A stretch of DNA of 63,456 nucleotides, counting the filler, from Guillardia theta CCMP2712 (taxonomy: Eukaryota > Protista > Cryptophyta), in assembly GCF_000315625.1 (NCBI RefSeq). It is 7 parts of 7 records of this genome, joined end to end, with 100 filler letters (N's around TTAATTAATTAA, not from the genome) between each part and the next. Parts side by side here need not be neighbours in the genome. Positions count along the whole stretch, not along the records: positions 24,541 to 52,617 come from NW_005434607.1; 6 more parts are not named here. One strand, given 5' to 3'. The position numbers and the translations under genes are program-made. Positions 1 through 63,456 of this stretch are shown here, in pieces. The notes beneath the pieces were generated by a model. The model was not told the origin of the DNA and did no database searches. It saw nothing but the letters and a program-made list of their open reading frames with translations. Positions within the stretch are counted from its first letter, which is position 1. The number at the start of each line of letters is the position of its first letter.

Positions 1-646
1 CTCCATTCCTCATTCCTACCTCCTCCCGCTCCTCTACAGCGCTCTCCTCTTCTTCCCCCTCAGCCTCTCACTTCCACCCTCCTCCGATCTCTTTCTCCCC
101 CCGGCCTCTTCCCTTCAATCCTCCACTCAGCCTCTACCCCCGGCCCTTTCGTCCACCTTCCACTGTCACACAACTATCCTCCCTCTTCCCTCTCGTCTCC
201 TCCCCTCCCTTCTTCTTCTCCCCACCTCATCTCTTACGCGTCTTCCGACAGGAGGAGGAGCTCGCCAGGATCCGCAGCGCCGGCTCCAGCAGGTTGGCAG
301 CAGCTAACAGCTTCCTTACTGCAGTCGTCTGGGACATCCTCCCGCAGGACACGAAACTCGCTCTCTCCTCCAGCCTCGCATGTCGTCAGACCGTCCAGCA
401 TATTCTTGCCGTCCTCCAGTTCTCCTCCTTCCCCAGCGTCGTCTCCTGGTACTCTCCTAGGAAGACAGGGATGGGTAAGTGCTGCAGCAGCTGCAGCAGC
501 GACGGCGGCGGCGGCGAAGGCGGCGGCGGTAGCAGAAACCCTCAGCTGTCCTCCCTGCCCTCAGTGGTATCCTGGTTCATGTTGCCTGTCAAACAGTCTC
601 TCGAAGCAGCAGTGGAAGAGCAGGAGCAGGAGCGGGAGCGGGAGCG

Positions 647-679
<33 letters not shown>

Positions 680-1206
680 TCTCAAGCGGTTGCTCGAAGG
701 CTACACGGAGTTGGCGCAGGGGATGTACGAAATGACGAGAGGGGAGAAGAGGAACTTGAGCATGTTTGGTTGCCCAGTGGAGGTAGACTGCCTCCTCTGG
801 TGCTCCTGGGGGGAGCAGGAGAAAGTGAAGACGCTGCAGGTAGGAGGAAGAGGAGAGAGGAGCCGGTGCTTGCCAGGCTGTTAACGATGATGACGCAGGT
901 GCTGAAGGCTTGCCTGCGACGGAGACTGTGGATGAAGATGCCGTCGGTGACAACATGGATGCGGTTCGCTCTGCCAGCGACAATGAGGATGAGAGGAGGA
1001 GCATTGGGAGTGTCTGATTCAGATTGGGAAGTGAGTGAGTTGTGGTTCGGAGACAGCAGCGCAGATGTCAAGCTTTGAAGAATGTGATGATGTGAGCTTT
1101 TGGAAAGAGTTTATTCTCTTGATGTCATGCTCGAATAAAACAAGTGATTTGTTTTCCCGTGTCCTTTGATTTGTTTTCCCGTGTCCTTGACACCTTTGCT
1201 TGCAGC

Positions 1207-1347
1207 TCTACATCTACATCTACATCTACATCTACATCTACATCTACATCTACATCTACATCTACATCTACATCTACATCTACATCTACATCTACATCTA
1301 CATCTACATCTACATCTACATCTACATCTACATCTACATCTACATCT
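1207..1347. repeat. (TCTACA)n hexanucleotide microsatellite, ~23 copies
   Basis: Perfect tandem tctaca run, read directly. Confidence 0.95.
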
Positions 1348-1547
1348 CTTCTCTCCCACTCTTCGACATATTCGCCATCCTCTTCATCATCCCGACGCCC
1401 ATCGGCACGTCCTACCCGCGGTAGCACCTCACCACCTCGGCCCTGCTCATCCTGCTGCTCATCGCCCGCAGAAAACTTGTGTATGAGGGGGATGAGGACT
1501 CCCGGGAAGGTTTGCCTTTCTTTTCCAGTCAATAAAGAAGCAGAGCC

Positions 1548-2723
1548 ATGTCAGCGATGGGCGGCAGCAGGTCGAGCAAGAGGAGGAGGCTGGAGGACAC
1601 GAAGACAGAGAGAGAGGAGGAGGAGGACAAAGACAAAAGCCGGAGGGAAACAAGACGAATACGAAGAAAGATATGCGAGCACGGGCGGCGGCGATCGCAA
1701 TGCAAGGACTGCGGGGGCAGCAGCATATGCGAGCACGGGCGGCGGCGATCGGGATGCAAGGACTGCGGGGGCAGCAGCATATGCGAGCACGGGCGGCAGC
1801 GATCGGAATGCAAGGACTGCGGGGGCAGCAGCATATGCGAGCACGGGCGGCAGCGATCGGGATGCAAGGACTGCGGGGGCAGCAGCATATGCGAGCACGG
1901 GCGGCAGCGATCGGAATGCAAGGACTGCGGGGGCAGCAGCATATGCGAGCACGGGCGGCGGCGATCGGGATGCAAGGACTGCGGGGGCAGCAGCATATGC
2001 GAGCACGGGCGGCGGCGATCGGAATGCAAGGACTGCGGGGGCAGCAGCATATGCGAGCACGGGCGGCAGCGATCGGTATGCAAGGACTGCGGGGGCAGCA
2101 GCATATGCGAGCACGGGCGGCAGCGATCGAGATGCAAGGACTGCGGGGGCAGCAGCATATGCGAGCACGGGCGGCGGCGATCGGGATGCAAGGACTGCAG
2201 GGGCAGCAGCATATGCGAGCACGGGCGGCGGCGATCGGTATGCAAGGACTGCGGGGGCAGCAGCATATGCGAGCACGGGCGGCAGCGATCGCAATGCAAG
2301 GACTGCAGGGGCAGCAGCATATGCGAGCACGCGCGGCAGCGATCGGGATGCAAGGACTGCGGGGGCAGCAGCATATGCGAGCACGGGCGGCAGCGATCGA
2401 GATGCAAGGACTGCGGGGGCAGCAGCATATGCGAGCACGCGCGGCGGCGATCGGTGTGCAAGGACTGCGGGGGCAGCAGCATATGCGAGCACGCGCGGCA
2501 GCGATCGGGATGCAAGGACTGCGGGGGCAGCAGCATATGCGAGCACGGGCGGCGGCGATCGGGATGCAAGGACTGCGGGGGCAGCAGCATATGCGAGCAC
2601 GGGCGGCGGCGATCGGGATGCAAGGACTGCGGGGGCAGCAGCATATGCGAGCACGGGCGGAAGCGATCGGTATGCAAGGACTGCCGGGGAGAGATCAGCA
2701 GGTACAAGCAGGGGAGGAGCTGA
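1548..2723 (+). CDS. Cys/His tandem-repeat protein: 19 x 18-aa C-E-H-G-R-x-R-S-x-C-K-D-C-G-G-S-S-I units (putative Zn-binding), with a basic N-terminal NLS-like segment
   Basis: Intronless 391-aa ORF with a 54-nt repeat at ~1671-2690. Each unit has CxH-x6-CxxC. The N-terminus contains KRRR and RRIRRK. Confidence 0.8.
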   Translation: MSAMGGSRSSKRRRLEDTKTEREEEEDKDKSRRETRRIRRKICEHGRRRSQCKDCGGSSICEHGRRRSGCKDCGGSSICEHGRQRSECKDCGGSSICEHGRQRSGCKDCGGSSICEHGRQRSECKDCGGSSICEHGRRRSGCKDCGGSSICEHGRRRSECKDCGGSSICEHGRQRSVCKDCGGSSICEHGRQRSRCKDCGGSSICEHGRRRSGCKDCRGSSICEHGRRRSVCKDCGGSSICEHGRQRSQCKDCRGSSICEHARQRSGCKDCGGSSICEHGRQRSRCKDCGGSSICEHARRRSVCKDCGGSSICEHARQRSGCKDCGGSSICEHGRRRSGCKDCGGSSICEHGRRRSGCKDCGGSSICEHGRKRSVCKDCRGEISRYKQGRS

Positions 2724-3399
2724 TCAGGAGCGGACATGAAGTTGCTGTGTAGCAGGTGACTTGCTTGCAGGGAGTGCATGGTCGTGCTGGGCAAGGAGGC
2801 AGCTGACTAGGGGAGGAGAGGGATGGCAGCGTGTACAGGGAAGGGTCGGGGGGTGGCTAGGAGGTGGGCGGGGAGCTGTTGGGACTCATCGCAGGCAGGA
2901 GGGAGACGCTGGCAGGGGGCATGGGAGGGGCATTGAGATGGCTTAACGTAGAACACTTGATTGGTAATAGAAAAATGAACAGAAACGGCAGAGCAGGCGG
3001 AGGGGAGTAGTTGGAATAGGCTTGTCCGGTATGACAGCCATGCAGGCATCAACAGTTTTCAGTCTGCTGACCTGAAGGAGAAGACCGTCTCAGTCGCTCG
3101 AGACGAAGCTAAGTCAAGACAGACAAGAGTAGAGGAGCACAGGGAAGGAAGGCTGAACACCAGGATGAGACATGAGGCCACCAGGAAGGTCTTTGCCGGA
3201 ACCGGGCCCGGGGAGCAAGAAAATCCATGGAGGGCAGATAGCGGGGAGGGAGCACGAGGAGAGGTGATGTAGGAGAAGGAGGAGAAGCAATGTGGGGATA
3301 GCTCTCGCTGCAGGTGATGTAGGAGAAGGAGGAGAAGCAATGTGGCTGGGTTGCCCGCACTGCGGGTTGCCCGCTGGGTTGCGGTCAGGTTGCGGTTGC

Positions 3400-6317
3400 C
3401 CGCACGGGGGTGGAACTCGCGATGACTTCCCTGATCCAATCGAATGCCTGACATTCTTCAACAAGTGGTTAATGCACGGTGAGAAGAATAACAACTTCTT
3501 GGTGATAGGAGAGATGACGGGATTGGACAGCCATTCGTCAAATTTAAAGCGGATCTTGTTTTCATCCAGCTCATTTAGCCCATCTGCTATCCTTCGCTCC
3601 ATCTCCCATGGAGTGTATGTTTCTTCCTCATCTTGATTGTCATTGGCTAATGACAGAACTTCTTCGTATCCATACCTTCGGCAAAATATTTTCAGCCTAC
3701 AGAACATGTCTTTCAAGGTCAATCTTGGCCTCTTGCTCGTGCTACATCTTAGCGTCTTCTCATTCTGAACCTGCCATATGGCCTGGTTGCGTCGCAATTG
3801 CAAAACAAAATTTTTGATATCTCTCATCTCCGGCACATCCATGTGTACCATTCCCGACTGAGGTGTGACTGACAATGACGACAGGTCTTCCCCATCGTAT
3901 TCATCGGCATTGTTCAAGGTGCACTCACTCTCAATGTCGTGCTCTGAAATTGGAGGCTCGAACTTGAATAGCCCTGAAATGTATGCAGCAATAGAGGAAC
4001 ATAGAGTTCGATCATCCATACTGGTTGCCGTTTTGCAGATTGCTTTCACCTCCTGGATGAATGTACTGGGCTTGTCTTTGTAGAAATACCGATGTATCCT
4101 CCTGGATGAATGTACTGGGCTTGTCTTTGTAGAAATACCGATGTATACAGGCAAATTCTCCATCNNNNNNNNNNNNNNNNNNNNNNNNNNNNNNNNNNNN
4201 NNNNNNNNNNNNNNNNNNNNNNNNNNNNNNNNNNNNNNNNNNNNNNNNNNNNNNNNNNNNNNNNNNNNNNNNNNNNNNNNNNNNNNNNNNNNNNNNNNNN
4301 NNNNNNNNNNNNNCAACAACACAGATGGCATCCTCTCCAAGTTCTGCTATTGCCGTCTTATAGTACAAGTCATTGTACAAATTCAATTCATCTTGCAGTT
4401 GACGTTGCTCCTCTGGTGCGGCACTACTCATGTAGTTATTCAGTCGTTCAATCAGGTTCGGCACTTGAATCTGAATTTGACAACACCCTCAATCACCCCA
4501 GTCAAGTACAATTGATGTGGAGTAAATCTGACTTCATTGGAGGAATTTCTTCTCGTGTCTGACCTCGCCACAGCATTGTTGCTCGTCATTTTTGCGACAT
4601 ACTTGTCTCGAATTTTCTTGTAATCCCGTTCAGCCGTTGCTTTCCTTTCATTAATTTTCTCCAAGTCGTCGGTCAACAAGGCTATGACTCGTTCCTGAAT
4701 CGATGCAACTGTCGTCCCTTCCAGACAAAGCTGTGCCAAACGTTCCTTTCGCAGTGCAAGCCGTTCCGTCAAATCCATCTTTCTTTCAGTGACACCGCCT
4801 AAATCTGCTTCGCAATCTTCGAATTCTTTACAAAAACCAGCATTGATCATCGTCTTGTCCATCGCCAACACGTGGATACCATCTACAAGGTTAGTACTCA
4901 TCATTTCGCTGTAATTGTCCAAAATTTCGCTACATATTCTTGACCTTTTCACATCTCGTGTTTTCATGTCAGCACTTTGATGCTTGCAAAGAGTAGAGAT
5001 GCATGGCAGAGGCAAGTTATGTAAAGCCTGATCAGAATGGAAATTGTCTGTAAACTTGTTCCCTGGCCCTGACAGGAACCGCAACATTGTCGCATTGCCA
5101 AGGTTTTTGAGTGTTGATGCGAAACTGATAATCTCCGGGGAGAATCTCATGCCCCTCGAATCTTTCGCTCTAAAACTTTGACGACACCAATCCATTACCA
5201 AGTACGGCATGATTTTGTGTGTTGTTCTGAAAGCGTCGATATCATTACTGGCAAACATCACCAATTCAGAAACTACATCTGGCAATCCACAAGCATGTAA
5301 GTTTGAAACTGCTCTTTCGACATTGCATATTGCAGAGAACTCATGCTCCGATGTTTTCTTTTGTGCTTGACACAGAGAGTCGTGCTCACTCAGAATCCTT
5401 CGGATGATTTCACATCGGGTGTTGCCATCAAGGGTTCTGAACGTTTCACAAACTGTCTGAATGAACAGCTCGGAGTCTGCCTTGGTGTGCTTCTTTGGGG
5501 GACATGGATCAACATGCTCATCCGACAATTTTGCATATCTGCAGAATGATCACACTACAGAGAGGGGAAGAAAGCAACATCACAGACTTACCGCAAAAAG
5601 TAATCGTGAATCGTGGATTGTAATGAATTCAAATCTTCGAAATGTGAGGTAGACCACTTTTCGATTCGGGAAAAAAGAGTTCGATGCTTTCTGTGCATAT
5701 TACCAAGCTGTGTACGAAGTCGATTTAAATGCTCATACATAGCAGTGGTTCCTGCATGTGGATTTCCAGATGCTTGTTTTTCGAAAACCTTGGTGTAATA
5801 GTAGAGAAAGCATTTCGCAAACCCTTCTGATGTATGTCCGTAAACATCTCCAAGGACTTTTAGCTTCTTTTGGACTTCAAACAAGGATACAGAACGAAGA
5901 CTTAACTTCAGATGCTGGGTCGCTGAAGTGAGAAGATTGTTGTCTTCACACTCCAAAGACAAAGTTGCATGATCTTGACATTGCAAGAAATCCAACAGCT
6001 TGAAAACCAAGGTATCATCCCACTTCGAGAGCAAAATCCNNNNNNNNNNNNNNNNNNNNNNNNNNNNNNNNNNNNNNNNNNNNNNNNNNNNNNNNNNNNN
6101 NNNNNNNNNNNNNNNNNNNNNNNNNNNNNNNNNNNNNNNACAAGTTGTGCAAACAGGCACACCTTGCCATCTTCGAACACTGGCCTTCTTTCTTGGTTTT
6201 TGGCATGATTGGCATGTTTCGGTCTTCCGCACCTTCGGCTTGCCCATGGCGAGGGGGGTCACAGGTTTGCCCGCCAAAAATCGGATTGATTTGTGTGATA
6301 CCTGCCATGGCATGCAG
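3400..6317 (-). mobile_element. Degenerate DNA-transposon-like region, possibly a P-element/THAP9-like transposase
   Basis: AT-richer than the flanks. ORF 4452-5528 has RFSPEIISFASTL...LRFL...LPLPCISTL...VLAMDKT, resembling the P-transposase N-terminal RYS..F..TL/LP..STL/VL.FDE motifs. CxxC pairs occur near 6150-6210. Interrupted by N gaps. Confidence 0.45.
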
Positions 6318-6570
6318 NNNNNNNNNNNNNNNNNNNNNNNNNNNNNNNNNNNNNNNNNNNNNNNNNNNNNNNNNNNNNNNNNNNNNNNNNNNNNNNNNNN
6401 NNNNNNNNNNNNNNNNNATCTCTTGCCTCCTCCATCTTCGTCCTCCTCCTTCTCCTCCTCATCCTCCTCCTCCCCCCCCACCCCTCCTCCTCCTCCTCCT
6501 CCTCCTCCTCCTCCTCGTCATCGTCGTCGCCGTCGCCGTTGTCGTCGTCGATGACTGAGTTCGTTCTCAG

Positions 6571-8476
6571 ATCCTGCTGGAATGCGACCGGCTCTTCACG
6601 GAGTGGTACACGTTGCAGCATGGGAGCGGGAGCGTCCAAAAACTGACCCGGCTGCAGTCGTTTGTAAGTGAAGAACTTTTTATTCCTCCTTTCTCGTATC
6701 CTCCCTGTCGTCTACTCCTCAGTCGTCGCTTCCTGCCCTGATTTTTCCTCTCCTCCTTTCGCTCCTCGTCCTCGTCCTCGTCCTCGTCCCGATCATTACC
6801 ATTCCCCTCTACTCCTTCTCCTGATCTCCTTGTTCTCCTCCTGTTCTCCTCTTCTTTTCATTCTCCTCCTCCTTACCTTATCTTCGTCCTCCTGCTACGA
6901 CCACCACCCCTCCCCTCCTCTCTCCCACCCACCTTCTTCCAGTCAGTGTTCTGATCTACGCACCGCCAGGTGACGAGGTACAGACCTCTCCCAGGTGAGA
7001 ACCAGCTGGCGCGGCATGTGGACGGGAGGAACGTGCACGGGTCCGTCATCCTCGGCCTCCACACCGACGAAGAGTTCACAGGAGGAGGCGTGACGGTGAG
7101 GAGCAGGAGGAGGGAAGACAGAGTATGCAAGGAAAGAAAGGGGAGATTCAGGCAGTCCGGAGAGAGGAAGATGAGGAGGGGAGGGAGGAACGGGGAGGAG
7201 GGAGAGGAGTGGTGAGGAGGAAACGAGGGAAGAGGAGGAGGAGGAGGACGGTGACCTTGGCAGCAGGTGTGGGACTGTACCCCTCAAGATGTCTTCAACT
7301 ACCCCATCAACCCCGGAGACATCTGCTTCCTCGACCGCTGCGTCTGGTGACTGAAGTCGCTGCTGCCCCTTCCCGCTCTAACATTGTGGAGAGGCACCAA
7401 GGGAACCCTATCACCTCGGGCATGCGCTGGGTCATCGTTATCTTCTACTCTGTGGAGGTGAAGCCGCGGAAGGGCAGGGGCGTGCGAGAGGAAGGGAGGG
7501 GAGGAGGAGGAGGAGATGGGGAGGGGAGGAGGAGGAGGAGGACGAGATGGGGGAGAGGAGAAACTAACCTTTGAGGCAGGGAGAGAATCTTTCGCGTGCG
7601 GATAGCAGGTCACGAGGAGTGCACAAAGTGAACGCTTCCTCCCTGCTCGAGAGTTTGAAGTGGATCAAGGTAAAGTGCACGAGCCGGTTGCTCAACATGA
7701 CAGCTCGCCTTCTCTTCTCTTCCCTCCCCTCCCTCTCCTCCCTCTCGCACTCATTCCTCGTTTTCCTTTCCCTCCCCTTCCTCTTCCTCTCATTCCCGTG
7801 CTCGCTTCATGCTCGTCTCCCGCTTTCTTCCTGTGGCTTGTTTCGATCCTCTTTACGCTAACGCTCTCCACCACCACCACCACCTCCTCCTCCTCCTCCT
7901 CCTCCTCCTCCTCCTCCTCCTCCTCTCCTCGTCCTTGTTTGCCTAACCCTCCCCCAGACGACGGGGGCTCACGGCATGCAGCTGCAAGGCGGCGAGAAGT
8001 TCCAGCAGAGTCAGCAGCAGGTAGAGAGAAGGGAGGGAGGGAGGGAAGGGAGGATGGAGGACGATGAGGATGAGAACAGGAGAAGAGAGCGTTGGGTTGA
8101 CGAAGAGGAGATGCGGGAGGAAGCGAGATGGAGGAAGAGGAGTAGTGCTAGGAAGGGGTATGGGGAGGAGGAGAACAAGAACAAGAGAGTTGGAGAGGTT
8201 GGGAGGCGCAGGAAGAAAATGGAATGTGAGGGGGAGGGAGGAAGAGGCAGGAGGAGGAGGAGGAAGAGGAGGAGGGAGAAGAAGGGAGGGGAGTGGCGGG
8301 TTTGTACGATAGCAGCCCGAAAGCCTTGAGGAGGCTGAAGGTTCTGCAGATAGTTGCGCATCCTCTGGACGAAGAGACCCGAGCAATACTGAAGACTCAG
8401 CGGGATGAAGAGGCAAGAATGAAGGAGAAGGAGAGGCGGGCGAAGGAGGACGCGGAGAAACTCAAAGTTGCAGCCA

Positions 8477-8517
<41 letters not shown>

Positions 8518-8670
8518 ACGGAGAAGGAGACGGGGCCGATCTCTGCCCCTGACCTCCCGCAGGATGAGACTGAAACCGTTCGGCTCCTCCCGCCCGTCGG
8601 TACCGCTGGCATCGTCTCCCTCCTCCTCGCCGTCTCGTGGGTGGCATGGAAACTCAGTCGAAGGACTTGA
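6571..8670 (+). CDS. 2OG-Fe(II) dioxygenase (prolyl-hydroxylase-like), multi-exon, C-terminal membrane anchor; 5' end lost in gap
   Basis: Spliced exons give VTRYRP...RHVDG...SVILGL...FTGGG...PGDICFLD..VWHQGNPITSGMRWVIVIF (HxD...H...R). The C-terminus is GIVSLLLAVSWVAWKLSRRT. Confidence 0.8.
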
Positions 8671-8908
8671 AGGACCAAGATACACTCTTTCCCCCTCCCC
8701 TCCCCTCCCTCCCGCTCTCTCTCCCTCCTTATCCTCTCCCCTCGCCCCACACAAACTGTCGAATCCCATCTTCTAAGCTCTGTCTCCGTTCTACTACCTC
8801 GTCCTCTCTTCCCCCCCCCCCCCCCCCTCTCTTTTCCCTTCCTCCTCCTCAGCAGTAGTCGCTCAACGGACATGATACTTTCATTAGATTGACAGAAAAC
8901 CCCAGCTG

Positions 8909-11900
8909 TCACCCAGCTGGTCGGCTCGAGGCGGATGTGAAGTTGCTCAACATGGTCGTTTGACTCCCCGCGATCGAAGTTGCTTCCTGTCAAAAATTTA
9001 AATTCCAAACACCATCAGCAGTAACAGCACCTCCACCTTCCACCCCTTTCCCCCGCCTCCTCCTCCTCCTCCTCCTTCTCCTCCTCCTCCTCCTCCTCCT
9101 CCTCCTCCTCCTCCTCCTCCTCCTCCTTGCTTTCTCCTCAACTTTCACTCTTTTCCTCTTCCCTTCCTTCTCCTTGCTTCCATTGCATGTCCGTACCTCT
9201 CCTGCCCTGCTGGCGCTGCTGCTGGGCTCGAAAAGGAAGCTTCGGAACCTGCGAGGGAGTTAGTAGCTGGCGGCCTTGTGGGCTCGTCACACGGTTGGCT
9301 GGTCTCCAGCTGGGGACTCTCGATGAGCTCGTTGATGTACTGCTCGAGCCAGACCTGACGGAGAGATAAGTCAATAGGAGGGGAAGACGAAGAGAGGAGC
9401 AGCAGTAGAAAGTGCAAGACGAAGAGAGGAGCAGCAGTAGAAAGTGCAATACAGGAGGAGGAGCAGGAGGAGGAGGAGCAGGAGGAGGAGCAGGAGGAGG
9501 AGCAGGAGGAGGAGGAGGAGGAGGAGGAGGAGGAGGAGGAGGAGAAGCAGGAGGAGGAGGAGGAGGAGGAGGAGGGTACCCGGCGACATTCTATGAGGTC
9601 GGGGTCGAAGCGATTGAACCAGCGCGATGCTTGAGAGGAGAACAACTCGACAGAGACCTGAAGTAGCGAAGGGAAGGCGGGAGGAGAAGAGTGAGAAGAG
9701 AAGAAGAGGTGGAAGGAAGAAGAAGAAGCTGGCAGAAGGACAGGGAAAGAAGAAGAGAGGAGGAATGCGGAGGGAGGGAATGGAGGAAGGTGGAGACAGG
9801 GAGGGAAGGAGGTTAAGAGGATGAATTGAGATCGCTGCGACCTTGGGGAGAGAAACATGCGGAAACAGTTTGATGAGCCTGCGATGGAGCTGAACGAAGT
9901 CAGAGAAGCGATGGTTGACTGGTATGGTTCCTCCATGCGAGAGTAAGACGATAATCTCGTACCTGAACACACAGTCAGTAGGTACCTCGTCCTGTCCCCT
10001 CCTCTCCACTCTCCACTCCTTTTTCTCACCCTCTTTATTCTTCTTACCTCCCTCCTCCCCTCTCCCTGCCTCCCTGCCTCCATCCCTCTTCTCCTCTCCT
10101 CTCCTCTCCTCTCCCTCCTCTCCTCTCCTCTCCCTCCTCTCCTCTCCCTCCCTCTTCTCCTCTCCCTCCCTCCCACTTCTTCCTCCCTCCCTCCCCGTCT
10201 TTGACCTCCCCCAATCTCTCCCTCCCTCCTCCTGCAGTCTCACATCGTGAAATTCTTGTTTCCTGCTCCCACGGTGCAACGACTGGAAGGAACACGGCAG
10301 GCCTTGACCATGCGGGGGGTCTCAAACGAGGAGGCGTCACGTGGTATCAGGCCGCAAGAGCTCCTCTCCTCCTGCGGCACTTCCAGCACGCGATTCACTG
10401 ACTCCTCCAGCGCGTGCAGCCTCGTCTCCAGGGTGCTCAGGCCGCCAACGGGAGGAAGGAGGGGGCGAGGAGGAGGAGGAGTTGGGTAGTCGGAGTGGAG
10501 CTTCTGGGAGAGAGGAGGAGGGTGCAGGCCGTTGGCGAACCCGAGCCTGCAGGCTGCAGAACCTCGACGGGGAGAGGAGGTAGGAGATGACGTGGCACTG
10601 TTGCCTGCGCTGTGAAAACCAAACTCCTTCTCCGAGCCCGGCAGCGTCCAAGTGCTCTGCCTCGTCCTCTTGTTGAAGTAGTAGGGGCGGCCCTGAGATC
10701 GGGAGATCACCGTGATCCACTCCTCCGGCAGCCTCTGCTCTGCCCCCCCGAGCATGTTGTCATGGAACATGTGCTCCAGGAGGGAGGGAGACGGCGAGAC
10801 AGCTCGTATGCTGCTGGTCTCAGCCGCTATCGGCGTCGCCTCCTCCTTCCTTGCGGCGTCGAGGGCTTCTTGGTCCTCCTGGATGAACACGTTGATCCCT
10901 TGGAGGACAGCTCGGGCAGAGGAGTCGGAGATGTTTGCGATGTACGAGGATGAACAGCTCTCCTCTCTCTCCTTCTCCTCCTCCTCCTCCTCTTTCCCAC
11001 CTTTCACCTGCTCCTCCTCAAACTCGTCGATCTTACTGAGGTCTCTGGCGTTCATCTTTGAGTCAAGGAGCAGGAGACGATCCTTGTGCTCAGCCTCGAG
11101 CTCAACCACTTGCTGCTGAGCTTCCGACAGCTCGCTAAGCACGCCCACGAGCTCCTGGCAGAGAGTCGCTAGAGCAGGAGCAAGGGCTGCCCTTCCCGAC
11201 TCCAGCTCGTTCAACTGAACCATCATGTCTTCCCGTTCCTTGGTCAGCTCGTTCAACTGAACCATCATGTCTTCCCGTTCCTTGGTCAGCTCGTTCAACT
11301 GAACCATCATGTCTTCCCGTTCCTTGGTCAGATCGCGGATTTTCTGCTGGGCAGCTGCGGTTGTGTCACCATGGTGCGACTGAGAGTCTTCCAGCATGGC
11401 GATCAATCTCTTCATCTCCATGTCTTTCTTCTCGAGCTGCTCCTGCAGCTTCACTCTCTCCTGCTCGAACTTTTCCTCGGCGGCTTCGAGGTCTCGCATC
11501 GCTGCTTTCATCCTCGTCTCGCTCTCCTCCCTCCTCTCCTCGCTCATCCTAGACTTCTGCTCTTCGGCTTCCAGGAGTTCCTTCAGCCTGCTCGCCTCCT
11601 CTCGCCCATCCTCCCATCTCCGACTCTCATGCATCAACCTCAACTTCGCCTCCTCCATCTCCTGCTGAAGGACCATCACTTCCTCCTTCGCCTTGTGTTT
11701 CACCTCAGAACACTCTCGCTTGCACTCTCGTTCCATCATCTCCCTCTCCGCCACCATCTGCTCAAAAATCAAACTTCCAGCCTTGCAGAACAGTCGCTCC
11801 AGGTGCTGCAGCAAGATTTCGTCGCGCTTGCCAATGGCAGGAGCTTCCCTGAGGAACTTCTCTTTCGCTTCGCTGCGATCTTTCTCGAACGCTTTCCAGC

Positions 11901-13230
11901 TCTTGTACTTTCCACCATTGAGAGAGCTCTCAACGTCTGAGAAGATAGTTTCAATCATGGTGTGTATGGCTGCCTGACCGAGCTCAGCATTCTTTTTCAA
12001 CAATTCTTTGAGCTTGTCCGACAGCGAATCGTCAAGAGCATGCAGGTATCGATCTTGAAATTCTCCTTTGAACGATCCTGTCCTGGCTAGCAGCAAGTCG
12101 GAGAGCTGATTCTTCTGCATGGAGTGCCATTCCTTCAACCTCTCCTCGTCCATCGGGATATCCCCCTTCTCAATCAACGACGAGGTGACCTGGTCAAACG
12201 TGTCCACACACTCCTTCAAGATCTTCTTGCACTCCGAGTCGCATACCATGGACCATGAGTCTGTGATCGAGGGCACATTCCCATCGTTCACGGCCTTCAC
12301 GTAACTCTCCGACAACAGGATCAGCATCCGTCCCGAAACCTGACCACCTTGAACGGTCTTCGGCTCTGAGTTGTTGAACACCCGTTCCCTCAGGACCTTC
12401 ATCTGCTTCACGAAGTTTTCTCTCAACACCTCTTCTCCTTGATTACTCAGGCTCTGCAGCAAGCGCTCGTCCTCTACCGGTCTTACTATCGGGTAGCAGT
12501 CCCTGTCCGGGAAGAACGCCTTTATCATATTCCGGATCCTGTTCTTCTCCACCACCTTGTCACTGAAGCCTTTCACCTCCTTGAGCGCATTCTCCAGGTA
12601 CTGCTTCGACGTGATCGGCCGCCCGTTCTGATCCACCAGCTGCAACGTGAAATCTCTCACCACCCACAGGAGCTTCGGGAAGTAGCTGGCAAACTCCATC
12701 CCGTCCTCCTCCTTCCCATTCACGCTGCTGCCCACCCGGATGAACTTGGTAAGGTTGACAACAAGGGAGAGGTTCTCGAGAGCGCTCTCGTTGATGGTCC
12801 CAACACTGTTGTAGAGGAAGAAGGAGCTCGTCAACAGGGCGAGCGCGAAGATGTAACAGTCATGCTGGGTGTTGGCGTTCAGTGATCCCAGCCCTTCTGT
12901 GTCGATCAGGATCACATTCACATCGCTGCCATCTGCGGTCTTGCCCCGCAAGGGTTTGCTCCAGATCCACAACCCCTTCGTGCACGCGTTCACCGTGGAC
13001 CCAACAGGAAACCCATCCTTCCTGTCCAACAGGATCCTGTTCAGAAGGAAGCTCTTCCCCGTCCTGTACATTCCGACGACACTGAGGACGCTGATCGGGC
13101 TGTCGATCCGAGACAGGACATCTCGAGCCTCGTCGGTCACCTCGAACTCTATCTTTGAGGCGCTCACTTCGTTCCCCTTCATCACTATGAAAGGCACTGG
13201 CCTTGCATCCCAGTCGTCCTCGTCCTGCAT
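8909..13230 (-). CDS. Guanylate-binding protein (GBP) family GTPase + coiled coil + WW + PX domain, multi-exon
   Basis: GTPase motifs GMYRTGKS, CTKGLW, DTEG, VVRDF. WW: LPEEW...GRPYYFNKRTRQSTWTLP. Downstream exons give PX: YEIIV...HRFSDFVQLHRRLIKLFPHVSLPK...IECRR/VWLEQYINELI. The 3' end is approximate. Confidence 0.88.
11203..11328. repeat. Three perfect 42-nt tandem copies within the GBP coiled coil (14-aa ELTKEREDMMVQLN)
   Basis: cagctcgttcaactgaaccatcatgtcttcccgttccttggt x3. Confidence 0.9.
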
Positions 13231-13478
13231 CTTGAACCTCCGAGCGTTCAGAGCCCTGGTCCTTGGCTGCTGATGACTTAGCTGCACGTCCTAGCGATCT
13301 GTCCTCTCCTCCTCATCCTCTATCCCTCCCTCCGCGCCTCCTCCTCCTCCCAACTTCTTCCCGTCTGCATCAAAAAAATGCACCTCAACCACTACTACGT
13401 TCGATTTGATGGACGGGCCAACCCTCAGTGTTGGTACAAACATTTAGTTAAATACCCCCTCCCCCCGATCGCGCGTCC

Positions 13479-14660
13479 ATGCTGTGTTTTCAAATGGGAG
13501 GGGTTTTAGGGAGTGCTGCATGGCATGGCAGGGCGTCACCAGGAACTTGCCAATCATGCTACAGACAAGGAAGGACGAGCAGCTTTCGAAAGTGCCAAGA
13601 TGTGCCTTCGTGCACCACGAGTGTTCACAGGTTCAAAAATCAAGAGATCAACAAAGGTTTACAGCGGATCTTGCACTCGAAATGAGGTATGAGATCAAGG
13701 TTTTCAAGCTGTTGGTGTTCTTGCGATCCCGAGTTAATTCAACTTGATCTGTGGAGTGTGAAGGCAAGAATCTTCTAGCTTCAGCGAGATGATGATCAGA
13801 TGTGGGTTGGTGTTCCCTGGAGGATTTGAAACGCAAGGCTGCAGAAAACCACGATACAGTCAGGGCATGCTCAAGAAGATTCCGGAGACAGGGCAACATG
13901 CGATAGAACACCAGGAAGAGGAACAGGATCCTAACCTCGGAGACGTAAACGCTGGTGCACTGAGTCGGAGCACTGTGCAGTGCGTCAATGGCGATCGAGC
14001 TGGGGTGCGTCACACTGTGACTCGGACTGATCAAGCTGATCTGAAAACGATTCGAATTTCTGGTGAAGCGAAATGTTTCAAAAGTGCATGGAATCTGTAT
14101 CACACTGGCAAACATGCCAAAGGGATACCTCCTTCAGAGAAATTGCAAGGAGTAAATTTTAAGAGAGCATGAACAAACGGCTTGCAGACATAGCTTATCT
14201 CATGAAGTGCTTTGACCAATTCATCCGGAGAAGTGCAATGGACATGATTCAAGGCCGAAATGAAATATTCAAGATTTATCTAAAAGGATTCATCTCATTG
14301 CTCAATCAGGGAGAAGGGGCAGAGAGCTCAAGTGATAGAAGTGGGCAGTTTGCATAGACGATGTATGTCGAGAACGTGCGAAAGAAAGAAGCAACGCGAC
14401 TCGATGACATCAGATGGTCGTTCGAAATGCGAATGATGACGAAACCGACGGCTTAGTTCGATGGTTTAAACAAGATTTGCAAAACAAATAATTCTTTGTC
14501 ATGTGACAGTGAACGATACCCTAAGTTGTAATAAACACAAGTTGCTTTGGTAAATCTTGTGAAACCTCGTTAGACGGTATACTCAAAAAACTACAAAATT
14601 GCATGTATTCACAGTGTCCGCCGTCATGTTTGATATTTGACCGGGTGACCCTCGACGGCG
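13479..14660 (+). pseudogene. Fragmented AT-richer transposon-like relic, possibly a Crypton C-terminal (GCR1_C-like) region
   Basis: Broken ORFs. AWNLYHTG...GIPP..KL...F...KRLADIAYLM resembles the C-terminal motif of Crypton-type elements. Confidence 0.3.
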
Positions 14661-14952
14661 GCGCCGGCTCAAAGAGAGAGATTCACTGAGTTAGTTGCGC
14701 AGCGAGGATAACTCGAGCTCTGACAGGAGCCCCCAGGGCTTGAAAGTCTCCCTGGAAGCAGATGTAAGTAGAAAATCATACTCATCAACCCTCGGAGACT
14801 TGATCTCGTCGTAGATGAAACAAAAGGCCTCGTCCCCTCCCCCTGCGCCGCAGCATGGATGGCCGTACTGGCACACCCAAACCTCTTCCACTTCATCCTT
14901 TCCCAGCCTGCCGAGCCCGCCTGCGCCAACCCTTCACCGCTCCTCAGCTGCC

Positions 14953-15942
14953 TCAGACTTGCAGAACACGACCTGTGATGAAGTAGCGCGGCGTCGGTTG
15001 TGACGGCTCCGTCTCATGCTCGATGATGTGCTCCCAGGTTGCGTTCAAGGTGCATGCGACTGCTAGCGTGCCATTCCAAGAAGAAACACTGACAGGTGTC
15101 GTCTCTGGGTTGCTAGATGACATGCTGACATTCAATCTCGGTTCGAGGCAACTGGTCTCGTTCTGGCAAGGCTCGAGCCCCGCATCGAGCAATGCAAACG
15201 ATGGCCATGATTCATGGTAGCAACGCAAATCGTTGTTAGTTATTTCAAGATTTCTGAGAGCAGACAAGCCAATAAAGGCCTTTGAAGAGATGCATGTAAG
15301 GCGGTTGGATTCAAGATGTAATTCCTGTAGACTCGAGAGCCCTGTCAAGATCCCCGCCGGGAGGCTCGTCAGCTGGTTGTAGGCAATCCATAGATACACC
15401 AGCCCCGAGAGCTCGGAGAAGATCCCCTCCGGAAGACTCGTCAGCTGTGTGTATGTAAGACCTAGCTCCTGCAGCTTCGACAGCCCGAAGAACACTCCCG
15501 CAGCAATGCTCGTCAGCGGCTGATTTCTATCAATGTACAGCGACTGCAGCCCCCTCAGCCCGGAGAACACTCCCGAAGCAAGATTTGTCAGCTGGTTGTC
15601 GGCAACAGATAGAAGAGTCAACGCCGACAGGTCGGAGAAAACACCGACGGGAATGCTTGTCAGCTGGTTGTTGCCCAGACGTAGATCTCTCAGCCCCGAC
15701 AGTCCGGAGAACACCCCCTCCGTCAAGTTTGTGATACCCATAGATTCCAATTGCAGAAATATACAATCGCTCTTGCAGCTGCCCCCTCTCGTCAGCACCC
15801 CAGCATCCGAGATATAGAAAGTACACCCCCCACAGGCCACATTGCTCGAACCGCGCACCGTAGGTAAGCTGCTACCCATCATCGCCATATGAATCATGAT
15901 GGCACTGAGCAACACACTAGGCTGGTCCAATCCCATCCTCAC
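14953..15942 (-). CDS. Secreted/surface leucine-rich repeat protein
   Basis: Hydrophobic N-terminus, Cys cap, and ~7 24-aa repeats LxxLxLxxNQLTSLPxGxFSGL, followed by Cys and an S/T-rich tail. Confidence 0.88.
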   Translation of the reverse strand: MRMGLDQPSVLLSAIMIHMAMMGSSLPTVRGSSNVACGGCTFYISDAGVLTRGGSCKSDCIFLQLESMGITNLTEGVFSGLSGLRDLRLGNNQLTSIPVGVFSDLSALTLLSVADNQLTNLASGVFSGLRGLQSLYIDRNQPLTSIAAGVFFGLSKLQELGLTYTQLTSLPEGIFSELSGLVYLWIAYNQLTSLPAGILTGLSSLQELHLESNRLTCISSKAFIGLSALRNLEITNNDLRCYHESWPSFALLDAGLEPCQNETSCLEPRLNVSMSSSNPETTPVSVSSWNGTLAVACTLNATWEHIIEHETEPSQPTPRYFITGRVLQV

Positions 15943-17101
15943 TTGTGGAAAGATGGATGTAGACGTTCACTCAGCCGCGCCGCCGCTGCTGCTTGTCACA
16001 AATAATGACTGGAGGAAAAGGCATGAGGAAGAGGATGACCCTACGTCCAGCTGCAGTACTGATCTTTAACTTAACTTTGAGTAAAGAAGTTATGTTCCGA
16101 AGTGAATTAATGGACTCCCGGGCCCCGGGCCCCGGGCGGGCGCAACTGAAGTTGCTGCCAGAAGTATCATTAAGAGGCAACTGGGCAAGAATCTGCATAA
16201 TTTGGCTTGGATTACAATTTTTCCTCTAAATTTTCACAAACAGAAGGAAAGATTTCGTCTTTCAGTTTACTCCTGGCATATAACCCCTGTCCCCCGGTTT
16301 ACCCCTATAGCACAAGTTGAAACCCAGCATTGGCAACGAACCCACAAATATTTCGATGTATTTCGAAATTTATCCCCACATTTTCAATCGATGACCCACC
16401 AGCTCGCTTGACTTTCAAATAACTTTACGACAGGTTCAGATGAAAAGACACGCTGCTGACAGACAATTTGATAGGGGCAAATCATTGCCGGGGTAGGTGT
16501 GTAAACGGACGAAGAGAACAGAACACTGAACCTAGGGGACGAATAAAGTTTAAATGGATCAATAGTATTACGAGGGTAAGTAGAGACCTTAGTCAATCTG
16601 GGGAATAGTACCCCTGCTACTGTCATAGCCATCGTGAGTCATCTCACCAAATTTTGTGTCATCAATACAACGAAAAGATTATTTTTCATGTTCAATCCCA
16701 TCCATGGTCGGATTGAGAATCGAAATCACTCCTTATCACTCAAATGGAGGTCGAAAGTTTTCTCGCTTTACTATTTGATGATATATACACAAATGACCGG
16801 TCCATATGCAGTGCAACAGACGGGTCCTGCGCTTTTCTCCTCTACACACCTCGAACATCCTTCCCTCTTCGCCGTCTTCCTTCCGCTCCTCCGTCAGTTG
16901 CTGCATCCCTCCAGGACAACCTTGCGGTGCCTTCTTCCCTTGCACGAGCGAACACGTCTTGCCTCCTTAACACACTCTCCCCGCCCTTCTAGCACAGCCA
17001 CCTCGCTCCTACAAAAGCCCGTCTCCTGAAACTCCTTGACGCTCAAGATGGTGTCCCCAAACTCTTCATCATCATCAAAGTCTGCTGCCTCCCTAGAGGA
17101 G

Positions 17102-17483
17102 CCTACCCGTCAGACTCTCTCCCAGAACCAGGCTTGGAGAGAGCTCGGAAAGCGCCATAAGCTCAGAGTCTCCGGCTTCTCTCCCGAAGAAGTGGAGATC
17201 GCCGACAGCATCAGCTCAGCAGGCGGCTGCTTCGCCTGGGTCAAGGCACGCCATGCCCACGGGGTCAACGGCATCGACAGGAGAGCGATCGCCCGGGGGA
17301 GATGAGGCGGGCAAGACGTCTGTCACGCGTGTACGATAGTGTAATCCTACTACGATAAGGTCTTGTAAGGCATGTAAAGCTACAGCAATAAAGGTCTTGT
17401 ATTGTATGAGGTCTTGTATTGTATGTAAAGAGCTACGGCAATAAGGTCTTGTATTGTATGTAAAGAGCTCACAGCTCTTGCTT
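17102..17483 (+). repeat. Direct repeat copy 1: ~250-nt unique part plus a ~35-nt minisatellite tail
   Basis: Near-identical to 18858-19346, from cctacccgtcagac to agctcacagctcttgctt. Confidence 0.9.
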
Positions 17484-17653
17484 GTTTTCTGTGAGGACAA
17501 TGGCGGCTTGGTAGTAGCTCGGTACCTCCGAAGGCTGGGGTTCGTCTTGTTGCCACTGTCTGAGCTGCTGCCGCTGACCTGCAGGCGAGTCAGCTTGGCA
17601 GGCCTTCCATGGCTGCCCAATGGTCGCCGACTCGACCATGCGTCGTTGGTTCA

Positions 17654-18096
17654 TACAACTGGACACTGCCGGGCAGTCTGCCACCCCCTCCTCGATGCTG
17701 CCCCCGCAGCAGCGCCTTCCTCCATCCCGGAGTCCCGCTGTTATACAGCCCCAACTCAGATGGGAGGATCCGATCGCAGTCCACGACCGACCTTCACACC
17801 CAAGGCGGCTACCGTGAAGACTCTCGTCGCAGCTGAGAGCATTGTACCGGGACTTGGGGCGGCCGGGCCGGGGCGCGGCGGGGGGGGGGAGGGGGGGGGA
17901 TACTGGGGTGTGGGGGACTTGAATGAAACGCCTAGGAGCCTGCGACGCAAGTTCTGTGAAACCGAGACGAAGGTAACGCCTCCGATCGTCCAACATCGCA
18001 CTAGTACTCCCGCCGCCATCGGTCTGAAGCCTCGGAGCTTCATGGACGGTCTACTAAGACAAGTAGCACTGATCGGTGGCAGAGTGTCCAGTTGTA
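17654..18096. mobile_element. MITE-like element with terminal inverted repeats and TA flanks
   Basis: Left end TA-CAACTGGACACT, right end AGTGTCCAGTTG-TA. The IR extends to ctgccacc/ggtggcag. Confidence 0.65.
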
Positions 18097-18857
18097 ACAA
18101 CCGGACACTGCCGGGCAGTCTGCCACCGGGGGCCCTCAGGCCCTCGATGCTGCCCCGCCGCTATACTGAAAACGCCGCCGCTACTAGTGCGGCCGGGAGC
18201 CCGGCGATGCACAAGAGTTGAATCGATTGAATCAGCGAATTTAATCGAATACCGGTCATGAATCGGTGTAGAGGCTGGATTTGAGATGGGATGTTTAAGT
18301 AAAACAGATCAATACAAATGATGTATTTTAAAATAATTATAAGTCAAAGAAAGAGCTCCATATATAGAATCCGTTTGATTCTCTCTGTAGATATGACATT
18401 TATTTATAATTACAAGTAAAAGAAAATAATTATAAGTAAAAGAAAGAACTCTCAGATCATTTTCAGTTCCGAAGTTCGACGGTGTATGCACATATTTAAC
18501 CACCCCACCCTTGTCTCTCCCCCCATTTCCCGGGTAAAAGTACCGCTGCACCGCCACAACTCATCAAAAATGTACCAATGACTGGGAAGTGTCTCCCATT
18601 GCTCCCGTCGCTCCCTCCTCCTCTCCCGATCCCCCTCAAGCCTCTTGGACTTGTGGCTGCCTGCCATGATCTCCAGAGAGACCTCGTCCGTCTCCACAAG
18701 CAAGACAACCTCCCCCCCCTCCCCCTCCCCCTCCTCCTCCTCCTCCTCCTCCTCCTCCTCCTCCTCCTCCTCCTCATCCTCCTCCTCATCCTCCTCCTCG
18801 TCATCCTCGTCATCCTTCACATTCTGGCTCTTCTTCAGAAAGCCCTCCTCCCCACAC

Positions 18858-19346
18858 CCTACCCGTCAGACTCTCTCCCAGAACCAGGCTTGGAGAGAGC
18901 TCGGAAAGCGCCATAAGCTCAGAGTCTCCGGCTTCTCTCCCGAAGAAGTGGAGATCGCCGACAGCATCAGCTCAGCAGGCGGCTGCTTCGCCTGGGTCAA
19001 GGCACGCCATGCCCACGGGGTCAACGGCATCGACAGGAGAGCGATCGCCCGGGGGAGATGAGGCGGGCAAGACGTCTGTCACGCGTGTACGATAGTGTAA
19101 TCCTACTACAATAAGGTCTTGTGTTGTATGTAAACAGCTATGGCAAGAAGGTCTTGTATTGTATGAGGTCTTGTATTGTATGTAAAGAGCTACGGCAATA
19201 AGGCCTTGTATTGTCTGTAAACAGCTACGGCAATAAGGTCTTGTATCGCATGTAAACAGCTAAGTTAATAAGGTCTTGTATTGTATGTAAACAGCTTTAG
19301 GTAATGAGGTCTTGTATTGTATGTAAAGAGCTCACAGCTCTTGCTT
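18858..19346 (+). repeat. Direct repeat copy 2, with more minisatellite units (aataaggtcttgtattgtatgtaaaSagctacggc)
   Basis: Same start and end as copy 1, with a longer tandem tail. Confidence 0.9.
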
Positions 19347-19625
19347 CACGTTCGAGTCCTTGGGTTGCTCCGACGGATCTCTTCGTTTGACGACCTGAGG
19401 GGAAGGCGGGGGATCAGCTGGATCGCTGCTGGGCACTCCCTCATACCTGCTCCACAGGCTTTCCGCAGGACCCTTGCGATCCGCTCTCGATGTCCCTGAG
19501 GAGGAGGAGGATCAGCTTCGTGAGGTCGACCCTCAGCGGACCTGCGCCATGCCATGGCGAGATCTGCCGCGACGAGACTCCAGGAAAGCCTCGAAGACGA
19601 CGAACGAATCATGCTATCCCTTCAT

Positions 19626-19725
19626 NNNNNNNNNNNNNNNNNNNNNNNNNNNNNNNNNNNNNNNNNNNNTTAATTAATTAANNNNNNNNNNNNNNNNNNN
19701 NNNNNNNNNNNNNNNNNNNNNNNNN
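19626..19725. other. Artificial scaffolding spacer N44-TTAATTAATTAA-N44 (linkers at 19670, 24485, 52662, 55333, 57368, 61882)
   Basis: The identical six-frame-stop 12-mer is centred in six 100-nt N blocks. Confidence 0.95.
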
Positions 19726-22700
19726 CAGCTGATTTGCCAGAAGATTACATGCTGGACTGGCGCTGCCGCGTCTGGGTGCCAGCAGTGCTGGTTCTTTTCG
19801 TTCTTGTGTTTTGTGTGTGATTGTGCAGCTTCTCGCTGTGGACTGTGTGCCTGCCGGTTCAGCTTGTTCCTGCTTTGTTTTGCTTGAGGCACTTTTTACC
19901 TTCTGCCAGTAAATCCTATGAATGCTCTTGCCATCTCGACGGACGGTACCCTGCATCCTGACACCCTCCGCTTCATCTGGTATCTCGCGGACATCATTGC
20001 TCAGCGCTCAATGCCTCTTGAGGATGCGGCGTTTGGTCGGCACTTCGTGCCTGATGACGGACCTGCTGCTGAGGTCTTGGCTCGCAAACGCGCCGCCACC
20101 TATCAGCGCCTCACCATGCAGCTGACGCTGGAGGCGCTCTTGTCTGGTGCGAGGCGCATGACGCCCTTGCGGGCGCAAGCACTTCTCGAGCCAGAGGACA
20201 GCTCCTCCTCGGACTTTGTCGAGTCGCCCGAGGAGTCTTCGCCGGAGGTCTCCGACTCCGATGGGGGACACCCTTCGAGTGGCCCCGACGATCGGCGCGG
20301 AGCTGGCGAGGCGTCTCCGTCCCTCACTGTGACGTCGGTTGCCTCCGGAGAGCTCGACACCACTGGGGTGCTTGCTGCTGGTCCGAGCTCGCCTGCTTCC
20401 TCCCCGGCATCGGTCGGGTCACGCCGGTCCTTGGGCATTGCCGCGGCGTCGCCGCCGTCACGGGCGGCTACCACTGACTCGGCTACCGCTGACTCGGAGG
20501 CTAGCGAGGAGGACTACCTCGAGCGGTACCGTGTTCCTGTGTCCAGCCGGGCCTCCGTCCGCTGCCCCAGGCGGACCCCCGGGCAACACGGCTCCTTGTC
20601 GGCGGCTGCCCTTTCTCCGTCCGCGGCCGCCCGCTTTGTGGCGGCAGCGGACGTCTCGACTGACAGTGGTCAGTCGGCTGCCTCCGGGTATCGCGTCTAA
20701 GGGATTTTATTCCTCCTGCTTGCTCCTGCTGCTTGTTGCTTGATTGCTTGACCCTTAGGCTGCTTGTCTGCGCGGCTTCGCGCTTGGGCTGGCGCTGCCG
20801 CGTCTGGGTGCCAGCAGTGCTGGTTCTTTTCGGGCTTGTGTTTTGTGTGTGATTGTGCAGCTTCTCGCTGTGGACTGTGTGCCAGGAGGTTTAGCTTGTT
20901 CCTGCTTTGTTTTGCTTGAGGCACTTTTTACCTTCTGCCAGTAAATCCATTACCCGGAAGTCGTGCGCCTCAACGAAGAAGGTCGCCAGAGGATGCTTCT
21001 GGGCACGGAGAGATCTCGAGCAGTGAACGTCCAGGCTATGAGGAGAGGGCAGCCTGGCAGCGTCCGTGATCATTGGCTGGTCAGAGTACCACGCGAGGAA
21101 GCGAGCGATAGCCGTATAGTAAACAGCGGGGTGTAGACCCTCAGAGGGCGTGAACTACGACGGATTTACTGGCAGAAGGTAAAAAGTGCCTCAAGCAATG
21201 AACTCGTCCCCTCCCCTACCGTAGCCTAGTATGCGGAAGCTCCCGCTTGAACCTCGCAAGCTCTAGCAGGTCGGGATGGGCAGAGAGGTACTGCGAGGAA
21301 GGCCAGCGGTGGTATTTCTCAAGCGCCAGGTGGACAGAGAGGTCAAAGCGACGAATCTGTGACTCCCTGGAGGAAGAAGCGCAGCTTCTGGAGATGGCTC
21401 GCCCTCACCAGCGTCTTGAACATGAAGCCATGCTGGACGAGCCCGAGCTTCGAAAGCTCTTCGTTGAGGGTAGAAACCTTCGCTCGGAGCTGACTAGCAT
21501 GAAATCCATCGGTGCCGATAGGCAGGCCTCCAAGTGTAATCCCGCCAGTGACGACCTCGAAGTGAAGAAGCTGAGTCTTGAGACGGCGCTTAAGGCTCTT
21601 CTTCAGCTGCGAGAGATCAGGGTGTTGATGCCAGGAGGGGATGTAAACTTTCGACTCGCGAGGTTGAATCGCAAGCTGCAGATCGGCCAACATGTACTTC
21701 TTCATAGCGGACGTAGCTGCAACGGTTGAACGGCATAGGCCAAGACTCGAACAGAGGGAAAAGCTCTGCGATATGGAGGAGCAGGGGGTGGATACTGTGG
21801 CAGAAAAATACGCTGGAGGGGACATCGCCCGGCAGTGACAGACGCCCGAGGTACACTGAACGGAGGCTGACTGACTTTTGTGAAGAGTCGAAGGTCAGTC
21901 GTGCGTGGGCTGGCGGTGCCGGGTCTGCTCAGTGACAGTTGCCAGCAGTGCTGGTTACTTTTGGTCTTGTTTTTTGTGTTTCTCGCTGTGCGCTGTGTGC
22001 ATGCAGGTTTAGCTTGTTCCTGCTTTGTTTTGCTTGAGGCACTTTTTACCTTATGCGAGTAAAACTCTCAGTTACTCCTGGGGGGAGGCCCCGACTCGGA
22101 GGGGAGGAAGCCTCGGAAGGAAGATGCGAGGCGCATGTGACGCGGCCCTTGCGGGTGCAAGCACTTCTCGGTCGGAGCCAGAGGACAGCTCCTCCTCAGA
22201 CTTTGTCGAGTCGCCCGAGGAGTCTTCGCCGCCGGGACTCCCGGCGAGTCTCCGACTCCGATGGGGGAAACATCCAGAGTGGACTCCTGAGCCGGCGCGC
22301 CACCTGTGACGTCGGGTGCCTCCGGCGGAGGCACCCGAGTGGTGTTGAGCTCCGCGCCGGTCGTCGGGGCCTGCCGTAGCCTACCTCCGATGCCGCCGCA
22401 CTGCCAGTAAATCCATTGTCCCCTCTACTATTGTCCCCCATCGGAGTCGGGGGAGGACATAGGATTTACTGGCAGAAGGTAAAAAGTGCCTCAAGCAAAA
22501 CAAAGCAGGAACAAGCTGAACCGGCAGGCACACATTACCAGCGAGAAGCTGCACAAACACACACAACAAAACAAGACCAAAAGTAACCAGCACTGCTGGC
22601 AACTGTCAGCAGACCCGGCACCGCCAGCCCGGGCCACGCGAAGCCGGGGCCAAGCAACAGTCGCTAGGAGGGGTAACAAGCAGCTACTGGTAACAAGCAG

Positions 22701-23760
22701 CAGGAGGGGACGTCCCGGCAAAATGAAACCCCCTTAGACGCATACCCGGAAGAACGAGGGAGAGGCATCCGACTGACCACTGTCAGTCGAGACGTCCGCC
22801 GCCGCCGCAAAGCTGGCGGCCGCGGACGGAGAAAGAGCCTCTTGTAGGATTTACTGGCAGAAGGTAAGGGCAGCCGCCGACAAGGAGCCGGCGCTGCCCG
22901 GGGGTCCGCCTGGGGCAGCGGAGACAGAGGGAGGCTGGGCACAGGAGCACGGTACCGCTCGAGGTGACGCATCCAGTCCTCCTCACCATCACTGTGACGT
23001 CGGGTGCGGTGATGATGAGGATGTTGCCAACCCCACAGTGCTGGTGAGTTTGGATGCAAAGAACGCCTTCAACTCCCTCGACCGCCAGGCTCTCTTCGAT
23101 GCAATCGAGGGACGTGCGAGTCGCGACTACTTTGATGGGAGCATCGGGCGACTCGACAAAGTCCAGGAGGAGCTGTCCTCTCGCCCGGCCTCCAGCGTCA
23201 GCTGCATCATGGTGAGGCGCTGATAGGTGGAACAAAGCAGGAACAGGTGGCCGCGCGTTTGCGAGCCAAGACCTCAGCACTGCCGCATGTCCATCATCAG
23301 AAACGAAGCAGTGCCGACCAAACGCCGCATCCTCAAGAGGCATCGAGCGCTGAGCAATGATGTCCGCCAGATACCAGATGAAGCGGAGGGTGTCAGGATG
23401 CAGAGGTGACCTGGCATCATCCGCTGGTAGTATCCAGCGCGATGTTTGCGAATCATCGAGTCTTCTCCAACGCTGCAAATCACGAGTCATGGAGGGCGTC
23501 GAGGTTGCCGCCTCGTGGGTGCCACTGCTCACGATCTCGGATCCCAGGGATGTGGATATTGCCCTTCTTTTTGCAGCCATGAGGATGGGAGGGTACCTGC
23601 CGTCGAGACCGGCGAGGATCCCCGACTGTATCGATGACGCTCTGAAGGCAATGTCCGGCCGCGGCCGCCGGTAACACTAGCCGCGAGGAGAGCCCGGCCT
23701 GGCAGAAGAACTTGACGAGACCGTCTGAGACAGAGTTTACCATGGGATTTGACAAACGAC
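19726..23760. mobile_element. Nested, truncated and inverted fragments of a CRE-like non-LTR retrotransposon (RT + restriction-like endonuclease)
   Basis: RT motif VSLDAKNAFNSLDRQALFDAI (~23040, +). RLE-type C-terminus ALAISTDGTLHPDTLRFIWYLAD..YQRLTMQL (19918 +, repeated ~23400 -). Several copies of one 3' UTR ending ccttctgccagtaaatcc. Confidence 0.7.
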
Positions 23761-24540
23761 AAAACAGCCCAAGGAATCGGAGTTTTGTACAAAGATATAA
23801 TGGAAGTCACCGAGGAGATCAATCAATTTTTCAAAAATCGGCTGACGGAAATCTTTCCCAGAGCATTACACCTGTCGGCATTCCATGGGCATCGGGAAGA
23901 TTATCCTCTGTCAGGATACCTCGGATTCTCCTATGTGAAGTATTGGATATCACTTCAATTCAAGAATAGGACAGCTCCGAGGAATCTGATTGATCCCGGC
24001 GTCCCGGGCCGGAGTCCGCCATCAAGCACACCGCTTTTGCTGCTGTCCGATCGCGCTGCCGCACCCACTGGCACCCTCACCGTGCGTGATCATACGGTAT
24101 GCCAGCCACCGTGACATTCATACTACTATGATGCCGCTGGTATCGGATGGGCCTTCGGTCTCATTGACCGGGCCGACACTGTAGGGTCTACTTGACTGAG
24201 TAAGTATCAGTGTCAGTGCCACCCGGAACTTCGGAAGCCACGAGGCTCCGCCGACCGGCGCTGCAAGAATTCAGCGGCCTATTAGTCGGGGTAGGGGTAG
24301 GTATATACACCGGTCTAAATATCTCTGATTTCCAATTAATTACGAAGGTGGGTAGTGACGAATCGAGGGTAGGTAGTGCATTTGAAGCTTGCTTCGTCAG
24401 CGGCCCCCGTCGCATGAGAGCGAGGCGAGGACGTGGAGGGNNNNNNNNNNNNNNNNNNNNNNNNNNNNNNNNNNNNNNNNNNNNTTAATTAATTAANNNN
24501 NNNNNNNNNNNNNNNNNNNNNNNNNNNNNNNNNNNNNNNN

Positions 24541-27152
24541 AGGTTTACGAAACACGCTGGGCGGGATTGCGTTACCGCGTTCTCGGCGCTGTTGGCAGCA
24601 GCCAAGTGCCCAAGCGCCTCGCACCCGTTAGCCTGTACCCTCTCGCTCGCCGGGTGACCCCCCATCGCCCCCACGACCGCCCTGATGCCCCCCTCCTCCC
24701 TGATCTTGACCGCGTTCTCGGCGCTGTTGGCAGCAGCCAAGTGCCCAATCGCCTCGCACCCGTTAGCCTGTACCCTCTCGCTCGCCGGGTGACCCCCCAT
24801 CGCCCCCACGACCGCCCTGATGCCCCCCTCCTCCCTGATCTTGACCGCGTTCTCGGCGCTGTTGGCAGCCAAGTACCACAGCAGGCTGCATGCCCCCCCC
24901 TGCACCCTCTCGCTCGCCGGGTGACCCTCCATCGCCCCCACGACCGCCCTGATGCCCCCCTCCTCCCTGATCTTGACCGCGTTCTCGTCGTTGTTGAACG
25001 CCAAGTCATGCAGAAAACTGCACGCATAACAGATGTTTTCTATAATCTCATTGTGTGGCGCCTCTATCATCCCCACGAGCGCTGCGATGCCCCCTTCCTT
25101 CCTGAACTGGATTGCGAAGTCTTCAAAGCGGTCCAAGTACCGCAGAAAGTCAAACAAGCATGAGGGTTGACAAAAATGGCAGTGAGACCTCTCGCTTGTC
25201 GTGTACGCCTGAATCGCCCCCACGATCGCCGAGATACCTCCTTGATCCAAGATTTCCAGTGCAGTTTCGGTCATGATATCGGAGCTGTACTCATCGACTT
25301 CCCCCTCATCAAACAAATAACTCCTGTCGAATGAATGTAGTGTTTGGCATGCCGCTTCCTGTACAAATGCAATTTTCGGATGTGCTTTCATCCCTCGAAG
25401 GATGGTCTCGATGTACTTTTAATCCCTGTCATCACGTTGATCTTTTCAATGCCACCTTGAAACCATGCAAAAAATACTTTTTCGGCTCTTGCTAACAAAA
25501 AATGATATACGTCGCTCACATCTTTCAGCAACGCTGTGTTCGCTCCGAGGATAAACTCTATGTGTGCACTTATTCCATTGATGACCGCGTCGATTCCCCC
25601 TTGCTTCCCAATCTGCACCAAGTATTCTTCTGGAAACTCTTCATCACCGTATGGATTGAAAAAAATGGCAAGCTCCCGTACTTCCTGTCTTGTCGGATAC
25701 TCCTTCATCGCTCTCATGATCGACCCGATATCTCTTATTGGGTCATGATAATTTAGAAGCGCAAAGCTCGTCAGGGCCCCGCAAGCCTCCTCATATACCG
25801 CCTGGCTTGTCGGATGTGTCTTCATCGCTCCGATGATTGCCTCAATGCCACCTTTCTCGGCAATCTCAACTGCGCCACCCCAGTAGAAGGCCAAGATCCT
25901 CAGCGCTCTGCAACCCTGCTCCTGTACTCGCTCGCTCTTCGAATGCTCCTTGATGATATTCAGGATAACCTCGATACCACCATTTTCTATGATATCGGCT
26001 CTGTTTTTCTTTCTTTTCAGCCAAGCTCCCCAGAATCACGCATGCACGTAGTTGTATTTCTGCATTCAACCGGGCAATCTTGACATCTATCCCTCGCATC
26101 ACTTGGATAATTGCGACTATTCCTCTTTTTCTCTCTTTTTTTGTCAGCGTACCGATGTTTTGCAAGATTCTTGTGATTTCCACTGTATTTCGCGCTTGCT
26201 TGAGTTGGTCAATTAGCTTGTTGCTAAGACATGGTTCGTCAGAGTCATCAGAAGCATCAGACTCCGAACTCGTTGATTCATTGGGCTTTTCGTTCATACT
26301 CGGAGCCTGCTCATCGTCATGTGAGCCCTTTTTTTCGTTTGTGATTGTCGTTGCAGTGGCGACTTCAGCAACACAAGAATCCAATGGCTCAGACTTTATT
26401 TTCTTCTTCAGAGGTCCATCGAAAGATTGTTCTTGCTTCAGGATATTTTCTTGTCCCATCCAAGTGACCACGTGACTCGAAACCCTAGCCAGCAGATGGA
26501 TCCCCGGGCATGATTGACGGGAAATATTGACGTTGGAGAACAGTGATTGGTTTTGTCCCATCCAGTAGTACAGGTTCTTCGAGAAGGCGACCGCCTCTTC
26601 GTCCGCCACTGCCTTCTCGTGGCCGATCACAAAGTCTACATGCTTGACTAACTCCCTTGCCACGATGCTTGAGTGGCACAGGTTCAGCACCACAAGCCGC
26701 AGCTTCGTGCAGTTCTGGACAATCACACCCAAAGAGTCTACAAGCTGCTCAACCGTGATACTCCTTCCTCCTATGGTGATGTCACCTTGTTCTGAGCCAT
26801 GGCAGGCGAGATGAAGGATTACAGGCTGAGTATCATTGACCTCACGTATGAGCTGGGAGGTGTTCTTGTAGAAGCTGTAATCAAAGCTCACGTTCTCGGC
26901 AAACCTTATGAACGCCGCATTTTTTGTCTTGTGAGCTCCTCTCTCGAACTCGCTTTTGATCAAATCTCTCTCCTGCTCGACTTTGAGGCCGCTCCGCTCC
27001 TCCGAGTCGGCGAAGAAGAGGACCTTGTGGGGTAGCTCACACGAGAAAAGAGCATCGTCCGGGTCTTCTTTTGCCCGCTTGTGGTCGCAGCAGATGCAGA
27101 TGCTGCTAAGCTTTCTGCTGGTGCTTGATGTGGCCATGGAAGAGGATATCAT
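24541..27152 (-). CDS. CHAT (clan CD, caspase-like) protease domain fused to Armadillo repeats; two apparent frameshifts; 3' end runs into a gap
   Basis: PVILHLACHG and LRLVVLNLCHS (His/Cys dyad), VIG...VADEEAVAFSKNLY. ARM repeats GGIRAVVGAM..HP.SERVQ..GC.AL. Frame changes at A-runs near 26010 and 25420. Confidence 0.8.
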
Positions 27153-28208
27153 CTAATATGAGGGGTGAAGAAACACGACTGGGGGTGGGGTATTTCTGGG
27201 ATGAGGTGGTGTATTTCTGATGGGGGTGGTAATTTCTGCTAGTAAACGGTATGGTGGGGTCCTTCCATCAATTGTGGGTGGGTGGTGACGATGCGGTACT
27301 TTTGAAAGGCTACTAGGTTGAAAAAAAGGAACTAATGAACAGAGAATGTCGGAAAGTTCTTCCGATCATCTTTGGTGGGGTACGACAGGTGACCAAAGAA
27401 AATGATGGGGGTAGGCAAGACAAAAAGAAAGTGCTGCCGGGGGTGGTAAAAGGGGAATTCAACAGGAGGTGGGGGTAGATAATCTGAATGTCTGGGGGGT
27501 GGGGTATGGCACTTCCCCAGCTGGGGAGAACCGTTGAACGGGGGGCGGCCCGGCGCGGCGTGCCCAGCCCGCCGGCGGCCCGGGACCCTTTGGCCGCTTG
27601 AGATAGAAGACTCAGGGTCTAGGTGTCACAGTGGAACTTGATGAGTGACTCACACCGCGGCTGGCACTGATGCATCCCGCCGCGTACGGTCCGGCATGCA
27701 AAGAGCTCAAAGCCCGTGACGCGGCAGTCACTGAGCGCAAGAAAGCTCCGCTGTCAGCGTACTGAGCTCCATGGTGATCAGTCCGGAACTCAGTGCCCGG
27801 ACGTGCGACTCGGATGCGGGCCCGAGCCCGGTGATTTGTCAAACTTTATGACAACCCCCACCCCCTTTTCACCTGCGCCCTACCCCCAGATCCCCTCTCG
27901 ACCCAATGGTCGCCTTTGGACTAGGGACGAAAGGGAGAGGGACAACGAAGGAGAGGGGAGGCATGAAGGGCAAGAGTGTAGAGGACAGGTGGCTTGATGG
28001 ATAGAAATGCATCTTCACACACAGCGCTGATTCTAGAAGAATTCCAAGGAGCAGACTTCTCTACCTTGCTATGTAACGTTCGTTTCCTGCAGTAGACCCT
28101 TACTCCATGTGAACAGGTGTTGTCCAGGAGGCATGAATGTTGAGTTCATGGCATCGCCGTGCCATAGGTTGAATTGCGTCAGTCCATGATTGGCTCAGTT
28201 GCAGCTTC

Positions 28209-30616
28209 ATGACTATCCTTCACCGGCTCTTATTGCTCTTCTTGCTCTCAAACTCAATCCATGCAGACATCAACACTCAGCTCCTGGAGAACGGACCGAA
28301 CAGAATAGTTGACATACAAGGCAACCCGGTCATCCCAAGTTCGCCGGCGCCATGGTGGTTCAACGGCGGGATAGTTGCCCCCCCGGCCTTCGACGTCTCG
28401 GAGGGCACTTTCCTGGACAAGGTAGAGGTTAAGATTTTCTGCGCAACGAACGACGCTGTCATCTTGTACACCGTTGAGCCTTACCAGGCCCAGGGAGGTG
28501 GGCCGCAGCTGGAGGGGAGTCAGCTGCTGGGGAGCGTGTACGACGGGAGACCGGTCGTGATCACCCGTACCAGCGTGGTCAAGGCCATAGCAGTTCACCT
28601 GTACGCTCTTGACAGCTCAGTCTCTCAGACCGGCGTCATCTACATCCGTGTCAAACCGCCGACGTTCACCATCACCCGAGGAGGCGCGGAGGGGTCGGCC
28701 ATCGTGACCGTCCTCGCGTCATCCGCCGAGCCCTCGGCCGAACCCTACATCTCCGTCGCCTTCGACAACGACCTCCCTCTTCCTGAGCACCCAACGGGCA
28801 TCCGGCAGCTCAACGTCACCCTCCTCAAGAGCGCAGTGGTGCGGGCGATCGCGTTTCAAAACGGCCTCCTGCCCAGTGACGTCGCGTCCTCGGGCTTGAT
28901 CAGCGTGCAGGGGATGCAGGCAGCAGGAGGAAGCGGGTTTGTCCTCGCCGGATGTTGGGACGTTGGAGCTGCGAGCAGCTTCTACGGCAACTACACGAGG
29001 CCGAGGAGACAGGACGCGTCCTGCAACGAGCAGTTCCCCACCATGATCGAGCCGGCGCTAGTGCGGGAGTGCGGGGGAGGGCTGGGCCCGTTGATGCTGG
29101 TTGGGCCATCTTGCAAGGGAGGAGAGTGGGACGTAGACCCTAGCGGGGTCTCTCCGTGCGACCTGTTGCCTCTCGTCTATCACGCGACCGACGGGTACCA
29201 AGGGAGGGCGCTGAAGCCCCTGAGAGTTATGCCAAACTGCTCGACCTCGGGACAACCGCGCTTGACTGACTTTGTCGAGGAGAACAGGTGGGAGGGAGGA
29301 GGAGGAGGAGGAGGAGGAGGATGAGGAGGAGGAGGAGGAGGAGGAGGAGGAGCAAGAGGAGGTAGGAAATTCCTTGTTCGCTGACGTTCTAAACTTGCAG
29401 GGGCTTGATGGGAATGAGGTTCGATGGGTCGATGAATACTATGCTCCTCCTCTTTCAGAATGTCGACGAGCTGGTCCAGGCGCAGCTGCTCCCCTCAGGA
29501 GCTATGACGCTGGAACTCGAGGTCTCCTGCTCCTACTGCTCCTACTGCTCCACCATCATCCCTCCCTCCCTCCCTTCCTGTCCTTCTCCTCCTTCCCCTC
29601 CTCTTGCTTGCTCTGATGCCCCTACTCGCTCACAGGTCGTCTTCGATCCCGTGAGGATGGAAAGGAACTCCTCCTACGCCCTCATGGCCGTCAAACAATC
29701 CACCGGGAACTTTGCGGGCGCCAACGAGGAGTACAGCAAGGGATGGGCGCTGACCTACCACACCTTCGCCAACCAAGTGAGCCCCCTCCCTCCATCTCCT
29801 TCGCAACATCCTCTTCCTTTTCACTCCTGCCTCGTCGCCTCTCTCCTCCGCCCTCCCTCCATCGTCCTCCTCCCTCCTTCATCCTCCCTGTGATGCTGCT
29901 CCTGACCTCTCCTCACCCTTGCACAGACTGTCGACGAGGTCACCCTCTCCTTCTCCATCGCCCTCGAGGCCAACTTGGGCCAGAGCGATCTGCCGAGCAT
30001 GCAGGTGCTTGAGTACTCCTTCCTGCCACAGCAAGTCCTTCCTCCTACCTGGACACACCTCCTCGTCCTCTACGACCTGCACTCTCTCCAGCTCTTTGTC
30101 AATGGCTCCCTGGTGGCTCAATCGCAGGCCTGTGCTGTTCCCCTCGATCCTCTCAGGGGCTGCGGGAGGATACAGTACCCCTCGTTCCTCGACCCCCGCG
30201 CGCACGGACCAGCCTCCTTCACGGTCGGGGGGTACCAGGACGGGGGCATGGGGATTGCGAGGAGCCACGAGGGCCTACTGGGGAGGGTTCGGCTCTTCTC
30301 GGAGGCGCTCATGGGGGACGTGATCCGAGCAGCTGCCCAGCAGATGACGCTGGCAGGGCCCGTCAACCCCTGCAGCAGCGGGACCTTCGGGGTGTTTGCG
30401 GGGATGTCGCCGTGCTCCCCCTGCCCACCTGGGACCTTCAACCCTCTGACTGGGCAGGTAAGAACAGCAGCAGCGTCTCCTCCTCCTCTTCCTCGTCCTT
30501 GTCCTCATCCTTCTCTCTTTCATCATCATCGTCGTTGGGTTCTCCTTCACCTTCATCGTCCTTGTCCTTGTCCTTCAGGACCTCCTCCTCCTCCTCCTCC
30601 TCCTCCTCCTCCTCCT

Positions 30617-30648
<32 letters not shown>

Positions 30649-32619
30649 CTGACATGGCATGCAGGAGAGCTGCCCCGCTTGCCCTGAGGGTTTCTTTTCG
30701 GAGGCAGCAGGAGCGACTATCTGCAGCGTGTGCTCGGTAGGGAAGACAAGCTCCCCTGGCGCCAAGAGCGTCACTGACTGCGTCGAGCCCGACCCCTGTA
30801 TCCACCAAGTCTGCGACCTCAGAGCGACCTGTGCGCAGGTCTTCCTCCTCCTCCTCCTCCTCNNNNNNNNNNNNNNNNNNNNNNNNNNNNNNNNNNNNNN
30901 NNNNNNNNNNNNNNNNNNNNNNNNNNNNNNNNNNNNNNNNNNNNNNNNNNNNNNNNNNNNNNTCGTCCTCCTCCTCCTCCTCCTCCTTCCCTACCTGTCG
31001 TCTGCCTGTCTTGTACCTGATCTAACCCCTCCCTTCCTCCGATGATCTGCCGCTGTTGCTCCTGCTGCCCTTCTCCCCCCTCCACCTCCTCCCTCACTCT
31101 GCTGGTCAGGTCCCGGGCTCCTTCACCTGCACGTGTCTCATCGGCTATTTGGGCGATGGCTTCACGTGCGCCCCCATCTGCGGCGATGGGCTGAAGCAGC
31201 CGGAGGAGGGTTGCGACGACGGCAACACTGACCTCGGGGACGGATGCAGCAGCCACTGCACAGTCGAGGAAGGTAAGTCGTGCCTCCCTGCAGTCTTCCT
31301 GCTTCCTCCCTTGTTCTCTTCTTGCTTCCTCCCTCTCACGCTCCTGTACTCTCCTTCTGTCCCGGGTCTCTGTTGCCACATCTCAAGGGATCCACAGGCT
31401 TCGTCTGCTCCACGGGCTCGACTACATCCTCCCTCTCCTCCTGCGTCTGCATCGATGACGAGGAGATCTGCTGCGCCCGCCAGCTCACCAACTGCATGGC
31501 GAAGCAAGGACGGTTTGACTCGCGGGGGATCAACGCGCGGGGAGAGGACAAGCCGGTGGCAGCAGGAGACACCTGGGTGCTCGCTGAAGCCTCTGAAGAT
31601 TGCAATGCTGCCTGTGCTCGCATTCTCCCCGGCTTTTACTGCATACCCCACACAGGGAGCAGCTTGCTCGTCAGCTCCTTTAACGTCTCGCTGGTTCAAG
31701 TTCTCAAGCAAGCCGGGGAGGAGAGGAACGCTACCTGCGAGAGGAGCTACATTCTCGACCCCTTGCACCTACACTTCCTCCAGCCCTCCGACCTCGCCGC
31801 CCTCCCTATGATCGATGAGTTCGGCACCGCTGGCACTGTGAGGCCTCTTGTTCTCCCCCGCGTTCCCGCCGCTACGTGTCGTCCTCTTATGCGCCTTTCA
31901 TCCATGCTATCTTCTGCTGCTGCTGCTGCTGCTGCTCCTCTTGGTTCTCCTCCTCTTTCTCATTATCCTCCACCACCTCCTCTTTCTCCTCTTCCTCCTT
32001 TTCATTTTTCTCCTCGTCCTTGTCGTCCTCCATTTCTTGCTCTGAATGACTGACGTTTCGCAGAGGAGCTTCACAACAGCGCTCCCACTTGCTGGCGACG
32101 GGCTCGTCTGCTACGCATTGAATCCTGCGTTCGCTTCCCCCGCCTCCTCCTCCTCCTGCTCTGCTGTTCCAAGGTCCCCCCTCCCCCCCCTTCCCCCCCG
32201 TCTCAACCCGGTTGATGAAGTTTGCTCGCAGCATCTCCTCCGCTCGCCGGCTCTGCCAGTGCATGGAACCGCCGAGCGTTTGTGTAAGTGACTGTCTGGC
32301 TGCCCAACAAGAATGTCTGGCAAACGCTACGAAGGTGGTAAGACGACTGTACATTGTGATGTTGGAAATATCGCCATCATCGCCAAGATTGACAGGTTTG
32401 GTGTTTGTTCGCAGAAGCAGAGGGTCGAGGCGGCTCGAGTGGAGTACTTTCCCTGTCTCAACAACCCTTCCTGGTCCTACAAGTTGCCTCAGGTAATCAT
32501 TGACACCTTGCTGCAACCTGCAGATGTCTGTTGTACCTTTCTGTTGCCAGAATTTCCTCTCTCCTGCTCCTGCTCCTGCTCCTGCTCCCGCTCCCGCTCC
32601 CGCTCCCGCTCCCGCTCCC

Positions 32620-32653
<34 letters not shown>

Positions 32654-33754
32654 ACGCATCCTCTTGCTCTCTCACCTCCTTCTCAGCCACCAGGAATTCT
32701 CAACGACGTCTTCCTCACCTGCGACACCATCAGCGCTAGTTTCTGCGCGCAGCAGATCGGCGTGGGATGCGATGAGTGCCCTTTATCCTGTGGCTCCTGC
32801 AAGACCTGCTACCAGGTTTGAGCCCCTTGCCGCAGTGCAAGGCACTTGCTCCCTCCTCCGTCTCGTGCCTTCCCACCTGTTCCTCTCTTCCTCCTCCTCT
32901 GCATTCCCTCTGTTTTCCTTTTCTCCACCTCCCTGCCCTTCCCTGCTCTGCTCCTTGCCCGCGCTCCCCTGTCATTCTCTCCAACCCCTCACTGGTCTCG
33001 TCACGTTGGACACGTGTGCCCCCTCCCTTTCCTTGTCAATCTTTCCGGAAAACTTTGGAAACGGGAAAGATGAACAGGGGATCAGCAAGAAGAAGCACCC
33101 TCTCCTTCCTTCCTCCTGCCAAGTTCTCTGCTTGAGACACCTTCTTCTTCAGTTCCCCTCCTCACTCCCTCATCTTCTCATCTCCCTCGCAGGACAGGAA
33201 GCAGTTCTACTATGGCGTGGCCCCCCCGCCCACCGTCAACTTGACGCTGCCCGAAGATCTGCCTCGGTGCCCCAGCTCGTCAATCCGCTCGCGGTGATTT
33301 TCAAATCCTCTTATCATCATTCCTTCTCTCCCTCCTCCCTCCTCTCCTTCTCTGGTCCCGTCCTCCTCTCCCTCCACCATCTCCGTCTACCCCCTCCACG
33401 TGCTCCCTGTCTACATCCCCCTTCCATGCTTCATTCCATTCTCCGCCTACTCCCAGCCTGCCTCATTTCTCTCTACCGCAAGTCTCTTCACAACCCTGCA
33501 CCCTACCCCCGTTCTAACAGGCAGGCAGATGCGGTGACGACCCCTACTGCATCCTCTCCGTCTGCAACAAGGGCCTGGCGGACTGCACAGTCGAAGGCAT
33601 CGCCTCGGTCTGCAAGGACCTGAGCTGCTGGGGGCTGATGAGCAGTATCGTCACCAACTGCCTGTCTGCCGCCTGGAAGACGAGCAAGATCAAGGACCAG
33701 CTGACGTGCGAGTGTCTGACATGGCATTCCTACTGCCTTACCTTCCTTCAATGA
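28209..33754 (+). CDS. Large secreted Cys-rich mosaic protein: FN3-associated/chitobiase-C-like, LamG-like, ephrin-receptor-like Cys repeats, EGF, Myxococcus-type CGDG repeat; multi-exon
   Basis: Signal peptide; ATNDAVILYT..VVKAIA; WTHLLVLYD...LFVNG...GRVRLF; CPPGTFN / CPEGFFS; FTCTCLIGYLGDGFTC; CGDG...EGCDDGN...GDGCS..C. The last exon ends CLTFLQ*. Confidence 0.8.
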
Positions 33755-33847
33755 TCTCTTTTACTACTCCCTCGCCTGCTGATCAGAGTACCTAGTTGCA
33801 CCATCGGCGAGCAAGTTGCAAGGATGTGCGAGGCTTACAGGATCCCG

Positions 33848-33900
33848 GGTCCTTCAATGATGTCCGTGCATAAGCTTTGTGGACAGCATGTCATCCGACC
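33848..33900 (-). promoter_or_regulatory. SECIS element of the membrane selenoprotein gene
   Basis: On the minus strand: ggtc-gg-AUGA-C-AUGCUGUCC-ac-AAA-gcuuaugc-ac-GGACAUCAU-U-GA-A-g-gacc. It has the kink-turn core, a 9-position helix with one mismatch and apical AAA, 47 nt after the stop. Confidence 0.88.
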
Positions 33901-33946
33901 TCGGCTCTTGAAACTCTCCGCGCACCCTTCACTTCACCTTCTGCAT

Positions 33947-34870
33947 TCATATCCCGTCGTCCGCCCTGATCGCCTTCCACTCCTCGCGTATCTTCCGCAG
34001 TTTGCCAACAAGGTCCGCATTCCAGAATGTTGCAAAGAAGAACAGCGCAAACCCGGCATACGTCATGCTCAAGAAGACCAACCCGACAGTAGAAAGACAG
34101 GACATAGATTCCATCCCCGTGCTACACGTGTGGTCAAAGCTGCCCTCGCCGATGTAGCACGTGAAACATGAACTCCCCTCGCCGACCGCGTACGACCCTC
34201 CCCCGCAGTCAAACGAGCCACAGTCAGTGCTGGCGTTGCATGACCGAGGAGGCGACATTGCGATCCTCACAGCGCAGTTGGGAACGTACTGGCTCGAACC
34301 AGGCCATGGCCCCGCAGGCCACACGTTCGTGTCTTGCAGAACATGGCGCATGTTGTCACCCAGGATCAGGATAGCCGCCAGGAGCGTGAGGTAGGCAGGG
34401 CCAAAGCGCATGCAGTGACCAGGGATATGTCTTCTGCCATTGACAGCGTTCCTGAGGACGAAGACGAAGGAGAAGGAGAAAACTAGAAAATTAACACCCA
34501 GGGATAGGAAGTGCCCTAGCTGCCTAGACGCGCTGGTGACGGTGCCTCCTAGGAGGGGGATCACCAGCGCAGGCCAGCATCATGCACCCACAAGTGCAGG
34601 GATGGATAGAAGGAGGGTGAGGAAGGAAATGATCAACCCCTTCCTCCCTCCCTCCACCTGCCCCTTCACTTCTCCCACCTCCACATCCACCCTTACTTGC
34701 CCTTCCTCAGCAGCTCTCGCAGAGGAGAGGAGAGGCTCTTCCTCATCCTGTTGCTGCTCATGAATGGTGGGAGAGGAGGTGGATGGAGAGGAGGTGGAGG
34801 GGCCTCAGCTCGTGCATCCGCCTCCCTTCCTTGCGCTCTTCGGCACAAACCTGCATGAATCGCCGGCCAT
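33947..34870 (-). CDS. Membrane selenoprotein (MSP-like), 307 aa, with two in-frame UGA/Sec (codons 22 and 97)
   Basis: ATG 34870: MAGDSCRFVPKSARKGGGCTS-U(34805-34807)-GPS...LLLSIPALVGA-U(34580-34582)-CWPALVIP. It continues in frame into the multi-TM ORF ending at 33947. A SECIS lies downstream. Confidence 0.85.
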
Positions 34871-35170
34871 GCCGAATTGGGACAAGGTGGGTTAGGATGG
34901 AATTTAGGGGGTAGAGGTACTTCAAGTACCGGTACATGGACCATTTTTTCAGTATTGAAACAAGGGGTATGAGCAATGATAGCACGGGTGGTCATAACTG
35001 CGGTAGCTTGTTGTAGTTTTGGGCATGGCTGGAAGGCTGCTAGATAGACAGGGGTAGGGTAGAAAGACAACGGGTTCCAATGATGGATCATAGAAGGGGT
35101 ACAATACGCAATTCTACCTACTGAATTCAAGGGGTAGATGGATGGTGGTGGGTTGGGGGGTGGGGGGTTG

Positions 35171-35438
35171 TTGTTTGTGCTAGAAACGGGAGGGGCAACA
35201 ATATGAAACGTCGCATTATGGACTCCACGAAAATGCGGGGGATGAGGGTAATGTGAACGAGGGGGATGAGGTTTTACCCTCATACCGCACGCAAGGGACG
35301 AGTTTTAGCGATTTGAAACAGGATTTGAAAGGTCCCCTCCAAACCCACCAAGCTTCACACTGGGTGGCCCACATCCCCCCGCATTTGGAAAAAGAGAACG
35401 ATTCGTATTGTTGCCCCTCTCATTCCTAGCACAAACAA
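35171..35438. repeat. Imperfect ~41-nt inverted repeat pair (MITE-like) inside a GGGTAGGGT-rich non-coding region
   Basis: ttgtttgtgctagaaacgggaggggcaacaatatgaaacgt (35171-35211) versus acgattcgtattgttgcccctctcattcctagcacaaacaa (35398-35438). Confidence 0.7.
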
Positions 35439-36453
35439 TCTACCCCCGTCCAGAGGACCCCTCCTTTTTGACCCCACCCCCTAAATATCATGTTGGATTA
35501 CTATATGCTCCCTGCTGAAACACCGTTGTTCAGAGGAGACCTGTCCACCTCCACCCTACCCTAATAGACACAGCACCCTACTTTTATCGTATAGGAAATG
35601 GGTACCGTTACTACCCTACCTCATCCTGTCTAATAGAGACATGATGGGGTCTTTTTACCTCTTATCCAAGCTGAATTAGTGGGTAGGGTGATCAATTCAT
35701 GTAATCCAGGGGTAGGTAGTCATGGAGTGCCTTTTGCATGTTATAAAGATGTCTAACAGGGGTGGTCTTGAAATTGTGTTTGTGGGGGTAGGGTATCACT
35801 GAACGGGTGAAATAAAGTTGAAGGTCATCCAGGCCAGTCATTACGTGGGGTAATATGATGATTCATTGTGGGTGTATGTGCACTTGAATGGAATGATGGG
35901 GGTAGGGTAGATAAGTGGCATCATGAAATATGGGTAGGGTAATTCTGGATCATGCTTGTGTGTGGTGGGGGTAGTCAAGGGGGGTAGGGTAGTCTTCTCT
36001 GGGCGAACATGGAAGGAAATGAACTCAAGGAAAGCACGAGTACCAGGAATGACATGAGCAGAAGGACGGTAGGAGAGACAGTACAGGTGATGCAGGCGAT
36101 TCAAGGGATGCAGGCGCTACATGAGTTGCAGGTGGTGCAGGAGTTGTTAGGAGGAGTGGAAGGGGCAAGATGTGTAGCAAGGCGAAGAGGATATGGGTGA
36201 GGAGGGAGCATGGGCAAGGGCAGTTAATCATTTGGTCAAACTCGGAAGCTCGAGGATAGATGGGTACGTGGGGAAAAGTTTGTATACAGTGTAAGTGTGA
36301 AAAGCTGAATTATTCAGGATATCTCAAATACATGTACGGCGGCAATTATATTTAGAGCAGAGCATCGCGAGTATAGCGATTTGCTTCCAGAGTAGCAAGT
36401 CAAGGGTCCATGCTAGTCGTAAGATGTCTTAACTTGTAACTTGTAGGGATATC

Positions 36454-38624
36454 ATGCTCGCTATAGCGCTGAGAGGCTCCAAAACTCTTGGGAGCAAGCT
36501 CACCTCGTCTATCGTCGTTCGGAGGTGCGCAGCTACAGCTCCCAAGGAGGGCAGGCGATGGTTGCAAATCTCCACCACGAACTCCAACATGGACTTCAGC
36601 ATCGCAGGGCAGGCGAAGGAAGGGAGGTCGGCATTCCTTGATAACCAGAGCACAACAGCAATGGATCCTCGCGTGCTTGACGCCATGATGCCTTTGCTGA
36701 CCTGGCAGTACGGCAACCCCCACAGCAGGTCGCATCACTACGGGTGGGAAGCAGAGGAGCTAGTGGAAGAGGCTCGCGGGCATGTTGCGAAGTTGATCGG
36801 AGCCGACGCCAAGGAGATCGTGTTCACGAGTGGAGCGACCGAGTGCAACAACATGGCAGTGAAGGGAGTGGCTCGGTTCTACGGAGCCAAGAAGAAGCAC
36901 ATCATCACGACTCAGACTGAGCACAAGTGCGTGCTCGACTCCTGCCGCGTGCTCCAGAACGAGGGCTTCGAGATCACCTACCTGCCGGTGCAGGCCAACG
37001 GCCTGATCAACCTGGACACGCTGCGAGCTGCGATCAGACCGGATACGGCGCTGGTGTCAGTCATGGCGGTGAACAACGAGATTGGAGTGATCCAGCCCAT
37101 GGTGGAGATCGGGAAGATCTGCCGGGAGAACAAGGTGTTCTTCCATTCGGACATCGCACAGGCAGCAGGCAAGATTGACGTCAACGTCAACGAGTGGAAT
37201 CTGGACCTCGCGTCCATCTCCGGTCACAAGATTTATGGACCCAAGGGCGTCGGAGCGCTGTACATCCGCCGCCGTCCTCGCGTGAGGTGGGACGTTGCTG
37301 CAAGTTGTCAGTCTGGAGATGAGTGGGAGTGAAGGTGTAAGGGTGTGAAGAAATTATGGGACAAGAAAGCGAGGAGGCAGGATAGATAGAGACGAGAGGA
37401 GAAAGGAAAGCATGAGGGAGAGGGAAGCATGAGGGAGAGCTATTTCAGAATCAAATTGAGTACCCACCCGTTAATGGTAGCGGAGCTTTTACAGCAGATA
37501 CTAGAGGTGCAACTGAGAGATTTCTTTTGATGCCTTTGTCAACTTGTCTCAGAACTTTGCCCTTGACCCCTTGTGCAGGATTGAGCCGATCATCAGCGGA
37601 GGTGGACAAGAGCGCGGGCTCAGGAGCGGCACTGTGCCTGCTCCTCTTGCTGTTGGCTTGGGTGCGGCCGCCAGGATCGCGCTGGAGGAGAGGGAAAGGG
37701 ACTACGCTCATGCTAAGCGGCTTTCAGAAAAGATGTATGCTCCTAGCTCCCCGAATTCCCTTCCTCTTGCTGCTAGCAGAACCCCTCGTTGCGCATGCTT
37801 CTTGACTCTTGGCTCCTCCAACCCGTTTCTGCTCTTGTCTCATGAGTTCTGGAAGGTACAAGGCCGTCATGCAGCGAGTGCCCCATGTCACCCTGAACGG
37901 TGATCCTGAGTCGCGCTATCCTGGTAGGAAGAGGAGGAAGAGCAACGGAGGACCTGGCCAGGTGCTCACAGTCCCCACAGGAAACCTCAACCTCTCCTTC
38001 GCCTATGTGGAGGGCGAGAGCCTCCTCATGGCCCTCAAGGTGCGCTCCTCTCCTCTCCGGACCTGTCAGTCTCACTGGGGAGCAGGAAGTCGCCGTCTCC
38101 TCCGGCTCCGCCTGCACCTCCGCCTCCCTCGAGCCCTCCTACGTCAGCCTTCCGAGCGAGCGCGACACGTTCCTGACAGTGTTTGCAGGTCCTGCGAGCG
38201 CTCGGGGTGGACGAGGACATGGCACACACGTCCATCAGGTTCGGTATCGGTCGCTTCACCACCGAGGAGGAGATCGACTACGCTGTCAACCTGGTGGAGA
38301 AGCACGTGCATAGGCTGAGAGAGATGTCGCCTCTGTGGGAGATGGTGCAGGTCGGCCCACCGTTGTGTTTCCCTCCTCTTTCGCCTCCTTCCCCTTGCCT
38401 TCTCTCTTTACCTCTCTCCTGCTGTCTTCTTGTCCTGTGTCCTCCTCTTTGCCTTCTGTCTTCTTCTCCTCCCTCCTCCTCTCCTTGCCCTCCCTGACAA
38501 TCTGCACTGCTCTTGTCCTTTCCGCTCGAACATGGACCTCTTCCTCCATGTGATTCTGTTCCGGTGCTGATTGGAAGCGCAGGAGGGGATCGATATCAAG
38601 AAGATCGAGTGGGTAGCGCACTAG
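36454..38624 (+). CDS. NFS1: Mitochondrial cysteine desulfurase, multi-exon
   Basis: [12 protein letters not shown]; GNPHSRSH; [10 protein letters not shown]; [12 protein letters not shown] (PLP Lys); [12 protein letters not shown]; [16 protein letters not shown]; ends [11 protein letters not shown]. Arg/Ser-rich presequence. Confidence 0.97.
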
Positions 38625-38868
38625 AGGGGACAGAGCTGAAGGAAGAAGGAAGAGGCGGTGGTGGAAGCAGTGGGTTGTGCAGGAGGAGGACGAGGATGAT
38701 GTTTTTCAGGACGGCCTTGTAAGAGAAAGAATGATCGTTTGCCTTGTCCGTCCCTCCATCTCCTTTCACAATCACACGGCTACATCAACGTAGAAGCATT
38801 TACAAGACATCTAGGAGCTTAAGAGTTGTTCCTCCACACCCCAACAAAGAGGTTCCCAGCTAAACTCT

Positions 38869-40108
38869 TCATCGCTTGAGAGGACCGACGCTCTCCACGT
38901 TCTTGATCACTTTCTCTGCCTGCTCAACTTCGTCATCCTCTCCATCCTCCTCCTCCTCCTCCTCCTCACCTTAGCCTTGATGCTGTCCCAGTTGCCGCTG
39001 GAGATGTCCTGCGGGTCGAAGAGAGGGGCGACGAGTCCGACGGAGGCAGCTCCCTTCTGAAGGAACTCGTGCGCGTTGTTCAAGTCAACTCCCGACTGCC
39101 AGGCAGCGTCAGGGGCAGACCGCAGAGGATGAGCCGAAGTATGAGAAGGGTAGAGGGAAGGAGGAGACGGCAGGGAGGAGGGGAGAGGGCGGGGGGAAGG
39201 GAGGGAGTCTCACGGTGGGGTTGATCTTGAGCATGGGAAGGGCGGCAGAAACTGCCTTGACAAAGTCGGGTCCACCGGCGACTCCAGGGAACAACTTCTG
39301 GATGGGGGCTCCGGCCTGATGAAGATTCAAACATCTATCCTCTGCCCCCCTCTCTCCTCCTCTCCCCTCCTCTTGCAACTTCACACACCTTGTAGGCCTG
39401 GTAGAGCTCAGTCGGGGTGCAGCATCCTGGGATGCAAACCACGTTGCGGGTGCGGCACCAGGTGACAACCTGCAGTGTCTGGCGGTCAACGGAGAAGAAG
39501 GGGGCGACAGGGGCAGCGGGGACCTCAGGGACGAGGACGGGAGCGACGATGAACTCAGCTCCAGCATCGAGCGCGTTCTGGGCATCCTCGATGTCCATGA
39601 TGGTACCGCAGCCGATCATGACCTTGCCGTCGTACTTCTTGCGGAAGTCGGCGACGGCGTCGAGGCACTTGGGGGTGGTAAGGGTGAACTCGACGATCTT
39701 GAAGCCTCCGTCAATGGCTGCCTGCATGGCCTTGGGAGCCGCTTCCGCCGTCGGGGTACGGAGCACAGCGCATGCACGGTGCTGCGGCAGCGAGTGAACA
39801 TCACGTAGGCGAAGAGAGGAGTTCATCATCGATCTTCCTCTGCGTCCCCATCCCCTTCCTCTACCTCCCTCCCACATCATAACAGCAAAACGTGCGAGAT
39901 CCAGTGGTTCCAAGCATCATCATCAAAGACCTCTAACAACTCTCACCTGCGCAAAACGGTCCAAGACGCTCTCGAAGGTCTTGGGGGTCATACCCCATCG
40001 GCTCTGGTCGGCCGCACGCTCGCCGTACGAGCGAACCTGGGGAGCCGAGGCCTTAACGGCCAAGGAACGGACGGCATTGAGAGCAGAGGAGCGTCGCAGA
40101 GCAATCAT
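38869..40108 (-). CDS. KDPG/KHG (Eda-family) class I aldolase with mitochondrial-type presequence, 6 exons
   Basis: CAVLR...GGFKIVEFTLTTP...IGCGT...AGAEFIVAP...IPGCCTPTE..AGAPIQKLFP...INPT/SGV. N-terminus MIALRRSSALNAVRSLAVKASAPQVRSY. Confidence 0.92.
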
Positions 40109-41528
40109 GTCGAGGTTGGGACTGCAGCAAGGGGACGTCAGCTTGTCATGCCGCCAAGAAACACCATCCTCCACATGGAGAACGCAAACTCCCTTGCCTC
40201 CCTCGTTCGCTACATGCTCTCTGAGCGTTTGTCCTCTCTGTCCTTGCCCTCAACGCCCCTTGTTTCCTTAGCCCACTCCTACCTTGTAACTCCTCCGTTG
40301 TGGTTTCCATCTTACCAGGGCATGTCAGCCCTTCTCTTCTACCATCTTCTTCTCTTTCTCCTCCTCTCATTGTAGTTCACTTCTCCTACCCCCATCCCTC
40401 CCCCTCTCATCTTCTTCTCGCTCCTCTTCTCCATCGTCCCCCATCCTGTCCTTTCCCCTCACGCATAAAGGATCCGTGTAAATCGTGCGAACCAAAACCC
40501 AAATAATTTCCAAAGTAACCATCACTTATTCAATTTTAGGAGGATATTTTTACAGTATTCGTCCCCAAACCGCCGTCAGAAAAATAAAACGGGATATCTA
40601 AAAAGTTAGATATTACTTTAAATAAATTTAAGTTTAAAACAAATCAGTACCAGTGGACAGCTTTGAAAACATTTTTCCCTGCGGACTGCACAGTGATGCA
40701 AGCAAAGTCAATAAACATTTTATCATGATATACAATATTATAAATCCTTTTACACAACCACTTTACAGCTCTGGCCCCTCCCCCTCAGGGGCATGAGAGC
40801 AAAGGCAGAACCCTCCAGGGATCATTGACTATGAGCGCATATAGTCCACTCCCTCCCTCTACCTTTTGACCGTTTCCGGTTCGCCTAGCCTAAGAGACAT
40901 ATTGAGGCGGACTCGTTGGCCATTCCACTCGTGATATTTAAAAACATTTGTATGATATCATTTTAAAATGCTTCATTTGTAGGCAAAAGCAAACTCATTT
41001 CAATACAGAAACATATTACTTTTATCCGAAGCATGGTATCAATTCTGTACCATTTCATTTGTTAAAAGTATTTTTGCTAGTCAGTTATAAAGGGGGGGCC
41101 GCCACGTCCAACCGAGGACAGCATGCTCTCTTTTGCCCGGTGAGATTCTCAGAAGGAGGGAGGAAGGAGGGAGTGAGGGCAGTAACGGAGGGTGAGAAGA
41201 AGGGACAGAGAAGTCGAGGAGCAGGAGAAGGATAAAGAGGAGGATTGGGAAGTGCAGTAAGCGAGTAAGACTGAAATCCGAGAACATTTCCAACGCCTCT
41301 TGTTTGATTGATTCCTACTCATGCGCACTTTTTGGCGATGGTGGTGGCTGCTGATACCTGTTGAATTGAGAGTGTATACCAAAAATCTTTGAGCTTGATG
41401 TTATATTACAATCCGAGAATCACTGGGACTTCGCTCACCTGACTATCTCGATCACTCGTGTGCTTGCGATCATGTGGTGGATAGAGTGATCATGATGCGG
41501 CAGTCTTTTTCTGACAAGTTGGACTAGA

Positions 41529-42622
41529 TCTGCTAGCCGCGCTATCGCTGGCCAGGCCTGCCGCCAAGTCGCCCGCTCGAGCTCTGCTCAGGCAGTGAAG
41601 GCTTTCCCCTCCTTTGCCACCAAGCGCTTCGCCACTGGTCCTGCTGCGTCCCCCACCACCGTCAGCGATGAGCTCTTGGAGAAGCTCTCCAAGCTCTCCA
41701 CCCAGGTGAATCAGCGAGACGAGCAACAGGCAGGGCTGATGCGCTCGCAGGGCCTCATCGATGGTCTGTGGGTCATGGGCTGGCCGTCCAGCTACATCGA
41801 GGGAGCAAGGTAATTCACCCTCTTCGTCGGATCCTGCTCCTCACAGCGTCGTCACAGACCTCTCGCCAAGGGCATGAAGTGTGCGGGAAGAGCTGTCACT
41901 GTCCGCTTCGTCCCCCAGCGCCCTGACATCGGCACCGACAAGCCCGGCGGCGAGAACTCCCCCGAGTACGAGGCCTTCGAGAAGTGCGACAACAAGACTG
42001 TAAGCCCGCACAAGACTTCCCCCGTCTCGTGCCCTTGACACCACATGCAGGTCCTCGTCATGTCCTCCGTTGGCCCGTGGGAGTCCGTTGGAGGAGACAT
42101 CAAGTTCCTCCGCCTCAAGCAGCGCAACGTGAGCTCTCGTGCATAGACTTGGCTCTGCTCTGACCGCTACTGACAGGTCGGAGGCCTCGTGACCGACGGA
42201 TCTGTCCGTGACACTGATACCATGATCGGTATATGAGGCCTCGAAGATTTGCTACAGCTTGTTGACATACTCTCCTTGCAGGCTATGGCATCCCCACCTT
42301 CTCCTTCTCCACCACCGCCAAGCAGGGGCCTGCTGCCATGCAGCCCTGGGAGTGCAACGGTGTCATCAACTGTGGTGGTGTCGTTGTTCGCCCCGGCGAC
42401 GTTATCGTCGGTGATCAGGACGGAGTCGTCGTCGTCCCTGCCGCTGCCGCTCAGCAGGTCTACGACATTGCCCACAGCCGCGAGCAGATCGAGGAGGTTG
42501 TGAAGGCTCAGCTCGAGATCGAGAAGTGCCCTCCCGGCAAGTACTACCCTTTCATGAGCGGAAAGATCAAGCCCGACTCCCCCCTCGGCAAGCTCCTCAC
42601 CAGCAAGGGCATCAAGTTCTAA
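41529..42622 (+). CDS. RraA-like / HMG-CHA class II aldolase family protein with mitochondrial-type presequence, multi-exon (start codon uncertain)
   Basis: AGRAVTVRFVP; GGDI; GGLVTDGSVRD; CGGVVVRPGDVIVGDQDGVVVVP. N-terminal SASRAIAGQACRQVARSSS...ATKRFAT. Confidence 0.9.
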
Positions 42623-43252
42623 ACCGCTCTCTATCTTGTAGAAAAGTAACCCTGTAGATGGATTATTCTTGATTTCGCTGAAACTAGTTTTGGAGTATAT
42701 GTAGTTTCGTATATTCACACTGAAGGCGCTCAATTTCACTTTTGGACCATACGCTCAGTCAGGAGGAGAATGGCGGGCTCCTCCGAAACTTGACTTACTC
42801 CCGGCGTCACGGACGGTGACGGCTCGGCCGTGGCGGGCGCCGGGAAGGCTCCAGTGAGACCGTCAGACGGTGTCACTGATATGCGTGACTGGGTCACCGG
42901 TGATGAGGGCCGTCACATCCGATGGTAATGGACCGTACTCGATGATACTGAGGGCGGCCGGTGAATGGACTCTCAGTCTGGCGGCCCGGCCGGCCCGGCC
43001 GGCGCCGCTGACGTCACCAACGGCTCATAACCTATCGGAGGCAGATATTTCTTTTACAGCTCAAAAAAGACCAAATTTCTACACGTGCATAAAAGCCGAA
43101 AGTGAGTTGTTTCGCATTTTCAGCTTGAATCGAATCAAATCCGAGTCAAGGAGGTGATACCAAGGTTTGAATCGACTTTTACACAAGTTCAAATCGGTTC
43201 AAACCGTAACATATAAAGAGGTGAGGAGAGGACGTGGGGAGGAACTGCGAAG

Positions 43253-45119
43253 ATGCTGTCCATGCTCAGAGTGTCGCCTGCGCAAGCGCTGATCAAGAGG
43301 GCGAACTTCGCGTCCTGGTCGCAGAGAGGACTTGCCAGCGTCCCATCGACCATGAAGGCAAGACGTCCTGCTCCTCCTTGGCCTCTCTTGCGGAGCTTGC
43401 CGCTGATGGTTGTTCCTCCAGGCGATGGTGGTGAGCCAAGTGGGACCTGCTGATGCTCTCAAGCTGGACAGCAAGCATCCTGTTCCCGCCATCAGCGATG
43501 GTCAGGTCTTGGTCAAGAATGAGTTCGCTGGTATCAACTTCATCGACACCTATCATCGAAGTGGTCTGTATAAGCGTGATCTCCCCTTCATCTGCGGACA
43601 GGTATAAAAGACATTTAGCGCACCAGTCGTGAGCAAAGCATTCATTGTTCTTGCAGGAAGGAGGAGGGTACATTGCTCAGACTACACCTAAGGTAATCCT
43701 TTGCCCTTGTGAAGCTTCTTGGTAACCCGATGGTTCTGGTCAGGCTGAGGCCCAAGGCTTCAAGGTCGGAGACAAGGTTGTCTATTCAATCCTCCAGACC
43801 TACTGCGAGTACTCCGCCGTGCCGTCTGCCAAGCTCCAGCCGGTTCCTGACAACGTCGGCCTCGATGTTGCCACTTCCTGCGTTGTGCAGGTCGGCTCTT
43901 TGGCCATGTTTGTCTGCGTTTCCTTGTCCTTTGGGGGGATGTGTTTCACGTTTTCACGCGTGCTGAGACTGGTCACAGGGAATGACTGCTCACTACTTGG
44001 TCAGCGATGCTCATGCTCAGGTGATGCCGTATCTTGGGGCATACGGCCTGGGCCTCACATCTGCTGGCAGCTGATCAAGCCCGGCGAGTGGTGCCTTATC
44101 CATGGCGTCGGCGGTGGCACCTGCCAGTGGGCGGCTCAGGTTTGCGATTGGGACGGGAAGGATGGAGGGAGAGAAATTGAGTGTTTCACGATCAGATGGC
44201 AAAGTTGAGGGGCTACAAGGTTATCGGCACCACCTCCAAGAGCAAGGAGGTGACCCGTCCCATCTCCGCTCCCTCCCCATCCTTCGCTGACTCGATGCTT
44301 CAGGCCGTCGGCCGCTCCACGGGTTGCGATGAGCTCATCGTGCTCGACGAGGTTCCCGGAACCAGCTACGAGGACTACACGAGGTTTCTTCAGCCCTTCC
44401 TCCCGATCTTGTCGCACGTTCCTTTCCCGCGCAGTATCTTCTTTGTTTGCTTCACTTCCCCGCCTTGAACATTTTGTTGTCTTCACGAACTCTTCTGATT
44501 TTCTCCCGCGCAGCGTCGACGTCGTCAAGCGTGTTCTCGAGATCACCAACGGGGTCGGTGTCAAGTGCGTTGTTGACGGCATCGGCAAGAACACTGTCGA
44601 CATTTCCATCGACTCCCTGGCCAGGTGAGAGGAGAGAGGCTGTGTTCTTGCCCATGAGCTGCCTCCCCTTGCCCTCCTCGCTGTCCTCCATGCTTCCTCT
44701 TCATCCTCAGGTAGTTTGACTAGCTCCTCGTAGACGCGGCATCTTTGTCTCCTTCGGAAACGCCTCTGGAGCCGTGCCTGCCTTCCCTGTCCTCCGCCTC
44801 ATCAACAAGTCGGCCTACGTGACCAGGTCACTTAGAGGATGCGGGAGTGTGTGCAGGTGATGGAAACGTTCAGGCCGAAGCTCCTCGACTACACCACGGA
44901 CAGGCAGGAGATGCTTTACCGATCCAACGAGATTTTCAAGTGGTTGGGAGATGGCAAGCTCAAGGTCTCCGTCGACAAGGTCTACGCCCTCGACAAGGTC
45001 CTTCAAGACTCTTGCGCAAGTCTGCAGGATGCTGATGCTTCTTCTTTCGGCAGGCTGCTGAGGCCCACGAGTACCTCGAGGCTGGCAAAAGCACGGGCAA
45101 GGTTTTGTTGAAGATCTAG
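43253..45119 (+). CDS. NADPH:quinone oxidoreductase (Qor/Zta1-like MDR) with mitochondrial-type presequence, ~12 exons, first intron GC-AG (43358-43421)
   Basis: AGINFIDTYHRSGLY; QGMTAHYL; LIHGVGGG; VVDGIGK; VSFGNASG; AAEAHEYLEAGKSTGKVLL. TATA-like catataaag at ~43210. Confidence 0.93.
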
Positions 45120-45388
45120 GTGTATGGTAGGCGTATTGGAGGCTTTCAATGAAAGACAAGGAGTTAGAGAGAATGCAGGAGCAAGCAAGAGGCCGGAGGG
45201 GGGTGGGGAAAGGCTTTAAAACATCGCAACAAGTCATGTCCGATATGTTTGCACAGGCATCCAGCGAGCCGAGACATGTTGGTAGACTTCTCCTCCCGCC
45301 GCCATCCCAGCCATCGTCTCCTCCTCCTCCTCCTCCTCCTCCTCCTACTCCTCTCTGCATCTCCACCTGGACCCTATCGCCTTGTTCC

Positions 45389-46476
45389 CTAGTGCTCGAT
45401 GACGAGGATCACCTTCCCCGTCGTCCCCATCTTGTGCTCGATCACCTCTACGTGACTCTCCGCCGCCTCCGACAGGGGAAACTTCACCCCAGCCACGGGC
45501 TTGATCGAGCCCTTTTCCAGCCTCTCCTGGATGCCGTCAAAGACAGACTGAAGCTCTTCCGGGGAACCCAGGCCCAGCAGCCCGACGATGTTCCCTTCCG
45601 TCGTCATGAGGGAGCGCGGGTTGATCTCCACACTTCCCCTGCTCCCGATGATCACCACCGTCCCGTTCTTCTTCAGCAGCTTCAGGTCCTTGTCGAGGTT
45701 TGCATGTGCCGCCATCTCCAAGATGACGTCGGCTCCCTTCTTCTCCGGCGTCATCGCCAGGACCTCCTCCATGTACCCCTCCTGGTTGTGCAGCACAGCG
45801 TACGCCCCTTGGGAGCGGATCAGCTCGAGTCCAGCTGGCGTCCCGGCTGTCCCAACGACGGTGCACCCATGGCTGATGGCAAGCTGTATCGCAGCTATCC
45901 CGACGCCTCCTGACGCGCCATGCACGAAGACCACGGAGCCTGGCTTGGTAGCGACCCTTGTGAACAAGGCTCTGTACGCCGTCCTGTACACAACCCCGAT
46001 GCCCGCGCCCTGCTCGAAGGACACTGCCTCCGGGAGCAGATGGACGTCGGTGAGGTTCGCAGTGCAGTACTGGGCGTACGTTCCTGTCACGCTCCCGCTG
46101 AGCCAGACTCTGTCCCCCTCACGAAACTGGGTCACCCCCTCCCCGACTGCATGAATGATTCCAGCGCCGTCCGTCCCTGGTGTGTAAGGGAGCTGAGGAA
46201 GCTGAGCATAGACTCCTGCTCTCTTGTACGTGTCCACCGCTGTAGAGCAAGAGCATCATGTCAGCCCGTCATCAAGTACACAGCGCAACAACTCTTCATT
46301 CCTCCCCTAGCTACCTCTCCCTCCCTCCCTCCCCTTCTCCCTGCTCTCCACTCACGGTTGATGCCGGCGGCGAAGAGCTTGACGCAGACCTGGCTCTTGC
46401 CGGGGGAGGGGATGGGAAGCTCTGCGATCTTCAGCTCCTCGGGGCCTCCAAACGACTGAACGCTCACTGCCTGCAT
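45389..46476 (-). CDS. Zeta-crystallin-like NADPH:quinone reductase, 2 exons
   Basis: FGGPEEL...AAGINPVDTYKRAG...PYTPGTDGAG...YRTAYRAL...VHGASGGVGIAAIQLA...IGSRG..INPR..TTGKVIL. Confidence 0.93.
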
Positions 46477-46696
46477 GGTGAGGACAAGGGGGAGGGGGTG
46501 GGGGTCATTTTGTTCAGTAAAGTAGCCTAGAAGGAGGGGTGGTGGCAGAGGTCATGAGTCATATAAAGGCGTGCCGTCGGGGAGTCGAGTAAGGGAGAGG
46601 AGGAGAGGAGAGCGTGAGTGGAAGGTACAGAAGAGGACGAGAAGGAGCCACAAGCTTTCCTGATCCTTTAGCTCCTCTCACATCTCAATCGGAGGA

Positions 46697-47560
46697 ATGC
46701 TCAAGGGTCTGCTTCGACCAGCCCAGGCCATCGTTCCTCGGACCTCAAGAATGCTCAGCTCGCAAACTCCACGTCCCACCAAGAGGATCACGATCGAGCT
46801 CGTCAGCGATACCATGTGACCCAACGGGTACATTGGAAAGCGCCACCTCTGGAACGCCATGAAGGAGGTACATTCGCATCCAATGTCGCCAGGGGATCCG
46901 CTGGGGTTCACCCTCATCCGGGTCCCCTTCTTCCTCGAGCCGGACTATCCGCGCGACGAGGAGTTCGGGGAGACGAACAGGGAGAGGCTGGTCCGCAAGT
47001 GGGGAGGGATCAGGGGTTGGGAGAGGCAGAAGCAGCAGCACAAGCTCAAGGAGCGCGGGCAGGAGGTGGGCATTGCGCACTTCAATCTGGACAGGATCGC
47101 CTCCAGCACCTTCAGGAGCCACCGGCTGGTGCAGTGGGTGACGAAGACGCGCGGTATCGTCGCGGCAGAGACGCTGTACGATCTGCTCAACTACCGGCAC
47201 TTCGAGGTAGGAGAGAAGCTCAACAGTACCCAGCTGCTCACGGACGCGGCGAGCAGAATCGGCATCGACAGGAAGGAGGTGGAGGACTTCTTGAGCTCGG
47301 AGGAGGGAACGAGAGAGATTCAGGAGGCGCAGCTTGCCCTGCGGAGGCTGAACATCAACAGCATCCCAACCTTCATGATCGGGGGAGAGTACATGTTCAG
47401 CGGGGCCCTCCACCACAAGGAGATGGTGCAGGTGTTCAGGGAGATCGAGAATGAGGGAGGAGCACCGGGCTCTTGCTTCGCTAAGATCCTTGGGATCGGC
47501 GAGGACGTGCTCGAGCAAACGATCGACCTTGACAAGCCGCCAAGATGGGAACAGGCATGA
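46697..47560 (+). CDS. DsbA/FrnE-family thioredoxin-fold selenoprotein, 287 aa, Sec at codon 41
   Basis: ATG 46697 MLKGLLRPAQAIVPRTSRML...ITIELVSDTM-U(46817-46819)-PNGYIGKRHL aligns with FrnE D..SD..CPWCYIGKRRL. It is in frame with the downstream PFFLEP...INSIPTF..SGA ORF. A SECIS follows. Confidence 0.9.
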
Positions 47561-47578
47561 TGGCATGGCACGGAGGAA

Positions 47579-47645
47579 CCTTTCGGATGACAGTTTGCTC
47601 GCAAAGCTCTCCATTCTCATGCACGAGCAAGCTCGAAGGTGAAGG
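47579..47645 (+). promoter_or_regulatory. SECIS element of the DsbA/FrnE selenoprotein gene
   Basis: ccuuu-cgg-AUGA(47587-90)-C-AGUUUGCUCG-c-AAA-gc...gca-CGAGCAAGCU-C-GA(47635-36)-A-ggu-gaagg: 10-bp helix, apical AAA and a lower helix. Confidence 0.9.
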
Positions 47646-47758
47646 ACTCTCGTGGGATGTGCATCTTTGCTTGAACCCGCAACAAGAATAAAACCCCCAA
47701 GGGAACCGCAGTCCCCCTGCCCTGCCATGAGCAGCAGCATACTCTGCCCCCTCCCCTC

Positions 47759-47983
47759 TCACTTCTTCTCCTCCTTCACGGGCTCGTTGACGTTGAGATG
47801 CGTATGCCCAGCGGGCAAGGGAAACCCGTCCACGGCCTCGGCGAACCTGACCACAACCTTGTCCGGGGAGATGTCGGCGCTCTTCACTGACGTCACTGCC
47901 TTGATGATAGCATCCGCCACCTCCTTCCTGACAGCAGCGTTCCTGCAAGCCTTGGGCAACCAGTTGACCATGATGAAAGGCAT
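47759..47983 (-). CDS. 4-oxalocrotonate tautomerase-superfamily protein (Pro-1), 74 aa
   Basis: M-PFIMVNWLPKACRNAAVRKEVADAIIKAV....ISPDKVVVRFAE: beta-alpha-beta size and N-terminal Pro. Confidence 0.75.
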   Translation of the reverse strand: MPFIMVNWLPKACRNAAVRKEVADAIIKAVTSVKSADISPDKVVVRFAEAVDGFPLPAGHTHLNVNEPVKEEKK

Positions 47984-48522
47984 CTTCTTAGCAGTTCTGC
48001 GGGGACAGTCAACGACAGTGTTTGCAGGCCTCTCTCCCTCTTGTCCTGGAGATCTTAACCGCCCTGATGCTCCTCGACTGAGCTTATATGCATGTTCTGC
48101 TCTGTCCTGCCTGACCCACACTCCTTCATCCTTGGTACCCACAGCCTGACGTATGCGGCTCTATCTTCCATTTACTCCTTGCCACTGTCTCATATCTTTC
48201 TCTGCTGACCTCCCCTCCCAGCTTCTTCCTTTCTCCTCCTCGCCTGAATTCTCCCCTCCCTCCTCTTCTGCTGATTTCTCCCTTCTTCCTCCTCTCCCTC
48301 TCTCTTCCTCTCTTCCTCTCTCCTTCCTCTCTCCTTCCTCTCTCCTTCCTCTCTCCTTCCTCTCTCCTTCCTCCCTCCTTCCTCTCCCCAACCCTCTCCC
48401 CTCTCTCCCCAACCCTCTCCCCTCCCTCCCCCTCCCCTCCATTCCCCCTTATATCTCTCGCTCAAAAACTTGGTACGGATATCCCACACTGCCGGTCGTA
48501 CCGGGACGTTGAAAGTACCTCT

Positions 48523-51500
48523 ATGGTCGGAAGCGAAGGAAGGGCAGCGGCGGCGAGGAGGAGGAGCGCGGCGGAGGAGCGCGCTGCGTCGGAGCAGCAG
48601 GAGGATCCTGTGGTTGTAGTCTAGCCAGTTCCCTTGATACAGGAGGAGGAGGGCAGCTGCGATGGAGGAAGGACATGGTGGTACCTACAGCGGGCAGATC
48701 GTCCCAAGGTAGAGAGTGAGCTCGGCGAGTGCGATGGCGGTGGCTGAGATGATCCGATGCAGGTCATGGAGGAAGACGAACAGGCAAGCTTGCTCGATGC
48801 TTCCTGCCCCTGAAGATGCTGCCTGCAGGATGCCGCCCAGGTCGAAGAGCACTCCACTTACAGAGGTAGCAGGAGGAGCGGGGGGGAGGGGGGCGTTCTT
48901 GTCTGTGATGACGTCTGCTTGTAGAAACTTCGATATAGAGACGTAGAGGCCAGTGAGAGGTCGTTCGTCCCTCCCTCTGCCTCCCTCCTCTCCTTCTCCT
49001 CCCTCCTCTCTCTCTCTCCTCGCTCTCTCTTCTACCTCTACCTCACATCATGTCTCTCCCTCCCTCCATGTCTCTCTCTCCCTTCTTCGTCTTGGAATCT
49101 GGATTGTGCTCATGCACAGCAACACCAGTCACAAAGCAAAGGACATGGATTATTTCGATAAGGCGGATCGACATACTTTGAGCAGGTTTCGTTGATTCAA
49201 CAAGAGAATGCATGTTTGCAGTCATCATCTCCATCATCATCATCATCATCATCATCACCACCACCACCACCACCACCACCACCACCACCACCACCACCAC
49301 CACCATCATCATCATCATCTCATTCTCCATCTCCATCTCAATCTCCATCGTCTCTATCATAATCTCCATCATCTGAACTTCACTCTACTTTCACAAGGTC
49401 AAGTCCTGACTTCAGGTCAGGATCTATGCTCCACCAGGCGGCAGAGGGCACGGGAGGGAAGCCGGGCACGCGGAAGACAGGAGGCATCGCAAGGATGACT
49501 TCGATACTCTGAGCGAATATGACAAGGAGCTGTTCTCCAAGACTCCAGCTACCACGTGTGTTGTGATGCCTCATCCTGCGATGTGTTCCCTGATTCTTGT
49601 CCTTACGGGTGTGGGCACAGGTTGCCGTGGATCAAGAAAGGCGGGAAGCAGTCAGAAGTGAAGAGAGATGCGAGGAGAAAGAAGAATCCGTCGAACAGCA
49701 GTCTGTGAGCAGCTTGAGTGACAACATCGTCATCTTTGGTATGACTGCACTGGCAGTGCACCCAAGGGACGCCCGTCTGTGAAAACATTTGCTGGTGAGA
49801 GAATGCACGATGCGATGGAAAGATCCAAGACATCATGATACCGTGATGTGATAGAGTTGTTGATGAGGTTGATGAAGAAAATCATTGACGATGATGAACA
49901 AATTCGTTGATGTTGATGGAGAAATTCATGAGATTGATGTGGACAGTGTGAGATAGTCTGGCTGACGAGACTTGCCTGCAAGGCGGCCAATTGTCATCTG
50001 GAAAGACGAAGTCGATGCCTAACGTATGTCACTTTCTCCTTCTTTCTACCTCCTCCTCCTCCTCCTCCCCTATCCTTTTTCCTATATGGGACTGACAGTG
50101 ATGACGACAAGTTGATGAGGAGAGTGTCTCCCCCGGATTATGACGGTGAGTGGCACGTGGAGGTGAAAATGGCATGACGGCCATCGAAGAGTTCCTTGCC
50201 AATCAAGAGGAGATGGAGGAAAAGAGCAACTTCCGTCAGCTCTACGTGCGGGGACAGAGATCGCCGCCAGGGGCATGCCGTGCTGACAGCCATGGCAGGA
50301 GGACGATGCCGCCAGTCTCTTCCCTTTCGTCCGGCAGAACGTCGGCTCGAGCAGGAACGAGTCGCACCAGGTGCGTTGGAACTAATCCCTTCCTCCCCGC
50401 CCTTGACCCTTCGACCACGAGCAGACGCGCTTCGACTTCCTGCGACTAGACACTGGTGCTCCCCTGCTGACTGACCCGCCCCAATCTGACGACAAGGCGC
50501 CTCCGTCTGTTGAGCAGGGAGCTCCAAGCACTCTATCATGACCAGTGATCACGGCAGCCCCTTGGAGTACCATGGATCCAAGTGAGAGGGACGCGTTCCC
50601 CCTCGGGTAGCTCCTGACCTGCCGCCCAGCTTCTCGAGCCCAAGAAAGAACGAGGTCGACTATTTCTCGGTAAGTCGCCTGGGGGCTGCTGGAAGTGCTT
50701 GACAAGTTTGCGCTCTCGCCAGGGCCAGCCGGTCCAGAGGGATGTGCTGGCATCGAGGGTGATGGGGGAAAGTCAGCGGTTTGCGATCCTCACTCTCTCC
50801 TACTCGCAGGCAAAATCGAAAGGGAGCGGGCAGGCGAGTCCGATCAAGGTTGTGTCCTCTTCCGTGCGTTGCCAGTCTGAACGTGCTGTGATGTGCAGGA
50901 CGGGAGGCAGTTTGTTCCTCTGCTGGTGAAGATGCAAGAGTCTTGGTGGGAGGAGATGATGATGAAGGGCTTCCAGGAGAGGGAAGGCGAGGAGGAGAAC
51001 GAGTGGGACGAGGAAGACGACAATCGGTCTGTCAGGACGCTGCTAGCGCTGGGGGGGGAGGTTGACAGGGAGCAGGAGAGTGCTGGAGAGGTTGGTGATC
51101 GAGTGGATCATACAGGTTCGTGGGAGATGTTTGAGGTCGCGAGTTGTGTTGTTGTGTGAATAGTAGTATGTCTTACTGTCCGCTATGTGATTTCACTCAC
51201 TTTCTCTATTTGAACAAGAGTGATATGTTGTGATAATGATGCAATGCGACGTCATTCATTTTCCTCCGTCGAAAGCTCACTTTTCATACGCTTTCAGGAG
51301 CTAGAGGAGATTATCGAAAGCAACCGGTAAAAGACTGCACTATGATCCTCATTACCGATCACGCAAGCACGTGGGTTCTGATGATTGAACCAACTCCTCG
51401 TCCTCCTCGCAGGTTCCACATGCGATACTTGTACGAGTTTCTTGCGGAAAGAGATGTTCCTTTCAGAAAGGTGGTCGAGGTGATACAAGATCTGTGTGCT

Positions 51501-52078
51501 TATGATCCTGCAGGTTGAGGTGAAAGCGTTTGTAACCAAGATCTACAAGAAGGTAGGGATTAAACTGGAGGAGGAGGAGGAGGAGGAGGAGTGAAGGGGA
51601 GTTGGGAGGGGAGAAGGTTTCAGAGAATCATGAGTATGAGCAGATTTATTTGCTCTGGGATGCCTACAAGAAGAACGGGCAGGTTTTGATGGAAGCTTGA
51701 GATGATTTTCATGCTGACAAGTCGATCCCAGAAGTCAATGGAGACAGATCATGCCGTTCAGATGTTGGAAGCCAAGTGAGATGCTCTTGCTCTTGCTCTT
51801 GATCTTGCTGTTGATGATAATAGTGATGGCGGCGGTGTTGTTGGTAATGATGATGATGATGATGATGATGTTGTTGTTGTTGTTGTTGTTGTTGTTTGTG
51901 TGGTTGATGATGATGATAATGATGATGATGATGATGATGATGATGACGATGTTGTTGTTGTTGTTGATGATGATGATGATTATGTTGGTGTTGGTGTTGG
52001 TGTTGGTGCTGTTTGTGATGGTGTTGTTGTTTGTGATGTTGTTGTTGTTGTTGATGATGATTATGTTGTTGTTGTTGT

Positions 52079-52118
<40 letters not shown>

Positions 52119-52330
52119 CATGATCATGATCATGAATTTACCCACGATGACTCGTCAACTTTCAAACGCTATCTCACCATCTCAACCCCTTGCAATCACT
52201 AGAGGGCTCAAGGACGAGGACGGCAGCTACGTCGACGTGATCTTTAGTCACTTTCACGTTGTTTCTTCGCTTGCGAGACTTCGAGGATGACGAGGGTGAT
52301 CAGATGAAGTTCGGGGGCAAGAGGACGGCA
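48523..52330 (+). CDS. Probable multi-exon gene of unknown function (boundaries approximate)
   Basis: Series of short coding-like segments flanked by ctgac...cag acceptors and gt donors. No recognisable domain. Confidence 0.35.
51780..52135. repeat. (GAT)n/(GTT)n compound trinucleotide microsatellite
   Basis: Read directly. Confidence 0.9.
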
Positions 52331-52555
52331 ACGGCACAGAGCAGCTTGACGAGCAAACGAGAGGAGAAGAAACCAGGTGAGGAGGAGAGGAGGGAGCGCT
52401 GTGGGATGAGCCAGGGGAGGGAGGGAGGGAAAGAGGAAGAGGGAGGGAGAGAGTGAGGATGGATCAAGTGTTGTGGGCGAAAGGATGAAATGATAATGAC
52501 GACACTCCAAGCTGAAAAGGGAGAAGAGCAGGAGCAGGAGCAGGAGCAAGAGCAA

Positions 52556-52617
<62 letters not shown>

Positions 52618-52717
52618 NNNNNNNNNNNNNNNNNNNNNNNNNNNNNNNNNNNNNNNNNNNNTTAATTAATTAANNNNNNNNNNNNNNNNNNNNNNNNNNN
52701 NNNNNNNNNNNNNNNNN

Positions 52718-54477
52718 ACGGCATACCCAACGGGTTCGGCTCCATCCTCTGGCCTGACGGCTCCGAGTACCACGGGGAGATGAAGGGAGGGAGGATGCAC
52801 GGGGAAGGCCTCTACGTCTTCCAGGACAGGAGGCAGTTCCGAGGGAAGTTCGAGGGAGGCAACCCAGTGTCAGGCAGGATGAGGGATGAAGCTGGAGCTC
52901 TGCTGGGTCTGACGTTCGATGGGGCCCAGCCGATCTGGGAGGAGCCGACGCCTGTGCAGCGCGATGAGCTGCCTGCTCGCGTCCTCCCGGAGTTTCGGCT
53001 CGACACCTGCGCCAGCATCCTCCTTTCGCATGCCCAGGAACAGCTCCCTCCTCCTCCTCAGCTCACCCCCCACCATTACAGGCACATGCGCGACGTCTCA
53101 GCTCGGGTGGTCTGGGCTCGTCCAAGCTACGCTGACGTTCCTCTCTGGAACGCCGCGGAGGTTCGCGGCAAGATCGTCGCCGTCCTGCGAGGCCCCAAAC
53201 CTCCAGCAAGGGCCGTACCTTACAACATCAAGGTCCTCCATGCCCAGCAGGCTGGAGCTGCTGGGGTCGTGCTGGTGGACCCCGAGATCACGACGGAGCC
53301 GTTGATCGCGCGAGTTCACGACGAGCCGGCGGTCAAGATCGTGATTCCTGTGTGCGCGACGGTCAACACGCCGAACAAGCCGCGGGGGAGCAGCCTGCTG
53401 GTCAACGACGCGATGGTGAGCATGGTGTTCGCTCCTCTGGGGCTCAAGTGGATCCCGCCGGGGATGAAGATCGGCTTCATCAAGATCCCTCCCCAGCAGA
53501 TCGGCGACCTGTCGCTGAGCAAGAGCAAGGAGCAGGAGCTCATGAAGCAGTTCTTCGAGGCACGGAAGCAGGAGAGGAAGCAAGAGGTGTCGATGCTGCA
53601 AGAGCAGAAGAACAAGGCAGCGAGCCAGCCCGACGCCTGGGACCTCGGGAAGGAATGGTTCTCAGGTCACCTCCTTGACTCGCTGAACCCCCGCAAAGAA
53701 GACCCTGGGCTGGACACTGCTCAGGCCGTGCGGGAGGGGCTGAAGAGGAAGACGAGGGCCATCCTTGAGAAGTACGCGAGCGCGGAGCAGGCGCAGAAGC
53801 TGCAGCAGACGGCAGAGGTGAGGGAAGTGACGCTCGAGCGAGGCTGACAGGAGAGGCAGGTGGGAGCAGCGTTCTTCTCAGACCTTCTCCGAGGAGCGAG
53901 AGCCTCTATGACAGGGGAAAGCGCGCAGACGTTCATGCTTCCCTCCTACTTCCTTGCTTGGAGCCCCGAGCAGAAGCTGCAGGTCGTCATGGACGAGATC
54001 CGAAGCAGCTCCTCGCTGCGAGCTGAGAAGCTCCGGGCAGCAGCTGAGTGTCTGCAGGGGGTAGGGATGAAGTCCAAGTTCGTGCAGGCCGGGGGGGTAG
54101 AGCTGGTGCTGCAGGGGATGCAAGGGAACATGGAGGATGAGGAGGTTCAGGTGGAGGGCTGCCGGGTGCTCACTGAGATGGCGATCGAGGAGGGCATGCG
54201 GGAGGAGCTGGGGAGGAGGGGAGTGATCGCCTGCGCTATCGACGTGATGAGGCGGCACGGGAGGAACGAGGGACTCCAGCAGGACCTGTGCTCGCTGCTC
54301 GCCCTGCTGGCCTGCGGGAGCGACGACAACGTGCGGAGAATTCAGGAGGAAGGAGCGCTGGATGTGATCCTGGATGGGATGCGGGGGGAGGAGGACGGGG
54401 AAGCAGCTTCAATGGATCCTGCGTGGGAAGAACTTCTTCCTCGTCTGCCTTCGGCTGTGCTGACCTTCAGCTCGTGA
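52718..54477 (+). CDS. MORN repeat + PA (protease-associated) domain + ARM repeat protein (partial, probably spliced)
   Basis: GFGSILWPDGSEYHGEMKGGRMHGEGLY (MORN); VRGKIVAVLRG...KVLHAQQAGAAGVVLVD...IPV (PA); AGGVELVLQGM....EEVQVEGCRVL (ARM). Confidence 0.72.
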
Positions 54478-54776
54478 CGTGCTGGAGGAGAGAGACAAGG
54501 AATCACGACGCGGGAGCAGGAGCAGGAGGAGCAGGAGGAGCAGGAGGAGGAGCAGGAGCAGGAGCAGGAGGGGGGGGGGGTTAAAAGAATTCATTTAAAT
54601 TGTGAGTATTGCGAGGCTAGTTCATGTTCTTCATCATTCAAATGCTGGTTCGAAGCGATCTCCTGCATGAAGCCTTGAGTGAACCCTAAAACCTTCCTCC
54701 CTCCTCCCTCCTCCCTCCCTCCCTCCCTCCCTCTCTCCCTTCCCCTCCCTTCCCTCTTTCTCTTTGTCTTTGTCTT

Positions 54777-54815
<39 letters not shown>

Positions 54816-55139
54816 ACAGTCACTCCTCCTCCTCCTCCTCCTCCTCCTCCTCCTCCTCCTACATCCGTCTCTTAACTGACTGTCCCTGTATCTCACACCT
54901 GAACCTTGCCCACATCTCTCCTCCTTCTCTTCATTCTTCTGCTTTTCCTCTCCCTCCTGCTCGTCCTGCTTCTCCTCCTCTCCTCCTCTTGTGCCCCTTA
55001 CCTGCCAACCCTCTGACAGTCGTTCGCTCATCGTCGCAGAGATGCTTGAGACCCAGGGGCTCGTGGTTGACGTACTGAAAGGACAGGAAAGAACAGTCAA
55101 GTCAAGACCGTGATGAAGGGGAGGAGGAGGACGAGCAGG

Positions 55140-55217
<78 letters not shown>

Positions 55218-55779
55218 AGAAGGAGCAGGAGCAGGAGGTGAAGCGAGTGGCGGCAGGAGCAGCAGGTGAAGCTGGAAAACAACCTTGGNNNNNNNNNNNN
55301 NNNNNNNNNNNNNNNNNNNNNNNNNNNNNNNNTTAATTAATTAANNNNNNNNNNNNNNNNNNNNNNNNNNNNNNNNNNNNNNNNNNNNGTGGCAGGGGAG
55401 GGGGAGGAGGAGGAGGAAGGGGAGGGGGGCGGGGGCGGGGGAGGGGAGAGGAGGAGAAGAAAATACGAGGAACTAGTAAGAGAGGAGCGGATGGTGGGCA
55501 GAGGTTGAGGAAACGGACGAAAATGATGTGCCAGAGGTGGTGAAGACGAGGACGGCAGAGGGAGAGGAGGGGAGCTCAGAGTTTTCGGACGGCTGAGGTG
55601 TTTACAAGACATAAACAGAGGAAGCGACAATTCTACAAGTTCAGGAGGCAGGATGGGAGTGGTGTGTGGAGGAGGTAGGAGGTCTCGAGCATGGGTGGCA
55701 GCAATGACCCAGTGTGTCCTGCCAGTGGATCTTACCCCGTAACCTTGCAGCGTGTGGGACAAGACCATCCTAAGGAAGG

Positions 55780-56900
55780 ATGTACACCTCTTCCCAGCAC
55801 GTGCCGGAGAGGAATCAGGATGCGACCATCTATGTCGGGAACATCACTGAGAAGTGCACGGAGGAGATCCTGTGGGAGCTGTTCCTGCAGGTATCCTGCC
55901 CCAGCTCCATGCGCAGGGCTTCTTACCTCCTCCCTCCAGGCAGGGCCTGTCGTGAATGTGCACATACCCAGGGACAAAGTCACTACCGTGCACTCCGGCT
56001 TCGGGTTTGTTGAGTTCAGGTCGGAGGAAGATGCCGAATACGCGATCAAGATTATGAACATGATAAAGCTACACGGACAGGTCCGAAGACTTGCTGCTTG
56101 TTGTTGGCTGACTATCCTCTGCAGCCGCTGCGACTGAACAAGAAAGCCAGCGGAGAGATCAAAGTGCTCGATGTTGGGGCGAACCTTTTCATCGGTGAGC
56201 TCTCAGGACGGGCATGCTCGCGCTGCTGCTGACGCCAGGATAGGAAATTTGGAGCCCGAGGTAGATGAGAAGCTCCTGTACGATACGTTCTCTGCTTTCG
56301 GCGTGATCGTGGGCAACACGCCCAAGTGTATGCGCGACCCTGAGACCGGGCAGTCGAAGGTGAGGGAGGAGGAGGAGGAGGAGGATCGAGTGACGGAAGG
56401 GCAGGGGTTTGCGTTTGTCAACTACGATTGTTTCGAAGCTGCTGATATGGCGATCGAGGTAGGGGAGGTGGGTGAGGGTAAAACAAACTTGACGCCGTTG
56501 CAGGCGATGAACGGACAATATCTGTGCGGTAGACCGATCTCAGTGCAGGTAGAGACGAGCGACTGATGTGCTCGTGGATGATGTTGGTGTCAGTACGCAT
56601 ACAAGAAGGACGGGTCGAAGGGCGAGCGGCACGGAAGGTGGGAGAGAAGGAAGATGGGGGAGGAGAAGGCAGAGGAGAGATGCTGAGGAGCATCGGGAGG
56701 CGAGTGGAGGGCATGCTCACCGCCTGAGGGACAGGGAGAGAGAATGGAGACGAAGTGGAAGTAGGGGAGAGAAAGGGAGGAGAGGAGGACGAGGGGGTTA
56801 AGGTGGAGGCGAGAGAGGGTCCTGGAGTTTTCCTAGGCTAAAGTCATTTCTAGCGTTGCGGAGCGTCTGCTTGCCGCCAACAATCCCGAGAAGGTCGAAC
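55780..56900 (+). CDS. SF3B4: Splicing factor 3B subunit 4 (SAP49), two RRMs, multi-exon
   Basis: [12 protein letters not shown]...[23 protein letters not shown]...[23 protein letters not shown]; [28 protein letters not shown]; YAYKKD..GERHG; AERLLAA. Confidence 0.95.
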
Positions 56901-57498
56901 TTCCTGACCCTGCTTCTCGTCCTCCCCCTTGCCCCTCTTCCCTGCCCCTGCCCCTCCTCCTCCTCCTCCTCCACCTGCTCCTCCTGCTTCGAGCTTGACA
57001 TAAGTGCACTACCGGATGCTGACTTCTAGGGTCCCACTGACGCTGTACAAATCGTATTTCCGGGGAGGCTTTTCCGCGTTCCTGCACGCCCGGTCACAAG
57101 TAGGCCTTTGGGTGTCACGCGAATACCAAGGAAGATAATGGGGCGAAACATGGACCAAACAGCTCTCTCCCTTGCAGTGGCCTCACCAAATTCGAATCCG
57201 AATATACTTGCTCACCTTATTTCAAGAGTAAGAACCTATATCCACTCTCCAGCACAGCTCATATCTCTCGGTTCCGAACATTTGAGTCGAGGATCCGCAG
57301 GTGCACATCTTGCTCTTTCAAGGNNNNNNNNNNNNNNNNNNNNNNNNNNNNNNNNNNNNNNNNNNNNTTAATTAATTAANNNNNNNNNNNNNNNNNNNNN
57401 NNNNNNNNNNNNNNNNNNNNNNNAATGGGGGGCGTTTTTTACCGAGTTAGGATCATAATAACGTTGATCCCAAGACAGCCCTTGACGAATCCAAGTCC

Positions 57499-58368
57499 TT
57501 GCTCCGGAAACTCGTCTTATACTTCGTCCTCACCTTTATCGTGGTGATCGTCTTCACGGGCCTCTTCCTGGGCATCAAGAACTCCTGCGACCAGGACATC
57601 TGCAACTTCGACCCGGTGACCACGCTGTCCCTGATGTCTGTGTTCCTGGTCATCCTGTTTGTCCTCGTCATTCCGTACTTCTACCAGAGCAGCAAGACCC
57701 ACATCGTCGATGCCCTGCGGATGATGGTGAACGGCGAGCATGACAGTTACACCATTGCGTACAGGGATGCCAATGACGCCACGGTCTACAAGGTCTCGGA
57801 CTCGCTGAACTCGCAGGCGCAGCTCGAGCAGCTCTGGCTGGACGTGATGCTGGTCCCGGCGATGGTCGCGCTCTCGATCGGGACGGTGCTGACGCGCCAG
57901 TGGACCGACAACGGCATCCTGTACTACTACGCCGTGCTCGTCGGTTTCTTCACTGTCGTGAGCATGTCGAACGATTGGATGACGTCGTTCTGGACGCGGT
58001 CCTTGAGGCTCTCTGGCGACCTGGGCATGAAGGGATCCGCCGTGTACGACCACTACCAGGGGTACAAGGACATGGTGACGTACGTGCAGCTCTTCATCCT
58101 CGTCGCGCTCATCTTCACGGCAGTGCCCACGGAGAGCATCACGGCCTACAGCTACATCCTCTTCTACAACTGGCTGTACTTTGTGTTCGGGCTGTTTGCC
58201 GTGTACATGCTCCCCGATTTCATCAATGACAGGGCAGCGCTCAACATCCACACGGTCACGGCGATGAAGCAGACGGCTGTGCTCCTGCTCGTCTTCACCC
58301 TCGTGATCACCCTAAGTGTGACGGAGTGGGTCAAGAAGGACATCTTTGCGTACCAGGGGTTGGTGTAG
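57499..58368 (+). CDS. Intronless multi-pass membrane protein of unknown function (virus-like contig; 5' end uncertain)
   Basis: 289-aa ORF with ~7 hydrophobic segments and strong C/G third-position bias. Confidence 0.7.
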   Translation: MLRKLVLYFVLTFIVVIVFTGLFLGIKNSCDQDICNFDPVTTLSLMSVFLVILFVLVIPYFYQSSKTHIVDALRMMVNGEHDSYTIAYRDANDATVYKVSDSLNSQAQLEQLWLDVMLVPAMVALSIGTVLTRQWTDNGILYYYAVLVGFFTVVSMSNDWMTSFWTRSLRLSGDLGMKGSAVYDHYQGYKDMVTYVQLFILVALIFTAVPTESITAYSYILFYNWLYFVFGLFAVYMLPDFINDRAALNIHTVTAMKQTAVLLLVFTLVITLSVTEWVKKDIFAYQGLV

Positions 58369-58481
58369 AATGCGAAAGTTTGTTTAATGAATGTAAGAGA
58401 AAGATGGAATTCCGCAACACCCGATCGTACCATTTAAGGACTTGCCTCGCCCCCCTGCGCAGAAGTGCCCGCCCGACCGCC

Positions 58482-59453
58482 ATGGCCCTGCTGGCACCGC
58501 AACCTGGGTACTTCTATCAACCGTTCCATGAACGCTACCGCTGTCATTCTACCCTTCCTACCCTTGACTCCCATCTCGAGCTCATGAGCTCTATCTCGTC
58601 CAACCCGGAGGTCCTCGACCTCATCGACGACCACCTGCAGGGGCAGCTTTGGGAGGACGTCAAGGAGTTCATCTCCGCGAATCCCGACATCCTGGATAGG
58701 TTGGATAGGCATACGCTGGCGGGATTGGTGGATTGGTTAAAGAAGAAAGGGAAGGCAGCTTACGATTATGCAAAGGATAAGGCGACGAAAGCCGCCGATT
58801 ATATAAGGGAAAAACTTAAGAAGAAGACGAAGGAAGGAGATGAAACTTCCGAGGAAGAATCGGAGGAAAACCAGCCTGCTGCAGCCACTGCAAGCAATCA
58901 CTTCGGTGCCTCCATCCGTGGCTGCAGGACCGTCTCCCCCGCGGACCTCACCCACCTGAAGCTCACGATCATGCAGGACCCGGATGTCCTCGATGACATG
59001 AACGCCCACCTCCGCGACGGCCTGTGGCAGGCGATGAAGGGCGTCATCGCCGCCGACCCCGCGCTGATCCACCACCTGCCGTGCTTCCAGGGTTTCTGGA
59101 CGAATAAGGATGGAACCGATGGTTGGCTCAAGGGTGCGGGAAAAAAAGTCATGAATGCCGGCAAACATGTGAACAACCTGATCAACAAGGACCCACACGG
59201 ACTTCGACACATGAGTACAGAGGAGATTCAAAAACTAACTAAAAAAAGAAAAGATGAGGCTGAAGCTAATCATGCGAAGCATGCCGCCAGACGAGAGGCG
59301 GAGAGGGCTTTTCAAGACTTAGAAAATTCAAAGAAGTACATGCGCAGCCCCTTCCATCCATACCCCTACGACACCATCGGCATCCGCGTCCCGGTCTACG
59401 GCGGGGACGGGAAGCTGAGCTCCTCGATGCTAGACAGATACGCTATGCACTAG
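58482..59453 (+). CDS. Hypothetical protein with two internal helical repeats, each followed by a cationic amphipathic segment
   Basis: HLELMSSISSNPEVLDLIDDHLQGQLWEDVKEFISANPDILDRL versus HLKLTIMQDPDVLDDMNAHLRDGLWQAMKGVIAADPALIHHL. Confidence 0.65.
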   Translation: MALLAPQPGYFYQPFHERYRCHSTLPTLDSHLELMSSISSNPEVLDLIDDHLQGQLWEDVKEFISANPDILDRLDRHTLAGLVDWLKKKGKAAYDYAKDKATKAADYIREKLKKKTKEGDETSEEESEENQPAAATASNHFGASIRGCRTVSPADLTHLKLTIMQDPDVLDDMNAHLRDGLWQAMKGVIAADPALIHHLPCFQGFWTNKDGTDGWLKGAGKKVMNAGKHVNNLINKDPHGLRHMSTEEIQKLTKKRKDEAEANHAKHAARREAERAFQDLENSKKYMRSPFHPYPYDTIGIRVPVYGGDGKLSSSMLDRYAMH

Positions 59454-59472
59454 ACTTGTTAAATAAGTAAAA

Positions 59473-59775
59473 TTAGTTTTGAACGATCTTATCATACAAC
59501 CGCGTCATGGACCTGACAAACTCCATCCGATCGCGGGTGAGGGTGGGGCACTCGCGGAAGAGGTGCTGGACGACGTGCTCGGCGGTCTCGGCCTCGGATA
59601 AGAAAAAGGCGGTGTAGCTAGGCCGGGAGTCGGCAGCAGCGGGGCCGAGGATGCCGTTGATGATGTCGGTGAGGTCGATGAGGTCGGAGGCCTCGGCCTT
59701 GCGCTCCAGCCTGACGCGCTTGGAGTAGGACGGCTTCCCGACCCCACAGGGCGCGCCCGACTTGGAGCGCATCAC
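59473..59775 (-). CDS. Small hypothetical protein (virus-like contig)
   Basis: Intronless 100-aa ORF converging on a 19-nt AT-rich spacer. Confidence 0.5.
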   Translation of the reverse strand: MMRSKSGAPCGVGKPSYSKRVRLERKAEASDLIDLTDIINGILGPAAADSRPSYTAFFLSEAETAEHVVQHLFRECPTLTRDRMEFVRSMTRLYDKIVQN

Positions 59776-59803
59776 CTGTAGCTCATCGTCACCCGCGCAG
59801 ATT

Positions 59804-60175
59804 CTAAATACACCCCTCCCAACGACTCACGGTAAACCGCGTTGCAGTGCGCTTCTTCTCCACGAGGAGCTGCGTGGGGATGCGGAGCTTCAGCCTCCCG
59901 TCGGGAAGGCGCTCGACGTTGCGGAAGCCCTTCGTCAGGCGGACGTGCCGGAACATGGCCTTCTGGATCCTGAGGCTCAGGGTGTAGTAACTCTCCCCCA
60001 TCCGGATCGCCGGGAACTGGTCCTGCAGCCCCCCGCCCGACGGCTGGAACCAGCTGCAGTAGCACTCCCTCCTCACCAGGTGCCGGATCATGTCACGGCA
60101 GCACGGGCTCCGCTCATGCTCCCAGGCCTTGCCCGCCACCACCAGCTGGTTGCGGGTGAGGTCGACCTGCTTCAT
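59804..60175 (-). CDS. Small hypothetical protein (virus-like contig)
   Basis: Intronless 123-aa ATG ORF, tandem with the preceding ORF (28-nt gap). Confidence 0.5.
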   Translation of the reverse strand: MKQVDLTRNQLVVAGKAWEHERSPCCRDMIRHLVRRECYCSWFQPSGGGLQDQFPAIRMGESYYTLSLRIQKAMFRHVRLTKGFRNVERLPDGRLKLRIPTQLLVEKKRTATRFTVSRWEGCI

Positions 60176-60313
60176 TCCCTCCCCTCCCCCTTCGTCCCCT
60201 CCCCCAGCGACCTCCGTGGATTGAGCCTAAAAGGACTTGCTGCACGGTGTCGATGCACCCTGCCGCATATTTAAAGATCATCGCACACGCGTCGGAAAGG
60301 GCACGGTTGTACG

Positions 60314-61384
60314 ATGTACCTGTACAACGACGGTCAGAAGATCGACCTGATCTCATACACTGAGCTGGCGAGGAAAAACCCGGCCATCAAAGACCAACTG
60401 AACAAATACATTGGTGAAAAAAGTCAAATAAGCAAAAGATTCAAGAAAGAAATATCAGACAAGAAAAATGAGATATTGCAAGCGATGAGTGAAAATCAAA
60501 CAACAAATGCGAAGGAAAACGAGCTGAAAATACTAATGGATGATCAAAGGAAAAAGGTAAACCAGGGTTACATGGATATCGTAATTTCCGATAGTCAAAG
60601 AAGAGCAACGATTGATCTTCTACCTAGTGGATTTTTAAATCACAGTCCTCTATGGGACGACAATTCAGAATTTTCAATCATCACAGTTCTGAAGATACAA
60701 CCATCTATCTTCCTTGGAAAGGTCCGCACACCCTTCGACCCCAACCAGACACTGATCCAACTTAACAAGAGGCTGGTCAACCTCAAGATCACAGACAAGA
60801 ACATTGAGCAAACAATCAAAACCATTAATAACTTAAGTGGATCATCGAATCCTGATGTGCCAATGGCACCAGCAGGAGGCAGTCAGTTCAGCATGATTGG
60901 TTCTGCATTTTCCGCCCCACTCGACTTGGACTCGATCAACGTCCAGGCCTACCTTGGAGCCAAGTTAGAGACCAAGACACCCGAAAAGAGGGAAGAGATC
61001 AAAACATTGCTTAAAATGACAGAGAAATACAACGAAATCAAGGAGCGTATGATCAAAAAAACGATTACCATGCTAGAGAATGCATATGAAACTACTATAA
61101 CCCCAACCACGAAGAAAATGATAGCTTTGATCAAAGGTCTACTTCTATTCAATAAGACCATCCGTGTCCGTGGCAATACAAACACATCCCTTGCCAAGGC
61201 ACTGAAGGCAGCCGCGAAGAACCCGACCGGGGAGAAGAAGGAGAAGATTTTGGATCTGCGATATAAAAAAGTCTTGTCTCGGTCACGTGATGTGTCACGT
61301 GACCGGTCAGGTGAGCCTGTCAGCCGGGTCACGGCCCCTGTCAGCCGGCTGACATGTCACGGGCCTGCTGACACGGTCCGCTGA
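60314..61384 (+). CDS. AT-rich Lys/Asn/Ile-rich hypothetical protein; 3' end replaced by the tandem repeat
   Basis: Intronless 356-aa ORF with composition unlike host genes. The last ~45 codons come from the 332-nt repeat. Confidence 0.6.
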   Translation: MYLYNDGQKIDLISYTELARKNPAIKDQLNKYIGEKSQISKRFKKEISDKKNEILQAMSENQTTNAKENELKILMDDQRKKVNQGYMDIVISDSQRRATIDLLPSGFLNHSPLWDDNSEFSIITVLKIQPSIFLGKVRTPFDPNQTLIQLNKRLVNLKITDKNIEQTIKTINNLSGSSNPDVPMAPAGGSQFSMIGSAFSAPLDLDSINVQAYLGAKLETKTPEKREEIKTLLKMTEKYNEIKERMIKKTITMLENAYETTITPTTKKMIALIKGLLLFNKTIRVRGNTNTSLAKALKAAAKNPTGEKKEKILDLRYKKVLSRSRDVSRDRSGEPVSRVTAPVSRLTCHGPADTVR

Positions 61385-61837
61385 CCGGTCACGGCCGCCC
61401 GGAGAGATCAGGCCCCCGGCCAATCTCCGGACACTTAGCCTCCTGGCGGGCCTCCAGGGGGTCTGAGGCGGGGCTGAAGGCTGCAGTCGGTCTACTGACG
61501 GGCCCGGCCGGCAGGATCCGTCGAGAAACAGGGGGGTCAAGGGAGGTTTTCTTCCCCCTGGGAGAAATGTCCTATGGGTTTTTGGATCTGCGATATAAAA
61601 AAGTCTTGTCTCGGTCACGTGATGTGTCACGTGACCGGTCAGGTGAGCCTGTCAGCCGGGTCACGGCCCCTGTCAGCCGGCTGACATGTCACGGGCCTGC
61701 TGACACGGTCCGCTGACCGGTCACGGCCGCCCGGAGAGATCAGGCCCCCGGCCAATCTCCGGACACTTAGCCTCCTGGCGGGCCTCCAGGGGGTCTGAGG
61801 CGGGGCTGAAGGCTGCAGTCGGTCTACTGACGGGCCC
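61248..61837. repeat. 332-nt tandem repeat (>=1.8 copies, cut by a gap), rich in palindromes
   Basis: tttggatctgcgatataaaaaagtcttgtctcggtcacgtga... recurs with a period of 332. It contains gtcacgtgac, tgaccggtca, tgtcagccggctgaca and tgacatgtca. Confidence 0.92.
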
Positions 61838-61975
61838 NNNNNNNNNNNNNNNNNNNNNNNNNNNNNNNNNNNNNNNNNNNNTTAATTAATTAANNNNNNN
61901 NNNNNNNNNNNNNNNNNNNNNNNNNNNNNNNNNNNNNCCAATGCAAAACCGGCTGCTGCGAATTATCAGCATTAC

Positions 61976-63456
61976 TCCTCGTCAGAACCGATTTCGACAG
62001 AGACCATCGTCTTGATCGGTGTGAGTTCCTTTCAAATCGTTCCAGACTTTAAATTGATGGTAGCAGGAAGTTGAGGTGGAGGAGGAGGAGGAGGAGGAAG
62101 AGGAAGTGGAGGAGGAAGAGGAAGAGGAGAGGAAGAAAAGGAAGAGGAAAGGGAAGAGAAGAGGAAGTGGAAGGAGAGGAAGAGGAAGTGGAAGAGGAAG
62201 AGGAAGAGGAGGAAGAAGAGGAGGAGGAAGCGGAAGAGGAAGTGGAAGTGGAAGACGAAGAGGGCGATGATGAGCATGAGGGTGTTGCAAACCGAAAGGT
62301 TTGGTGGGTTGAACAGAGCGAAGAAGGAGTTCTTGTAGTCGAGCTTGACATGCTCTCCCTGAGCTGAGCGTCAGGACAGGGTCAACGCCTGTCTGCTCTT
62401 ACCGCCGCCTCCTCCTCTCCCTCTTGCACGTCCTCCTGCTCCTCATGCACTTTTGATTTGCCCTGGAGCGATCTAAGGAGAGGGAGAGGAGAGACAAACT
62501 TCACCTTTCCTCCCTTTCCTTTTTTGTTCTTCCTCCCCTTGGAACCGAACTCGGGCCTGTAGAACACCTCAGCCTCCCCCTCTGATTTCCTCTACCCTCC
62601 CCCTCTGACTTCCTCTACCCTCCCCCTCTGACTTCCTCTACCCTCCCCCTCTGACTTCCTCTACCTCCCCCTCTGACTTCCTCTACCCCTCCCCCTCTAC
62701 CTCCCGCCACTCTTTTCCTCCCTCGCTTCTTCCCACCCCCCTCTCTTCTCTCACATCCCCTGCCCCTCATCGGCTCCTTCCCTTCTCTCTCACCTCTGCG
62801 TCCACTCAATCGCCGAGGCCTTGGACACGCTCAGGCGGACGGGCTTTTCTGGCGCAACTTCAACGCTCAGCGGGCAGGCAGCAGAGCGTCACCTCCGATC
62901 TTGACTGTCTCCGTCGTGTCTTCTCGTTCCAGCGTCTGCACGTCCTCGTTACATGGAGCAGACATGCGCGCGTCCTCTCGCCTTGTTCTTGAAGTACGGG
63001 TTGGGCCAGAACTTGAACACAAGCTTGTAGCCCTCCTTGTTCTCGCAGACGGCTGCCACAAGTCAGAAGAGCGTGGAAGTGGCCAGCAAACACGCACTAG
63101 CACGAATGTCGTAGAGGTAGGACAGGATCTCTTCGTCTCCTTCCAAGATCATGTCTCCAACAATCTCCGTCCTCTGCGAGCAGCGATGAGCAGCAGGTTG
63201 AACTCGAGATGAAGTGCCTGCAGCGTTGTGATCCAGAAGTCAGGGATGCAGTCTTCTGTCTCCTTGCTCGCTGTGTTCCCGCAGATCAGCTTGCTCCTCT
63301 TGTCGTACAGCTCCTTGCCTGCCACACCTTCAGCTGGCTCCAGCAGCGGCCGGGGACAAGCTCACAAGTTCGATCGAACTCGCGAGCAGCAAGTAGCAGC
63401 CTCTCTTCCGCCTTGTCCTGATTCTTCAGATTCGCGTCCTAAACCATCACGTCGTC
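61976..63456 (-). CDS. Nucleosome assembly protein (NAP1/SET family), multi-exon, 5' part outside the window
   Basis: Spliced exons ELYDKRSKLI...CIPDFWITTLQ / IVGDMILEGDEEILSYLYDI / GYKLVFKFWPNPYFKNK/TL, and later KNSFFALFNPP. Confidence 0.8.
62576..62690. repeat. ~23-nt intronic minisatellite, ~5 copies
   Basis: ccccctctgacttcctctaccct units. Confidence 0.8.

Follow-up and report, generated by a model that had tools for sequence, protein, structure and literature searches.

Does the run of eight neighboring enzyme and redox genes in the cryptophyte Guillardia theta CCMP2712 constitute a metabolic gene cluster? The genes lie at positions 33848-47983 of the window (the whole 63,456-nucleotide stretch of DNA analyzed), in a block that is part of the nuclear scaffold JH993031.1. 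A first-pass annotation had described eight adjacent genes in a gap-free block; all eight are real and there are no N positions, and the family names it gave are correct, with Pfam and NCBIfam used for the assignments. The strand order is - + - + + - + -, and the intergenic distances are 198-1630 bp. The genes and their principal elements are:

33947..34870, minus strand: MSP membrane selenoprotein, a single exon of about 307 codons with ATG at 34870 and the stop read at TGA 33947-33949
34805..34807, minus strand: MSP Sec codon 1, in a C-T-S-U-G-P motif (CxxU)
34580..34582, minus strand: MSP Sec codon 2, in ...IPALVGA-U-CWPALVIPLLGG
33854..33894, minus strand: MSP SECIS-like hairpin in the 3' UTR (AUGA, 9-bp helix, AAA loop, GA)
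36454..38624, plus strand: NFS1, predicted mitochondrial IscS-type cysteine desulfurase, with introns, 458 aa as annotated
38869..40108, minus strand: Eda-type KDPG/KHG aldolase, with introns, 259 aa as annotated (PF01081, TIGR01182 eda)
41739..42622, plus strand: RraA-like protein (PF03737), four introns, poly(A) near 42713, unique exon solution
43253..45119, plus strand: QOR1, MDR NAD(P)H quinone/enone reductase 1, 368 aa, 11 introns, the first GC-AG
45389..46476, minus strand: QOR2, MDR NADPH:quinone reductase 2 of the PIG3/zeta-crystallin type, 323 aa (TIGR02824, 148 bits)
46697..47560, plus strand: DsbA/FrnE-like selenoprotein (PF01323), with N-terminal presequence, transcript contigs 46579-47644
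46817..46819, plus strand: DsbA-like Sec codon (TGA), in SDTM-U-PNGYIGKR
47587..47636, plus strand: DsbA SECIS-like hairpin in the 3' UTR (AUGA, 10-bp helix, AAA loop, GA)
47759..47983, minus strand: Pro-1 tautomerase (4-OT-like), 74 aa, single exon, no presequence, an exact match to the annotated gene

Transcript contigs and intron joints back the last five genes, from RraA to the tautomerase.

The first gene had been read as a membrane protein with two Sec residues, and this is borne out. Both in-frame TGA codons are kept in an MSP homologue on a relative's metagenome contig (L002), where the counterpart of Sec 1 is C-R-E-U-G-P with conserved sequence on either side. The TGA at 33947-33949, which follows ...ADDGI, is most plausibly the genuine stop. 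Hanusia phi is among the homologues, at 78%. The protein carries PALVG-U-CWP, RHVLQD, CLS.VG, TY.GF and WNAD..GK, matching the supplementary MSP alignment of Lobanov 2007 (PMC2375036); the PALVG(S/A)-U-CWP signature at a membrane helix and the RHVLQD, CLS.VG(W), TY.GF and WNAD..GK motifs are common to the MSP of Chlamydomonas, Volvox, Ostreococcus and Dictyostelium. The signature Sec of the family, in UCWP, corresponds to Sec codon 2 here; two Sec residues have been reported for the family, and Dictyostelium MSP likewise has an N-terminal Sec (PMC2375036). This Sec lies near a Cys in both proteins, as CxxU in G. theta and CxxxxU in Dictyostelium. A 3'-UTR SECIS is a further likeness to known MSP. 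A Cys-rich stretch of about 50-60 aa, inserted between the conserved 'Y.xxC' and 'CLS' motifs, sets the cryptophyte form apart. The MSP hairpin was identified by a pattern-and-pairing scan, the Rfam SECIS models giving no match, and its sequence is close to that of the DsbA hairpin and of an element lying 3' of the L002 gene. MSP selenoproteins are already known in algae (PMC2375036, PMC7539508).

The second selenoprotein, proposed as a DsbA/FrnE type, is also borne out. The reference annotation begins this gene only at ATG 46859, and the upstream ATG at 46697 was read from the sequence. The intervening TGA is conserved in every orthologue examined, comprising 10/10 metagenome orthologues and also the picoeukaryote contig L015. 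The N-termini of the 14 homologues listed start at the Met following the TGA or no more than a few residues away, and none of these 14 is a Cys form; 112 of the 120 best database matches are 200-239 aa long, as expected from annotation truncated at the Sec TGA. The 3'-UTR hairpin is the top match of the scan with 10/11 positions paired, its helix is present in the minimum-energy fold, and it falls within the transcript contig, whose end is at 47644. Among PDB entries, FrnE structures match best. The protein shares the DSBA Pfam domain with the algal 'DsbA' selenoprotein family (Jiang et al. 2020, PMC7539508), through which such selenoproteins are already known in algae, and with FrnE (PDB 5CNW); the 3'-UTR SECIS and the Sec at the first-Cys position of CPWC are also points of likeness. 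In contrast to dithiol DsbA/FrnE, the second Cys is replaced by Gly (U-P-N-G). Since the resolving Cys is Gly in every orthologue seen, the protein is unlikely to run a dithiol-type DsbA/FrnE cycle. An N-terminal extension of presequence or targeting type is present in all orthologues examined, a further difference from bacterial FrnE and the algal 'DsbA' family.

NFS1 gives matches to Aminotran_5 (1.4e-69) and, with exon 1, to TIGR02006 IscS (371 bits), and is a canonical IscS-type desulfurase. The IscS family includes members with Sec-lyase activity, and such a role had been suggested for NFS1, but it is the canonical equivalog and no link to the selenoproteins was seen. The proposal of an RraA/HMG-CHA aldolase divergent from the Eda gene holds for the orientation and for the RraA-like family (PF03737; fold class, class II aldolase/oxaloacetate decarboxylase; PDB matches 5x15 and 3noj). 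The specific function fares less well, as the best NCBIfam match is the uncharacterized subfamily PRK08245, ranked above LigK, and the RraA exon matches the LigK-type models NF006731 and TIGR02798 weakly (~47 bits). A search for plasmid homologues of this exon found none. Splice joints and the poly(A) tail are seen in transcript contigs, and the true 5' end is probably upstream of the annotated ATG.

The two quinone/enone reductases are indeed different, with only 32% identity across 179 residues. The QOR1 exons encode ADH_N and ADH_zinc_N_2 following a presequence of about 33 aa; all intron joints are present in three transcriptome assemblies, and the reading frame and length check. QOR2 has one intron (46240-46355) and no presequence. 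The assignment of the last gene as a Pro-1 tautomerase is supported by the family alignment (A2), where Pro2, Arg14 and Arg46 are retained, by a beta-alpha-beta AlphaFold2 model (pLDDT 85), and by Foldseek, for which all of the top 50 matches are 4-OT, CaaD, DmpI, YwhB, YdcE or MIF. No Pfam or NCBIfam tautomerase model is significant. Like 4-OT, YwhB, PptA/YdcE, DmpI and CaaD, the protein has a size of ~60-75 aa, Pro after Met and the same fold, with conserved Arg equivalent to Arg11 and Arg39 of 4-OT. It differs in belonging to a eukaryotic-algal family with its own invariants W8, K11 and mostly C13, and the family motif is absent from homologues in the prokaryote genomes searched. Diatom members of the family are oddly named 'DSBA-like thioredoxin domain'.

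Could these eight genes form a catabolic or detoxification cluster, with NFS1 acting as selenocysteine lyase for both selenoproteins? The succession of eight enzyme and redox genes, flanked by non-enzymatic genes (Armadillo repeats and a large EGF/laminin-G type protein), is suggestive, as are the divergent pair of pyruvate-forming aldolase-type genes, the weak LigK-type match and the existence of Sec-lyase activity within the IscS family. Adjoining non-homologous enzyme genes are also a feature of bacterial lig/gal/nah operons and of plant and fungal metabolic clusters, and RraA-fold aldolase, DsbA-fold protein and tautomerase families occur in bacterial aromatic lower pathways. Unlike the operons, however, the block has no common strand or transcript, shows no conservation of gene order, and lacks a ring-cleavage dioxygenase, a LigJ/GalB hydratase and a LigU/GalD isomerase; it contains no transporter or regulator either. 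The absence of dioxygenase and transporter had already been remarked upon.

Five acid-poor presequences had been claimed. NFS1, QOR1 and DsbA (from ATG 46697) do have Arg/Ser/Ala-rich, acid-free N-termini, and that of Eda comes close, with one acidic residue among the first 30; the supposed RraA presequence opens at GTG with no in-frame ATG. QOR2 and the tautomerase have none. The predicted compartments are about five mitochondrial products, cytosolic QOR2 and tautomerase, and MSP in a membrane, and three distinct locations argue against a single pathway. The genes give separate spliced transcript contigs from both strands, with poly(A) tails at RraA (~42713) and QOR1 (~45173), and across three transcriptome assemblies the QOR1:QOR2 contig depth ratio takes values of 3.4, 39 and 6.7, a more than tenfold variation between runs. 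Gene order was compared only on short metagenome contigs, and only for MSP-NFS1 and the flanks of DsbA and the tautomerase. NFS1 is missing beside the MSP homologue on L002 (one relative); contigs of up to 15 kb with DsbA orthologues from about four organisms contain no QOR, tautomerase, RraA or aldolase; and neither DsbA nor QOR occurs at seven tautomerase loci (from diatoms, a pelagophyte and others). Apart from the DsbA-tautomerase pair in a picoeukaryote, described below, the expected synteny is kept at none of the loci tested, and the presumed bacterial kinship finds no plasmid RraA homologue and no prokaryote with the tautomerase motif. We regard an operon-like cluster of all eight genes as very unlikely indeed.

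We think it probable that this is an ordinary gene-dense nuclear stretch in which the eight genes adjoin by chance. They would be transcribed separately and encode unrelated housekeeping and redox proteins for different compartments. NFS1 would supply persulfide sulfur to Fe-S clusters, Eda and the RraA-like protein would be two independent pyruvate-forming lyases, and QOR1 (mitochondrial) and QOR2 (cytosolic) would be distant MDR paralogues. MSP belongs to an established family of membrane selenoproteins and has two Sec residues, and the DsbA/FrnE-like enzyme would carry a presequence and a single selenol in U-P-N-G, with no resolving Cys, decoded through its 3'-UTR SECIS. The analysis demonstrates what the genes are, their Sec codons, their splicing and the missing conservation of gene order, whereas compartments and enzyme activities are inferred. 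Against chance, mitochondrial-type N-termini on five of eight neighbors are somewhat above naive expectation, the QOR2 and DsbA starts are 220 bp apart with contig depths that move in parallel across three runs (ratios 1.2, 2.0 and 1.0), Eda and RraA are divergent, and DsbA and the tautomerase are neighbors again in a distant alga. The three tight pairs (QOR2/DsbA, DsbA/tautomerase and Eda/RraA) could share regulation.

The DsbA/tautomerase pair is the one part of the operon idea that gains some support. In G. theta the two genes are convergent with their ends 198 bp apart, and are therefore certainly monocistronic. Four independent metagenome contigs (L015-L018, 48% GC) from a picoeukaryote, probably a prasinophyte green alga, again place them side by side, here in tandem: the tautomerase ORF comes immediately before the DsbA-Sec orthologue, with the junction TAA-N-ATG. 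This ORF1 has no internal ATG (P ~0.03 by shuffling), compared with 1-7 in homologues elsewhere. By its DNA sequence the locus looks bicistronic. Like the green-algal bicistronic loci of PMC11291117 and of earlier work cited there, it has a short ORF1 (222 nt), hardly any spacer between the ORFs and no ATG before the ORF2 start; the G. theta pair differs from such loci.

These two genes alone might form a functional unit, as co-regulated partners whose adjacency is selected in some lineages. A selenol-dependent isomerase or reductase and a keto-enol tautomerase, for example, could share an electrophilic substrate of enone or quinone type, and QOR2, which in G. theta has a promoter region of ~100-220 bp in common with DsbA, may be a lineage-specific addition. 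The DsbA-Sec and tautomerase families are each eukaryotic-algal and strongly conserved, the naming of the diatom tautomerases could be counted here too, and with chance adjacency at ~2/N per genome and ~15 loci inspected, a rough estimate gives P ~0.01. Yet the pair is apart in at least ten other lineages, its orientation differs between G. theta and the picoeukaryote, and there are no fusion proteins among 111 tautomerase representatives and 120 DsbA matches. The tautomerase requires a free Pro-1 and has no presequence, so its compartment is apparently unlike that of DsbA. On balance such a unit seems rather unlikely.

Alternatively, the adjacency could reflect shared history with no present function, either ancestral linkage kept by chance or joint transfer, as one DNA segment, between the cryptophyte lineage and a green alga. 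A C-terminal P(A/P)GHTH(E/L)NV is common to cryptophyte and picoeukaryote tautomerases and absent from the diatom and pelagophyte sequences, which would fit. But the picoeukaryote DsbA is no nearer to that of G. theta (55%) than are other orthologues (52-61%), the unlike orientations again count against it, and in the picoeukaryote the lack of ATG within ORF1 points to a translational constraint acting today; we find this history improbable. With the block as a whole probably a chance neighborhood, the DsbA-Sec and 4-OT-like tautomerase genes may be the sole adjacency within it that has potential meaning, and they provide a lead.

The 74-aa open reading frame (ORF) at 47762-47983 on the minus strand is an exact match to a gene annotated on scaffold JH993031.1 of Guillardia theta CCMP2712 (GCA_000315625.1), and the annotated genes around it on that scaffold map one-to-one onto the window. 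The nearest homologue of the membrane selenoprotein (MSP) is that of Hanusia phi, which fits an origin in G. theta. The DNA is nuclear and eukaryotic, its introns being short and of the GT-AG type, and no tRNA genes were found within it. The region 33848-47983 is free of N and contains eight genes, which run, with their strands, MSP(-), NFS1(+), Eda(-), RraA(+), QOR1(+), QOR2(-), DsbA(+), tautomerase(-), with intergenic gaps of 1583, 244, 1630, 630, 269, 220 and 198 bp in that order. The genes bordering the block are non-enzymatic, one with Armadillo repeats and the other a large CHB_HEX/laminin-G/EGF-type protein. Just upstream of the tautomerase gene, 48250-48440 is a long stretch of low-complexity sequence rich in CT (TCTCCTTCC-type repeats).

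Families of the multi-exon genes were assigned by Pfam and NCBIfam from single exons or ORFs, and exons of QOR1, QOR2, RraA and Eda were joined only for frame checks and for one local comparison of QOR1 with QOR2. By these two collections NFS1 is of the Aminotran_5/IscS type (371 bits on exon 1), the Eda gene is a KDPG/KHG aldolase (eda), and both reductases are ADH_N/ADH_zinc_N proteins of the PIG3/NADPH:quinone reductase type. The reductases share just 32% identity across 179 residues, which indicates old paralogues rather than a recent tandem copy. All 11 introns of QOR1, the intron of QOR2 and two introns of RraA are supported by three transcriptome assemblies, and poly(A) tails from a 3′-end RNA run and one assembly lie near 42713 (RraA) and 45173 (QOR1). 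The first intron of QOR1 (43358-43421) is GC-AG and not GT-AG, and contigs from the three assemblies agree on this.

The MSP frame that ends at 33947 is open upstream across two TGA codons to an ATG at 34870. The TGA at 34580-34582 lies within IPALVGA-U-CWPALV, corresponding to the conserved PALVG(S/A)-U-CWP motif, and an identical TGA is present in L002, a 5-kb metagenome contig from a relative with 57% identity. This contig has TGA codons at both selenocysteine (Sec) positions with conserved residues on either side, so that C-x-x-U-G-P near the N-terminus and ...PAL(V/I)GA-U-CWPALVIPLLGG are common to the two sequences. The motifs RHVLQD, CLS.VGW, TY.GF and WNAD..GK, together with hydrophobic segments, all lie in the 33947-34579 frame. 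These four motifs and PALVG(S/A)-U-CWP are found in the MSP of Ostreococcus, Chlamydomonas, Volvox and Dictyostelium (Lobanov et al. 2007 supplement, PMC2375036). The Dictyostelium protein has a second, N-terminal Sec, and MSP is stated to have two (Lobanov et al. 2007, PMC2375036). We matched the motifs to the published alignment by eye, without a scored profile. The shared motifs and the retention of both TGA codons in L002 place the G. theta gene, on this comparison, in the MSP family, and the earlier description of it as a two-Sec membrane protein was right.

A SECIS-like hairpin at 33854-33894 (AUGA/9-bp helix/AAA/GA) begins 53 nt past the MSP stop, in a scan that gives 2.5 matches per shuffled piece, and a similar element lies downstream of the MSP gene in L002. 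We considered the TGA at 33947-33949 as an extra Sec codon (...ADDGI-U-MQKVK-stop). Homologues end or diverge at this point and the SECIS-like hairpin begins 53 nt downstream, and the best reading of the TGA that follows ...ADDGI is as the stop. A spliced first exon was rejected on the evidence of L002, where one continuous frame contains both TGA codons. The MSP homologues in the protein collection are truncated ORFs. The cryptophyte proteins differ from the shorter metagenome homologues, and from the published green-algal and Dictyostelium proteins, in having a Cys-rich insert of ~50-60 aa (CNAS.DCGSFDCGGG...CF.CY..., window 34090-34290 (-)). Separately, a GA-rich/CT-rich inverted repeat (34596-34667 (-)) lies within the coding region between the two Sec codons. 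It ends ~17 nt before the second UGA, gives sub-threshold miRNA-like Rfam matches and is probably a by-product of sequence composition.

The annotated start of the DsbA/FrnE-like gene is the ATG at 46859, and its frame extends upstream across a TGA at 46817-46819 to an ATG at 46697. The extended N-terminus reads MLKGLLRPAQAIVPRTSR...ITIELVSDTM-U-PNGYIGKRH. The gene contains the DSBA/thioredoxin-fold domain PF01323 (Pfam), and FrnE is its match in a sequence search of the PDB. TGA occupies the identical codon in all ten metagenome orthologues fetched, each having an S/T/A/R-rich extension ahead of it, and also in the orthologue on the picoeukaryote contig L015. We take SDTM-U-PNGYIGKR to align with the SD..CPWCYIGKR of FrnE-type proteins. 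Sec then lies at the first Cys of the CPWC motif, and the second position is Gly (U-P-N-G) in all the orthologues. DsbA/FrnE dithiol-disulfide oxidoreductases require a two-residue redox CxxC, which the G. theta protein lacks. With the second Cys replaced by Gly a dithiol DsbA cycle is unlikely, and the protein probably has the DsbA/FrnE fold without the dithiol mechanism. The family appears to be restricted to the Sec form, with only one selenol, and this is a mechanistic clue.

A SECIS-like element in the 3′ UTR (47587-47636) has 10 of 11 positions paired, is the best candidate in the piece and is close in sequence to the MSP element. SECIS-like elements are also present downstream of the orthologues on contigs L011 and L015-L017. 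Neither the MSP nor the DsbA element was matched by Rfam SECIS models (all 4227 models, E up to 5), and our home-made scan gave 5 matches against 2.5 in shuffled sequence, so that it is non-specific alone. Transcript contigs at 46579-47644 span both the TGA and the SECIS-like element. This coverage, together with the TGA kept in every orthologue examined, upholds the assignment of the gene as a DsbA-like selenoprotein. Both DsbA and MSP are established algal selenoprotein families, and 14 selenoproteins in 12 families have been reported for G. theta (PMC7539508).

The length of 112 of the best 120 database homologues (P0211-P0330) is 200-239 aa, as truncation at the Sec codon predicts. In the 14 N-termini printed for these, the first residue is the Met that follows the Sec codon or lies only a few residues from it, and no Cys form of the family was seen among them. 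Systematic truncation of this family thus appears to be the rule in public protein sets, and the reference annotation of G. theta cuts its member at the Sec codon.

Transcript contigs of QOR2 and DsbA begin within ~100 bp of each other on opposite strands (46476-46579), with similar depths in three runs, and the interval is likely to be a bidirectional promoter. At the metagenome locus of P0213 a 91-aa ORF lies upstream of DsbA and divergent from it, in a geometry like that of QOR2 exon 1.

The family of the 74-aa protein is small: an exhaustive search of 1.84 billion proteins gave 111 representatives. Members from cryptophytes, diatoms, pelagophytes, bolidophytes and picoeukaryotes share 58-84% identity. 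The N-terminus is MP in 32 of 34 aligned members, giving Pro-1 after removal of Met; tautomerase function needs a free Pro-1. Pro2, Arg14 and Arg46 are nearly invariant in the alignment, and correspond to Pro1, Arg11 and Arg39 of 4-OT. An AlphaFold2 model (pLDDT 85) has a beta-alpha-beta fold, with strands at 3-6 and 44-47 and a helix at 16-31. When it was compared with the PDB by Foldseek the top 50 matches were all tautomerase-superfamily chains, with probability up to 0.96 and E of 0.13 or weaker, the weak E-values being due to the small size of the protein. A profile search found MSAD (3mjz) at E 0.024. None of the Pfam tautomerase models (PF01361, PF14552, PF14832) matches 33 of the 34 members at E ≤1, the remaining member matching CHMI at E 0.12, and no NCBIfam tautomerase model significantly matches the 74-aa protein. 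The protein would work like the 4-OT type, yet it forms a eukaryotic family of its own. Diatom homologues (P0038, P0028 and a protein atlas cluster) are publicly named 'DSBA-like thioredoxin domain' though they have no such domain. There is no DsbA gene within 10 kb of the Seminavis homologue, and the name may have arisen where a reference genome merged two gene models.

The top match of the RraA-like gene is the uncharacterised subfamily PRK08245, at 74.5 bits (NCBIfam, last exon of 112 aa). The LigK/GalC equivalog TIGR02798 scores 46.6 bits on this exon, which is lower than PRK08245 and compares with a cutoff of 304.5, and there are no lig or gal genes near the gene. A sequence search of the PDB with the exon returned 5x15 and 3noj. 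At the 5′ end, the annotated ATG at 41739 is preceded by the conserved N-terminal region (...VSDELLEKLSKLSTQV..., window 41492-41739), in a frame that lacks an ATG, and the ATGATG at 41492-41497 is shifted by one base from the RraA frame. A mistake in annotation or assembly, a start of an unusual kind or an intron that escaped notice could each account for this.

The first-pass annotation had proposed that the eight genes are an operon-like catabolic or detoxification cluster with a Sec enzyme, which would be striking in a protist if true. The strands alternate and the genes assemble as separate transcript contigs, so the architecture is not operon-like. Most of the five presequences proposed held up. 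The N-termini of NFS1, QOR1 and DsbA are basic and acid-free, and that of Eda includes a single acidic residue among its first 30. No such N-terminus is present on QOR2 or the tautomerase. N-terminal composition suggests about five mitochondrial proteins, two cytosolic and one membrane protein.

Nor was the synteny expected of a cluster found where it was compared, namely for MSP-NFS1, the DsbA flanks and the tautomerase flanks, on short metagenome contigs mostly from unidentified organisms. There is no NFS1 within 3 kb upstream of the MSP homologue in L002, and six contigs of ≤15 kb with DsbA orthologues (L005-L009 and L012) contain none of the other seven families. No DsbA, QOR, RraA or aldolase gene was found at the tautomerase loci (L014, L019-L021 and L023-L027), which come from Seminavis, Fistulifera, Pelagophyceae sp. 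CCMP2097 and four metagenome organisms. The sole exception is a tautomerase-DsbA pairing on the contigs L015-L018. A transferred bacterial operon left no sign in a scan of prokaryote genomes with the tautomerase alignment or in a plasmid search by tblastn with the RraA exon, which gave no match. The tautomerase motif was absent from 185,579 prokaryote species genomes save for one marginal 15-residue match. Contig-depth ratios, a poor measure of expression, are 3.4, 39 and 6.7 for QOR1:QOR2 in three runs and assemblies, a spread of over tenfold, and 1-2 for QOR2:DsbA across three runs. The scan that raised the block examined very many windows, and we reason, without having computed it, that a genome of ~25,000 genes should contain about one, or a few, runs of eight enzyme-type genes, or of eight genes of which five have presequences. 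Taken with the architecture, predicted compartments, gene order, lack of a bacterial-operon sign and weak expression evidence, this leaves an eight-gene pathway not supported. The evidence points to an ordinary neighbourhood, and the proposal of a pathway should be taken no further.

The exception comes from four independent metagenome contigs, in which a tautomerase ORF is followed on one strand by a DsbA-Sec orthologue.

L015:4961-6158 (also L016, L017, L018), both ORFs on one strand: candidate bicistronic locus, 73-aa tautomerase ORF and DsbA-Sec ORF

The contigs are 48% GC and intron-poor, and contain PSII and other housekeeping genes. The encoded DsbA-Sec is 55% identical to that of G. 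theta and retains the TGA. A SECIS-like hairpin of GUGA type, with G before the UGA quartet, begins 53 nt past its stop; G at this position has been reported for the Ostreococcus SECIS, and the organism is on this ground probably a Mamiellales-type green alga. In all four contigs the junction between the stop of ORF1 and the in-frame ATG of ORF2 reads TAA-N-ATG. No frame of ORF1 has an ATG, where 3.2 are expected (P about 0.03), and its homologues elsewhere contain 1-7 internal ATGs. The short ORF1, the near absence of a spacer and the lack of ATG resemble the green-algal bicistronic loci, which have been described as having a short, ATG-depleted ORF1 and hardly any spacer (PMC11291117).

Chance adjacency of the two genes in a cryptophyte and again in a green alga is unlikely, with P about 0.01 as a rough estimate given the number of loci inspected. 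Against a link, the genes lie apart in at least ten other lineages, no fusion protein was found among 111 tautomerase representatives or 120 DsbA matches, and the predicted compartments differ. We regard a real functional link between the two as doubtful. The fuller proposal, in which a small 4-OT-like Pro-1 protein confined to eukaryotic algae is functionally coupled, as a two-gene unit, to the Sec-only DsbA-fold enzyme (U-P-N-G) with its presequence, the unit being bicistronic in the Mamiellales-like picoeukaryote and adjacent in the cryptophyte, is a little less probable still. In G. theta, transcriptome contigs (46954-47998) cross the 3′ end of DsbA with its SECIS-like element and also the tautomerase gene convergent with it; there may be antisense overlap between the 3′ ends of the two mRNAs, of which assembled contigs are no proof.

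The recurring adjacency nevertheless provides a concrete and cheap functional hypothesis for two uncharacterised proteins that are widely conserved in phytoplankton. If true, the coupled pair would be a sign that marine phytoplankton have a selenium-dependent isomerase/tautomerase (or partner-protein) system not yet described.

Follow-up and report, generated by a model that had tools for sequence, protein, structure and literature searches.

The membrane selenoprotein MSP was described in Dictyostelium, Chlamydomonas, Volvox and Ostreococcus as a protein with "two Sec residues", supported by a 75Se band in Dictyostelium, the one species with selenium incorporation shown in the literature, where the first selenocysteine site (site 1) reads C-E-G-G-V-U (Lobanov et al. 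2007, Genome Biol 8:R198). No function was proposed for the family in the literature searched, and MSP, known since 2007, is among the few widespread eukaryotic selenoprotein families of which this can be said. Two of its carriers, Dictyostelium and Chlamydomonas, are genetically tractable.

We analysed a minus-strand gene in a stretch of DNA of 63,456 nucleotides from the cryptophyte Guillardia theta CCMP2712 (the window). Translation gave a frame at 33947-34870 of 307 codons plus stop, with exactly two in-frame TGAs, at codons 22 and 97. The features that define the gene were as follows.

33947-34870, minus strand: coding sequence (CDS), 307 codons and the stop TGA 33947-33949, with two UGAs read through (translation; frame kept in a relative 96-97% identical in DNA)
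34805-34816, minus strand: Cys19-Thr-Ser-Sec22 (CxxU) of the disordered N-terminal tail; UGA-1 at 34805-34807 (48/68 loci; model)
34571-34582, minus strand: Sec97-Cys98-Trp-Pro (UCWP), the family signature, with UGA-2 at 34580-34582 (68/68 loci; published MSP alignment)

Codon 22 stands in the context G-G-G-C-T-S-TGA-G and codon 97 in A-L-V-G-A-TGA-C-W-P, and, as in the initial annotation, the former lies in an N-terminal tail and the latter in a hydrophobic segment. The 205-aa open reading frame of the ORF listing (33947-34564) begins at a GTG right after the second TGA; the claim that this frame, which has no ATG, extends through both TGAs to ATG 34870 and a product of 307 aa agreed with our translation. 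A TAA/TAG stop lies 7 codons 5' of ATG 34870, and no in-frame ATG was seen in the minus-strand translation from that ATG to Met153. Public protein predictions are shortened to 154 aa and start at Met153, as was to be expected if standard callers mis-annotate such a gene. This shortened call lacks either selenocysteine and only has two of the four predicted membrane helices; the analysis confirms the full gene.

The MSP signature P-[AS]-L-[IV]-G-x-U-C-W-P, which belongs to the first transmembrane helix, is present in the protein as I-P-A-L-V-G-A-U-C-W-P, and the second, N-terminal selenocysteine of the family as C-T-S-U at codons 19-22. R-H-V-L-Q-D, C-L-S..G-W, T-Y-x-G-F and W-N-A-[DN] were present, as in the published MSP alignment and in two alignments of the family (A1 and A2). 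Within D-x-x-R-H-V-L-Q-D, the residues R, H, Q and D were invariant in A1 and near-invariant in A2. When the piece after UGA-2 was compared by BLASTP with an Ostreococcus-type MSP locus (L062), E was 2e-22 with 31% identity over the full length, and L062 itself matched the O. lucimarinus MSP row of the published supplement by eye, OCR errors allowed for. Membership of the MSP family of algae and protists, suggested earlier, was thus borne out by both the published motifs and BLASTP. Since a two-Sec MSP had already been published, the gene is not the first of its type. It shares the TM1 U-C-W-P motif and the single 3'UTR SECIS with the published members, and two Sec residues with the Dictyostelium protein. 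It differs in site 1, which is C-x2-U in the window gene and C-x4-U in Dictyostelium, in a TM3-TM4 insert of ~55 residues with 8 Cys, where published MSPs have ~10 residues, and in its cryptophyte host. Pfam gave no family for the MSP domain itself when a full-length Cys form (P0033) and the window pieces were searched. We are highly confident that this is an expressed, intron-free cryptophyte gene of the MSP family, with one mRNA at ~34878-33745 (minus strand), 307 residues, both UGAs predicted to encode selenocysteine (Sec22 and Sec97) and a single SECIS in the 3'UTR. The explanation as a whole, in which this identity is joined to a predicted architecture and an inferred mechanism, is in our judgement likely.

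33745-34878, minus strand: intron-free mRNA of ~1.13 kb, with an 8-nt 5'UTR, the CDS and a ~200-nt 3'UTR (transcript contigs, raw RNA reads)

The transcript was mapped with contigs and reads. Contig X1 matched 33746-34878 without a single mismatch or gap, X2 covered 33745-34867, likewise ungapped, and a piece of X3 ended at 34878; these contigs came from independent runs, and their RNA nature is a guess. Poly(A) loose ends were found at 33743 and 33734 in raw RNA reads (X23), and the run with certain RNA reads was 3'-biased, its reads stopping short of both UGAs. The 5' end of the mRNA lay 8 nt upstream of ATG 34870. From the gapless contigs and the poly(A) at ~33743, it follows that one unspliced mRNA bears both UGAs and a SECIS-shaped hairpin. 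The UGAs are therefore not spliced out, as had been anticipated, the transcripts being collinear with the genome. A candidate intron acceptor at ~34549 (a pyrimidine tract followed by AG) was rejected because the transcripts are collinear and protein conservation is continuous across the site.

33845-33904, minus strand: SECIS-shaped hairpin with helix I, AUGA/GA core, helix II, AAA and a small apical stem (pattern anatomy; conservation in the 97% relative)

The hairpin was found at the place predicted for it, 47 nt beyond the stop, inside the mapped 3'UTR between stop 33947 and poly(A) ~33743. Helix I starts at 33904/33900 and has 7 bp with a bulge, AUGA at 33891-33894 lies opposite GA at 33854-33855, helix II forms 8/10 pairs, and AAA (33876-33878) follows 12 nt past AUGA. 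Eukaryotic SECIS elements have a helix II of ~9-13 bp and an unpaired AA(A) 10-13 nt after AUGA; the hairpin showed the AUGA/GA core, helix II, the AA(A) spacing, helix I below the internal loop and the 3'UTR location. A pattern scan of 56 kb on both strands gave 5 SECIS-like hairpins versus 0.4 expected from shuffles, so that ~0.002-0.02 would be expected by chance in a 204-nt 3'UTR. By generic models the element is weak. No Rfam SECIS family, whose seeds presumably come mostly from animals, matched at E<=10 in 33000-35500, and the plain MFE fold of the region gave z = 0.2, so the element was not singled out by thermodynamic stability alone. A covariance model built from the SECIS elements of 13 homologues, which is too weak to decide, scored it at 8.9 bits (E 4.9 over 56 kb, ~0.02 scaled to the 3'UTR). 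In the 97% relative the element was fully conserved but for one apical-loop base. The same window holds a second selenoprotein gene, DsbA-like, at 46697-47560, whose SECIS scored 15.9 bits with the same covariance model; the unpaired motifs are common to the two elements, and the helix II arms differ and remain complementary.

TGA preceded C-W-P in 68/68 distinct homologous loci, and C-x2-TGA or C-x4-TGA stood in the N-terminal tail, with an upstream ATG, in 48/68; any tail Sec motif was absent from 20/68 family members. Cys forms were found as C-C-W-P at site 2 in 10 cluster representatives and as C-E-Y-G-N-C (C-x4-C) in the N-terminal tail of one Cys homologue. Homologues with TGA or Cys at both positions, on which the earlier proposal depended, thus exist. 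Three loci (L001, L002, L003) were conserved across both UGAs, and protein-level conservation reached upstream of both TGAs in distant relatives. The relative 96-97% identical in DNA kept both TGAs, the frame and the SECIS; inside the CDS it showed substitutions and one 3-nt indel only, and upstream of the ATG frame-breaking indels. These data bear on a reading in which only UGA-2 or neither UGA is decoded, so that ATG 34870 to UGA-1 is a small ORF 5' of the real one, or else the locus is a pseudogene or a leader that does not code, and the product starts downstream (for example as the 154-aa Met153 form). The start of the public predictions at Met153 and the modest SECIS scores agree with it. 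However, no in-frame ATG stands between codons 1 and 153 and a Met153 start would drop TM1, TM2 and the signature motif, conservation extends upstream of both TGAs in distant relatives with the C-x-x-TGA context kept, changes in the 97% relative are all in frame from the ATG on, and the mRNA begins 8 nt before ATG 34870. We regard it as very improbable, and retain the decoding of both UGAs.

Relatives of the gene carry additional modules. The MSP domain was followed by a C-terminal thioredoxin (W-C-x-P-C) and then C-x-x-TGA-Asp-stop in L061, L081, P0082 and P0146, and by a C-terminal glutaredoxin (C-P-F-C) in P0088. In six metatranscriptome loci (L036, L039, L041, L043, L044 and L051), an N-terminal SelW-like Rdx domain (W-C-G-S-U-G-Y) took the site-1 position. 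As Rdx, thioredoxin and glutaredoxin modules are fused to the domain or replace its tail, a thiol/selenol redox role is favoured, and these thioredoxin-type fusions suggest that MSP is a membrane redox enzyme. The window gene is like SELENOW/Rdx (PF10262) in its CxxU followed by Gly, but its tail has C-T-S-U-G only; no Rdx domain was found in it, and the 74-aa piece between the UGAs gave no significant Pfam match.

The read-through protein was searched as separate pieces, and the database homologue P0006, with W at both TGA positions, served as full-length proxy for folding. Its AlphaFold model (pLDDT 80, pTM 0.71) has four long helices and a disordered tail (pLDDT ~50). The following elements were assigned.

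34727-34744, minus strand: E-E-E-P-L-L, acidic dileucine-type motif of the N-terminal tail (tail motif count)
34583-34639, minus strand: TM1a, residues 78-96, ending I-P-A-L-V-G-A (hydropathy; helix 57-82 of the P0006 model)
34454-34510, minus strand: TM2, residues 121-139 (hydropathy; P0006 model)
34331-34402, minus strand: TM3, residues 157-180, ending D-x-x-R-H-V-L-Q-D (alignments A1 and A2)
34091-34276, minus strand: Cys-rich ectodomain insert with 8 Cys and one N-x-S sequon (comparison with published MSPs; P0006 model)
34022-34096, minus strand: TM4, residues 259-283, C-L-S..G and T-Y-x-G-F, ending W-N-A-D-L (hydropathy; alignments; P0006 model)
33950-34021, minus strand: basic amphipathic C-terminal helix with 6 Lys/Arg, predicted cytosolic (sequence; P0006 model)

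A four-helix bundle was predicted, with an acidic, disordered N-terminal tail, both termini cytosolic and loop 3 forming a Cys-rich, glycosylatable ectodomain. Lys/Arg residues numbered 2 on the N-side of TM1, 4 in loop 2 and 6 in the C-terminal tail versus 1 in loop 1. The insert was a small beta-rich domain in the P0006 model (pLDDT 84-95) and was not seen in Ostreococcus, Dictyostelium or Chlamydomonas MSP, which marks it as specific to a cryptophyte-like subfamily by sequence comparison. In the tail, E-E-E-P-L-L is a possible cytosolic sorting signal; [DE]xxxL[LI] occurred in 19/68 tails versus 2.6 +/- 1.6 in shuffled tails. Prediction places Sec97-Cys98 in the outer leaflet or at the interface, where the helix is broken after ~19 hydrophobic residues counted from the cytosolic edge of TM1. 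The pair would lie at the same height as the conserved Asp/Arg/His/Gln/Asp, where TM3 reaches the outer side, and as the conserved Cys residues at the ectodomain base, membrane depths and distances being estimates from sequence only. A re-entrant hairpin was considered for the 32-residue hydrophobic stretch around Sec97. It was rejected because the sequon- and disulfide-rich ectodomain would become cytosolic and the Lys/Arg-rich basic loop 2 and C-terminal tail would lie outside. SELENOK and SELENOS have a single transmembrane helix and one Sec near the C-terminus. They resemble the predicted window protein in being small, anchored in the membrane and equipped with Sec in a tail that is disordered and cytosolic, but are unrelated in sequence, and MSP has four predicted helices, with a further Sec inside its membrane part. 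Structure searches returned no fold of known function beyond a generic four-helix bundle: Foldseek against PDB gave a best E of 1.4 with generic helical-bundle matches, VIA-align wide a best Z of 8.2, within helical-bundle noise, and the ESM Atlas, searched by shape and by features, and a PDB-sequence profile search nothing informative.

Thioredoxin reductase ends in a Gly-Cys-Sec-Gly tail, a flexible Sec arm that shuttles electrons to and from thioredoxin. MSP is like it in a vicinal Cys/Sec pair able to form a selenenylsulfide and in a flexible terminal Sec arm, and some MSP relatives carry thioredoxin and then a C-terminal C-x-x-U-D tail. The two differ in that they have no relation in sequence or fold, and MSP has its pair in the order Sec-Cys, in a membrane helix break, without a flavin or NADPH domain. 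We propose, as plausible rather than probable, a vicinal Sec-Cys redox centre with a mobile cytosolic CxxU arm. Sec97-Cys98, lying in a pocket within the membrane, would alternate between the selenol/thiol and the selenenylsulfide form, and the flexible CxxU tail would act as a mobile redox arm, like the Cys-Sec tail of thioredoxin reductase, and would link the protein to the thioredoxin/glutaredoxin system. It speaks against this mechanism that predictions put both the tail and the fused redox domains in the cytosol, whereas Sec97-Cys98 and the conserved polar residues are on the outer side, and no conserved Cys bridges the two.

The clustering of all near-invariant polar residues outside with Sec97-Cys98 would also fit an outer pair working alone, as an outward peroxidase or thiol oxidoreductase whose substrates are lipids or else lumenal or extracellular molecules, the CxxU tail being a separate module for regulation, sorting or partner binding. 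The lack of tail Sec in 20/68 members and the dileucine-type sorting motif in the tail point the same way. We consider this unlikely, since the tail motif either persists or gives way to another cytosolic redox module (Rdx; thioredoxin with CxxU; glutaredoxin), a pattern not readily expected of a module that has no part in catalysis.

The relay of the initial annotation, from the tail CxxU through UC to a Cys-rich loop, was supported in part. The redox-domain fusions spoke for its redox role, but the tail and UC lie on opposite predicted sides and the loop is lineage-specific; most family members do not have this insert, which makes an indispensable relay station in the loop unlikely. A modular form of the idea is possible, though doubtful: MSP would supply the membrane part of a selenium-based trans-membrane redox relay, in which swappable cytosolic modules feed or drain a Sec-Cys centre open towards the lumenal or extracellular leaflet. 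The interchangeable modules would be the bare CxxU arm of the window gene, Rdx, thioredoxin with a CxxU tail, and glutaredoxin. If true, eukaryotes would have in this relay a counterpart, unrelated in fold, to bacterial DsbD/CcdA, and the Cys-rich ectodomain of the cryptophyte would have been added in its lineage for binding substrates or partners. DsbD/CcdA and DsbB/VKOR have proline-flanked redox residues in transmembrane helices and thioredoxin-fold partners that are sometimes fused; DsbD has two Cys in two helices, the DsbD/CcdA fold having 6-8 TM with two P-C-x-x-P helices, and DsbB/VKOR a 4-TM bundle with a CxxC and a quinone site. The likeness of MSP to these systems is one of logic, by analogy: in MSP there is one vicinal pair, confined to a single helix, and the top matches listed by the Foldseek PDB, VIA-align wide, Atlas and PDB profile searches included neither system.

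MerT passes metal along two Cys pairs, a vicinal one in TM1 and another in the cytosol, and MSP has a similar predicted layout, with vicinal chalcogens close to where TM1 ends on the outer side and a cytosolic pair. The same family might transfer soft metals or metalloids, Sec-Cys taking Hg, Cu, Cd, Ag or selenium species outside and handing them to the CxxU arm, and some Cys-form relatives (P0038, P0044) end in C-x-C tails. This is improbable in our view, as three thioredoxin-fold redox modules (thioredoxin, glutaredoxin and Rdx) fused to MSP domains point to electron transfer and no Pfam family, MerT included, matched P0033 or the window pieces. As for the redox role, the literature searched described no MSP fusions to SelW-like, thioredoxin or glutaredoxin modules, no shift of CxxU to the C-terminus behind thioredoxin, no Cys-form relatives at both Sec sites, and no predicted placement of Sec-Cys by conserved Arg/His/Asp at the outer membrane face. 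These four features make the redox function directly testable.

34591-34672, minus strand: strong hairpin in the CDS, just 5' of UGA-2 (-50.7 kcal/mol, z = -3.1)

No tRNA genes were found in the piece of DNA that carries the gene. The CDS hairpin was not present in more distant homologues and is lineage-specific. It was also found in the 97% relative (z = -2.4), and at permissive thresholds it drew sub-threshold microRNA-like Rfam matches.

The minus-strand frame that the initial annotation had read from ATG 34870 through two in-frame TGAs proved correct on translation.

34868-34870 (ATG) to 33947-33949 (stop TGA), minus strand: coding frame of the gene
34591-34672, minus strand: strong hairpin within the coding sequence (-50.7 kcal/mol, z = -3.1), ending 9 nt 5' of the second in-frame UGA

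The frame was broken by just two codons, TGA 34805-34807 at codon 22 (UGA-1, within G-G-G-C-T-S-U-G) and TGA 34580-34582 at codon 97 (UGA-2, within I-P-A-L-V-G-A-U-C-W-P). Since a TAA/TAG stop lay 7 codons 5' of the ATG and the first in-frame Met after it was codon 153, the full-length product requires decoding of both UGAs. Gene callers had mis-annotated the locus as anticipated: the mechanical ORF list held just a GTG-started 205-aa remainder of the frame, and public protein sets carried a 154-aa form. The hairpin was present in the 97% relative and missing from more distant homologues; ribosome pausing ahead of UGA-2 is one example of a candidate role.

Reads and contigs from four public runs were aligned to 33300-35600. 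Contig X1 (1133 nt) matched 33746-34878 with 0 mismatches and 0 gaps, contig X2 from a separate study covered 33745-34867, and a piece from a third study (X3) ended at 34878. The 3'-biased raw reads of a 2026 RNA-seq run (X23) carried untemplated T runs, that is, mRNA-strand poly(A), at 33743 and 33734. The RNA nature of the contigs was the tool's guess only, and we read them as transcripts because they end at the poly(A) site on one side and 8 nt 5' of the ATG on the other. No splice joint was reported among the four runs over this interval, with X1 and X2 spanning both UGAs, as the initial annotation had supposed. Both UGAs are carried by an intronless mRNA with a 3'UTR of ~200 nt. A pyrimidine tract/AG at ~34549, considered as a splice acceptor, was unused according to the collinear contigs.

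The protein aligned over its full length (E = 2e-22) with L062, a DNA locus recognized by eye, OCR errors allowed for, as the O. lucimarinus row of the membrane selenoprotein (MSP) alignment in the supplement of Lobanov et al. 2007. By this match, and by the motifs of that alignment (P-[AS]-L-V-G-[SA]-U-C-W-P, R-H-[VI]-L-Q-D, C-L-S..G-W, and W-N-A-D), the gene adds a member to the already known MSP family, to which it had been tentatively linked. Lobanov et al. 2007 assigned two Sec residues to MSP, reported C-E-G-G-V-U in the N-terminus of the Dictyostelium protein, and described a 75Se band in Dictyostelium corresponding to MSP. An algal selenoproteome survey counted 14 selenoproteins in Guillardia theta and gave MSP as a family found almost always in the Sec form; later literature, as far as searchable, treats MSP as a predicted selenoprotein only, without function. 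Upstream of the UCWP site, Ostreococcus-like and other prasinophyte-like loci (L062-L064, L069-L077, and L080) continued in frame 5' of the Met that the 2007 alignment takes as start, in a conserved stretch containing ..P-L-L.. and C-[AD]-[SAT]-TGA. Judged from these sequences, such MSPs probably have two Sec residues and an N-terminus longer than published.

The 210-aa piece following UGA-2 matched 22 proteins, the top matches being a marine metagenome protein (97% identical) and a transcript of Hanusia phi (78% identical), a cryptophyte of the Geminigeraceae. By these matches the window probably comes from Guillardia or a close relative. Several database proteins had W at the TGA positions, and the DNA of W-bearing proteins (L001, L002) had TGA at both sites, as did a 25-kb genomic contig (L003). 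A metagenome scan was seeded on the R-H-V-L-Q-D motif, so that it carried no bias towards TGA, and returned 80 loci with 68 distinct sequences. TGA stood directly 5' of C-W-P in 68/68, and C-x2-TGA or C-x4-TGA in an N-terminal tail with an upstream ATG was found in 48/68. An exhaustive profile-free search with the database homologue P0006 gave 264 cluster representatives. Among the 24 proteins from the 210-aa and P0006 searches that crossed the second site, 10 had Cys there (C-C-W-P), one of them also with C-E-Y-G-N-C in the tail. Such pairing of Sec with Cys at the two positions, together with conserved sequence on either side of the UGAs, is what classically marks a selenoprotein. The 96-97% identical relative (L085, L086) kept both TGAs, with C-R-S-U as tail motif; its coding sequence differed by substitutions and one 3-nt indel only, and frame-breaking indels occurred upstream of the ATG. 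An N-terminal motif of the cryptophyte-like subfamily, [AS]-C-[AS]-[YW]-[VQ]-P-[RK]-S-[QE]-R, was seen in L003, L005-L013, and L015; the window version is S-C-R-F-V-P-K-S-A-R, with the conserved Cys6 (34853-34855) upstream of CxxU.

The SECIS proposed past the stop showed the expected AUGA/GA/AAA anatomy, and a second element accompanied another selenoprotein gene.

33845-33904, minus strand: MSP SECIS hairpin, by pattern and anatomy
46697-47560, plus strand: DsbA-like selenoprotein gene (Pfam PF01323, E = 9.6e-14)
47587-47636, plus strand: second SECIS, 27 nt past the DsbA-like stop, helix II 10/11 bp
45389-46237, minus strand: neighbouring 282-aa ORF, by eye of medium-chain dehydrogenase/quinone-oxidoreductase type

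In the MSP element, a 7-bp helix I with a single bulge led to an internal loop in which AUGA (33891-33894) faced GA (33854-33855); helix II had 8/10 Watson-Crick pairs and two C-U mismatches, AAA came 12 nt past AUGA, and the apical stem had two pairs. In the 97% relative the element was identical but for one apical-loop base. With a simple pattern scan, similar elements turned up 3' of the stop in 23 of the scanned homologous loci (13 distinct), and 5 in 56 kb of the window versus 0.4 expected from shuffles. Rfam models gave no SECIS match to the MSP hairpin; a covariance model built from the 13 homologous elements gave it a modest 8.9 bits and the second SECIS more, 15.9 bits. As support beside the conservation in the 97% relative, both window elements shared the unpaired stretches U-C-G-G-A-U-G-A-C-A, C-A-A-A-G-C-U, A-U-G-C-A-C-G, and G-A-A-G-G, and their helix II arms differed in sequence, each being self-complementary. 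The DsbA-like ORF had a presequence-like N-terminus and an in-frame TGA (46817-46819) at the active-site Cys position (S-D-T-M-U-P-N-G-Y-I-G-K). Selenocysteine is clearly in use in this genome.

An AlphaFold model (pLDDT 80, pTM 0.71) was made from a 79-sequence alignment for P0006, which is 47% identical to the window protein, shares its Cys-rich loop, and has W in place of both Sec residues. Helices spanned 57-82, 87-94, 101-132, 142-170, and 240-265, with a C-terminal helix at 267-283; residues 175-235 formed a small, confident beta-rich domain, and the tail was disordered (pLDDT ~50). Mapped to the window protein, the model gave:

Residues 78-96: TM1a
After TM1a, at a helix break: Sec97-Cys98-Trp-Pro
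Residues 121-139: TM2
Residues 157-180: TM3
Residues 181-258: ectodomain
Residues 259-283: TM4

Both termini are predicted to be cytosolic from the Lys/Arg counts (2 before TM1, 4 in loop 2, and 6 in the C-tail versus 1 in loop 1). In agreement, N-x-S/T sequons were counted manually in loop 3 (1 in the window protein, 5 in the long loop of P0082), SelW-like N-terminal domains of relatives started without a signal peptide, and [DE]xxxL[LI] was enriched in tails (19/68 versus 2.6 in shuffles; E-E-E-P-L-L in the window). From sequence and secondary structure, some 19 hydrophobic residues would separate Sec97 from the cytosolic boundary, which would put it at the depth of conserved loop-1 Arg/His and of five residues where TM3 ends on its outer side (Asp172, Arg175, His176, Gln179, and Asp180).

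Known-function structures, solved or predicted, gave no match to MSP past a generic four-helix bundle, and Pfam had no model for the domain. Four relatives carried a thioredoxin domain after TM4 (Pfam E ~1e-21 to 1e-24), two of them as DNA loci and two as database proteins (P0082, P0146).

L061, 140-1366: thioredoxin-fusion MSP
L081, 163-1488: thioredoxin-fusion MSP

All four had a W-C-x-P-C or F-C-K-P-C active site, were without the N-tail motif, and ended past thioredoxin in C-x-x, which in the DNA of L061 and L081 ran on as TGA-Asp-stop. P0088 had a C-terminal glutaredoxin with C-P-F-C. The loop-3 ectodomains of these five proteins were very long. In six metatranscriptome loci (L036, L039, L041, L043, L044, and L051; about 100-600 in each), a SelW-like Rdx domain, above the Pfam threshold in 5/6, was fused N-terminally, and the site-1 Sec was that of its W-C-G-S-U-G-Y motif. 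Rdx-MSP joins two selenoprotein families in one protein; a 2020 algal survey described GST-MSRA as the first fusion of this kind.

These fusions indicate that the MSP domain bears, on its cytosolic face, thiol/selenol redox modules that can replace one another; on this we base the proposal that Sec97-Cys98 would be a redox centre and the CxxU tail a mobile redox arm. Arm and centre seem to lie on opposite membrane sides, which leaves a gap in this picture, and an outward-facing enzyme to which the tail is unrelated is possible; so, by analogy, is a MerT-like metal hand-off. A cavity might give the redox arm access to the centre, as one does in DsbD/CcdA. The 8-Cys insert, missing from green-algal and Dictyostelium members, cannot be a core catalytic element. 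The trans-membrane relay suggested earlier, from CxxU through the intramembrane site to a Cys-rich loop, thus gained from the fused redox modules and lost by the apparent placement of arm and centre and by the non-core insert.

Overall, the initial observation holds, and the evidence supports its main interpretation. No mention was found in the searchable literature of the domain fusions, the tail relocation, the Cys forms, or the conserved N-terminal C-A-S-U extension that precedes the published Ostreococcus start; these observations at the family level supply hypotheses on MSP function that can be tested. A further group of homologues on gut-metagenome contigs (L047-L057) had TGA before CWP, a tail without Sec, and a well-formed SECIS ~140 nt past the stop; their source is probably a gut protist.
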